Assembly: GCA_024137785.1 (NCBI GenBank)
Contig: JAHRHZ010000087.1
Coordinates: 19,510,029-19,574,028, forward strand
Direction of reading: 5' to 3'
DNA from: Ginglymostoma cirratum
Taxonomy: Eukaryota
DNA: 64,000 nt
A program made the position numbers and the translations under genes. Below the pieces are notes generated by a model, which ran no database searches, had not been told where the DNA came from, and was given only the letters and a program-made list of their open reading frames with translations. Positions 1 through 64,000 of the stretch are shown piece by piece; positions within the stretch are counted from its first letter, which is position 1, and every line of letters begins with the position of its first letter.

Positions 1-3000
1 TTATTAATTGCTTCCATATCGTATGGTGACGATTGCTGTAAGTTGTTCCCTGTTTTGGGATTCATCAGGATATTATTGTTTTTCCAAAAAAAATCAGAAT
101 AACGTCGAACTTTTATTCTCCAAAGCAGTTCGACTGAAGATTGTCTTCTTCACACACTTCGTTTTTATTCTAATCAGCAACTCCTGGATCACATGGTCCA
201 GGATTATGTTGACTGTTGGTCGTTTACTTATCTGGTGAAGATTTTTTTTTAAAGGAACTTTTTAAATGTTTTTTTTAAATACGTAAACTATCTCGTAAAT
301 AGTATCTACGAATTCGGTTGAAAATTGAAGGTTATTCAGACTTTATCTGCTTGAAGCAGGCAGTGACTTGCTGACTAATACCATGACGGTATGGTTGGGG
401 GTTGTTAGAGAAAAGGTATCAAGCACAATGACATGACAATAGCCTGAATGCCTTCACGCCATGTTTAGACATGTGTGCTGAAAGTCCCTTTTGAACTGAA
501 TTGTAGTTTTTTCTCCCCCCAACGTAATGAGGAAAAACGTATAGAGGTATTTAAAAGTACACTCATTAGCCCTATTTGGTAGAATGTAACTTACTGCTAA
601 ATACTTGTATGTTGCAAAAAAAGTCTCCATATTTCTTTTGTTCATTCTTGATTGCCTTCTTGTAAGAATAGAAACTCTGCTATAGAATGTTAAACTATTG
701 AAATAACTTTATTTAGTTTTATTTTCAGTTCTGTGATTATCTTAACGTTTAAATAAAACGTTGGATGGAAGATCCCTTTTAAATTGCAATTTGTACTTGT
801 CCAATTTAATATTGGGGAATAGAAATGAAAAAGTATTTACATTTTTGTAATAGAAATGATTATTTATAAAATTACTTCAAGCACAGTACTAACAGGTTGT
901 CTCAGAATACATTTCACCCTAAACTAAGGGACGACACTGTGGATTGGGCTAATAATTAGTTACTAATTGACTGACTGAAACCAGGACTGCTGGACAAATG
1001 TTCCCTGGCAAGGAATAAAGTACTTGGTCAAGCTTACCTGAAATGAGAGAGTAGAAAAGTTCCAAATAAGTTGTTGCTTTTGTCTTTTTTTGACTTTCTC
1101 TCTGCAACCTTGATTGGAACTTTTAGTCTTTTTAACAAAGGTCAATGGCAGCTAGCTGGCTCTCCTTCAGGGACTGAATGTTTTTGAAAATGTCTCAAGG
1201 TTGATTTTTTTTGTGTACTTTTTGCAATTGGCTTGCTTGATGTGTTTAATTGAAATGTTTGTTTTAGGAATAGTGGGTTGAGATTTCAATACTATACTTG
1301 ATTGCTGACTGCACACTTGCAGTACAGATGAAAGAGCTATCAAGTAACTCAAATGGCATTCAATGGTTTCTATGTTCAAATTTTACATATTTAGGCTATA
1401 TATTTCTATCACCATATCAAATTAAAATGACTTGGACCAGATAATTTTGTGTTTAAATAAAGAAAATATAATGCCTAGGGTTATTCCAATGATTCCATGA
1501 ATGAAAATGAGCTGTTTGGTGTTTTAAAAGGACCTTTGACCACTGAAGTTTTGCAATACATGAACTTCAGCTTCTGATCTGCACTCTGTTGCATACCAGT
1601 TCTTCAAGGGAATCATGTCAATTTAAAATCTCATTGAAAAATAATCTAAGGAGCTTTAGTAACTAATAGTACTGAAAGATATCACACCAAAAACAAATTA
1701 TTGGATGTGAGCAATTGTAAGGATTTTAAATAATCATAATTCTGCAGTGAGAAAATGTACCAGGAAGTGAAAAACAGTCTTTATCTTGTGAATTCAGTCA
1801 TGTGTAATACAAAAATGGTAAAGCCTTTTGTCCCTAAAATGGTATAGCTTTTCCATTTCCTTTTTTAAATGACTTAACATTTCTGTATATCCCCTTTTCA
1901 ACATGTGTAGAGGAAGTTCTTGGGCATTTATTTTATAATACTAATGCTTCAAAAATTAGGCTACATACAGAAGACAACAGGATTTTGTAAGCAAGCATTT
2001 TAGGCATTGTATTGATTCTCAACTGTATTTCAGAGGGGAAAAAAATGCTTCAATGGCAGGTAGTCATAACTTATCTTCCTTACCACCACCACAACTCTAA
2101 AGTTGAGGACTTTTTCCAGTATGATTCATTGATCAAGGAAGTGCTGCATTTGTTTATCATGATGTTGGAACTGATATCCTCCACAGGCAGAATAATGATC
2201 ACAGCAGCACTATTGTTTCAGAAGCCCTAGAAAAGGTTCTGAACCTCGTATATGGTGGGGAATTGAAGTGTTGGCTTTTTTTGGCAGTGAATTCAGTTGG
2301 CCACTAGCCTTTGTTTAACTGTTATCCTTTTGATTATTCAAAGTTCTGCAATTTGAGATTTTTTTTCAGGTGAAATATAGCAGAACAACTTTTAATCTTA
2401 TGTCAGCTGTATGCGGTTGCATAATAAAGATCCAAATCTGTTGTTTTTATGTCAGCTTCTTGCAAGTTCATTGTAAATATAAATTCCTGGTTTCCTGCTG
2501 AAAAGTAATATTTTACAATTGAGAAATCAAGGCTTCTAAAATGGTCTGAGTCATAAAGCAGAATACAATTCAGTATGGTAAGCAAAGTATGCTTTCTGTT
2601 GTGTGGTTTTATATGCTCTCTTCAGTCTGGGTTTTGTTATTGTATCCAAGTACAGTTGGTTTTGTAATATCTTGTAGCAAATACTTTGAAACAGCAATCA
2701 GCTTTTGTTGAAGGTGAGACTTGTAAAACACCAAGGAATGTGTGGAATCAATTTTACTGCCTGTTAAAGTACAGTTCTTTTATTTGAGGATGATTTGCCT
2801 ACAAAGGAAGAAAAAAGTTGTGTGCAACCTGATTAAAGGCTTCTTTTTGAAAACAGATACTTTGTTAGACACCTTGCTTTTCATATTTTTTTTTACAAGA
2901 AACAAATTTCTAAATTGCCTGATTTGTGCAGGCTGTTATTTAGTGGGTGCTTTGTATAAGTAGAAGTGGTTACTAGGCTAGTGGCTGTTTCCCACCCTTC

Positions 3001-6000
3001 CTTTCAGAGCTGATTTTGATATACAGGCAGCCTCCTGTGTTGTGCCGTTAAACTAAAAGCCACATCTGTCCTTCACATTAGGCATGTCAGACTGCCTGTT
3101 GGGCTTGTGGATTGTGACCTTGATGACTTTGTACACTTATTGAAAAATTTAGATAAGTCTTTACTGGTTATGGATTGCTTTGATGTTAGTATTACATGTA
3201 CATCCTGTATCACATGGGGTTGTTGCACTTAAACAGTTCCTTAAATTAGAGACTTAGACTATTGCCTTTTAACTGCCCTAGATCATGTTTTGTAGCAGTA
3301 TGTCTCTTCGTAAGCAGTTAGTGGCTGGTTGTGATGTTATTGCTTTGTGCTAGTTCACCTTGTACTGTGTGTTCCAGTCGATCTTGCTTTAATAACTTTT
3401 TTTTTAAAAAGTGTCCATTTAGTGTTTTAGCTGCCAACAAATTGAAAGAGCAACTGATAAATGTGCAGTGAGTGCAATATTCCTGTAATGTTAAGATTTG
3501 GTTGATTAAACTTCTGCTCTGCTTCTATTTTTGTGGATAAAACAATAGGAAATTTATATCGCAGACAAGAAGCAACCCCACCCACTTTTCTATTTGGTGA
3601 AATGACTTGTGCAAACTGCATACAGGTTGAACGAGGAAAAGAACCTATTAAACTAATTGCTTAAAATGGCTTTTTAAAAAAAATTTCTACTAGGGTTCAA
3701 TCTTGTTTATGACTTTCCTCTAAAGTTGCACCTTCAAAACATGAAGGTGATTGGGAGTGTACTAAAACCTCTGCAGGTTACACATGTAGTACAAACGAAT
3801 GAATTACTGTGTAGTTAGTGATTCTAATTCAGTCTTGCCATGGTAAGAAAAGGAGTGTGATACATGTCATCCAGTACTTAAAATATTCAATAGCAATAGT
3901 GGATACTTCGCCAATAGCTTATTTGATAAAACTACTGCATAGTTGAGCCAAACAGAATTGGGATTAGGCCATTCTGGTCTAATTTTGTTTTCAGGATTTT
4001 CTTTGTAAGATTCTTTATTTTGTTAGACACTTGCTTGTGTATCTGTTGAATTGGTTGGGATCAACTAATTCAGCACAGGCATAAACAAGTTGACTGTACA
4101 AGTGCTTAAATTGACCTCTGCCTCCTTGGGTTATGGAGGGAAATAAAACAGTTTTTCTTATTTTTGATGGTGTCCAATAGAAAGTATGCATTTATAGATG
4201 TTGGGTAAGGAGTGGGATTTTACTGAACTGTGGTACTTCAACACGTTGGTAGTGAACACACCCCAAAAGAAACTGATGCTTTCAGAAGGGAGGAGTGGAT
4301 TGTGATTAAAAATTGTCCGACTGAAATAGGCAAACTGAAGTTTATTTATGCTTCACTTCCTTTCAAAACAACAATATTCCTGGAAATGGGCAAAAATATT
4401 TCCAGTAAAACTTATTCAAACAAAAACTTAGATATCTAAACCCTCTGTGATGTAGTTACTTGCAAATGAGGAAATTTAAAGAATAGATAATGCCTAAAAG
4501 TAAATAGAAAATCTTGATCAGTGGTGTAGACTTATTTAAGCATCCAGTTAATGTTTTTAGTCAGTAAGGTAGTTTTTATTCGTGCCCAGTGACCATTCTA
4601 CCTCACTACCTTTCATGAATGATGCCACCTCAAATACACTTTTCTCTGGGCAACAAATGTTAGTCACGTCAGCAAAACTCACATCCCATGAAAGAATTTT
4701 AAAAAAACTTGTCTAAATAACACCATTGTATCTTGACCTGCAGTAGCACTAGAAATGTTACTAGAAGGCACCAGCAGTACAAACTTATCCCATCTTGAAT
4801 TCTTCTGTCATACAAATGATAATGCTAATGGACACGTGAAATGCTGTTGCTTATAGTCCAATCATCATCACTTGTTTCTAAAAAGGAACTGGTCAAACAA
4901 AAGTCTCAAACAAACCACCTATGAGCAGCCACCAAGGTGTTTAATACAAGACTGCCAGCTGAGTAAACTTCTTGTGTTGTGATAAATCTATAGCTCCTGT
5001 GCATACTTGCCATTTATTGTACACTATATGTAATTCTAGTCAAATAGATTTTTTGTGTATTTCCCCTGTTTGAGTATCATCGCTTTTGTGTAGATATGAG
5101 CAGTAAAGCTGCAGATGTGACCACAGCGTTGCAGCAAATGTCAGGAGACTTTCTTTCTCTCTCAAATTAAGTATCGCTAAACCAGCAAATGCAAGTAGTT
5201 TTGTACCTTTTTTTAAGTCTTGCAAAATCTCATCCGTTTGCATCACAACTGAATTAGACTGGCATGGTAGCTTTAGGTTACTTAAACTTCCCTTACTGCC
5301 TTGATAGCAACTTCCTCTCCTATCCTTTTGATCTTCAGTTTCAGATATTGACTGCTATAACATTTTCTCTGCTTATGTGTAACAGCTTGCTCCCTCAGAG
5401 TTCTCTTTGCAGCTTTGAGATATTCTTACAGTCTGGTAGGCACTATATGCAAATGCTATAATCTCTTTTCCCAACAGTTAGAAACATTGAGGGTAATATG
5501 TTAATGGTGATTATGATGGCTAGAGCATGACCTGTCTACAAAGAAAGTAATAATTTCCTAGAAAATGAAAGACATAGGCATTATATCTGGTTCTTTTTTA
5601 AGAACCTTTTTTCCATGATAGATATGTTTTTAGATATTGGTGTTCTTAATGTTTAGTGTTCCTGCTCATTTTTTTTTAGATTTACAGTGAATCAACATTT
5701 CAAGCTTGTTCTCAGTAATATTCTGAAATTAGATTTTGTGCTGTGTCCTGACCTGAATGTGTTCACTTACTCATATCTGAGTAAGATTCCACAAGCCCTG
5801 TGCATTCTGACAACTTGCTTAGTGATTGGTTATTTACTGTGAAAGCTTATGCATAAATACTGGCAGATCATTTCATCATGGAGGATCTTACAACCAAGCC
5901 TGATTTTTAGATTCCATCCTCTCCTGATGGTCATAAAAGTGTAGTAAAAGGAGGAGTTGTTGGATCATAGTCTGGAGTTGTGACCCTGGGTAATTCTTTC

Positions 6001-6869
6001 TCCTAAGAAAACTAATTTCTGCATTCCTGCCATATCAATTGAGAAACCGACTAAGATGATATCCAGGGTATTGAATGATAAGTCATCTTCTCGGTCTGAG
6101 TAAACTCACTGAGCTAGTGTAAACTCATTCAGCCCATATAAATGTAAGTTGTTGGATAGTATTCAATAGCATTACATCCAATAGGACAGTAATTCAGTGT
6201 GTAGTAATTCACTCCTGTATGTGACATGGAATTTGTGGCTGTTGTGGACATGTGTAAGTGGTGTCCATTTAACAAGTTTCTAATTAAGTTTCCATGGTAT
6301 GTGGGAATCTCTGTCAAAATCAGCATTTGTTGCCCATCCCTAATAATAAATTTTGCTGAATGTAAGTTTGGTGTACGAGCATATTAACCTGCTATGTTTA
6401 CTGTTAATTCTGCACTTTGTTCGATGCATCTGAACCAGCATTTGAGGTGTGTACATTGGTAGTTTGGACCTTGCCAGCAGCAGAATCACAGAACTGCTTG
6501 GAGATTTAACTGTCAAAGTACCTGTAGTTTAATCAGTACACTTTTGGGAAGGTACATTTATAAATTAATAATATTTTAAATAGTTCTTAGAACTTAAGCA
6601 GTATCTCTACTAATTGCTCTGCCTTTAAAACTGTTCGATTTGGTTACAGTGTGAAGAGGAGTGACAGTATTTTTTTTCAAGGTTGAATTACTGTAATTTT
6701 GTAGAAAAGCTTTTCTGGTCTTTGAAAAAGCTGACAGGTAGGTTATACATCAGTGAGGGGCTTGTCACCGAGAGGATGTATGGTCTAGGATATGTTGCAA
6801 GATTGCAGTAACCGGTTTGGACATTGTCTGAACCATACTGGGCACAAGATGGTAGTGAATCTGTAGACT

Positions 6870-7077
6870 TGCTAACTGCAGAGGGCTGTTGTGGCTGGGT
6901 CATTGGGTATATTCAAGGCTGAGACAGACTGATTTTAATCAGTAAGAGAATCGAGTTATTGGGGGAAGAAATTGGAAATTGGAGTTGATTATCAGATCAG
7001 CCATGATGTCATTGAATGACAGAACATACACGATGGGCTAAGTGGCCTATTTCTCTGCTTCTATATCTTTATGGTCT
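6870..7077 (+). mobile_element. CR1-type LINE 3' end fragment
   Basis: Typical chondrichthyan CR1 tail: TATATTCAAGGCTGAGA...GATCAGCCATGAT..CATTGAATG...TGGCCTA.T..TGCTTCTATATCTTTATGGTCT. Confidence 0.7.
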
Positions 7078-8890
7078 CACTCACTCTCTTAAGATTGCAT
7101 TGACTTGTGGTGTATGCTGGTGCTGTTGTGAGAATGCCATTGTTTATTGGTTCATGGGCAGCAAAGTCTTTTAAGAAAAGCAAAAGGCTAAAAGACTGCT
7201 TTACGTTTGCGTTGTATCAAAACAGCTGAAATTGAAACAATGGATTGAAGCTACTTATGACCAGCATGTGATTTCACCCCCCCTCCCCCCACGGTGATTT
7301 TTGTATATCTTACACCACACGCAAGGTTACTGTACTGGCAAAGTGCAAATGTAGATATGTGCTACACTTAAACAAATATTATAAAATGATACAGTATAAC
7401 ATTATATTCATGAGCTTTTAATCTTATTAAATATCTTGTTGTCTTGAACCTCCTGCTGAGAGTCGGGAATAAATAGATTCTAGTTGGGGCTGTAGGGATT
7501 TGTTTGAGGTTGAGTTAGTGTTGGCCCACTAATGATGTAATTATTGTAATACATTTGACTGTGGTGATTTGAAAGGAATTTTGTTCTTGGGTTTTTTGCG
7601 GTGTGGTTGAAGGAAGGACAGTGATCGCAAAATGGCTCAAATTGTATTCTGAAATAAATTATTGCAGCACTGAACTCAGGGAGACTTGTTCTGGGCAAAT
7701 CATTGCAGTTTTTAATCTGTTGTTTTGTGTGTTGTCTTCAGTATGAAACACGTGGAATTGACTAATAATCTGAGGAAACAACTGAACTTCGCAAAATGGG
7801 AATTTTAGACCTAAGAGAAACTTAAACCTGACAACTTTGGAAGTTAAATTTGATGATGGATTTTTAAAAATCCTTTTTAAAGCTGTATTTAGCTGACTTG
7901 TCTGCATTTCACGCTGCAGTCTAAATGTTTCTATTGATTTTGTGAATGACCAACTGATGCCGTAGAGAAAATATTATTGAGAGTTGAACCACCAGGTGAA
8001 ACATCCACATGGTGTGATACCAAAAAAATACTATAATTACTAAATTTGATTTCAGTTCTACAATTAAGTAAGCAGCTCTTTGTAACAAAAGCACAATAAC
8101 GTAGTCTCTTGCATCCTTGGGCATTTGAGTAGGACAGGAGTAGGGAATTGGTGTGAAGGGAAAGCATGAAATAGGGCAGGTTTCTCCCTCTTGACTGATG
8201 TGCGGTAAGTAGAGGAGTGCAGTTGGTTGGGATGCTGTCAACAATCTGACTTGCTGACACCTGTGAGTATTGATCATAATGGGATCACGTGTGTGTGATT
8301 TTCCTTGAGTTCCATGTGGGGAATTACTTTTGCAAGACTAAATTAAGATAGCTTAGATGCACAAAAAGTTTTTGGAAGTCATTGTATGATGTAGAAGCTT
8401 GGCTCCTTCTGGTATGTATCAGCATAATTGGAGTTGAGCAACATTGACATTTTTGATAACTTGCACAATATTAGAAATGTGACTAGTATAATAAGAGAAG
8501 CAAAATGTATGTTCCCTCGGGTTCTTCATTCCTCTCCAGAAGGTATCGATGAGTATACTTTTTATTAAGTTGAAGATGCTACTAATAATTCAGTGATACC
8601 TTGCTTGAACGAGTGTCCCTCCCAAATTCATTTTGGAAGAGAAGGGATGAATCTCAGCTGCACACCTACTCATGCAGTTGCCATCACTCATCAATGCTGG
8701 CTCTGCACATTGAGGATTTATTTTGAGCTGGTCTTGGTTTACGTGGCGAAGTATCATGTGTGCATTTTATTTGTGATCAACAGTATTATTGCAAATATAG
8801 AATGCATGAGTATATTTAATTTTATAACCATGAAAATAAGTTGAGGATTGTCAAGAGTTCTTGATTTTCTGAGTTGTTAAATGGCCAATT

Positions 8891-9088
8891 ACATAGAACA
8901 TAGAACAGTACAGCACAGTACAGGCCCTTCGGCCCTCTATGTTGTGCTGACCTATTATCCTACTAAGATCAAACTACCCTGCATACCCTAAATTGTACTA
9001 TCATCCATGTGTCTATCCAAGAGTTCCTTAAGTGTCTCAAGTATCTGACTCCACTACCGGTAGCGCATTCCACATGCCCACCACACTG
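8891..9088 (-). mobile_element. CR1/HER1-type LINE 3' end fragment
   Basis: ACATAGAACATAGAAC tail repeat, then ACAGGCCCTTCGGCCC...GCATTCCACA, which is the reverse of a CR1 3' end. Confidence 0.8.
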
Positions 9089-9814
9089 TGTTAGAAAGAC
9101 ATTCTCTGTAAAATTACATGATTGGGTAACTCATTTCTTATTTTGGTGAAACTTTCAGAATTTTCTTTGTCCTTTATTGGTTTTCAGTTTGTCTATGTAA
9201 CTTTAAAAGTAATACTTGCATCTTGCAATGTGTAATCAGTGCAATGATTCATTGGTGTTTATCATTGGTGCAAATGTGCTAACCTAGAAGTAGCACATCT
9301 TCTGGTCGTTCTTTATCATTACAGAATGTGGCACGACAGAGCGTAGCACCTGTCTAACCAGTTGTGTATTTTTTTTTGATTTGAAAGGTAATTGATGCTT
9401 GTTTAGGAAATATCATGGACACAGCTGAAGTTAACTCCACCCTGAATATTGACAGAAATTGAATTGAGTCCAGAGTTTAAATTGGTGAGTCTGATTATAA
9501 GATTTAAAAAGCAATAAATACATACTGTTTCCTCTCCTGTGGCTGGTCATTATAGTCAATCAAGCCTAGCCTGTGTATCTGCATTCATGCCAACCTGGAC
9601 TTGATTTACAAGGAAGCATGCTTGAAATACAGAAAGGTATTCATTTTATTTCCTCCCTTATCCCAATAACTTGAGTTATGCAGACATGTAACATTTTCAT
9701 CTGACTGAGTTTACATCTTGGAAGTTCTGACCAATGGATTGATATGCAAGGCTAGTTATGAGGTTGACTGCTACAGAAAGTATAACACCCATTATTTGGT
9801 ACAGTTTTATTTAT

Positions 9815-10100
9815 TAATCTAAAAATCCAGGTAGAGTTCTGGGGACTTGGGTTTGAAACCCGCCACGGCAGATAGTGGAATTTAAATTCAATAAAAAATC
9901 AAATCTGGAATGAACGGTGACCGTTCAACCATTGTCGATTGTCAGGAAAACCCATCTGGTTCACTAAGCCCATCCTTACCTGGTCTGGTCTACATGTGAC
10001 TCCAGACCCACAGCAATGTAATTGACTCTCAACAATTAGGGATGGGCAATAAATGCTGGCCCAGCCAGTAACACCCACATCCTCTAAATGAATTTTAAAA
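9815..10100 (+). mobile_element. tRNA-derived SINE family A
   Basis: B-box-like GGTTTGAAACCC, core CCCATCTGGTTCACTAA...CCTTACCTGGTCTGG and tail CAATTAGGGATGGGCAATAAATGCTGGCC. Homologous to the copies at 24185, 31712 and 62101. Confidence 0.8.
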
Positions 10101-12543
10101 ATAGGTTTGACAAACTCAAATCAATTTCTTCAATCTGTCTGCGTACAATAGTGGTTGCAGTCATGCTTGTTGAAGTTCTTCAGTGTGGGTGCTCCATGTG
10201 TTTCTGGCTTCTGTGACAGCTTGCCAATTTTGAGATGTTGCTGAAGAGTGTTATAGTGTTCTGAGGATTATGTGATCAACAAAGTGTACTTCTCTGAGCT
10301 ACTTGCACGATATGATGCTTTAATAAATTGCAGCCAATGACAGCTGAAGAGTCAGCAAAATGAATGGATACAGTGTCAGGAGATTTCTAGTATGTGAAGA
10401 TTACTGACATACTGTTACATGGTGTACCAGCAGAAGTGACTTTGATGCACTTCACTCTTTCTTTCTTAGGAAGCTAGAATACCAGGAAGTTTTGAATCCT
10501 GAATGCTAAAATCAGCTGAAAGCAGTGTATCTTGTTCAAGTCATGTCTATTCTTACAACAGAGCTAAATGAGTCAGTCTTTTTATTTTAATTTAATTTTT
10601 TTAGGATGACGATCAGGAATTATTAATGAGCCACTGTCTTTAATGCCAAACAGAATATACCGTATTTTCAGTGTTTTTGTTTGTGTGAAACCAATTGATA
10701 TCACATCTTGATATAATCCCAGAAGTTAAAATCTAAAGTAAGTCTATTGCTGACTACTACTTGGTGCACGTTTGTCCATCTATGTTCTGGCACTTAACTG
10801 GAGTATTCTGCCGTAATGAACAATGGGCTAGTTCCTATTACGGGTAGACAACAGTGCAATGTTGGTGCCACCCCAGACTGTTTTCAGGAATTGAAAAAGT
10901 TCAAAGGACTTAAACTTCCTTTCTTGGTAGAAACATGGTCTTTTATGTTTGGCAAGGCTGGCGTTGTCCAATTCTTGCTCTATGAGCAAGTGATGATTTT
11001 AGCTGGCCACCTGCCTTGCTGGATCACTTTGATGCAAAATTGCATGTCAAGCATTTTGGTTTGGGACCAAAATTACACGAATGCCAGATTTGGTCCATGC
11101 GTGAGGTTTCCTTCTCTGAAGGACTGTAATGATCTAGTTAAGCTTTTATAGCGATGCTTTGTGGTATCTATTTATTGATATCTATCGTTCCTTTAACAAA
11201 AATGAATTAAAAATTCTCTCTTCATTGTGGAATTTGAACTCCAGGTTATTAGCCCAGGCTTGAAGAATTTCAACCTTCCGAACAATGTATGAGCAGAAAG
11301 CAAATGTAATTAGTTCCCTAGCCCAAAATTTCAAATTGCCAAAATTTTATGTGGAATAGTACTAAAACAATTGTGTGTGCTGGTTTTGAATTTATGCATT
11401 TTATGCTTCAAGTTGAGAGTTGTTTGCTTTCTCTGTCCTCCATTCTGTCTTCTCTTCCCATGCTTTCTATTCATACTGTACCTGTTGAAATTAAAATTCA
11501 ATTCCTGATGGCTCACGTTGAATTTATTGCCTGCAGTAGTATTGAATGTATGGTTTCTTTACTGAGTTAGTTAATTGTAGTTGAGATTCTAGTGAAAACT
11601 CTACATTGGCTGCTGCACAAAAGGTTGAGAGAGGCAAGGCAGAGTTCACATGATTTATTAGCTAGTAACTTGTTTTGCATACGTGCATGCTGAATCTGCA
11701 GTTGAATTAAGCCATAGCACTTTGGAAGCCAAATAATCAGTTGTTAATGGTCATTGTCAGCGTGGAAACTGTATATGTAACTTTTTCTTTCCATCAGAAA
11801 ATCCTATTGCTTAACACTTAGGTTAGTTGTCCTTTATTGCAACTCATTTAGTTACTTGGAAAAACTAGCTCAGACAGCAGGTGAGTAATCGACAGATTTT
11901 TACAGAAAGTAGTGATAAATGAGTTGTGAGAAAAGAATGTTTGATAAAGTGCCAGGGACAGAGTTTTTTTAACAACTGAAGTTCTTGATTTAACCCATTA
12001 AAATTGGCTGTATTTGCAGTTACATGTGTATTCAACTCTTGATAATTTGAAATTACTTGTTAAACTGGATCGTTTAAAATCTTTGTCAGAGAATTGTGAA
12101 TTTGATTAGTCAAATCCTTTTATATGAGCAACTCTGGTGGAGAGCTATTCTGTAACTCCTCTAGCAATATGGAGTGCATTGAATCCTTCAGGATATTCAT
12201 TTCTGTGACTGAATATTATGCTGTGTGTTATTAACATTTCTTAAATTTTAAACATTTTAACCGTTTCTGTTAAACTAATAGACAAAGGAATTTTTGAAAC
12301 AGCTGTATGCAGTTGTTATGCCGTCTTAGTTTTGAAGTTGTGGCAGGAATTTGGAAACTCCATTTGGTCTTCACTTGAAAAAAAATGACTGCTAAGCATA
12401 AACCCTTAAATTCACTGCTTGGTAGGTTTCTAAAACGTCACACCTGGGTGATTGCTCCATTTTCGGTATTAGCTTATTTAATCATTTTCGGGTTTCATGA
12501 TGCAATTTTTCACGCTGTTACTTAACTCTCCTTACACTCAGCA

Positions 12544-12651
12544 AATATCTTCTAATCAACCTGTTCAGAGATATTATGACATACCTCTGGAGCAGGTGGG
12601 ACTTGAACCAGATTTTCCAGCTCAGAGGTAGGGACAGTACCACTGCACCAT
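12544..12651 (-). mobile_element. Short tRNA-derived SINE family B
   Basis: The reverse strand reads TGGTGCAGTGG (A box) ... GGTTCAAGTCCCACCTGCTCCAGAGG (B box). Homologous to 41161-41250. Confidence 0.7.
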
Positions 12652-14992
12652 ACACCTTCTCTACACTTTGTATACTTGTACCACTCACAATTGACCTGGA
12701 TTTGAGAGGATTTCCTTTTTGAGACATTTGAGCTGCCTACCTATCCCCACACGATATTGGGAATCCCCTGACTTCTGCTTGAGTTTTCAAATATCAGTCA
12801 TAGTACAGCAAACCATTGCTATCTGTTGAAGCCAAGATGGTGCTTTCAGACGGAGAAGTACATGTAGCATGCTGACTTTGCATTGTGTGCTGCCCTTCTT
12901 TTCTAAAAAAAAAGTATTGTTTGATGAAGGAGCAGCATTGTTTTTCTCCAGTTCAGTCCAGAGTTCATTTGGCAAGAGGTGTTCAAACTTGTTGTATAGG
13001 TGGGTGAACTGGAGCTCGTTCAGCCAGCCAGAGGACTTGAGCTAGAAGAGAACTTCTGTTGTTGGTCCAGTTTCTTAATTTGTCTAAAATGGTCTGTTTT
13101 CTTTTTTTCGGTAATTAAGTAATAAGTGAACAGTAGGTTACACATCTTTTGTAGTCTCATTGCATATTGTTTTCGTGGCCTGATACAAAGTCCAGTGAAA
13201 CGTTATTGAATACTTCTTTAAAAGGAACTATTTGGCATGTTTACAGCTCAAGTTAATTGGTCATATGACTTTTATCACTGCAACAATTTAGCAGTAACAG
13301 CACTGCACTACATTGGAAGAATTTTTCTTTCAATGTAAGTAGTTACTTATGCAAACAAATTTTGTTCAATGTTGCTACATTCTAGTTGAAGTGTTCTATG
13401 CATTTTAAAAAAGGTATTTTTTTCTAAAAGACATTCAGAATTGATCTATTTGCTTTAAGTATTGCATCATATTACTTAACTAGAAAATATAACCACAGAT
13501 GCAGTCCCAGTTACCAATTGCCATAAAACAATTTGGTTTGTTTTTTGAACAGTGTATGGCAATCTTTGCTTGTGTGGGGAGGAAGGAATAGAACTATCCA
13601 CTTAAAAAAGAATTCCAGGAACTTCCATAGTTGTTGCTGTCATCGTCTAAAATTTCACTCTACAAAATTTTTGCCAAATGGGGAAGTATCGACGACTTCG
13701 TAGGAAGGGATGTCAATAAAATACCTCTGGTTATACTTTTGGATTTGGGCCCTTATCCTTGTCAGTTTGCAAGCTCAGTTGCTTTTGCAGGAGTTCTGCA
13801 GTGGCAACAAAATAAGGCATGAGTTAGTGGTACAACCTGGGAGCTGGCTTGCAAGAAATGATAATTCTACTAAAATTTGAATTAATGTTAGACACAATCT
13901 TTTATTGTCAATTTGAACACAACTTAATAGCTTGTTACAAATGGAGGAAAATGATTTTGTAGCTGTGATCTTGAAGACCTGTGGGTTTTCATTTTGGCAG
14001 TTTTTCAAATCTGTATGCAGACATGCAAGACGAATTTAAACAGATGTAGCAGTCATTGTGGTGCTTCTCCCTTTACCTTTGCTTCCCAAATAATGCTAAC
14101 ACTAACAAGCGTTCCATTTAAATAAAGTATCAAATGGTTTTATTTTGAGGTTCTTTTCGACAGATCAGTCACCTTTATTTATTTAAGTCTGTTTAAGTCC
14201 CAGAATCATTTTCATCTTGTCAATTCATTTAATTTTTTTGTCAAGATTGATGGCCCAGCATATGCATTTTCATTTTACTGATCTTGCATGTCCTGCACAG
14301 GCTTACATTGTTCCTTTCATGTTCTGCATTAGTTTACTTTTCATTTGGACAAAGCTGTCTTGCTCTCCTGTTGAACAAAAACCTCTTGTTGGTTCAGGAT
14401 TATATGTTGCTTCCCCCGTAGCATTATCCTTCACCTGAAAGATCTGGCCTGTGACTCATCTGTGTAACATACAACCATTGGAAGCACAATACGGCCTTAT
14501 GATGTGACAGCCCTTTTAAAAAGTGGTACTTGTTTGTTCTAGTTGAGACTGCTGCATACATGAAAGTGGGTTATGTTCGGCACTCATTAATGTAATCTTC
14601 AAAATGTCTAGACTTTTTCTGTTTTGTCAGTTGCTTCTACTTGCTGTACCTGCCAGTATCCTTTATGATATTTACATACAGCCAGGTCGCTTATGTTTCT
14701 TGCACTACAATGGTGTCCACTTATCATGCAACTAACTGAGGTATTTAGACAGTAGGTGGTTCATCTGATTGATTGTGGAAAGTCTTTTAGTGATCCCTTG
14801 CGAGAAAGTAAATGTAAATATAATGCAGATGTTTTCAGTTGCAAAGCAGAAATAGGTTAGCAATTTTTAGAATCAGAAAATTGATATCCTTCTGAAGTAT
14901 AATCCATTCCTGAACGGGCATGTTTCATGTATGGACCATTCAGTTCTATTGAGGAATCCACATATGAGAGGATAGATGTTTCCTCCATAGAC

Positions 14993-15220
14993 ACTCACTG
15001 GTTGGCTGGATGGCTGGTTTGCAGCGCAGAGTAATGTGAACAGCGTGGGTTCAATTTCTGGCCGAGGTTACCCTCCAGACTTTACACTTCTGGCCTCTCC
15101 CCATGGCTGAGATGTGGTGACCTCCATGTTAAGTAACCACTAATTGCCTCTGCCTGTGCCTATCCCTCTCGTGAAAGAATAGCCCTATTGTCTGGTAAAA
15201 CTATGGCAACATTTACTTTT
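14993..15220 (+). mobile_element. tRNA-derived SINE family C
   Basis: GGTTGGCTGGATGGCTGGTT...AACAGCGTGGGTTCAATT head. A related copy lies on the minus strand at about 23590-23910. Confidence 0.55.
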
Positions 15221-15264
15221 TGATCCGCTGGTCTAATGGATAGTTTATTAAACGTTAAAATCAG

Positions 15265-15955
15265 TGAGGAGGGGAAGTGGTATGGGAGAAAGTGTGAAAC
15301 AAATTAATATTATGATGTCATTTGTGTGCAGTAAGGTGCAGGAAATTACTGAAATTGGACAGACTGCAGTTGTTTCTTTGGAACAGCGGAGACTGAGGGC
15401 AATGTGATTGAGATGAACAACATTTGAGCGGCATGGAAATGGTAGACACGAAGAAATCTTTTCCCCTTGATCGCTGACCAGGGGCATAGATTTGAGGTAA
15501 GGGCCAGAAGGCTTAGAGAAATGAGGAAGAAACTTTTCACTCAAGGTGGTAGGAGTCTGCGAACTCGACGCCTGTAAGGGTGCAAGAGGCAGAAACCCGT
15601 CTTAACATTTAACTAATATTTAGATGTGCCCTTGCATTGCCAAAGCATACAAGGCTGTAGGCCAAGTGCTGGAAAATAGGGTTAGAATAGTTGGGTACAC
15701 AGTTGGAGCTGCAGGAACACAGCAGGTCAGGCAGCATCAGAGGAGCAGGAAAGTTGATGTTTCAGATAGGGACTCTCCTTCATTTTCTTAAAAAGTGGCC
15801 TGACCTGAAACATCACCTTTCCTGTTCCACACTGTTGTCTCTGAACACAGCATCTGCAGTTCTTGCTTTTTGGAATAGTTGGGTGGTTGATTTTGACTGG
15901 CTTGGACAGATTGACCAAAGGGTATTTTTCTGTGCTGTCGATCTCTGACTCTATA
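15265..15955 (+). mobile_element. CR1 LINE 3' fragment interrupted by a Penelope-derived insert
   Basis: Degenerate ORF2 C-terminus and 3' end (ACCAGGGGCATAGATTTGAGGTAAGG...GAGGAAGAAACTTTTCACTCAAGGTGGT...TTTCTGTGCTGT..ATCTCTGACTCTAT). Confidence 0.75.
15697..15872. mobile_element. Short Penelope-derived element with inverted arms and 12-bp TSD
   Basis: GAATAGTTGGGT is duplicated at 15685-15696 and 15873-15884. The body resembles the elements at 19810, 21784 and 22480. Confidence 0.8.
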
Positions 15956-18890
15956 TAACCATGATTTTTGCCTTTTCTGGGATTAAGTGTTGAGGGGCAA
16001 TCAATTGAGTTCCATTCAGCTTGAGATGTGATTAGTGAGCTTATCGCAGGTCTCTGCACTGGCTTGAGGTTTCTGGCAAGTTGGGATACCAATTGGAGGC
16101 CTGTAGCTTCTGGGTCCTAAACGCAGTCAGTTAACTGCTAGACCTGAGAATGCAGTGGTGACAAGGTAAGTTTGTCCTTCTTATCGTGAAGTGAAAGTTG
16201 AGGAAAAGGATATTCAGAGGGATGCGTTGCTTGGACGCAAGGGCAGGGTATTGGCTTTCAGAGGCTAATTACCCCTATGTTGATCTGTATGGAAATGCCC
16301 CCCAACGTGGCAGCTAAGTCTTAATGGTTACCCAACTGCCACCTCTCTCGACAGCGAGAAGGCAGATAATCGGAAAGGTGGTGAGTTGAGTCCCGAGAAT
16401 GGCTGTTAGCTGATCACTTAAAGATCTTAGTTGGTGGATTGAGGAGTTCTCAATGGAACTTCTCACCCAGAAATTAATTGGCGAGGTGGCACAAAGGAGT
16501 TGATTATTTGTCCAGGGTTAACTTGCCCAATTCCCCACCTTGACTCCTCCAGGGGGAGAAAAGTCTTTTGTAAGCCATTCTCTTGAAGCAATTGAATGCT
16601 GAGGCACTGCAACTTTCTCTAATTTAGAATTTACAACTAATTTCAGAAAGCATTTTTAAGAAAAAGATACAAGAACCCATTTGAGTTTTATCACCTCAAT
16701 TTGTTTACTGAGGACAACCATAAGATCTTATTGGTACAAACGTTTTGTATGCAAAGCTTTTAAATCCTATCTATCACTTGAAACCTTACCACACCCTTGT
16801 TCACGTTTCATTCTGGGTTTTTTTCAATGCAAGTCTGTCATTTTGACAAAAAAAGATTGATTACCTTGAGGAGGGAAGTTATGTTCACTAGTAATAAAAG
16901 TCAAAGGGTTTTGGATGAGCTGTCAATGTTAAATTCTAGAGTGTGGTTTTACATCTATTTAATACAGCTAGGTAAATGACTGATAAAGCTTGAAGCAATT
17001 ATGCTGTCAGCCACTTGTAAATATTAAAAAAAAAAAAGATTTTTCTAAGGAGCTGCTGATGTCACTGGTCTCTGGTATAAGAGTGTCACAGCTGGTAGCA
17101 ATGTCAGCATAAACTTCCTTGGTTTCTAAAGCTGCCAGGAAAACCTGTTTTTCTTTATTTAGAAAGAGGATCCTGTTTATGTCAAACAGAATCCAGCAGC
17201 ATTTTAATTGCTGCTGATTTGCGCGAGTGCTGAGTGCTGGGAACAAACAGTGCTGGAATTTGACAAAATAATACTAATTCAGAGGAAAGCTCAGGGTAAA
17301 AACTGTCAAAGTAAATGGAGTATTTGAGGCCAGGACTATTAAACGTTTAAAGGGAAAATTTGTCATACTTTCTCAAAGAAATTGTAAGCTACGTGACATT
17401 ATTTTATGATGGATCCTAACCACAGTTCAGGTAAAAGGTACATTTAATAGATTCTCTTCTACCATTGTTCTTGGTTAGGATCTACAGTTGCATGCTCTAG
17501 TATGGTAAAGTGAAACCAGGTACTATCGGTGTGGTACAAATTACATTGGTTTGATGGATATAGTTATTAACTGTACGGTAATGTAGACTGTGTGAGAACG
17601 ATCTCAATGTTAGGTCTTAATCCTTCAAGGTCCAAAAGTGTTCCCTGCACCAAGTGTATATTACGTTATATTGGAGTTGCTTTAAGGCACACTTTTGCAT
17701 TGACATTTTCCGACCCTTGCTCTTATTCAAAAGGTGGGAATTGATATTGAATGTTTCTATAAAAATATTGATATAAACATTATCTGTGCTATAAACAGGT
17801 GTGATTCTATGATTGTTGAAACTTGATTGTCTATTGCCTGCATCTTTTTTCCCAAATGTGAGCATGTTTGGCAAGTGCAGTAAGCCTCCATTTAACATTG
17901 ACTCAGTTTGTTATTTCCTTAGTGTTTGTCGATTAATATGGCCTCTATTCTTGTTTAATGTCATGTGTTTAATTTTTAAAATTTGTTTTATGCTGGTAGG
18001 GCTGCATCAGTGTTCACCATTTTTGGAGTGGCCTTTCCCTTTCACTAACTCACTGTCACTTAGGGATAGAATGAGACCACTCTGCCCTTCAAGTCAGTCT
18101 GCCATTCATTAATGGCAGATCTGATATCCCTGGTAACCTTTCGCCCCTTTTTCAATAATTTAGCTGCCTCTCTTCTTCCACTGATTTTTTTGGGAAGAGT
18201 TCCAAAGATTCCAGAGTTTGTCTGAGTGGGGGGGGGAAGAATTGGCCTCATTTGTTTTAAATGGGTAATCCATCATTTTGGAACTGAATGGAGTTCTAGA
18301 ATGTCTCTCAAAATGAAACATCTTTTCTACTTGCACATCCGTTCAAGTGCTCTTAGCATCTTCTATTTCAGTCATGTTGTCTCTTACTGTTCTAAACTCC
18401 AACATATAGAAGCCTAGACAGTCCAATCTTTCCTCCTGAGACAACTTACCCATTCCAGGAATTAGTCGAGTAAACCTTCCAAATGTATCCCATGTATTCA
18501 TCCTTTCTTTAGAGACACCAATACTGTATATTCTACTCCAAATGTGATCTCACCAATGCCTTGTATAGTTGAAGAATAATTCCTACTGGTGTATTCAATT
18601 TGTTTTTCACAGAAGTTATTTACTTTACTTGCATTGTAACCTTCTATGATTCATGCACAAGGCCACCCATATTGTTCTGTGTCTCAGCTCTGCAGTCTCT
18701 CTCCATTTTGATTATTAGCAAGAATTTAAAAAAAAGATACTTTCACATTTTCCCACATTATGCTCCATTTGCCGCGTCTTTACCCACTCACTTAACCTAT
18801 TTATATTGCTTTGGAGCCTCCTTTTATGTCCACTTTTTAACTTGCAATTTTATTCATCCTTGCACTGTCTTAAAATTTTAACAGTCATAC

Positions 18891-19603
18891 AAAAAAACTG
18901 AAAGAATTGCGGATGCTTGAAATTTGAAATGAAAACAGAAATTGCTGGAAAATCTGAGCAGGTCTGGCAGCATCTATGGAGTGAAAGCAGAGCTGATGTT
19001 TTGGGTCCAGTGATCCTCCTTCAGAACCGATGGGAATTAGGAGAAAAGTGGATTATGCAGAAGATAGGGTGGGGGGAGGGGGAGGAGCCATTTCAAAACA
19101 CCACCCTGTTGTTTCCTGACAACACCTCTGTCTCAGACTTGCTGCAGTGCTCCAGCGAAGCAGTGCAGACTGGAAGAACAGCACCTTTATTTTCTGCAGC
19201 CTTCTGGGCTTAATATCGAGTTAAACAATTTTAGGGCTTGCGTACCTTTTCCCCCACCCCCATACACCCAGGCCTTGTCATCACATGGGCTGCTACCACA
19301 CACTACCCATTGTCAGCTACGAGTAGTCCCTGTTCGCAGCTGTATATTGTCCTAGGCTGGTCCTTATCCACACTTTTTTGTCTGTTTTTCTGTCTCTCTC
19401 TGGGCTCTGTCTGCACCAATTGTTTACTCCTTCTCTTTACCTTTCCTGGTTTACCCCACCCCCACACTTCTGCATAAAAAACATCCTTTTCCGAGCTAGC
19501 ATCAGTTCTGAGAAAAGGCCACTGGACCTGAAATGTTAAGTCTGCTTTCTCTCCACAGATGTTGCCAGACCTGAGATTTTCCAGTGATTTGTTTTTGTTT
19601 TTG
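18891..19603 (+). mobile_element. Penelope-like element remnant with inverted terminal segments
   Basis: The arms AAACAGAAATTGCTGGAAAATCT..CAGGTCTGGCAGCATCT and AGATGTTGCCAGACCTGAGATTTTCCAG are inverted. The internal GIY-YIG C-terminal remnant reads LLQCSSEAV..LEEQHL..QPSGLNIELNNFRA, with frameshifts. Confidence 0.75.
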
Positions 19604-19809
19604 CAACCATACTTGCATATGCCTACAGTTTACTTTTCATTAGCTACCTTATTTTCTATCCATGCTAACGTATTGTCCCTATGCCATGAGCTGCTTTTCT
19701 GCAATCTCTGTGGAGCTATGTTACATGCGTTCTCGAAGTCCAACAACCATTCCACCACCGGTTTCTCTTCACCAACAGCACATCTTCAAAGAACTCCAGA
19801 AAATTGTCA

Positions 19810-20017
19810 GTGATAACAAGGTGTAGAGCTGGATGAACACAGCAGGCCAAGCAGCATCAGAGGAGCAGGAAGGCTGACGTTTCGGGCCTAGAGGGTCTAT
19901 GCCCAAAACGTCAGCTTTCCTGCTCCTCTGATGCTGTTTGGCCTGCTGTGTTCATCCAACTCTACACCTTGTTATCTCAGATTCTCCAGCATCTGCAGTT
20001 CCTACTATCTCTGAAAC
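19810..20017. mobile_element. Short Penelope-derived palindromic element with 9-bp TSD
   Basis: 81-bp inverted arms at 19812-19892 and 19896-19976. AAATTGTCA is duplicated at 19801-19809 and 20018-20026. Confidence 0.85.
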
Positions 20018-21534
20018 AAATTGTCAATGGTTTTTTTTCACTTTGATGAAACCATATTGACTCTTCCTGGTAACCTTGAACTTCTCCAAGTGTCGTCCTA
20101 TAATGTCTTTGGCTTTTAATGTTTTTCCTACAATAAATGCAAAGGCATGTGCCTATAGTTTCCTGTTTTCTCTCTCTTTCCTTCCCTCTGTGAACAAATG
20201 AGCTCCATTCACTGTCAACCCTCTGCCGTACACATCTCCTATTCCCTGACTCGGCCTCTTGTTGAGACTTGGTTTCGGTGAATCTTCCCTTTGCTGGTTC
20301 CCTCTTCTGAACCTTCGCTGAGGCTGTAAACATGAGTGGTGAGAGGCAACAGGTGCTGTTGACTTGGCAACAAGAGGGAGGCAGATAGAATGTTGCCATA
20401 CAGTTTCTTATTTTTTTTCAGTATTTTCATTTTCTACGCTAATTGGGGATATATTGATGTAAAGTATTTTAATTTACAGGGATGATGTTTTAATTATTTT
20501 TGATGGGGTTTGTTCAAAGTCAGACTAAGCTTTTGTACTTTATTTGGGAGAATGTGATCTCACTTAGCTGGGTACCTGAAAAGTACAGCTAGAACCATAA
20601 CCTTCTATGTAGACTTAGTGTAATAGAAACTGTCAATTCAAGCACTTTGGTTCTCAAACAGAATTCTCCCACAATATAAGTAATTCTAAGCTGGTTGTAT
20701 ACTTTTGATGCTTAAATAAGAGGTACACAGTCTTAAGATCATTATGCTTACTTTTTAGAATCATCAAATTATCAGTTGATTGGCTGCCTCTGAAATGAAT
20801 ACTAATGTATTTTTGTACACTTTTTCATGAACGGTGTAAATGCTCAGCTTGATAATCAGATCTGTGAAACAGTTGTTGTGTAACTGAGGAAAATGCAAGG
20901 TTTTGAATACGAAGGTATTGTGAGGTATTTTACTTGCAAGCAACTATTTGAGTAAAAATTATCACTCTCTCACCCAGTGACTTCTGTGGTAGCCCCTACA
21001 GTTCACAATGCCTCAAGGGCAGTTAAGGTCGGCAGAAAATGCTGGCATAGTCAGCAATGCCCGTGAATGAATAATTAAAGATTATAAATTGACTGTTTGT
21101 CCGCCTTTCAACTGAACCAGCTTACAAAAATATGAAACCAGAGGGTGCTCTTGTGAGTTGTATTTGAAATCTAAAGTGGTTTTTTTTTCTTGTTTCTTCT
21201 ATCTCCCTGCCTTTCTCACAGCTGTCTCTCATCCTCCCCCCCCCCCAACCAAACTACAACCATCTTCCTCCTATGCTGCATTTCCATCTAATTTACAATA
21301 GTATGTATGGAGAAAACCATGTTGCTGTAGGCAGAATGGCTGTTCCATGAAAATAGATGCTAATGTTGCCCGTAGGGACACTCTGGTATGCTTGATGTGA
21401 ACCACTGCTACATTACAGATGTTGTCATGGTGGTGTGGAGTTGAAGATTTGGTTCACTTATTATACATTATATAGTATTAGCTCATTCAAATTTGGTGCA
21501 AAAACTATACCAATAGAACAATTCAAAATTTTAT

Positions 21535-21570
21535 TGCTGCAGTACTGGCACTCTACCACTTGAGGGCATG
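21535..21570 (+). promoter_or_regulatory. Candidate CTCF site with upstream motif
   Basis: TGCAGTAC at 21538 lies 18 nt before the core CCACTTGAGGGCA (21556-21568), which has one mismatch to CCACTAGAGGGCA. Confidence 0.45.
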
Positions 21571-21783
21571 CCAGCAATATCACTTGCATAAAAGTCATAA
21601 TTTCATTTGTTCTAATAGAAGCTGGTGGCTGAAAATCGTTGGTTTTCCAACAGAATTCAAAGACCTGTATAGCCCTCGAAATTGGGTTGTCAGTCGTTTT
21701 TTTTGACTTGACAATAAAGGTCAGCGCCCTGAATTCCTAGAAAATGTGTTTGCCAATATTCCTAATAGACCACTTTCTTGTCC

Positions 21784-21883
21784 GAGATAACAAGCTGTGG
21801 AGCTGAATGAACACAGCAGGCCAAGCAGCATCATAGGAGCAGGAAAGCTTGACGTTTCGGGCCGAGACCCTTCATCAGAAAAT
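21784..21883 (-). mobile_element. 100-bp Penelope-derived element with 11-bp TSD and hammerhead-like core
   Basis: CTTTCTTGTCC at 21773-21783 and 21884-21894. The minus strand reads CTGATGA-AGGGTCTCGGCCC-GAAACGTC. Confidence 0.85.
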
Positions 21884-22479
21884 CTTTCTTGTCCAGTAGT
21901 TTATTTTTGAAGTGGCTTTTGTACAAGAACTAGTGTTGATTGCAAACAGATTTAAAGGGCTTTCATACAAATGTTTGACTATACAATCAAAAAATCGATC
22001 ATTAACCCATACTACTAGCTAATTTGCCATCTAAATACTTATTTTTACAAATAGTGAACAGCTAAGTTGGTTTTTTTGGGCTTTTATATGGGATGCACTG
22101 ACCCCCATGGACCTCTTTTGAGAACTTTAAGTCCATGTTTTGATTTAATTTCCATTTGATTCCTTTTCACATGCAAATTCTTAAATAAGGAGCACAAGAT
22201 ATCTTCCTCTGTGGAAGCTATTTTAAGGTGTGTTTTCCTAATCTGTGGTGGAAAGTTTTTTTTTCTCTGTATATGTTCAATACAAAGTTGATCCGCAACA
22301 GGCACCATTCTAACTATTTTCTTGTAGGTCCTGAGCACCTGATAAATGATGGTCTTTAGTGGATGCTGTAATGCTCATATCATACCCTGGTATATAAACT
22401 GATGATCTGTTTTAAAAATCCAGTCGGACTGGCCGCTATAGCTTTGTTTTTGTGACAGTACGAACATTGAATTTGATTT

Positions 22480-22576
22480 GAGATAACACAGTGTAGAGCT
22501 GGATGAACACAGCAGGCCAAGCAGCATCAGAGGAGCAGGAAAGCTGACGTTTTGGGTCGAGACCCTTCTCCAGAAA
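22480..22576 (-). mobile_element. 97-bp Penelope-derived element
   Basis: Close copy of 21784-21883. Imperfect TSD TGAATTTGATTT / TGAATTGGACTT (10/12). Confidence 0.8.
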
Positions 22577-24184
22577 TGAATTGGACTTGAATTTGTTTGA
22601 AGCTTTTGTTCAACTTGACAGCTGTGTTTACAGATTGGTGCAGTTTTGAGCTGATTTAAAGCAGTGTAATGAAGAAAGATTTGTAGCTGAATTAAATTCC
22701 AGAACCAAGAGGAAGTAAATTTGCAGCAAGAATGTTTATCTCTGAAAGTGAGGCGTTGTTATCGTCTGGAAAACTCAACTAGAAAACAGCGGAGTTATGT
22801 GTAATGCAATACCATTCCTACATCCCATGGTAGGTACTGGAAAAATTCTTTAGTTTCCATTATCAATGCAGGAGCCCCAGGTGAGGAATGACTATGGATG
22901 TGAGATGAAGATAGAATCCTGTTTCATTGAACCTCTATGACACAAGGTGAGTTAAACATTTAAGATTACATGGACCAAAATATTGTGAAAACCAATGAAA
23001 ATTAGAGAAAAGGCAATTTTTGAGTAAACTGTATCCCTGCACGATATCCAAAAATGTTTCCATTAATTCTTGTGTCACTAATGTTTCAATGATCATCAGA
23101 CCTTAAGGCCTGGGGAATAATTTTGGTGCTTTTTCAGCTTATATTTACTTGAACACTAAAGTTGGATAGAAATGTCTAACCCAATCTTTCAGTGACATTC
23201 TGCAAATTATCAATAGTTAAACTGCAGCCATGTTATTGAACATTATAAATAGATACTTACTTTTGCAGAAATGGAAAGAGGAACAGAATCCAAGTTTGGC
23301 TTTCATATTGAGAGAGCTGTACAGGCAGGCAAATATAGTGGTGCATCTTTTTCTGCATTGAGCTCTGGTACTTTATCACTAGAGCAGTGAACTAGGGTTT
23401 TGGTTCTGTTTGTGATCCTTTGAGTCTCCCACTATCATTCTGGAAAGTGCTTGTTCTAGTCACTTTGAATAATTTACATTCACCATATTTTCATGTTGAC
23501 AGTAACACGCCACGAGTTAAATGGTCAGTCATGCTGTTTTTCCCAGTTACTGAAATGTTAATCACTTAATTAAAGCTTCCATTCTCCTCGTGGACCATAG
23601 GGCTTCTCTCTGTTTAATCTGAGGCTCACCATGCCTCAGGTGAAGAGGCAAGTTGAGGGAATGGTATTGCAAGACAAGTTAGCTGATGCCATAACCAAAG
23701 ATGTGGGGCATAGCAAACTCCCAAAACCATTACAAGGGGCACCAGAGACAAAGTTTGATCAGTAGACAGCGATTTGATTGAGAGAACAGAAGAGCCAGTT
23801 TCATTAAATTTGCTTCACACTGAGCCTCAAATGGTTCAGGAATTGAACCCATGCTGTTGGTATCACTCTGCATTAAAAACCAACTGTCCAGCCATCTGAG
23901 CTAACAGACTCTATTTTTCCTTAATGAGATAATGTTTAAACAGTTTCATAAGACAATTAGCATTTCATTAGATTGTCTAGCTAGTTTTAATTGTAAACAA
24001 TAATTGAAAATGGATGTCTCTGCAAACCACATTTGGAATTATTTGAGAATTCACATATATCATTAGGAAAACTAGCAAAGCTGTTTTAGTTTAATTCTAA
24101 TTTAACTGCGGTTGGAAAACTTATGTACCATGTGTTAATTAATAAAGGTCAAACAAATCCTTTTAGACAGAGAGAAGGATGCAC

Positions 24185-24555
24185 TGCAGTGGTGATTTCA
24201 CTGGATCAGTAATGCAGGGCCCTAGGCTAATGTTGAGGACATGACTTTGAATTCCATCATGGCAGCTGGTGAAATTTGAATTCAAATTTTTTATTAAAAA
24301 ATCCAAAACCCAGTCTAACCATGCATTTGTAACCATTTTTAAAAGTCTTCTGGTTCACTGATGCCCTTTAGGGATGAGGGTCTGCCATTCTTACCTGTTC
24401 AGATGTCTCTGTCTAATTCCAGATGTGCACACAGTGGTTGAGAAATAACTGCCCACTGAAATGGCAAGTTGAGCTATGACAGACGTGACTGCAGTGGTTC
24501 CAGAAGCCAACTTGTCAACACCATCTTGTCTAGGGCAATTAGGGATGTACAATAA
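24185..24555 (+). mobile_element. tRNA-derived SINE family A (degenerate)
   Basis: Shares TCTGGTTCACTGATGCCCTTTAGGGA and the GGCAATTAGGGATG tail with the copies at 9815 and 62101. Confidence 0.7.
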
Positions 24556-24741
24556 GAAAACGTCCCTCTGAATTGAGGATGACTTGCTACTAGGTTGGTG
24601 TGATAAGTCATCTCAATGTATGGTTTCCAGCCTCTGCACAGTCAATAGTTCTGATGTTTGGAAATTTTGTGTATTCCTTCTGATGCTCCAACTTTGTGTC
24701 TCCATGTTCCCAACACAGCCATATTCAGTGCTTTCATCGCA

Positions 24742-24880
24742 TCATAGAAAATTGCTACAAGAGTAGGCCATTGAGCCTGCTCTGCCATTCAGTAGGATCG
24801 TGGCTCATCCTCAATCTCAGTGCCATTTTCTGACTTTCTCCCAATTCTTCTTGATGCCATTAAAGTTTAGAATTTTTGCA
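24742..24880 (-). mobile_element. CR1 3' end fragment
   Basis: CATAGAAA...GAGTAGGCCATTGAGCCTGCTCTGCCATTCAGTAGGATCGTGGCT, the reverse counterpart of the tail at 6870-7077. Confidence 0.65.
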
Positions 24881-25826
24881 GCCTACCCAGAGTGAACCTT
24901 TTTCATTTTTTTCATTGGCTGCATTGAGGATTTTGGGGTGGGGGAGGAAAGAGTGGTGTGACTTTTACTTTTCCTTAGGATTACTTTTTGAAGACAACCC
25001 TTAGGAATGTTCACTGTCTGCACAATTCTCCCTTGGTAGCAGAGTTGCCAAGTAGAGGAGTTACATAGGATTCTGGTGTCTGGCATATAAACAACGTGCC
25101 CTTCCCAGCAAAACTCATTTTGAGTGATTAGTGCTTCAATGTAGAACCTTATCACTTGGTATTAGTGCAATAACTATACAGTTCAGCCACTGCTTTGTAA
25201 GTATATAAGCATGAATGAGGGTGTGGTCAATCTAACTAATATACCTTCGTTTTCGGTTTTAATGTTTACCTTTGGATTTTTGTTGTTCCTACTTGCACTC
25301 CACACAATTTTTTGATCTTATCATTTGGTTTCTGTCAACCTCTGTGCATGAAGTTAGGTGGTGTAGACTAGTGTATTTCTTGATTTTATTTCATTATTTT
25401 AAACTTCTAATGAATCTCATTCCCATAACTCAATTTCTTTAGTAAAACTCTGAATATTTACGTAAGGAAACTTATCCAGAACCATAAAACTGGTGTATTC
25501 TTGGTAATTTAACATTTTATTTTTCTCCCATTTGCTCTAGTTTTAATCGGGTGAATTGTTTTTAATGCGTTTCATATTTTTAAAATTCGAAATGGAAGTT
25601 TTAGGCTGGAATGTTGGTGGAATCTTCCTATCCCTGTAATCAAATTCTCATGTGCCCTATAGAACGTGCTGTTTGCTTGATACCTCGTGTTCAATCTAGA
25701 TACGAAATGCAGTAAATCCTGTCATTTTCTTTGAAATACCTCACCTCTAGTGATAAATTGCCATTTGACTGAATTTGCATATAATGGATATGAGTCATTA
25801 AGATTGATAATTTAGGGTATTTATTT

Positions 25827-26140
25827 GGTGGCTCAGTGGTTAGCACTGCTGCCTCTCAGTGCCAGGGACTGGGTTCAGTTCCACCCTCGGCAATTGTCTG
25901 AGTAGAGTTTGCACATTCTCCCCGTGCCTACGTGGCTTCCTTTCGGGTGCTTCCACAGTCCAAAATTGTGCAGGTTAGGTGGATTGTCCACGCCAAACCG
26001 CCCATTGTGTCTAGGTAGATTACTCAGGAAATGCTGGGTTACAGGGATTGGGTGTGGGTCTGGGTGGGATACTCTTCAGAGGGTTGGTGTGGATCCGCTG
26101 GGAGTAATGGCATGCGTCCCCACACTAGGGATTCTCTGAT
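25827..26140 (+). mobile_element. HE1-like / V-SINE
   Basis: A box TGGCTCAGTGG, B box GGTTCAGTTCC, V-domain-like GAGTTTGCACATTCTCCCCGTG, and a CR1-type tail CACACTAGGGATTCT. Confidence 0.85.
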
Positions 26141-27461
26141 TGTAAATACTCTGCATGATGATGGTACAGCCTATTAGGCATTCTTATGGCTAGTCATTTC
26201 TATGGTGACACTTTCCGACTGCACGCATTCGCCATCAAATACAAGTAAAATGTATTTTCTTTTAATCATTGCCGTTCAAATGTGGAAACTTATTTTGTCT
26301 TTCACAAAAGCTTGAAATTCTGGTACAGGAGCTATCTTTATCGATCTGTCAAAAATGTGATTTGCCATGTCTAATTCCCAGCAAACCCCACGGACAATAT
26401 TGCACTATAGGCAAAAAAAAAGTCCTCTTCAAACTGGGAACTTGATAAGCAGTTTTATTGTACCATTTATGAAGTAAGTCAGTGTTACACATGAATTTAT
26501 ATTTGGTAGTGATACTGCACTAGTTAATAAAATGCAGTAATCCCATCCCTGATCATTGTGTGTATGCTTTCACTTGTGTAAGATTGTTGCAGATTGGAGC
26601 AGTATTGACTGCACAATTATAAATTAACGTTTTCGTTTTTGGAGCTTATACAAAAATAATTTGCCACTTTATAGCACGTGGATACTTTAAGTTTTTTTTT
26701 TGTTTTCTCCCCTGTAGGTTTTTAGAAAAATGCTGTCCTGTAATGTGTATTACTGCTGAATGTTACTGATTTCAAAATTTTAAACAAAACTGAACTCTGC
26801 TTATCCAGCTGTAGTAATTGCCGCTGCAAGAAAGTGTGCCAGCTGCTTTTACAATTGACCATGGAGGTTGTATTTTCAAATAACATCTGGTCTTTGACAG
26901 GTGGATTCTTCACAGCTCGTGGCAACTGAAGTTTAAGCTTGCCTGATTTAGAAATCCTACCTATTGGAAACACTTAGTGGATCTTTCCAGTGAATCTTTG
27001 TAGGTTTAGCTGCGGCTCAGGCACAGTACTGCAAGTCTCTCACACTTGAAGGAAATTGGTAATGTTAGTCTTTCACTTAGTGTAATAGTGTTGGGAAATA
27101 TTCCTCAAGTTGATATTGTCATTTTTAATTGGTGCCGATCAGATTGTACTAAAAATGAGTACAACCAAAGCACGTGCATACATCAAGATATTAACGGTAA
27201 AATAGGTGTTTAAAGATGGAGAAAGCCAAAGTGTGTCTTGCAGGGCATTTTTAGTGTTTGTTAGTATAAGTAATGCATTAAATGGTCACATCCAAATATT
27301 GCAATTAAGAATGGCTTTTAAGGCATTGAATTGATTTTGTTTTGAAGAAAGACTTGCATTTATTTAGCACTTTGCATGATCACCCATCACTCTGTTACTG
27401 TAAGGCTTCCAAAAACAAGGGATTGATGCTTCAGTGCAGATGTCAATTCATATTAACGTGG

Positions 27462-27655
27462 AAACAAAACACTGCAGGGATGGGAAATCTGAAATAAGAA
27501 CAGAAAATATTGCATGACATGCTGAATATTTCCAACATCGGTGCTGAGCCAAGCAGAGTTAAAACCATTTCACACTGAAGGATCATCAATCTGAAATGGT
27601 AGCTCTTGTTTCTCCACAGCTGCTGCCTGACCTGAACACTTCCAACGTTTTTCAA
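27462..27655. mobile_element. Old Penelope-derived short element
   Basis: AAAACACTGCAGGGATGGGAAATCTGAAATAAGAACAGAAAAT ... TCTCCACAGCTGCTGCCTGACCTG; similar to the arms of the 18891 element. Confidence 0.6.
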
Positions 27656-28223
27656 TTTTCATATCCATGTAAAAATGCCTATCAACATACAGGTTAAAAA
27701 GAAACCGAACCAATTGTAGTCCAATGAAAACCCTGTTGACAGGATTTTAGAGTTTTAGCTCTTTAGACAGAGTTCTAAAGACCATACGTGGCAGTGTTTT
27801 ATGTAGTAGTTTTCTAGTTTTCAGGCTACTGGAAAAGCTTGCTCATTTCTGGATTAGTAGTGGTATGGAATGATATTGTGCAGTGGAATTGAATCTAAAG
27901 CCTTATTTAGTATTTTCGTAGATGTTCTTTTCTTAAACCAGATACAAAATGTACAACTGAACAGAGGGACAGTGGCTTATTTAAGTACAGTACCAGTATG
28001 TTGCGACAAAATAATAATGGGCTGTGTAATTAAACTTGGCACAACTGCAAGTACCACCTGCTGCACAAAGCACTTTGTGTACAGCAGTTTCCAAAAGTAC
28101 CAGCATAAATAAATCCATGATGTGTCATTAAAGAAATACTACTACATTCAGTCTTTCTGTCTCATGCTCTCCCTTGATTCTACTGTAGTCACATTTCCAC
28201 TGCAGAGAAGTACTCTAATGTTA

Positions 28224-28225
<2 letters not shown>

Positions 28226-28255
<30 letters not shown>
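28226..28255. repeat. (GT)15 microsatellite
   Basis: Directly visible. Confidence 0.95.
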
Positions 28256-28257
<2 letters not shown>

Positions 28258-28909
28258 ACGCATGCATGCTTGTGTGTGCTTGGCTTGAGTTTCTAGTAGA
28301 GCGGCGTAGGGAGGGCTGTATGTGTAATACTTTTGAAGCTTTAGTTTGCAGTGCAAGAAAATCTTCCACCTAAAACTCCTTGGGGTCCTGAAGACTCTGG
28401 TCCTTGCAGTTTGTCGGCATCAAAGATCTGAAATGTCTTTTGTTCACTTATTTTTATAGTATAATTGGACATATGGACAGCATTGTCATAACCTATGTTT
28501 TTGGGGGTTATTTGTCTAAGTTAACTTGACAGAATTTTAAAAATTTAACCATGTAGATTCAAATTAGGGACTCATCGTTCTGTATGTTGCTTGAATTGCA
28601 GGGTATAGTATTTTTGTATTGCTAATGTAAATTGTGATTTAAAAGTCAGTTTTTGTTTTTGTTTTTAATGGTGAAGCTGGCATTTCCAACAGTTTGTAAA
28701 CTCCTAAAATGTTTGTCATGTTAACATTCTTCCTTTTAATCAACTTGAAATCATGACGGTTAGACAGGGAATCACAGCCTAATATTTGCAGTCATTCTCC
28801 AGGCAGAAGTTTGTAAAGAGTTTGAAACTGACAATTTGTAAGTTTTTATTAAAATCTTACTCTGGTTTTTCCCTTTGATTTTAACTCCACAGCAACTGCA
28901 GGAACCAAG

Positions 28910-29042
28910 ATAGTAGGAACTGCAGAATCTGAGATAACAAGGCATAGAGCTGGATGAAGAAGGGTCTAGGCCTGAAAGGTCAGTTTTCCTGCTCCTCTGA
29001 TGCTGCTTGGCCTGCTGTGTTCATCCAGCTCTACACCTTGTT
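28910..29042. mobile_element. Short Penelope-derived element with partial inverted arms
   Basis: AACAAGGCATAGAGCTGGATGAA ... TTCATCCAGCTCTACACCTTGTT. Degenerate flank duplication AACTGCAGGAACCAAG / AACTGGAGAAACAAG. Confidence 0.8.
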
Positions 29043-29129
29043 AACTGGAGAAACAAGTTCTTTTTTGTAACTTAGAGTAGTAATCAAATGTGGTTAGGTT
29101 ACAAAATTTCTGACCAACATAAAAGGCTT

Positions 29130-30232
29130 TCATTTTTCTCAAAAGCATCTTTCACAACTACTGGATGTTCAAAATCACTTTATATCAAATACTTTTGAAG
29201 TAAAGTCATGGTTGTAACATCTCAACAACAGCGAATCTAGCCATTGTCCTTTTGAAATTCAGTGGCATTACTGTTGATTGTGGGGGATTCAGCAATGTCC
29301 TGAGGGGTTACCATTGGCCAGGAGCAGAAATTGAACGCTATAAAGATACTGTGGCTGCAAGACCAGGTCATTGGCTGGAAATTGTTATTCCTCTATTTTT
29401 TCTGCCGTACCTGTCCTCCATCTCAAAGGCACACAGGAGTGCAATGACTTGTCTGGATGCATACAGCTCCAAAGACGACGACAAGCTGTTTCATCATCCA
29501 GGGCAAAGCAGCCAGCTCGATTGTCATCTCATGCACTGCTTTCAGCACTTGCAAAGGGAGCAATATGTGCTATCTACACTTATAGTTGCTAGTCAAACCT
29601 TCTTGAACATTTAGCTTCCAAATTTGTGTCCTCTACATGTGATGTAGGAACACCAGATGCCTGGGAACATTGCCACCTACAAGTTCCCCTCCAAGCCACG
29701 TGCCCTGCTCTGGCTAAGAACTTGATTGCTGTTCCTTTTGTCACTACGTCAAAGTCCTGGAAATCCCTTCCTAACTTTGGCTGTACTAACTATATCACAC
29801 GGACTGCAGCAGATCAACAAGGTGATTTAAGTCACAATCTCAAGCAATTGGGGTTGGGTATCGAACTTTGGACTACTGATGATTCCCATATTCTGCGAAC
29901 TAACTTTCAAAATAAACACATCTCCTGCAATGATCAGTGTAGTAAAGATTTGATCTGTTTTATGATAATTGAGATAAATATTGGTTGGGATATTGGAGAG
30001 AACTCCCAAGCTCCCCTTCAAAACAGTGCCACAAAATGTTTTTAATCCACCTAATTAGGCAGACAGAGCCTTGGTTTAGCATTTTTGTCAGAAGGATAAT
30101 ACATCCAGGTGGATCAGTGCTGTACTGAGGTTTCTATTTTTGATTTCTGTGCTTGAGACCTGGCGTGAATTTTTAACCCTAAAACCTTGTGATGCTTAGG
30201 CTGGGGTTGCTACCAGTGAAGCCACAGCTGCC
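29130..30232 (-). mobile_element. Deu-domain (SacSINE1-like) SINE split by a LINE fragment
   Basis: Tail-like segment at 29130-29220 and body at 29925-30232 (ATAAATATTGG..GGAGAGAACTCCC..CTTCAAAACAGTGCCA..ATCCACCT..GGCAGACAGAGCCTTGGTTTA). Family name is from recalled consensus. Confidence 0.55.
29224..29917 (+). mobile_element. LINE (CR1/L2 group) 3' fragment
   Basis: The degenerate ORF2 end (TIYKAH.RSAM..YSP.AWM-like) is followed by a tail related to SINE family A. Flanked by ACATCTC duplicates at 29217 and 29918. Confidence 0.6.
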
Positions 30233-31711
30233 ATCAGTTTTCACATCCCAGTAGTTGGTGTTTTCTATTTGTTGCTAATGCTCCTAAAGAATAAATAATT
30301 TGATTGGGGAACCAGTGGTCTATGATTATCATTCATGGTGACAAAGGAAATTTATGAACTCTCTCTCTGCTATTCTATCCTTGTTTCTAAAAAAGCAGAA
30401 GAAGGATTCTGAGGTGATTCTTGGCGGGGAGGAAGGGAGCCAAGTTATTATCTTTGTTCTGTGTCATTCTAGACTTGTGTGGTTTTAGCAGAAAGTGTAT
30501 GCACATATTGTCTGTTAAATATTCAAATCCGAGCCTGTCAGACTTGAGTGGGCATAGGGTGGAGTAGCCCAGTTTGAGGAATAACTGGGCTGCCGATTGA
30601 TTTTGCTGGGAGCAAAGTTTCCAACTTTGGAAGAGAGAGATCAAATGAGTAGCTGTAAGGATGTTGTGGCAAGTGGTGGGTCAAAGGCTTGCAGTTCAAG
30701 GCTCAAGAAGTGCTGTTGTAAGCTGCACAGAAGGTTTTTTTTTTCTTCCTGGGTGAGTCCTTCAAGGAAGTGGTTGTTAGTCTTGTTTCAGTCATGATCA
30801 TTGAGAAAGAATTCTTTGACAATTATAGTGCCCAACCCTACAGTGCAGGTAGATACTGAGCTACCTTTTTTTGTATTACTATGAATAGATTTGTTTCCAA
30901 CAAAATAATTTCGACACAAATTGTTTATGGCCCATTTGAATCGAACAGTAATCGCTAATGGTTGCATCTCCTTTTACTGAAGGAAACTGATTTTTCTTTG
31001 TATCTCAAATGTATACAATTCTCTCCTCTGTGGTCTACTCTTTACTGTATCAAATGGATTGCTATTGCTCCCAGGGTACTTACAATTCCCTGATCACTTT
31101 ATTTTGTCTACAGTTAACAATAGCATTTGGCAGTGACAGGATTTTTTTTAAAATTTAGAAGAGCTACTAAAATAGCCATTTCACGGAAGCTCGAGAAATT
31201 AAGTTGAGTGTTAAAAATGTTGTGGAGAAAGAGTGCTGAAAATCTGTTAAATCCAAACTGATGAACCTTGTAGAGTTTTAATACCATGCCACCATGTGGC
31301 AACAGTGTATTTTTTTTTGAGAAATGCAAATGGCTGGATATTGCCCGTAAGATCCAGGTGATTTTTGTGATCTTTTTGTTGTCCATGTGTTGAGGGATGA
31401 ATGGACAGGGAGAGATTGTTGATTCAAGGAAGCATGTAATGTGGAAGTGGCAAAGTTGGCGAAGATCGGTGTTCTTTCTTAAAGCGCCTGCACGCTGGTC
31501 AAATCAGTTATGACCGTATGTTTTGCACAGCTATTGCGTGTGGTGTTCCAGAGGGGTTGGAAACTGAGCCTTGTCTTTTCGAAAAACCAGCAGCAAAACA
31601 TTGACCCAGATTTTGCGGTCAGGGTTGAATAAATTGTGCCAAATATTCAGTTACGTTTACGTACTAAACGTTGGTTTTGCCATTTCTAATCAGACAAAGG
31701 TGTTAGGGGTT

Positions 31712-32070
31712 AGGCAGTGGCAAAGTGAGGTCATTGGATTAATAATCCAGAGCGCCAAACTAATGGGGGACTGGTGTTCGAATCCCATGTGGAAATCTGA
31801 AAGCAATAAACATCTGAAATTAAAAGCTGGCCTAATGGTAACCATGTAACAATTGTTCTTTATTGAAACAGATTTTTTTCAATGTAAAAATAATATTTTT
31901 TTGAAGAAATAAAATCTTGTTAAGGTCTGGTCAAGATGTGATTTCAGACCCCTCTGAGTGGCTGTGAAGTAGCCCAGCACAGGCATTTTAAGAGGACTAT
32001 TTGTCCAGAGGATGATACATGCTGGCCTTGTCAATGATGCCCACGTTTTGTACAAGAATAAAAAAAGATT
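31712..32070 (+). mobile_element. tRNA-derived SINE family A (degenerate)
   Basis: TAATCCAGAG..GGGGACTGGTGTTCGAATCCCA head and ATGCTGGCCTTGTCAATGATGCCCAC..GAATAAAAAAA tail. Confidence 0.65.
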
Positions 32071-33141
32071 TGAATAGGACAGATAACTATGCATCTCGTT
32101 AACAGGTCAGATTGAATATTTTAAATCTTCAATTCAGAATCTAAGCAAGATAGTGTAAATCAAACATGTTTATATCATGAGAAATGAAAGAGCAAGTGAG
32201 AAAGATAGAGTGAAGTGAATTTTCTTTTTAAATTCTCCAACAACCATTTAATCCTGAAGGGTTGGACTCCTGTCCCAGATCCTCCATTCCTCAGATTCTG
32301 TCTCTAAGGTTGGATGCAAGCTGGAAGGTGTGTCTCAGGAACCCCTTAAAGTCATGACCCCTGATAATTTGCTGAAATTGCATGGGAAGTTTTAACCTCT
32401 AAAGACCTGATTTTTCTGCGGCCTTGAACCCTCCTTTTGAAATCTAACCCCTGAGTTCAAGGTCAGAATCTTGTGCCAGAAATGTGAGAGACCCTGGATA
32501 TTTACTGTGAAAATTTTAGGCTGGTTAATAGCTAGTCATAACTCTAATTAGCCAGAAAAACTGAAATGAGGAGTGCAGCAATCTCGGATTGTTGCCTGGG
32601 AGGGGGATGGAGTCATCAACCAGGATGGAGAATTCCCATGCTTAATAGCAACTCTGATGTCAGAATTCTCATTACCATGTTTTAACTTAGAGCAGCTAAG
32701 CATGTATAGGATTTCCACTTGAATGCCAGTGACTACTAAGGCTCACCATTATTTGAGTGTGAAATGCAGTCCGATGAGTCGAAAGGAAAATAGAGACAGA
32801 CACCCAGCTCTCCAATTTTAGCAAAACAAATGCATATAGAAATGAATGTTAACTCAGTTTCAAACTAGACTGCTTTCAAAACAGCCTGTCAAAGAGCAAC
32901 TTCCTTTTTGGATTGTCGATTTCTTATTGTTCTTTATGTTCCTGACATTTGCATTGCAGTGTAAAGCAGTTACACACGTTTGTGCTAAGTGTCTTTATGA
33001 ATTGGAACTGTTTTTCTATTCATTACTATTTTTAGCACCAGAGCATAATACTGAACTATTTTTTTTTTGTTGTATCATTATTAATGGGCTAAATGGTGAC
33101 AATTTTAATCTTACTTTGAATGTTGTGTATTCTGCTTTCAG

Positions 33142-33292
33142 CAATTGAAACCCCTACATCTGTAAGTACAAGGATAGAAGAAAAGCAAGCTTTTGACATT
33201 GAAATTGAAATTCTAAAGCTTTATTTGTCTCAAATAATGTGGTAAGAATAAAATTTCAAGACCTCCAAGAAAGAACATCTGAAGAAGAGCCT
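33142..33292 (+). other. ZNF217: Probable 5'-UTR part of the first coding exon
   Basis: Acceptor TATTCTGCTTTCAG ends at 33141. The in-frame stop at 33206 prevents the main frame from extending upstream. Confidence 0.6.
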
Positions 33293-35003
33293 ATGCCTTG
33301 GTTTACTGATAAACCCACACGTGAATTTGTGATGAAGTCTACTGAGAGCACAATAACGAAAACATCTGAGGATGTCAAAGATGATGTGAACTTAACACTT
33401 GATGAATTTTCGAACCCAAAAAAGTCTGTTGAACACCATTGCTCAATTTGTGACCAGTGTTTTCCTTTTGATAGTCTTTTAACTCAACATATGCACATGC
33501 ATTCAAATGAAAAGCGTCCATTTTGTGATCGTAGGATTTCCCAGAAAGCAAATTTGAAAATACATCTTCAAAAGCACAAAGTGGACCATTTGCAGCAGGG
33601 TAGAAAATCTGGAAGAAATAAGGCCACTCTATCTACAAGCTTTGAAATCCCAAATGCTCTGTCTAATAGAATTTGTCCGAATGATGTTGAAATCAATGAG
33701 ATTGATGTGAAGCCAATAAATGGTGTTGCTTTGACCCTGGATGCTTTGGAAGGAAATACTGCAGTTCATGCTGAAGAGCTTCCACTTCTGCCTTGTATGT
33801 TTTGCAATAAAGGCTTTCAACACTCTGAAGAACTCCGTCACCATGTAGTAGTTCAGCACAGGCCCACGCTGTGTGAGCCTGCAGTCCTCCGAGTAGAGGA
33901 GGGTTTGAGTCCTATGGTAGAGACACACATTACAGCAAGTTCTCCAGAACAGGAGATTCATGATGAAGGTGAAGATGGTGAACTCAGCTGTAAAGTGTGT
34001 GGACTGTCTTGTGAGAGTGCTGTGAGTCTGGAAACTCACATGAGGAAACACAAGGATTCATTTATCTATGGTTGTAACGTATGCGGCCGACGCTTTAAGG
34101 AGCCTTGGTTCCTTAAAAACCACATGCGAACGCATTCGAGTAAAGCTAGGGGAAAATCTCAGCCAGATTCAGAAGGTCCTGCAACAATCAACAATGTCAT
34201 CATGCAGGAACCATTTTCTGGAAATGTTGTATCTCCTTATAAAATGTGCATGGTTTGTGGATTTCTTTTTCCCAATAAAGACAATTTGAAGGAACATAGT
34301 AAAGTTCACAACAAAGACATGCCTGATGATGATAGAATGGATGATTGTTCCTTAAATCAAGAAATTGTGGTACCACAGGAGGCATTCCTGCAAATGCTAC
34401 ATTTACGTCCCCTCTTATCACAAAATTGCAAACCTGTGAAACTTGGAAAATGGATACCCGAACTTGATCCCTTTAATACGTACCAGGCCTGGCAGCTGGC
34501 CACCAAGGGTAAAGTGGCAGTTGGCCGAGAGAACGTGAAAGATCCAGGGCAAATAGCCAACTCTGAGAATGAAGAGGAGCCCTCGGACAAAGAGGATTCC
34601 AGCGAACATTGGACCTCAGATAAAGGCCATCATGGTGCTACCATGGAGACCCTTGACAAGGCTAAAATCAAAAGCAGCAGTTTAGGCCAGAGTGGGCCAC
34701 CCACTGTGGTTGATGTTGATATTGAACCAAAATTGACCCAGAATAAAACCAAACCAACCAACTGTACAATGTGTGGTAAGATTTTTAGAACCTACCATCA
34801 ATTAGTGCTCCACTCCAGAGTACACAGGAAAGGCAGGAAAAGTGTAGAGAATCCTCCAAATTCGGTTGATATCAGTGAAGCTGGCACTCAATCCATTGAT
34901 TCCGTTAAAACGATTGAAGACCATAACCCAGAAACGGACAAACCTGAGGAGGGCTCTGAAGAGGGATCAGAAGATGGAGTACTAGGAGAAGGACTTTCAT
35001 CAG
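33293..35003 (+). CDS. ZNF217: ZNF217 coding exon 1 (extra N-terminal ZF pair, then ZF1-ZF5 of human numbering)
   Basis: The translation contains ZNF217-diagnostic strings: CMFC...QHRPTLCEPAVLRVE, HKDSFIYGCNVCGRRFKEPWFLKNHMRTH, SPYKMCMVCGFLFPNK, ELDPFNTYQAWQLATKGKVA and KPTNCTMCGKIFRTYHQLVLHSRVH. ATG 33293 is the first in-frame ATG after the in-frame TGA at 33206-33208; ATG 33332 is an alternative start with a better -3 base. Donor CAG|GTAGGA after 35003, phase 1. Likely acceptor TCTGCTTTCAG| ending at 33141. Confidence 0.93.
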
Positions 35004-38000
35004 GTAGGAGGGTTATACACTTATTGGGGTGCTTTCTCAAATTTGCTAATTCTCACTTTTCAAAATTTGAAGGTCCCTGTTGAGTCTCTTTGTTTAGTCT
35101 TGGATAAGAATCTGTGCTAACCTCTGACACGGTATCTCACCCAGAAAATCCAAATTTTGGGTGATGCTGTGGTATATTTAGTAACATTTCACAAAATTGA
35201 GTTATCTTTCCTTGTTCTGTATCGTTCTAAAATTATATCCCAAAGAAATATTTTTCTTGGTAAAAATGTAATTGAATTCTCCCTAAATAGTACATCCTGA
35301 AGGCCAATGGGTACCCAATAAATTGTATTATTTTTAAATAAGAGGTGAGATTATTGTGCTGCAACATTTAAAGGACTTCAGTAAATTGTTATTCTTAGAC
35401 TCCTTTTTGATTATTCCTTGCTATTCATTTCAAATTCAAATATAGATAATTGCAGTTGGAATATATTGCTTTAAGACTTCTCATTGTTTTGTTTCATTTC
35501 AAATGCTCTTTATATTATTGGCTTAATGATATAACTTCTAAACATTTATAATTAACACACATCCTCATTGAACGTTTGAGTTTCCAAGATTAAATTTTTA
35601 GCCCAAAGTAGGGGTGAATTTTTACTTAACATTTTGGAGAGATTGAAATTCTCCCTCCTGTTTTCTTATCATAGAATTGTCAGGTCAGAGAGACTGGTGC
35701 CAGGCTTGTCACAAACAAAGTAGCACAAAAGAAGCAGGAATGTATTTTTCTTGAATTGTGAGCTGCTTTTGTAGTATTCTGTGGTTCCATGAATGAGTAG
35801 GTTTGCATCAAGTCAAGTTTTGACTTCAGCGAGCAGGTGATAAGTACAAAGAGTTTTGATTTTTTTGACAAAGTCAGTAATCAATTTTTACATGAAATCG
35901 ACCATTATTTGAGGTTATATAGTAATTAAAACCAGCTTTGCTTAAAAATCTTGTATACCCCATTACAGTTTCAATTGGTTTCTCTGTGTATGAGGAAGGG
36001 TCTAAACCATTTATTTAAAATCCAATTTGTGGGATTTGATCAACTATGTAATGAATATGCTTGGTGTTGCGAACTTTTGGTTTTGAATTTTTTTAAAACA
36101 ACTTATATTATTCGAATGAGTACAGATTGCTTCCATAAGGTCGTGAGGAAAGGAAAAGAGCTTACATGACATTTTGCAAAAGCAGCAGCTTTTCTTTTCA
36201 CTACGCAAGTAGCTCAGTATGACTACTCTGCTCTTTTTTTTTGAAAAGAGGCATAATGTAGCTAAATTATGCTGTTTTTAAGTAAAATTTTATTGCTGTT
36301 TAAAGCTAAACTAAAAAGTCTAGTGTAATGTTGTTCTGATGCCTTTGAAGTATGGGATAAATACATTGAAAACAGCACTTGAAATAAACTGGTGTTCCCT
36401 ATTTGTATCCTATGCATGCTACAAACTTGAGCAGATGGAGCAGCTGGTTGTGAGTAAGTGAAGGGTTTCTGTCTATGCAATAACTGAAAAATGTAGCTTC
36501 AACAAAAGCCGATAAAATACTTCAAAGAGCAAATTAATATGCAAAATGTAATAAGCATGAAGTTTGTTTGCACCAATTTTTTTTTGGCGCGCACACACTT
36601 ACGGGGGACATCTCAGTGGATCCGATAATGGCCAGCATGGTCTTCATGAGTGTAAGATATGAAGACATACCATCTTCCTTGGGTTATTTTGCTTCTGCAC
36701 CACTTTTCCCTGCAAGAGAGGAGAAAGTTTGTTCATGAGTGTGGTGCATTGTATTTGGGTGATGTGGCTGGCTGTGGTGTGAGTGAGTGTATAGTGACGC
36801 CCATGTGTGTTAATAGGGGTTGTTTGTTGGGAGAGTGAAGAAGTGGTGAATTGAACAATGACCGAGGCTAATGGTGCTGGTATAACAACATTTGAAAATA
36901 CGTTTGCTGACCTTGACCAATGGTGTAAGACTGATCTATTTCGGGACCACTTCCAGGCCACTGGGACTAGATTTTTGCATCAACCTTCATGATTATCAGT
37001 TTCCACTGTATCCTGGGTGACTTCTGGCTTCTGGATACAGGATATCTTTCAATTTTCTATCGTTTCCTCAAGGTACTATAATATAAATCACCAAAGTCCT
37101 GAATCCTGTTTCTACAGTATGCCATTATTTAATGGTCCTCAAGTGAGATTCAGTTTATGCACCTGTCCTTTAAGCAGTGTCAGCTACTTGTGCTATTTTG
37201 TCTCTTCTCATATGTCTACCATTCAACAGCATGGTTAATTTGGGCTGGATGTTGAAATAATTGAAATGTGCAGAAATTTGGTATGCAGCTTGTGTTGCAG
37301 TCACTGGGTGTTGGTCAGTTTTGCAATATAAATTACGCACGTCATTTTGCAAGGACTTTGGAATTTACTACCTCCCCTGATAACTTGGGCGTAGAATATC
37401 TATGGCAGAGTAAATTTTTGAGGACTACCCACTGCCACCTGATTAGTTGCAAAATGCATGTGGAAGGGTTTGCCAACATGGCATGCTGCTGGTACATGGA
37501 TATGTTGCCATGCGCAATGCCTGATTTCATTTCATTTAGTGTGAGTACAATCTAATTGCATCTTGGTTGAAGTGCTACTGTTTGAACTGCTGTGCTTCCC
37601 ATGAATTGTTTTACCCAAAAATTTGAAGCTGGTAGCTAATTTTGGTCATGTGACAGTGTCAATTGAATGTAATCTGATTGCTTCCATGTGTTTTACAGTA
37701 ATTGTATGAAAGCAAATGACAGACCACGATGAATAAAACAACCACTTCCACCTAGATGAGAATAGTGTTTTATTTGGATATGCTTGGAAACTTCTTGACA
37801 TCTTTACTGTAAAGATGCCAGAAATGGCTTGTTTGGCATTATTCTAATGACACAATCAAACTGAAATTAATTTCAATCAGTTTGAGGTTGAAACTGCCTT
37901 GAAACTGCAATTTTATAATGACTGGTGAAACTGACCAACTCCTAAACATTCACATTAGGGCAGTGACTGAGCAGACTTTTGCTGGTTAATTTCATTGCTT

Positions 38001-38939
38001 CAGGTAGTGCACCCTTTCTAATTGTCTTTGCTTACATTCTTCCACCTTTTTTTTGGATTATTTGACAATTTCTTTTAACTTTATTCATTGCTCAAGAATA
38101 AAAATTTAAAGCTGCATACACTAGGATTTTGAAAAAGCACTTGTGCATGTTTTCTGCTTTGTTCCTCTTTGAAGGTAGTCCCTTCGAAGGTCAATTTCCA
38201 TGTTACTTGCAGACCATTGCTTGCCAGTACTGCTGTAAGGAATATAATCTTAACGGTTTTTCAGGATTGGGCGCATCTACCGTAACTCTACACAAATTAG
38301 TGTTTGGATTTAGACCTGGAATTTAATTTGTGCATTCTTTACATATTTTCTAACTTTCAATATGGAAAGCTACTTAGCTTATTTGCAAGCACATGTTTGC
38401 TGTCTGATACAACAGTAGAATTGCACCATCTAGTGTAGTATTAATTTTTTACATGAGAAGCATTTTTCGTTTTTTTTTCCCAAACTGCTGATACCCTAGA
38501 AATGCACTTGACATTGCATTGCAGGCATTGATAATGTGACCTTCAACTCCATAAATGTCAGACTATGATTACGGTGATGCCTATGTACTCTTGAACATTC
38601 TGCCCTGATTTTTGCATTTTAAAAAATGCCTTTCAATTTTAAGGACATGCAGAATTGTGGAGAATCGTATGGAATACCACAAAAGAGAACTGCAGCTTGT
38701 AGCAAAATGACCACAATTAATACAAATCACACCGTGCCATATTCCTTCCTTACCATTGTGCTCTCACTGCTGTTTCATGTTGTGAAACTAAATTGAAGTT
38801 GCACGCCAAGAATAAGGCCTGGAGTTTTGCTCCCGAGGTTGCCCGCACAATCTCAGTTATTTCCTGGCTTGCCAAACCTGCCTTGGTTGAAAATATGCCA
38901 AATAGTGGATCTTTGAGGCAGCAGCTTACAATGGAGTAA

Positions 38940-39203
38940 GGGCAAAGCGATGACTCAGTGGTTAGCACTGTGGCCTTGCAGCACCAGCGACCCAAGTTCA
39001 TTTCAGGCTCAGGTGACTGTGTGGAGTTTGCATGCTCTTCCGCTGTCTGTGTGGGTTTGCTCCCAGGTGCTCCGGTTTCTTCCCGCAGTCTGAAGATGTG
39101 CAGGTTAGATGGATTGGCCATGCTAAATTGCCCATAGTTTCCCAGGCATGTGCAGGCTGGATGTGGATCTGGGTGGGAGCTCTTTCGAGAGTCAGTGTGG
39201 ACT
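38940..39203 (+). mobile_element. HE1-like / V-SINE
   Basis: TGACTCAGTGGTTAGCACTG...GTGTGGAGTTTGCATGCTCT...AAGATGTGCAGGTTAGATGGATTGGCCATGCTAAATTGCCC; homologous to the copy at 25827. Confidence 0.85.
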
Positions 39204-40221
39204 GTAATGTGAACAGTCAGCACTGTAACGACTCTCTGAACTTGCCGCACCCCATTAATCTTGTTTTTCTCAGACTTCATCTCAATTGTTGTTGTGTTCA
39301 TATTTTAGGCCCCATTCACCCAATCCCCTTGCACCTTCCATGCCTAATTAGTGATTGGCTTTAATCATGTTTGAGTAATTTTGGCCTTTTTTGTCATAAA
39401 TTGTAATATTAAGGCTAATGTCCTTTAGGTGATGCCTGTTGAAGTCTAAGACATTGGATAATCATAGTTTGCTAGTAAATGGCATGTGATAATGTTTAGT
39501 GTCAGGTGATAAACCACATGATGATAAGTGATTTGGGAAAATGCCTCTGATTTGGTTAGAGATCCATCTAGTGATCACAGTTTGCAACTACATAAGCGTT
39601 GAAAAGAAAAAAATCTCATGGATTTTTTTCATTTGAGATGAGTGTTGCTGGCATTGATTGTCCATTCCTTAGTTCCCATTAGGGTGACAGGGTCACCAAT
39701 TAATGGCCAAATTTACAATGATAAATCTCAAATGTTAGATTCAACTCCTACATTACTGTGGAATGTATATATTTCATAGAATAACTTTTCATGACTTTTC
39801 GAAAATATTCAGCAGCAATATTTCCTTTTGTGTGTTTTAAAGTCTGTTTCTACGTTTGTAATTCACTATCTAGTCACATCCACAAGAGGAATAAATTTAT
39901 AGATCAGTGCTGCATCTCATTGCTTTATCTTGAGGTATTATTGAAGTCCTTATAAATTGATAGCATCCCTTTGGTGTATAAGAGGGGAGCTGAACTCAAA
40001 AATCTCAAACCACTGATGTCTAGACCGATAGAATGCATTATTTTTCAAATTGGACATAGCAACTCTATTTTAATTCACTTTGATTTTTAAATTTGAGGCA
40101 AATTATGAACAATTGTTTTCAGTTGGTATGTGAATGTAACTGGTCTGGTAAGCAGAGAACTTGTAATTGAACATTGTAGGTTAGCATTTGAGTTTATAAA
40201 CCAGTATTTGAGTATAGGTAT

Positions 40222-40406
40222 ACAAAAGCAAAACACTTGTTTTTGCTGGAAATATTAAATAAAGCAAAACATAATGCTGAAGAAGCTCAACAGGCAGCAT
40301 CTTCAGAGAGGAACAGAGTTAATGTTTTGATCCATAGATAACTCTTCAAAGTAGTTCTAAGGAAGAGCCTTTGGACTCCACACTAACTTTGCTTTTCTCT
40401 CCATTG
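40222..40406. mobile_element. Old Penelope-derived short element
   Basis: AATGCTGAAGAAGCTCAACAGGCAGCATCT..GAGAGGAACAGAGTTAATGTTT ... TAACTTTGCTTTTCTCTCCA inverted arms. Confidence 0.55.
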
Positions 40407-40925
40407 ATTAAAGTTGAACATTGCCTAAGCAAAAGATACAATAGACAGTGCTCTGTTCCCAAGATAACATTCAAAATATACTGATCTTTAGTTACATTTA
40501 CCTTTTTTTCTTGTTTTGTTTGGGAGAAGAAAGTGAGGGATTGCAGGTAGCATGAGAATTTTAGCCTGGAGTTGTCAACTGGCTGAGTGATATGCAGTTA
40601 AATCACTCAATTTGGTCTTCATTTATTGTTAGCTTTGATACTCTATATTTAAAAACAAGTATATTTGTGGCTTTGTGAAATCTTGCCTTATATACTTGGA
40701 TCCCAAAAAATAACTAATGTATGATTTAAAATTAAATTTCTTCTGTTTTCAAATTTTGTGTTTAATTACAAATACATAATTTTGAAAGTACTTTTGATAT
40801 CGGATATGCACCATTTGGCTGTAGATTCCATGTATAGCTGATTCACTTCCTTGGATTAGGAGAAAATTGTGTAGAATGAATGAAAGGAAATAGTTTAAAA
40901 TGGTTTGCTCTTTTTCTCTTTCTAG

Positions 40926-41051
40926 ATCGGAGTGAGGATGGCTCAGAACGAGGAAGAAGTAGAGAGACTGGCTCATCTGGTGAATGCAGTTACTGTGGAA
41001 AGTCTTTCCGCTCAAACTATTACCTCAATATTCATCTCAGGATACACACAG
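40926..41051 (+). CDS. ZNF217: ZNF217 coding exon 2 (ZF6)
   Basis: Polypyrimidine tract plus TCTAG| acceptor at 40925. The 126-nt phase 1-1 exon encodes DRSEDG...ECSYCGKSFRSNYYLNIHLRIHTG. Donor CAG|GTGTGT. Confidence 0.95.
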
Positions 41052-41160
41052 GTGTGTCTGTCTTTTGTGAGGAACTCTCATTTTGTAATTGGCAGAAATG
41101 ATAGGGTTAAAATTATTGTTGGCCTCGCAGTGGGTGTAAGACATGACCAAGGATCTTCCT

Positions 41161-41250
41161 GCGCAGAGGTAGTGGCCCTATTTCCAGCCCAGAAGGTCCA
41201 AGTGCAAGTCCCACCTGTCCCGCAGGTGTGTCATAACAGGTTGCTTAATA
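41161..41250 (+). mobile_element. Short tRNA-derived SINE family B
   Basis: GCAGAGGTAGTGGCCCTA...CAAGTCCCACCTGTCCCGCAGGTGTGTCATAAC; homologous to the copy at 12544. Confidence 0.6.
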
Positions 41251-42249
41251 TAACTATTAGGTATGACTATTACAAAGCCTTTGATAAAAGCTAGATTTAT
41301 GTGGAGTGACACCTGCACAGAATATCTAAAGAGCTCACCACGTCTCAAGGAGAAAGGCTTTTGAATTGATTCTATTTTGTGATTCGAAATCCATTTAATC
41401 AATTATGGATTTGTTCTTCTGTTTTTCTGCTGTGACCACAAAAGGGATTATTTCCTAATTTTATGAACAGTGTTTCTTTCCCCCCATGTCTAACCTTACA
41501 TGAAAGGAGAATCTTAAAGTACTGGACAGTAATGGCTTTATCTATTAAATGCATGATTTATGTTTACTGCCGTGCTGAACAATTATGGAGGACCTACTTA
41601 ATGCATTCATATTTTACTTTGCATTTGATTGATCTTTCTGTGTGGAATTCTGTTTTGCACATGTGCTGTACTGTTCAGTAAAACCGTGTATGTAATATCT
41701 AGTCTTTCTCAAAGCTTGTGAATTTTGTACTGCAGTCCAGCACTAACTTTTATGCACAGTTCATCTCTCTTTAAAAGCCTTTTATCATGTCTTACCTTTG
41801 CTTTGTGTACATTTTCATTGACTTAGCTTTTCTTGCTGACTTCATTGCATAAAGGCTTGGTATAATTTCAGACATTGTTCCGCCCTTTATAATTAAAAAG
41901 AAATCTTAACTATACGGTATGGTCCATAATTCTGAATCATAAAAACAATTCATTTTAAGTCTTCAGACGCACCCAATTTGCCTATTGCTAACCACATTCT
42001 TCAGCCGCTTCCAGTTGAATGCTAAAATACGTCCATTTGATATTAAGTATTTTTATTGTCATTTGTTCTCGTAATTAATTCTCTACCATTATCAGTATCA
42101 AAATCCATCAGCCTATTTACTTAAATCTTTCTGAAAGTTATCAAGGACTTATTAGCTTTTAGTAGTCATGGATAGACTAGCTTTTATGCTGTTGACCTGC
42201 TCCTTGTTACTTGTCTATTAGCTTTGACATCAGCCAATTTCTGTGGAAT

Positions 42250-42745
42250 GAGATGGGTTAAGTGTCAAGGACCATTTGGGAAATGGTGATCAAAGTATCA
42301 TAAGGTTTAGGTTAGCCAGAGACAAGAATCGGAGCTAATTAGAGTGGGGTGAAGATGGAACTGCCCCAGTTGAATCAGAATCAAAGATTGTCAATGTGCT
42401 GCCAATGGGGTGCATTCTATAATAGTCTAGTGGAATGTCTGGACAGGTATTAACTGGAAACAAAATCCCAGAAGCATGAAGTGGTAGGGAGGAGTGAAGA
42501 GAGTCAAATTAAAAAAGAAAAATAATTCTGGAAGAGAAACAGGAACCTTGGAATATATGTGAAATTGTTGAAGGTGGCAAGGATGGTTGAGGAAGTGGTT
42601 TAAAAAGGTCTGATAAATGCTGATAGGTTGGGAATTAGAGTACTCTCAGATTTTTATGGTAGTGTTTCCAAGGATGAGGGACTTCAGGTGGATAGATTGG
42701 AGAAATATGGAACTACCCCTTTTGGAGGAGAGAACACGAGAAGGA
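42250..42745 (+). mobile_element. Highly degenerate CR1 fragment
   Basis: GACCATTTGGGAAATGGTGATCA..TCATAAGGTTTAG resembles the end of the endonuclease domain (HLG.SDH..IRF); later GGATAGATTGGAGAA is also CR1-like. Confidence 0.45.
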
Positions 42746-43063
42746 GTCTCTTTGCCACAACCACTGTTCTTGTCCTAACTAACAAAACAAACTTTTGAGT
42801 GGCAAAACTTTCCTCCTGAGAGAGGAGTATTTCTGGTTTGTTTTGAAAGATGTTTTAATCCCATTCTTGCCTTCTCCCAGGTGAAGAAATGAGCCTGAAA
42901 TGGTATTTCAACCAATTATGATGATAAAATTACTCAAGGGGTATATCTTGCAACAAATTGACTATTTTGCATGATTAAGGTTAATAATGCAAATTATTGG
43001 TAGGTCCTAATGTATAGAGCTGATCTATTTAAAATAATTAAAAGCTGTTTTCTTTTGCTTTAG

Positions 43064-44806
43064 GTGAAAAGCCCCATCGGTGTCCTCTCTGTGACTACGC
43101 CGCAGCTCAAAAGACCTCACTTAAATATCACTTGGAGCGACACCACAAGGGTGAGCAGAAGAAGGCTGAAGAAAAAAATGATCCTCTGAAGAATTCATCA
43201 GCATCTCCCAAGTTGGAAGTAGTACCAAAAGGAAGTGATGAACCTGTTCAGGAATCTGTGGACTCGACAAGATTGTTTACAGATTCTTTGGGCAGTGCCA
43301 AAGATTTAGATGCAGACTTTCCTCCAAGGAAGCACAAAGAGATTCCTCCTTCTTGTTCTGTGTTTGCTAATGCTGTGTTTTCAAATGTGAGCAGGGAGCT
43401 TCCTGACTTGAACAGGGATGCTAGTTTGCATCACGGTCGCCCAATCTTCTGCAACGCAGTGCTACCATACTGCAAAAAATCAAAGGGTGAAAAGGTGATG
43501 GGTGAGTCGCTCAGGAATGACTCTGATCCAAAGGTGGTTCTTGACACTGAAACATCAAAGGTTTTGGAGGAATGTTTAATGGAAGGGTTGTCAGAAGGCG
43601 GCGTTCCACAGAATAATGCTACAAATACAAGATGGGAGCCTGCTTCAATAAATGATCAATGCTATGTTAGTACTCTAGTTAAATTAGAGGACTTCGATGA
43701 TCAATCTGAATGCAGCTCTTTGGAAAATCCCTTGAATCTTTGCACGGTGATGTATCAGAAAAGTCTGTGTAGCGATGGTAGTCCTCTGGGAAATGCAGCT
43801 ACCTCAGTTTCCAAGAGTGCCTTACTGAGCAACGCATGCCCATTTTGTACTTACAGAACTTTGTACCCAGAGGTCTTAGTGATGCACCAAAGGGTGGTGC
43901 ATAAATACAATGCTGACCCAAGCCCAATAAATGGAATGCGAAGTGCTGTTTGTAGTGGGTCAGTTAAAAGCAGACGCACTGGATGCCCCCCTGCACTATT
44001 AGGTCAAGATGTTTCTTCTTTACTTGCCACCAAAGAAACAAGCAGAGAATTTTCTCGTCGGACCAAGTCACCAGTACCAGCAACTTCACCAGATGCTTCA
44101 AACTTGCTGCTTGGGAAGGCAAAATCATCATCGTCATCGTTATCATCTTTGTCATCATTACATCAGTCTCAGTGCAATAACTTTCTTCCCTCTGCAGCAG
44201 GATCCAGATCTTCAGGTGACTTTAAAACATTTAAAGCAACCCAAAATTCCAGTGCACATCTAGAAAATTATCGATCCATACGTACTGAACTTAGACAGAT
44301 GCCAGATGTAGTTCAAAGAATAGAAAGAAGTGGACCATCAGAATCTGTCAATAGTAAAAGAAATATCTCTGAAAAACCCTGTATCAAGTTGGACTATGAA
44401 CCTGATGGACCTAGAGGATCTTTAGTTAGATTTGACAGTCTTTGGGCTTCAAATGTTAGCAAAATGTGTCTTACTGATGTGTCTGAAAATCAGGGAGGCT
44501 TGGACTCACATGAGCCTACAGCTAAAAAAATGAAACTAAACAGTCCTTTAAGGAATGATCACCTTACATTTGGAGCTAGGAGGGGTGTGCAAGGAAGAAA
44601 TGTGAAATTATCTCCAGAAATGCCTTCTGTTCAGGCAAGAAACTCTGGGATACCATCTAAGTCCGGATCAACGTTGGATTCAAATGGAGTTGACTCGCAT
44701 TGGAATGTATTGAAACTTTTGAAGTCCTATGGCCCACAAGATCTTGCCTCATTGTATAATAACTGTGGACCCAGTAATAGTGGAGACCCTAATATCAGTC
44801 AAGAAG
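43064..44806 (+). CDS. ZNF217: ZNF217 coding exon 3 (ZF7, ZF8, CtBP-binding motifs)
   Basis: Acceptor TTTTGCTTTAG| at 43063. Encodes GEKPHRCPLCDYAAAQKTSLKYHLERHH, PLNLC, CPFCTYRTLYPEVLVMHQRVVH and RRTGCPPALLG. Length 1743 nt, phase 1-1. Donor AAG|GTAGGT after 44806. Confidence 0.95.
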
Positions 44807-44959
44807 GTAGGTGTCGTTTTTCAGATTTACTGTCGATACGTTCTTGAAGTCTAAATACTTTAAAAATATATTATTACATTTGATTGTCGTAGTAGAAAAT
44901 CCATTAGAAAAAGCCTGAGACACAGAATTAGTCTCCATTTGATGAGGCGTAGGTTAATC

Positions 44960-46130
44960 GGGGGAGACTTATGTCTAGTAAACTTGATTTGAATTTATTG
45001 AGATGACTAGGTGAGGATAGTGCTCCCTTCAGTAAGGCTTTTGACAGTCTCCCACGGCAGACTGATTAGGAAGTTAAGAGCTCATGGAATCTAGGGCAGT
45101 TCAGCAAATTAAATCCAAAATTGGCTTTGTGGTAGGAAGCAGAGGGTAATGATCGAAGGGTGTTTTCGTGCTGCTGCATGGTTCAGTGGTGGGTTCCTTG
45201 CTGTTTGTACTGTGCATTATGTTATAGATATAAATGTAGGAGGTATGATCAGTCATTTCCCAGGTGACATGACGATTTGTAGTGTAGTAAACAGCATGCA
45301 GGAAACCCTTGACTACAGGACAATATAGACAGGCTGATCAGATGGTCTGAAAAGTGATAAATGGAATTTCATCCTGAAAAATGTGAGGTGATGTTAGTCC
45401 TCCCAAAATACAAGGCACAGGAGTACGCATTGAATGATAGGACACTAGGAAGTACAAAGGATCAGTAAGATCTTGGTGTGCATATCCTTGAAAGCAGCAG
45501 GATAGGTACTTGGTGATTAAAAAGGCATGACATACTTTTATTACTAAAGGCCATCAATACAAGAGCAGTGAGGCTATGATGGAGCTGTACATAATCTAAG
45601 TGAGACCACAGTAAGAGGACTGTGTGCAGATCTGGTGCCTTTACTATATCAGTAGAGACAGTACAGAGGAGATTCACTAGGACATTGCCTGTGCTGGAAC
45701 GATTCAACTATGAAGGGAGACTAAATAGGCTGGGTTTATTTTCCTTAGAACTTAGAACACCTCAGTCTGGTTTCTGTCATGGCTCCGCCCCTGCATTCAG
45801 TCTGCTCTGAGGGGCGGGGATAAGATGCATAGAGTGAAACGTTTCCCCTTTAGTATAAGGGCTGGTAGCTTTGGGCACAGTTTAAATATAAGGTGCAGGA
45901 TGTTCGGAGGGGATTTGAGGAAAAAATGTTTTCACCAAGGAGGTGGTGGGTATCACTGCCCAAAATGGTGGTAAAGGGAGGAACACTTAAGATATTTAAT
46001 TATTTAGAAATGCTACAGCATACAAGAACAGGTGCTGGAGATTGAAAAGAATATATAGGTGTCAGATGACTGGTGCAGACATGATAGATTGAAGGGTTTT
46101 TTCCACACACTGTTCAAAATCCAATGACTC
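44960..46130 (+). mobile_element. CR1 LINE RT-to-3'-end fragment (pseudogenised)
   Basis: Frameshifted RT motifs: CL.NL..F, FSKAFDSL.HGRLIRKLRAHGI, a ..DD.K-like segment, LQ.NIDRLIRWSEK..MEF.PEKCEVM and VQRRFTRTLPVLERFNYEGRLNRLGLFSLE (ORF 45622). Confidence 0.85.
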
Positions 46131-49100
46131 TTAATGTTTAAATTTTTTAAATGGTCATGTGTATGGAAAGTGGAGATATATTTTATTGGATCCGGATGTT
46201 CATTTAAGCCCCACCTAAAACACCACAGTTTTGAAGTTTCTATGTTGCCTTGCGGGCTAACAACTTTATATTTTTAAAATTAATAACCCTATTTATCGGA
46301 TACCCTTTCCTCTGCTATCTGTAAACAAAGATGCATACACCTTCAAAAGAATGTATAATTACTGAAAAATGGCTAGCTGCTGATATATTTCTGGCAAACT
46401 AACTTCAATTACCAGATATGCACTAGTCACTTCGATTTTGTTTGTTTTTTTTATTATCTTTTTGTAAAATTTCACTCTATTGCTTTATTTGAACAAACAT
46501 CTTAACAGAACATCGTCTTTACAGAATGAAAGAGGGTTTACATGAGCTGAACTTCTGACAACACCATCTGCTTTGGACCAGCAACCTCATTATGGTTCCA
46601 CTGAACTTGTCTTCAAACTGATCTTTAGCTGTGTTTGATGTCAGTCATTGATGTGCAAATGTGACAGATTAAATGAAGGTTCAGGTTAGATATTGTAGCA
46701 TCAACAGCCAGATTAAGTATATGCCATATTGTTAATGCCTTCATTTTACACTTGATAATGTAGGCAATGGAAAATACTAAATGCCTTCAAACTTCGTGTC
46801 TTTGAGCACTTTGAATTACAAGCAGGTCTTATTGGTCGGTGACGGTGTTCTCTGGGGTAGAGCAGTGTGTCGGATGGAAGATCAGGAGTGACGTGGGAAA
46901 TGCATTACACTCAGCAAACTTGATTAGCCCATGATGTTTCCAATCACTGCTTGTTCATCACACTTCTTTCGCCCAGAGGAGACGGGAAAGTTCTGGTGCC
47001 ACTCATTTCTTGTTGCTTTTGTATCAGTTGCCCCCATTAAGGTGATGACGTTCCATCTTGCCTGACTTGCTGCTAGATGAAGCTGGTTGATGTCTGAGAA
47101 GTAAAACCAGCTGCTTAAAGGATCATGCCTGACAAGACTTTAATGCTAGTGTAGAGGCATATCAAGCTTGTGGCTTTTAATTTAATGCAATTTATTCATA
47201 CTTGCAGTCTTGCACTTTTTGTGGGCTGCCAGCACTGATGACAATGAAGGCTGACAAGTAGTCATGCCGGGGCTCATAGTAACCAGAGAAGGGACCCGGC
47301 ACATCAGATGCTAATGACATCTTGCTGTCCTGAATTTTAACATAATCGTTTCTCCTGCTGTTTTGTGGTTATGTTACTCGGGATACATACAGGGCATAAA
47401 GATTGTGTCAGATGAGTCTATGAAAAAGTGATAATTGTTGCTCAGCAACTGTTCACACCTTCGCAATGTTTAACCGGGACGTTTCCAAGATAATAAGCAC
47501 ATACCACTAGTTAAACACAGCTTTGAGGTATACGTTTATTATGTATGATACATTGATGTTTGGAAGAGATTGGAAAAAATATTTGCCATAATTTTAGTAC
47601 TTGAATTTTTTTGTATTTCTAACAGCTCGGTAAGGATTAGTCAAAAGTTTTGCATTTAAGAAGGTTGTTGAATTTTAAGGAATTATCAGGAAGTTTTGGG
47701 CAAGCAACCATCCTAGAACAAATTGCTCAAACTGTTTTGCTGGGGAAGAAAACGTTTTTGGACAAAACCTACAGTATTGTAAACCTGCCCATTTGAAACG
47801 TTCCAGCATTGCATTAGAAATTTAGTCACAGTCAAATAATAGTGACTGGATGACCCAGTGTTTCTGAGGAAGGTTCTCTAAGTAGTACATTGAGTAGGAG
47901 TTGATTAGTGTAACTATGACAAAGCGCTTGTAACTGATCCCAGTCTTGTCCTCAGTTGGCAAGTGAGATGCTTTTGAAATAAGTACAAATGGGCTACTTG
48001 TTTTCTCTTCCCTTTCTAAAAATTGGAAGGAAAATATAAAGGTCTGTAACTGCCACTTTCTTTATAATCAGCTAACTCGAGAACCCTTGACTCGACCTCA
48101 CTGTGAAAATAAATATTAACTTTTTGTAAACGTACAATGTTCATGCTGAACTGTCATAATACTCAGTATTTCAAGTGATTTTTTTTAAACATAGCACTGA
48201 AAAAAAAATTAAATCTAATGTCAGAAGGAACTGTATCCCTTCTAATTTGGATAAAATTAACAAGTCTCTGCTGGTAAGAGACTGTGTTTGAGAGTTGTGA
48301 ACAGCTGAAACAAAAATGGACCCGGTTCAATCTCCATCTGACCTTCCTTGGTTTTCCTTAACTGGTCATTGATAAAAAGAAGCAGCCCCTGCCCCCAGAC
48401 ATTTATCATATATCATGATATAAGTGAAGATGCAAGCGTGCTGATGTAATTTACTTCCGGGTTATTTTTATTAAAACAAGAAAAACGGATGAGGTTAAGT
48501 TTGGAGAGGGTTAACTGAGTGCGATTAGGAAAGCAGAATTGGTGACTAAGCTACCCAGCAACGCTGAAAGCTATTATGGGTGTAACCTGGCTGAGGTCAG
48601 AATTGGGTTCTTATCAAATTCCTAGTTAAGTGCCCACGTGATTAATGGTGCCTGCAGTTTTAGGCTCAAACTCCGCATTGTTGTGCATCCAGGCTTGGTC
48701 AAATATTGTGACTTGTTTTGGAATTTCTTCACGCTTTGCTTACACAGGGATGTAGTTCTTTAGAACCTGGTAAGATTCTGTGCCTGGCTAACAAAATTTA
48801 TCTTAGCAAGATGATTAGTGGGTAACAATGTTTATTGCTTTTCTCCTTGCCATCCCTCATCTAGGAATAGTAGTGCTCTGATTAAGATCAGCAGCCAGCA
48901 TGCAGGTTTAGGATTAAAACCTTAACCATGTTGTCTGGATAGGTTATTGTCAGATGAAGTGGTATATCATCCTTCCTCATCCGCATGAGAACTTCCCAAA
49001 TGTGTTGTCCTTTTATTTTTATGCTATTATTTTAAACACTTTATGCCAGGAGATTCATTTAATGGCTGTAATTCTAGCTCTGTGATGCATTACCATGTGA

Positions 49101-50419
49101 GGGTTGAGATTTTGTGTATAAACAGATCAGCTAATAAAATCTACTTAAGCTCGAACTCTGAAATGAGTAACCGGAGCTCAGCACTGAAATAGAAAGTAAA
49201 GTGTTAATTGTTAAGTAAAATTGAGTGATTAAAAGTGTTTGTTTGGTATTTTGTTGTTATATCTACTTGTGAACTTCTAATATTAAATACTTCTTAAATT
49301 TTAGCCAATTTAACAGAGAAATGTGGTAGCAAACCTGTACTTGCCAAAGTGCTATAAACTTTAAAGCGATACCTCAGCGATTGATTGACATGTGAACATT
49401 GGTTAGCACACTAGTGCAACTTCCCTGTGCTTTTCAGCATCTTACTTGCATCCACTAGAGGTTTAGTACCCCATCAACACCATCCTCCATGTTGGACTGA
49501 AAAGTGAGCCGAGATTTTATGCCAGGTCTTGGGTGAAGTTAGAACCCATGATCTTAACTCAAGTATATTACTCCCAGTGAGCTAAATTTTGTATTAATCC
49601 AATGTGCTAACTGTAAACTTTTGCTGTGTCCCCCAAATATTTTGGAACTTTTTTCATGGGTTGGATTTTACAGCATCCCTGCACCACCCCCACCCCGTTT
49701 TTAAAAAAAAAACTGGCATATTTGAAGGGAGGCTTTTCAATTTTTAATAATGTGTGTGGCTTTCCCACCCAACCCTGACCTGACGTCTGCATCACGGTGG
49801 GCAGTCAAGGCATCAGGCACTCCGTTTGCCCTATGGCTTATTTCAGGCCCTTTATACAATCAAATAATGACAAGTTAAAACCCCAATCCCATCTTCTCTG
49901 CAATACCACATGCAGCAGGGGGAAGGCAGAGGCAAGGTGAGTTGTACAGTGACAGCCACTGAATGCTGTTGGGCAAGAAGGTAGCTCCTGTGACACACAG
50001 CTGCACCTATTCAAGGAATTATCTCCCAAGATTTACTCCTGTATTAATCCACCCCAGTCAGACCACTACCCAAGCACATCAACCCCTGTTAAATCCAGCA
50101 ATGCAGTCCTACATGTCTCCCTCGTATAAAAACAGTCCATGGTTTAAATAAAACCTTTTGTAGTGCAGACTGCTGTTATCTAACTAGAATGGTCATTGTT
50201 TGCAGTTTGGTTTCTGTGGCATGTTTGGGTGAAGTTGAGGGAGGATGAGAGGGCCAAGTTTAAAAACGTGGGCCGAATTTTGCTACAAATTTTGTAGCAA
50301 CACCCACTGTTTTGCTACATTTGGGTCCTTGGATGATGTGGGTGTGTTGCTATAAAGGACTAGAAAAGGGAATTCTTCTGATTTTACCTTATTGATGTTT
50401 TATTTTACATTTTATACAG

Positions 50420-50529
50420 GGAAAAGACCTTTCCAATACCTGCAGCACTCTAACAGTATGTCACAAAAAAGGAGCATTAATCACCCTCATAGTGGATCTT
50501 TAGACAAGAAAGAGTACATGACCCAATGA
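50420..50529 (+). CDS. ZNF217: ZNF217 last coding exon
   Basis: Not in the ORF track. Acceptor TTTTATACAG| at 50419. In phase 1 it reads GKRPFQYLQHSNSMSQKRSINHPHSGSLDKKEYMTQ-TGA, resembling the recalled mammalian C-terminus GKRPVSYQHLSNSMAQKR. Confidence 0.88.
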
Positions 50530-52479
50530 GACCTGCCAGTGGAATAAGGTAAATACATAACTACAAGAAAGACACAAATTTCTTGCAAACAAATTGAACC
50601 ACAACTCTCTTTTAATAAACGTCTGGTAAATTGAATGGCATTCAAAGCAAATTTATTGCACTGCATCTATTAAATAAAGGCAAAACCTAACCAGTCAGAA
50701 AATCTAAATTTATGACTTTTATAATTAAGCTACACATAGACTTGTACTTCCGCTTGGCTAGAATTTTGAAAGGATTACAAGCTAGAGGTGAAGCTATGTT
50801 TGAAAAGCATTTTTATGCAAGTATTTCAACAGGAATTGTAGTTTTTTTTAGTGATCTGTTTGACAAACAATTCTGAAGAAGTGCCATGAGAGGAATGGGA
50901 TTGAACCTTAAATTAGACTGCAGGTATTGTCAAGTTGAGTTAAATGTTGGAGAGGAGAGGAGAGAAGAGGTGCACAAGACTTTGTCAGTGCACAAAAGAG
51001 TACCACAGGTGAGCTCCGGCTGATGAAATCAATGGAAAAATTACAATGTACAAAACTATTGACTTACAAACATGAAATAAGCATTTAAAATCTTATTTTT
51101 GAACACCGTTTAGAGTACAGCTGCCTGTGATCATGTAGTTGGCTTCAATGAATATAAGCGAAACACAACTGTGGATATAGAAGTTAAAAATTATAGAGAA
51201 GGGGAGAACATGATAATAGGAAATTAAATGGTACTGTTGAAAACTATATGAAACCATTAGATATTAATGTTATAAATAACCCCTTTGACCACTATACTTT
51301 GCTTTCGTTTGTGTGATGGGTTCTCTAGCACACTGATTACCAAAGTTTCAGGCATATGTTTTCTGATGTTTGTTTATACTTTTAAATGGTTATCATGAAT
51401 TTTGTTTGCGATTTGTTGAGTTTTGGCACAAATGATTTGTCAGATTTTTTTTGTCACTTTCTCATTCCCTTCAGAAGTATGATGTGGTGTAGTCAGCTCA
51501 TTCTAGAAAGGTTCTAACGTGAGAAATGCCAAAGGTCAAAAATCAATGTAAAATTGTGAATAGATCAATTATCAGTAAGTAGCAAAGAAACGTGACTAAT
51601 TTTTTTGCAGTGAAATTTCTTCTCCAACTTCACAATATCCTAATTGTTAATTTGCAGTTTTATTTGTGATTAGTAGCTCAAGTATGCTCCTTATCCCAAC
51701 CCTTAACCTTACCGGCATTAACTACTCTAGTCTTCGGTTGTTCTTTTTGCTCTACACTGTCTTGCTGAAATGATTATTGCCTCGTGTGGGTAGACAGTTT
51801 TCAATCTTTTTAATCGTTTGATAGACTTTATCTGGCGAAGCATTTGGGAGATGTGAACACTGATATCCAATGTCTGGCCCAGGGTTATTGCTTGCTCACT
51901 TTGAAACATTAGAGTGTTGAATTACAGGCATCTCCCTTGGCTCAAATCAAAACCACCTTTTCTCTCTCTCTCTTAATAGATGAAATTGCTTATTCAGATT
52001 TTCGTACTAAGCAGTCTCAAACGCAGTATCTGCAAGGATTTTCTGAGCTGTTGTGTTATTAATAGCCTTTTGTCTGTTTTACAAATTTCCAGTGCACTTG
52101 TACAATTTTTTGAGCTAACTTTTGATGGCACAATATCTTTTAATGTTTGTACAGTATTTAAATTTTGCTCCAACTTTTTCTACATCACTTCTTCTGCTAA
52201 GACGTTCTTTAATAGCTCAAGCAGATGTGCATTCCACTAACTATAGTCTGCATCAGATACATGAAAAGCTAACTTAATAAAATCAAAAAAAACCCAGCAA
52301 AATTAGTCAGTAGGAATTCAGGGGAAAACTGTCTGCTGGTTGGAGTCATATCTAGTGTGGAGGAAGATGGTTGTGGTGATGCGGAAGTCAATCTTTCCAG
52401 ACCAAGGAGATAACTGAAGGAATTCCTCAGAGTTGGACCACATCCTATAAAAGGATTAAAAATAAACAAGGGAGCAATT

Positions 52480-52690
52480 TCAAAGTAAGGGATCCTGGAA
52501 TTCTGAAATCTAAAGAGAAAATGCTGAAGAAACTCAGCAGGTCTGGTAGAATCTGTGAACAAAATTCGTTTTAAAAATTAAATGATGTTTCGAGTCCAAT
52601 ATGACACTTCTTCAGAAATCACTTTGATTCTGACAAAGAGCCCTTTCAGATTTGGTATTGACATTAAAACAAGGTCTTCCCATTCAAGAC
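52480..52690. mobile_element. Penelope-derived short element
   Basis: TCTGAAATCTAAAGAGAAAATGCTGAAGAAACTCAGCAGGTCTGG. The minus strand has CTGAAGA...GACTCGAAACATC. Confidence 0.6.
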
Positions 52691-52759
52691 AGTAGGATAA
52701 ATCTCTTCTACGATTGTCGTTAATCTTTAGGATATGCTTCTCCCTCCCAAACGCAGCGA

Positions 52760-52925
52760 GCATTGGGTTATTTAATATATTCAAGGCTGAGTTAGTTATG
52801 CAGTTGATGTGGAAGTTGAGGCTTCTGGTGGAACAGGCAGGAGCGTGGAGTCAAACTGGCAATCTGATATTGAATGGTTGAGCAGCCTTGAGTTGAATGG
52901 TCTGCATCTCTTATTTCTTGTGATC
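52760..52925 (+). mobile_element. CR1 3' end fragment
   Basis: AATATATTCAAGGCTGAG...TGATATTGAATGG...TGAATGGTCTGCATCTCTTATTTCTTGTGATC; similar to the tail at 6870. Confidence 0.6.
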
Positions 52926-53958
52926 CTTTTGTGGGATGTAGGGGAAGCAGTTTTTTTTACTCATTGCCCTAGTTCTTGTGCACTTTTTGAGGGAGGCCTG
53001 AGCTTGTGACCTTTTGAGTGAGCAAGAATGTTAGCATTAAGCCAGGACTCATCATTCGCAAAATGTTTTCAATTCACTTTGAAGTAATCTAAAGTTAAAT
53101 GACCTGGTCTTGTTTGCTTTTGTTATCTTCAAAGTGCCTGCACTTACAAATGCCCAAATTGCTGCACTGGAGTGGGCAGTTGTACTTTGTAATCCAAGAA
53201 AGCTCAGTGTCACCAAGCTAGCGCAAAAAAATGTTGCAGGCTTCAAGATCAACATACTCCTATCAGCTACATAGGTTCAGTACCAACACCGGTGGTTCTC
53301 TAGATCTTGTCATTCAGAAGAATTGGACAGAATCACTATTTTGTACAAATCAAGGGAAAAGCAACTTGTGTTTAATGCTGCTTTTCATGAACACCCATAT
53401 CTTCAAGTGCTTCTCAGCCAAAGGAATATTTTTGAAGTGTTGTCCTTTATAGTAATGTGGGATAAAGAGGGGGAAAAGATATGTGCACAGTTGGAAAGTT
53501 CACCTTCAAAGGGGAAACCTTGCTTTGAATAATGTCTAGCTTCTAAGAAACATTTTTGACTTTGATTTCATATAGTTTGCTAACTTTTATCCTCTGCTAG
53601 ATGTACTGCCTACTGGATTACGGTATTAACATTTAGGGTAAATAAAAAAAAAAAATCACGATTATGCAGAGGGTTCATTGGACATAGTCCTCCTCATTTG
53701 GGTGGCTGAGACTTGGAGCGCACAGTTTATTAAAAACTCTAAATTTTATTTTTTGAGAAAGTGTCTCATTTCTAAATTACAACCTTAAAGACTCTTTGTT
53801 TAAGCAATGGTTACAGCTGAAGAAGAAAGTGGTTCTACCAACTTTCAGAACAGCCATTAAAAGATCATTTGCAAGCTTTGTTATTCCATGTGCCTGTTGA
53901 TAATTCTGGTTGTTCAAATGTGTTTTATAACAATTGCTTTGTATCTTCTTGACCTTAG

Positions 53959-56900
53959 ATCCATTGAAAGCTGTGAATGGAATGTCCTTTCTGCGTCCAA
54001 GTTGATTTTTTGGCGGCAACCAGCTGGCCCACTCGAGATCTAACAACGCCTGAAGTTTGAGATCCACACCAAATAAGCTGTGATGTCTACATGTATAGAA
54101 CACTACTATTCATTTTTGGGTTACGTTTTTTTTGTTCAGTTCAAACACAGTTGTAAGCAGAAACTATATATACATATACATACAAAATGCCTTGTATTCC
54201 ATTTTGATTATGACCTTGAAATTGTATTGTTTGAATTGTCAAGTGTTCCTGTTTTTTGCAATAACTACATTGCTTGGCACTAATAATTGAGTTTGGGGGC
54301 CATTTTTTTTTTGTTTATAACTTTTTTCAAAGCGAAAATAGATTTTGGTACCTGATATTGACATTTCTGGGAAAATGTATAACTCTTATTGAACTTTTTC
54401 TTTTAATTTGAAAAATGAGCAATAAATTGTATGACCTGTGGTAATGCTTCTAGCATCAGTCTTCCAATAGTCTCTTTATATTCCATTTGGTCTTCGGTTG
54501 CACAGCTGTGGCAAGCAATACTTAAGTTAGGAACCCTTTATGCTTGGTTTGTAACATTTAGTAAATCTTTTGTTTGAACACTAGATTGTTTTAGAGTCTC
54601 CTGCAGCAGGGACCCTGATTGTTAATACTGCAAAAATCATATATGCATGGGAGAAGTATTAAATAAGTGTCCCTTACACAGAGCTCTGAAATGACACCGC
54701 GTAGTGTTGGATTATCTTACAATATCATAAATGCAGTCCAGACACACAATGCACTATTGGAATATGACATGGGAATTTTTTCAAAATCAAACATGGTAGA
54801 TTGCCACAAGACACTTGCTGGGTCATCTCAAGTCAACTAATGATTTGGAAGTTTCTGTATGTAAAAATTTAACAGCACAGCAAAGTGAAAATTCTGAACC
54901 GTTGTTTAAATCTGCATAATTTGAAATGACTTGTGTGTATTGTATTGTTTTGTTTTTTGCTTTCCTTGCTCAATTTCAGCCCAAGTGATTTTGCAGAATG
55001 CTTGCAAGATCAAAACAGGAAGGGGTTTGTTTTGCTAATAGAGAGGGGAGATGCACTGTTGCAAGATATGTTTTTGTAATTTCATGCATTAATATGCAAG
55101 TTTCTTGAGACTTCTCCCAGATGTGGAAGACTACTTCTATATAGACAGAAGACTTTTGCACCTCCTCTTCCCCAGGTGGAACGTTGAGCCAAGAACTGAA
55201 GTAATACCTTATAGTTGTCACAATGTGTCACAGCACTCTTGTTTTGATGGCCTTCAAGCTGCAGTTCAACAGGTTCTGAAAAAAAAAGTTCTTGTCTGGA
55301 GATGTGTAACTGAACAGATGTTTAATTAAGTATTAGCGCTAGGCCCAAAATAAAATCAAAAGTTGAACCATAAAGTTAAAATCCTCACGTTGCATGTTGC
55401 CCACTTTCTTGTAGGCTACTGACAACATTGAGGGTATTCTTTACTAGCTGATGTTTTAATTTTTGTGCTTTCAAATCCTTAATCTAAATGATCCCAGAAG
55501 ACTTTGATGTTAAGATTCTTTTTGTGGTTTTATTTTACATAAAGCTGCACATTTGCCATACTAAGGTAGAGGAGCAATGGGATTATTTTTACCCTTTTCT
55601 GTGTGCACTTTAGTTTTCTTAACTGAAGTAACGCTGCGTGATGAGTGCTGAGCATCCTAAATTATTATTTAGTTTCATCATGTACTAGCTCACTTTTATT
55701 GTACAACGTTTTTGGTAAAGTTATCGCTGAAATGTTGATATCTTGCCCCCCCCCCCCCCTCCCCCATCCCCGCAAGCAATCTGTACAAGGGCAGCTATGT
55801 TCTAGTCATATTTGATATTCTTTCCTGCAGCTTCTCTATTGATTGTATTCTCCCATAAGCACAACTGCTATACCTTTGTTTTCTGATTGAATGTATATTA
55901 ACAGTTCAAGCTTTAGTATACTCTTAAGTAATGCTTACCACAGCTATGCTTAAATTTGTTGTATTGTTTGAAATTCAGTGAATTTATCATTTTTAGACAC
56001 ATTGTTCTGCAACATTTAAAGTGCTTAGTTGATTAGTTTTCCAGGTTGTGTAGCTGAAAAACTGTCAATAATTCTATTGAAGACTATCCATTTACTGAAC
56101 TTGCCCCTTTAATCTTGCCACTTTTAATACACTTTTTAAAATAATTTCATTGTACTTCTGTGAGGAACATATTGCATTTTGATTCTTAATAACTAATTTC
56201 AATAATTCCTTTCTGTCTTTGAGAATTGAGCCTGTTTTATGATTTGTTATTTGACTGGGACCAATGGTATTGGGAAGTTTCAAATAGGCTGAAAATAAAC
56301 TTTTGCTACAAATAACTCAATTATCAAATTTGCATTAATGAAATGCACTAAATTTCCATTTTGAGAGCAACGTGGAATGAACAGAACTGTGATTTAGTAC
56401 AAATGGAAGTCAACAAGTGCGTGAGACTTTGGAAGAATTTGGCTTTTCTTTAGCATTCTCTAACCTGAATTTCAAGAGACAACAATGACCAAGGATATTG
56501 TGTAGAAATGGCAATTTGTATATACTGCACTAGTGACAGGAATGCTGTGTATTAACGTACTAGCCCTGTACCCTGGGGAAGAAGTGTATATAGAAGTAAA
56601 GTTCCAGGCAGTTTTGTTTTGAGATGGGTAATGGGCCAGTATTCATTCATTTATGATATTAGGCTTAGTAGATAGCCTCAATTGTTTTTTTTAATGTAAA
56701 TACAGCAAATGTAACATTTCAATACAATTGGGCTGCTAAAATATTTTCTATTCATTTTGTACATTTGTTTAGGTGAAGGGGATTTTTTTGGTTGAATTCC
56801 AAGTGGTTTTTATGAAGTAATTGAGGCTTTTGGCTAGCTATAGATTTTCTTTTAAAGAATTGGATAACATTTTGACTTTTTTAAAAGATGGATTAGTTGA

Positions 56901-57665
56901 AAGCAATCTGTATTCATCATTGAAAACATCTTGGTGCACAGCATACACAGAACATTGGTACATGGTCTGTCAGCTCTCCACAAATGCTGCTAACATACCC
57001 TTGGTAATGGAACCATTGGAAGACTGTGAACTTTGCATATAGTTCTACTGTGCCTGATAGTTATGTTTCAACTGTTAACTCATGTTTGTAAAACGCATTG
57101 TTATTTTCCCATTTAAGAATCTGGTGATACACAAAGGAGAAACTAGCTATGCAGCAAGATGATGTGTGTGTATGTTATATTAGTCTTACAGTCTGTTCTA
57201 ATACTTCCAAGCAGAGCGTCTGAATTGTGACGTGTGCCTTACCAAGAAATCTCAAATTCATAATTTTCTTGGGAAAAAGAAATATGCTCAACAGATTGAG
57301 CAGTCTTTGTTTTGGTTTGGGGTTTGTAATAGTGACACTACTGACCTCTTGTGACCATGGATTCTGATTTTCTTTCTCCTAGAGAAGACTGAGCCATATG
57401 TACATGTGCTAGAAAATGTTTTATAGTTGCACTTTTTAATGCATATTTTTGAAACTGTAATGCATCAAATACAGGGGCTAAAAGTTGCTTGTTTGATCTG
57501 AATATAAAATTGTTGCTTGAGGGTGCATGCTGAATTCATGAATTCCTATTCCATTGAATTTTGAATATATTTCTTTACAATGCAATTTATGGGGAATTTC
57601 CATCCATGTCTTTTGGATCCCTCAGTGTTACAACATTAGAAAATAAAAGTTTTGTGTTTGTAGTT
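53959..57665 (+). other. ZNF217: Probable non-coding terminal exon / 3'-UTR of ZNF217
   Basis: Donor AAG|GTAAAT after 50548 and acceptor CTTTGTATCTTCTTGACCTTAG| at 53958. No recognisable transposon in the interval; it is AU-rich with many miRNA and Pumilio motifs. AATAAA at 57642-57647 is followed by GU-rich sequence. Confidence 0.6.
57642..57647 (+). terminator. Polyadenylation signal (distal)
   Basis: AATAAA followed by TTTTGTGTTTGTAGTTGGG and further U/GU-rich sequence. Confidence 0.6.
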
Positions 57666-58057
57666 GGGCACACTGTGTAGTATGCATATTAAGGTACATC
57701 TTATTTAATTCAGTTTTCTTTTTGTATTTATTACATATGGATCTTTTTGATTTCTTTAATCATGTTCAACCATACAATAGTGTTTCAGACTGTCTCTAAT
57801 TTATGATGTACTGTTATTTGATGTACATTCATCCAGTTTTGGAATATATATATGGTGTTTTGCATCTCTGGTTCTGTTGGAGTTTTTTTTATGGTCCAAA
57901 AAAATAGTTACTGCCTCTGCCTATTTGGAAAACTTGCATTTTCCTATAACTTTACTTCTAGGAGGTATCACTCTGCAGTTTAGATCGGGATTTGTTGCCG
58001 TTTTTGAAGTGCATTTTGCTGAACTTTGGTACATAAATTTTACACAAGTATTCTGAT

Positions 58058-58113
<56 letters not shown>
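58058..58113. repeat. (ATC)18 microsatellite
   Basis: Perfect trinucleotide run, directly visible. Confidence 0.95.
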
Positions 58114-59916
58114 AACTCTGGAAACATTTTATAGTACACATGCTATGTTAACATATTTATTCCTTTTCCCAAAGGAATCTTGAATATTACACAAATAAAA
58201 GCTGAGTGAATTTGTGTTGGGGATAGCTCTGATTGGAAACAGATTATTTCATACAATTGTATTTTTCTTTAGACTCTTGTATCTAACTGGACAGAAGTAT
58301 TTTTAGAACCAGTGCTTCTGTAATGGTGGTGGGCGGTAATGCCAAGGACCCTGTTGGTTCCTTATAGCCATTGAATTCTTCTGAAAAGTGCACTTGTGTG
58401 CAGCCACTGAAAACAGACTCCACCTTCACCATGATTGTTGTATTTGGTATTGGGCTCATTTATCTGACTAAAATAGCAGGGGCAAAAATTGAATAACATG
58501 TAAGCACTTCAAGCTCATACTCATAAATTTGCAGGTTTATTCTATATGTAAAAATTCAGCATACTGGTACAAGTAACTTATCAGAAGATAGTCATTTCTG
58601 AATTCCTGCAGTTCAAGCCAGTCCTGAGCCATTCCTAGTCGTAACCATCTTTATATTTACAACAATGCCAGCTGGAATATATCCCACATGAATTTACCTT
58701 TTAGAATTTATTAATGCTTATGAGTTTTGAAAATGATATCCACTTGTGCACATTTTATTCTCCTCTTTGTTATATTTTTCCAAGTATGTATGTAAAATTT
58801 TGACCACAAAAGCATCACTGATTGGAGAAGAAATGAGATTTTTGGCACTAATTATCAATATCGACAGTCCCTTGAGACAGAACAATGGCAGAGGCAGCAG
58901 ATGTTTTTCACCTCACCTGGAGAGTCTCAAGCCTATTGATCAAATTAATTTTCTCTCTCTCTCTCCAGATTATGTATCCTTTCTGACTTTGGACAAGGAT
59001 GTAAATAATGTTCACATTCTGCACTAAGAACTGCAGGGTCTGCCAAAATCCCTTTCATCTGAGATTGTTACAACCAGCAGACTTCCTCTTTTAAACTGTG
59101 CTTCCAAAATCCAGAAGTGTTGTCCTGTCAATTCCACACTGATTTTTACTTTACATTGATCTCCTCTTCCACGTTGCCCTACAGCTCCCTTTGATGGATA
59201 TACTTTGAGAGTTTTGGTTATTTGGACGACAACTTTATCAACATTAGTGGAATTTCCAAAACTATGTTCGTAAGTCACTTCTATGACGTACAAATTGGGA
59301 GTGTTGGTAATGCTGTCAGAACCTGTTAACCTTGTTTGGGGAAGGAGAAGCATTGAATGTTCAGTTGTAACTTTTTCGAACTTTTGAAATTTGAATAGTT
59401 ATCTCTACAGCATCTCGAGGGTTTGTTGTTTGTCATTTGTGGGCTTTTAAAATGCAAAACCTAGAGTAGCTTTCAGTGTGAAAATTTTAAAAATAGTATT
59501 CCTGTTGATCCCAGATGGGACTGCTGAACATAGCAAGACAACTTACCCTGTCATTCATGATTTACCAATAACACAACAGCACTAAAAATTTACTTTCAAA
59601 TTTGTAAGTAATTCAAATCTGATAAACCAGCTGATGATTAAAGCTTCATCACTTTTCTGATTTTTAATTAAGCAAGCACTGCTAATAAATTCATCTGAAT
59701 GAGATGGGAGGAGTGCAGTGTTTTGCTATTCTCATGACTACAATTTAGTTAATTTATCCAGTCCCCAATATGTCCAATCATATGCTTTCTCCAGTTTAGA
59801 CTTAAACCAAATTTAAGGTTGGATCATTTCAAACTTGATTTACTATAAAATTAATTTATTTGAATTTAACTGCATAGAATAAGCTGTATTTAATAAAAAT
59901 GTACCATTGGCACTTT

Positions 59917-60154
59917 TATAGAATCGAACAGCGCAGAGAGAGGCTGTTCAGCCCATTGAATCTGCACTGCCCCTCTGAAGAGCATCCTACCCTATCCTCA
60001 ACGCTGCGTTAACCATGGCTAATCCACTTAGACTATGCATCTGTGGCCATTACAGAGCAATTTATCAGGGCCAACTCATCTGATCTACACATCTTTGGAC
60101 TGTGGAAGGAAACCCACCCGGACAAGGACAGAATTTGCATAATCAGCACAGACA
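59917..60154 (-). mobile_element. HE1-like / V-SINE (5'-truncated)
   Basis: ATAGAATC..ACAGCGCAG..AGAGGC..TTCAGCCCA...CACATCTTTGGACTGTGGAAGGAAACCCAC is the reverse of the 38940 family. Confidence 0.75.
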
Positions 60155-60632
60155 AGTCATATTTATGTTTTCATTTTATAAACTATTTATCTCTCTAAAT
60201 AATGAATGGATACAGGATTAAGAGGGCTAAAAACAATTTCTGTCTCCAGAGTTTCATCTCGTTTCATTCAAATAAATGTGGAACAGGAACTATTGGAAAA
60301 TAAGACTGGTCTACAACAAACATTGCACATCTTTACCCAAGTAGATGTGCTGAATTCCAGAGCTATATTTTCAATGGTTTTTATTTCTCATTTAGTTTTA
60401 ATTAGAATGAAAGCCAATTAATAAGTTGATCCAAATGAGTTTTGAAAGTTGGGGGCTAGATAGCCTTTAGCTATCACTCTACAAATGCAGGTTTGTTCTG
60501 TTCGCATGTTTACTGATAGGAATAGACCTTTTGGTTCAGTATACCAGCAAAATTTGACTGCTCTGCTTCAAGTAGTACCATTGGGTATTTTGCACAAACA
60601 TGAGAGGAAGATCAGGCTTCTGAAAAAGATAT

Positions 60633-61560
60633 AAAAACTAATAACTACAGATGCTGAAAATCAGAAGTAAAAACAGAAATTGCTGGAAAAGCTCAGCAGG
60701 TCTGCCAGCATCTGTGGAAAGAAATTAAAATCAACATTTCAGTCCAGTCACCCTTCCTCAGCACTGGTGATAGCAAGGGAAAAGTTGGTTTTTATGCAGA
60801 AGGTGGGGAGTGGAGTGGGTAAGGAGTAAATGATCAGTAGAGATTGTCTCTCTTTAGACTCTAAGAAGATAATGATCAGCCAGGGAGAATGAATAGCTAC
60901 TAATGGGGGCAATTAGTGGCTGAGAATGGGTTGTGTGTAATAGCAGACCATGTGATAACAGGTCCTGGTTTGTGGAGAATTAAGGTGAGGACATGGGAGA
61001 TGATGCCTCAAGCCCTAAAATTGTTGAACTCGATATCTAGTCTAGAGGATGTGGAGTTTCCCAAGCTGAAAATGAGATGGTGTTCTTCCAGCTTGTGCTG
61101 AGCTGCGCTAGAGCACTGCAGCAAGCCTGAGACAGATGTTGGCCAGGCAACTAGAAGCTCATTATTTTTTTGCAGACAGAAGGTAGGTGTTCTGTGAAGT
61201 GGTCACCCAATCTATGCTTTGTTTCCCCAGTGTAGAGGAGACCACGTTGTGAGCAGCAAATGCAGTAGACTAGACTGAGGTCAAGTGCAGGTAAAGTGCT
61301 GCTTCATCTGGAAGGTGTACTTGAGCCCTTGGATACTCGGGGATGAAGTAAATGAGTAGATGTTACACCTTTTTGTAGCTGCAGGGAAATGTGTCATAGG
61401 GCTGTGGTGGTGGTGGGGAGGGGGAAGAAGAGACAGTGAGTTGGGAGTGAAGAAGGAGTTGACCAAGCTGTCCTGGAGGGAACAGTCCTTGCACAAGGCT
61501 GAGAGGAAGGAAATATCTGCATCCTGCTGGAGTGGGCAGAAATGGCAACTAAAGATCCCT
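60633..61560 (-). mobile_element. Penelope-like retroelement 3' remnant (GIY-YIG endonuclease)
   Basis: The minus strand encodes ...CSLQDSLVNS...KRCN..IQGLKYTFQMKQHFTCT, then LVYCICCSQRGLLYTGETKHRLGDHFTEHL and LLQCSSAAQHKLEEHHLIFSLG...DIEFNNFRA. A terminal repeat similar to the 18891 element follows. Confidence 0.85.
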
Positions 61561-62100
61561 CTGGATTAGGCTTTCAGATCTCTTTGAAAGGCAGTGCAAT
61601 GTTTCCTCGATTTGGTACTGTAAATCAGCCTGGATCTTAGAGTAGAGTTCATATCATTTTGTGATGAAACCTATGATTGTTATCATTTGGGCCTGTTGTG
61701 GCCATGCTAGCTTGCAGCAAAAACTAATAGGCTGCCTCCTTTTCCCATAATCCTTAATTTCTTTTCCCTTCAACTTTATTCAATTTCCTTTTGAAAACTG
61801 CACTTAAATCTGTCTGCTCCTCGCGCTTGTGTATTCCAGATCCTAATCACCTACTGTGTACAAATGTTTTTCTGCATGTTACTGTTGCTTCTTTTGGCAA
61901 ACAGAATCATGTAGGGCCCTCAACAGGATTGCTGTAGTGAGAAATCTGGGAGAAGTCAACTGAGGCTTATTTTGACATCTGGAGCAACTATATTTTCTAA
62001 AAGAGTTGTGGGTGTTGGAGAGATTTTTAGTAGACAGCAGGGAGATACCTGTCAAGGGGGATCATTTGATTGCTGTCTGCCTCACTAATATGCATATGGA

Positions 62101-62598
62101 GAGAGGCAATGGTGTGGTGGTAGTATTGCTAGGACTGTTAATCTAGAAACCCAGATAATGTTCTGGGCATTTCTGAAGAAGGGCCCAGCCCAGAAACGTC
62201 AGCTTCCCTGCTCCTCTGATGCTGCTTGGCCTGCTATTTTCATCCAGCTCTACACCTTGTTATCTCAGATTCTCCAGCATCAGCAGTTCCTACGATCTCT
62301 GATGTTTTGGGGACCCAGGTTTGAATCCTGCCAAGACAGATTTAAACTGAATTTTAAAAATCTGGAATTAAGAGTCTAATGATAGCCATAAATCCATTGT
62401 TGCTTTTGGTGCAGGAGGCGGGAAGGGTGAAACCCATCTGGTTCACTAATGTCCTTTAGGGAAGGAAGCTGCCATCCTTATCTGGTCTGGCCTACATGCG
62501 ACTGCAATGTGTTTGACTCTTAACTGCCCTCAGGGATTAGGGCTGGGCAATAAATGCTGCCTAGCCACCAATGCCCTCATCCAGTGAACGAATAAAAA
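62101..62598 (+). mobile_element. tRNA-derived SINE family A carrying a nested insert
   Basis: The head at 62101-62167 continues at 62302 (GGGACCCAGGTTTGAATCC). Core and tail match the copy at 9815. Confidence 0.8.
62168..62301 (+). mobile_element. 134-bp Penelope-derived element with hammerhead-like core
   Basis: TSD ATGTTCTGGG (62158-62167) / ATGTTTTGGG (62302-62311). CTGAAGA-AGGGCCCAGCCCA-GAAACGTC at 62173-62200. Confidence 0.85.
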
Positions 62599-64000
62599 CA
62601 AAATATCCTAACCTACCACAAGGAAGCTAGATGCTGAATTCTCAACCGGAAACTTCAAGCGGGTACCTGATGACTTGTGCTTGTAACTTGCTCCTTGGGA
62701 CCTCTACCTTGGGCACCTGGCACCACTATCTCTGGGTATGCTCCAATGTGCTAACTCGCTGTCCGCAGATGCTGGCATCCAATAGCTGCCATCCTCTCGA
62801 CCCTTATCCAATCTACTTAGATGACACCATTGCATGTTAAAGTTGAACTTGGAATACACTGAGCGGTAGCATTGCAATGCAGCTACAAGGACACTGCAGC
62901 CACCGGCACCCCCAGCTGTCAGATTGCATGGATTACATCTCAAGACTGCTCACTTGCTCTGCAAAGCACCTGCATATCTTGAACTTCTCTGGATGGTAAC
63001 AGCATTCTTGCCTTGCCTTTCTGTTTATCCTCTCTTTTCCCCTACCCCCTGCCAAGCCAGAGCTACTGGGCTCTTGATTCTGGTTTGCCATGCTATTTAG
63101 TGTAGACTCAGCCAGGAAGTTTGTCATGGTTGTGAACAGCCCTCAGTCAAGTCAAGAGAGATGCCCTGTATCAGGGGTCATGGGGTCCAGTAAAACAAGT
63201 GTCATTTGGACATTTTGGGGCAGTCAGGGTCAGTATCTTCTCCTTACTCTGAGAAGCTGAAAGTTTGACAGCCCTCCGCCCATCTTGGTTCCTTCTGCCA
63301 CACATACTGTGGGCTGTTTTCTCCTAAATTGAGAGAAACTGAGGGATTGAGTGAGATGAAAGTAGGTGGTACAGCTGTTAGTGAACGTAAGTTGGTCTCA
63401 CCTCCTGAGTGAGTGGGGCAGCCATGGGGACCATGAAAGGAGGGTGGTTTAAAATGGATGAGAGTGTTTGAGGGGAGATGCAGCCATAGGGAAAGTGTTA
63501 GACGATGATCCTTGGTTGCAGATGAAAAATGGTGGCACTATTGCAGAGCAGAGAAGGTAATTGCTTTACCATCAGGGCTGCTGGGCATTTCTCTGGACTA
63601 TACAAACTGCCTTGACTCAGGTGGCAACATTAGGCCAGACTGACAGGACCTGCACCACCCCATCATTGGGACCTCCCAGGTCCCTGTCTGCAAAGTGGGG
63701 CACTAATCTTACCTTTTGAAAAGAAAACACTGGTAGGATTCAGCCCTTTGATCAGGTTTCTTCCCTGCAACAGTACTAAAGTTGCATCTTGTATCTGGCA
63801 AGTCTAACCTATACATTTACATCTTTCATAACGTATGTACAGCCAATTATATGATTGCCTTACATTGTTATCTATTTGTAGTCAGAATCACATGTAATGT
63901 CTTCTTTTCCTGATTCCTCCACTCTCGCCTTTAGTATCTTATTCTTGACCCACCCTACATAAAGCCCTTCGGTGACAGTATCAGAGAACACACCATTAAA

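Follow-up and report, generated by a model that had tools for sequence, protein, structure and literature searches.

In our reading, which we consider rather likely, shark ZNF217 carries two probably ancestral zinc fingers ahead of the canonical ones. The first of them (finger a) is predicted to fold, the second (finger b) lacks its first Cys, and together they would form an accessory module of low affinity. The gene was analysed in a stretch of 64,000 nucleotides of a contig from Ginglymostoma cirratum, here called the window, and the features discussed below are collected in Table 1.

Gene structure and identity

The reading frame is open throughout positions 33209-35083 of the forward strand and, counted from the ATG at 33293, the first canonical ZNF217 finger begins at residue 168. 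The open frame and a peptide at 33440-33577 ahead of that finger had been pointed out in a preliminary description of this DNA, and both are found in the window. The coding exons (33293-35003, 40926-41051, 43064-44806 and 50420-50529) are separated by GT..AG introns and amount to 3690 nt; their translation gives the product of 1229 amino acids that had been proposed. This product has nine complete C2H2 patterns against the canonical eight, the ninth being finger a. The canonical eight are present in order at residues 168, 233, 261, 319, 491, 591, 619 and 871; of the two kinds of CtBP-binding motif, RRT is seen at residue 916, whereas the PXDLS pattern has no match and a PLNLC variant lies at residue 835.

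Table 1. Features of the ZNF217 gene in the window
Feature	Position	Strand	Basis
First coding exon of ZNF217, short 5' leader and codons 1-570	33142..35003	+	Spliced contig; AG at 33140-33141, GT at 35004; GT..AG joint to next exon
Two-codon uORF ATG TGG TAA, out of frame	33237..33245	+	Sequence
Former first 17 codons, still in frame	33242..33292	+	Alignment; tblastn with P0004 begins at 33242
First in-frame ATG, likely start, weak context	33293..33295	+	Met invariant in 13 rows of an alignment
Finger a, complete C2H2, homologue of finger 1 of ZNF516/536/219	33440..33502	+	Alignment, profile score, AlphaFold
Shortened linker and finger b (finger b itself 33515-33577), homologue of family finger 2	33503..33577	+	Alignment, profile score
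Linker; its first part corresponds to the site of the start Met in bony vertebrates; no in-frame ATG	33578..33793	+	Alignment, ATG scan
Canonical first finger of ZNF217, equal to family finger 3	33794..33859	+	Alignment, pattern count
Remnant of family finger 4, three-residue gap where paralogues have the first Cys; TLCEP stretch	33860..33895	+	Alignment
Second coding exon, canonical finger 6	40926..41051	+	tblastn, spliced contig, pattern count
Third coding exon, fingers 7 and 8 and RRT motif	43064..44806	+	Spliced contig, pattern count
Last coding exon, to the stop codon	50420..50529	+	tblastn, spliced contig, pattern count

In a tree of 34 proteins, from which the N-terminal pair was excluded, the window sequence is placed within ZNF217 with support of 100/100, and ZNF516 is the sister of ZNF217 (98/95). 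The core of the protein (residues 160-420), used as a query, matched 623 proteins among 809 candidates; among the 120 matches listed, those with a gene name are called ZNF217, and the best is from whale shark (98%), which puts the source of the window close to whale and bamboo sharks. The window protein neither groups with ZNF516 nor has a complete finger 4, and ZNF516 is annotated as a protein of its own in Chiloscyllium, Hemiscyllium, Pristis and Callorhinchus. The identification of the gene as ZNF217 rather than ZNF516, made in the preliminary description, is thus confirmed by the pair-free core tree and by the existence of a separate shark ZNF516. TSHZ2 and BCAS1 are the neighbours of ZNF217. 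No second member of the ZNF217/516/536/219 family was found among the window ORFs of at least 150 aa.

Two minor features were observed in the same gene. A serine-rich short tandem expansion is present at 44124-44165 in the third coding exon, where the contig of run X12, from a related shark, has 6 nt less. In the first intron of the coding part, a short repeat at 39060-39145, which is probably a SINE-like element, is matched at great depth by reads, and also by contigs, that stem from other parts of the transcriptome.

Transcript and translation start

The N-terminal extension sits on a spliced mRNA exon. A spliced contig (run X2, record 7) matches 33139-35001 with no other letters and no gaps, and is joined by GT..AG splices to the next two exons; run X2 is probably RNA, to judge from these spliced joins. 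The matched part is preceded by 22 letters, which is consistent with an acceptor at 33141. Raw poly(A) reads of run X21 are thin over the extension, with a mean depth of about 1 and 3 in two bins (32802-34103); five of them span the first exon joint, and run X22 contributed 2 reads.

In-frame ATGs occur at 33293, 33332 (with G at -3), 33491 and 33497, and then at 33797, within the first canonical finger. Since the window sequence has no in-frame ATG between 33497 and 33797, a protein that starts at an AUG and has its first canonical finger complete must also contain finger b, if not more of the pair. At the codon where most other chondrichthyans have their first Met, the window has GTA (TTA in run X12), and the uORF overlaps this spot. 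Present neutrality of the 17 codons ahead of 33293 was considered and dropped, as their pN/pS of 0.49 on 9 changes is not clearly different from that of the leader.

The N-terminal finger pair

Alignment and profile scores identify the pair as the homologue of the first two fingers of ZNF516, ZNF536 and ZNF219. Profiles for the two fingers were built from 22 paralogue proteins, with ZNF217 excluded. Finger a reaches 37.3 bits on the finger-1 profile, a score attained by 10 of 1740 unrelated fingers, and finger b reaches 37.0 bits on the finger-2 profile, attained by none of the 1740. The homology of the pair to the ZNF516/ZNF536 type, as first described, therefore stands.

Finger b has three of the four zinc ligands; it is three residues short, a change that takes away the first Cys and the first strand. 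Its second Cys, its two His and, in the helix, Q(-1), N(3) and I(6) are retained and match the paralogues. The linker within the pair is also shortened by three residues, is devoid of Gly and is not of the TGEKP type. In the AlphaFold model of the window sequence, which is confident for finger a only, the fold of finger a is strand-strand-helix, at a pLDDT of about 80, whereas finger b is a plain low-confidence helix with no hairpin (pLDDT 48-55); a fold search with the 161-residue model gave nothing at E 0.001 or better. The earlier suggestion that the gene keeps the ancestral pair architecture stands as regards the homologous pair and the complete finger a, but not as regards finger b, which is degenerate in the window and leaves the pair incomplete.

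Distribution in cartilaginous fish

Protein models with the pair were found in all 15 named chondrichthyan species retrieved, elephant shark included. Stops or frameshifts in other chondrichthyans, which the preliminary description had considered, are not what these models present, since the pair is in frame in the 15 species. A search with the intact Heterodontus pair gave 12 matches among 36 candidates, all of them elasmobranch ZNF217.

Finger b is intact in eight of the 15 species (Callorhinchus, Heptranchias, Pristiophorus, Heterodontus, Narcine, Leucoraja, Rhinoraja and Amblyraja) and has lost its first Cys in the other seven, as well as in the window. A three-residue gap removes this Cys in Rhincodon, Chiloscyllium, Cetorhinus, Scyliorhinus, Mustelus and the window; in the rays Pristis and Mobula the length is kept and the Cys is replaced by Arg or His. 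The accepted tree of sharks and rays is the frame for counting these losses, and the three deletion-bearing rows of the core tree agree with it (95/84). On that tree, the aligned sequences indicate that the first Cys of finger b is lost at least twice, independently, within elasmobranchs.

Among 173 ZNF217-type proteins, a redundant set, finger a is present in 26, of which 18 have finger b intact and 8 do not; three have finger b alone and 144 have neither. The last number includes three UniRef ZNF217 models of Callorhinchus with different N-termini and no pair, against one RefSeq-derived model of this species that has it; the pair-less models are probably errors. The occurrence of TLCEP in 169 of the 173 was not used, because the set had been chosen by this motif, which makes the count circular. 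The Pristis model (P0006, residues 185-280) has an extra finger pattern at residue 257 and is about 70 residues longer in this part than its relatives, which is either a duplication or a model error.

Loss in bony vertebrates

The proteins of bichir, sturgeon, paddlefish, coelacanth, lungfish, frog and amniotes start at a Met that aligns just behind finger b, a position at which sharks have no Met. The three proteins with finger b alone belong to two caecilians, Rhinatrema and Geotrypetes. Their models (P0093 and P0076/P0289, residues 1-40, homologous to 33497-33620) have an intact finger b before the canonical Met, with all four ligands and with QKRK or QKRQ in the helix in place of QKGN. On the finger-2 profile they obtain 42.6 and 36.5 bits, and none of the 1740 unrelated fingers reaches either value. 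In the alignment, the last Met of shark finger a stands opposite the annotated start Met of the caecilian proteins. The distance from finger b to the next finger is 87 residues in caecilians, 77-90 in chondrichthyan ZNF217 (89-90 in elasmobranchs) and 79-98 in the paralogues.

In a third caecilian, Microcaecilia, the annotated protein lacks finger b. The search with the caecilian N-terminus (28 matches among 67 candidates) revealed no further bony vertebrate with finger b, the full query being covered only by the two caecilian clusters. A possible finger-b fossil in newt was rejected as marginal, since its scores against three references are reached by 50, 120 and 45 of 2000 shuffles, and its 5.8 bits on the finger-2 profile are reached by 847 of the 1740 unrelated fingers. 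Similar candidates in owl, tarsier and spadefoot, and two further upstream extensions, were not significant.

A loss on the lineage leading to mammals, as had been suggested, is too narrow a statement, because proteins from ray-finned fish to amniotes are annotated behind the pair and two caecilians keep finger b. As these caecilians have an intact finger b in front of the bony-vertebrate Met, the loss in bony vertebrates was likely piecemeal and not specific to mammals; this timing is read from annotated proteins only, in which unannotated upstream remnants stay hidden. In the coelacanth models (P0280 and P0129, residues 53-80), the Cys pair of the canonical first finger is lost as well.

Constraint on the pair

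The contig of run X12 was compared codon by codon with the window, the pair corresponding to codons 48-95. The changes listed are 4 synonymous and 1 nonsynonymous in the pair (pN/pS 0.05, five changes in all), 4 and 6 in the leader (0.38), and 6 and 7 in the linker (0.33). For the listed changes, the Fisher test gives p = 0.003 for the pair itself and p = 0.02 for its contrast with the flanks. Compared by eye, the 14 amino-acid changes listed for codons 1-131 are the ones that separate the window from P0003, so the list looks complete over these codons. The 121 nt at 33387-33507, a stretch that covers finger a, show zero differences of either kind among those listed, for an exon average of about 8 in 100.

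Among five deletion-bearing sharks, identity is 0.90 in finger a and 0.89 in finger b, compared with 0.69 in the linker behind them; from these alignments, the damaged remnant of finger b is still conserved. Over 16 rows, the conservation of fingers a and b (0.81 and 0.74) is below that of canonical fingers 2-5 (0.91-0.98). The four ligands of finger a are complete in 16 of 16 rows, and finger b of Scyliorhinus has lost its first His too. All 18 chondrichthyan ZNF217 rows whose finger b is intact lack the linker Gly, against a TGEKP linker in 44 of the 83 pairs matched overall.

Origin and fate of the pair

The pair was likely inherited from the common ancestor of ZNF217, ZNF516, ZNF536 and ZNF219, to judge from its alignment and phylogeny. 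In a pair tree of 58 columns, the chondrichthyan ZNF217 pairs form their own group (93/95). A gain in cartilaginous fish, by conversion or shuffling from ZNF516, would fit the ZNF516 type of the pair and an old clade of all chondrichthyan ZNF217 and ZNF516 pairs, which the test does not reject (p-AU 0.18). We regard it as highly improbable, because the grouping with elasmobranch ZNF516 pairs that a recent elasmobranch copy would give is rejected (p-AU 0.018), pair and core are encoded by a shared exon, finger b occupies the corresponding position in caecilian ZNF217, and a hagfish family member carries the pair. A decaying vestige, translated and tolerated with no function beyond leaving the protein undisturbed, is an unlikely but more serious reading of the extension. 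The repeated loss of the first Cys of finger b, the first His lost in Scyliorhinus, the absence of the linker Gly, the lower conservation relative to canonical fingers 2-5 and the fact that bony vertebrates mostly manage without the pair all speak for it; the low pN/pS, the invariant ligands of finger a and the conservation of both fingers above the flanking linker in deletion-bearing sharks speak against it.

Some three-ligand zinc fingers fold, and finger b might bind zinc by three ligands and a water molecule or a substitute residue, so that the pair would be a working tandem DNA reader with its own specificity. The retained second Cys, His residues and helix positions, as in the paralogues, are in agreement with this, but the deletion costs the finger its first strand and the linker three residues, and the model of the window sequence shows a low-confidence helix with no hairpin, which makes such a reader very unlikely. 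No paper on the loss of the first Cys in a C2H2 finger was found in a search of the open literature. The favoured reading, two ancestral fingers kept as an accessory module, has its own difficulties. The ATG at 33293 is in a weak context with the uORF ahead of it; the pair-less Callorhinchus models and the Microcaecilia annotation do not conform to it; the pair tree does not unite caecilian and shark pairs, though a tree in which they are held together is not rejected (p-AU 0.075); and the pN/pS of the pair rests on five listed changes.

With ancestral retention, the history may have been as follows. The first jawed-vertebrate ZNF217 would have had ten fingers, of which cartilaginous fish retained the pair. 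In the bony-vertebrate ancestor, the gain of a Met just behind finger b would have made the pair dispensable, and it would then have decayed at different times, finger b surviving in caecilians. Carpet, mackerel and ground sharks would have lost the first Cys of finger b through a three-residue deletion, whereas a substitution would have removed it in Pristis and Mobula.

Possible function

Human ZNF217 is described as a protein with eight C2H2 fingers, of which ZF1-4 bind CoREST and ZF6-7 bind DNA (PMC11905140, PMC12939413), and ZNF516 as a CtBP/LSD1/CoREST repressor with ten (PMC5612949). According to another report, the first three fingers of human ZNF219 are the ones that bind DNA (PMC3805895). 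As human ZNF219 reads DNA with these fingers and ZNF217 with ZF6-7, the ancestral pair was probably a second DNA contact, but the same report describes zebrafish ZNF219L as bound to its target via fingers 6 and 9 and not the N-terminal ones (PMC3805895), which counts against this role. The unit of the window would be one folded finger and a basic helix adding a weak DNA or protein contact, and not a full two-finger DNA reader. We suggest, at slightly less than even odds, that the pair adds to the chromatin residence of a repressor that recruits CoREST and CtBP, with fingers 6-7 as the main DNA reader.

Comparison with known family members

The window protein shares with human and other bony-vertebrate ZNF217, its orthologues in the tree, the eight canonical fingers in order, the family core and the RRT motif; it differs from them by about 100 more N-terminal residues, which include finger a and the degenerate finger b. 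ZNF516, the sister paralogue, has an N-terminal pair of the same type and spacing, but is a separate gene in sharks, with an undamaged pair joined by a TGEKP-type linker and with a complete finger 4. The paired layout is found again in ZNF536 and ZNF219, with a finger 2 helix nearly identical to that of the window, but their finger 1 helix reads FNSILSL instead of FDSLLTQ and they are outside the clade of ZNF217 and ZNF516.

The RefSeq ZNF217 proteins of whale shark, bamboo shark, other elasmobranchs and elephant shark are already annotated with the N-terminus seen in the window, by automatic annotation only, and that of whale shark is 98% identical to the window over the first exon. The longer ZNF217 proteins are therefore already public and do not represent a new kind of system. 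In the open literature, we found no description of the pair, its decay or its history, and no papers on the evolution of ZNF217 fingers or treating ZNF217, ZNF516 and ZNF536 together; subscription papers or supplementary alignments may mention the pair.

The amplified oncogene ZNF217 has been described as a protein of eight fingers; by this comparison, its layout is a trimmed version of the ZNF516/536/219 plan. With its first canonical finger as family finger 3 and TLCEP as a leftover finger, finger-mapping results may be transferable among the four paralogues, and the TLCEP remnant is a surface worth mutating in the CoREST-binding region. The comparison also yields a dated series of natural finger losses, with the ancestral pair in cartilaginous fish and, in part, in caecilians.

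The finger 4 remnant and a possible recurrent deletion

The gap at the first Cys of family finger 4 is found in 26 of 27 ZNF217 rows, with a larger gap in the coelacanth row, and the residues are kept in 18 of 19 paralogue rows. The deletion in shark finger b repeats that of finger 4 at the equivalent place. A speculative and rather unlikely extension of these observations is that ZNF217 repeatedly converted finger pairs into units of a single finger and a tail devoid of Cys, each time through this kind of three-residue deletion, first at family fingers 3-4 in the ZNF217 stem and later at fingers 1-2 in galeoid sharks. Such units would be selected protein-binding modules and not debris, and longer ZNF217 forms with an extra finger, from upstream starts, might exist in other bony vertebrates. 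If so, sharks, rays and caecilians would represent a natural series of a DNA-reading pair changing jobs.

The finger 4 remnant itself sits within the CoREST-binding region and is kept from sharks to mammals.
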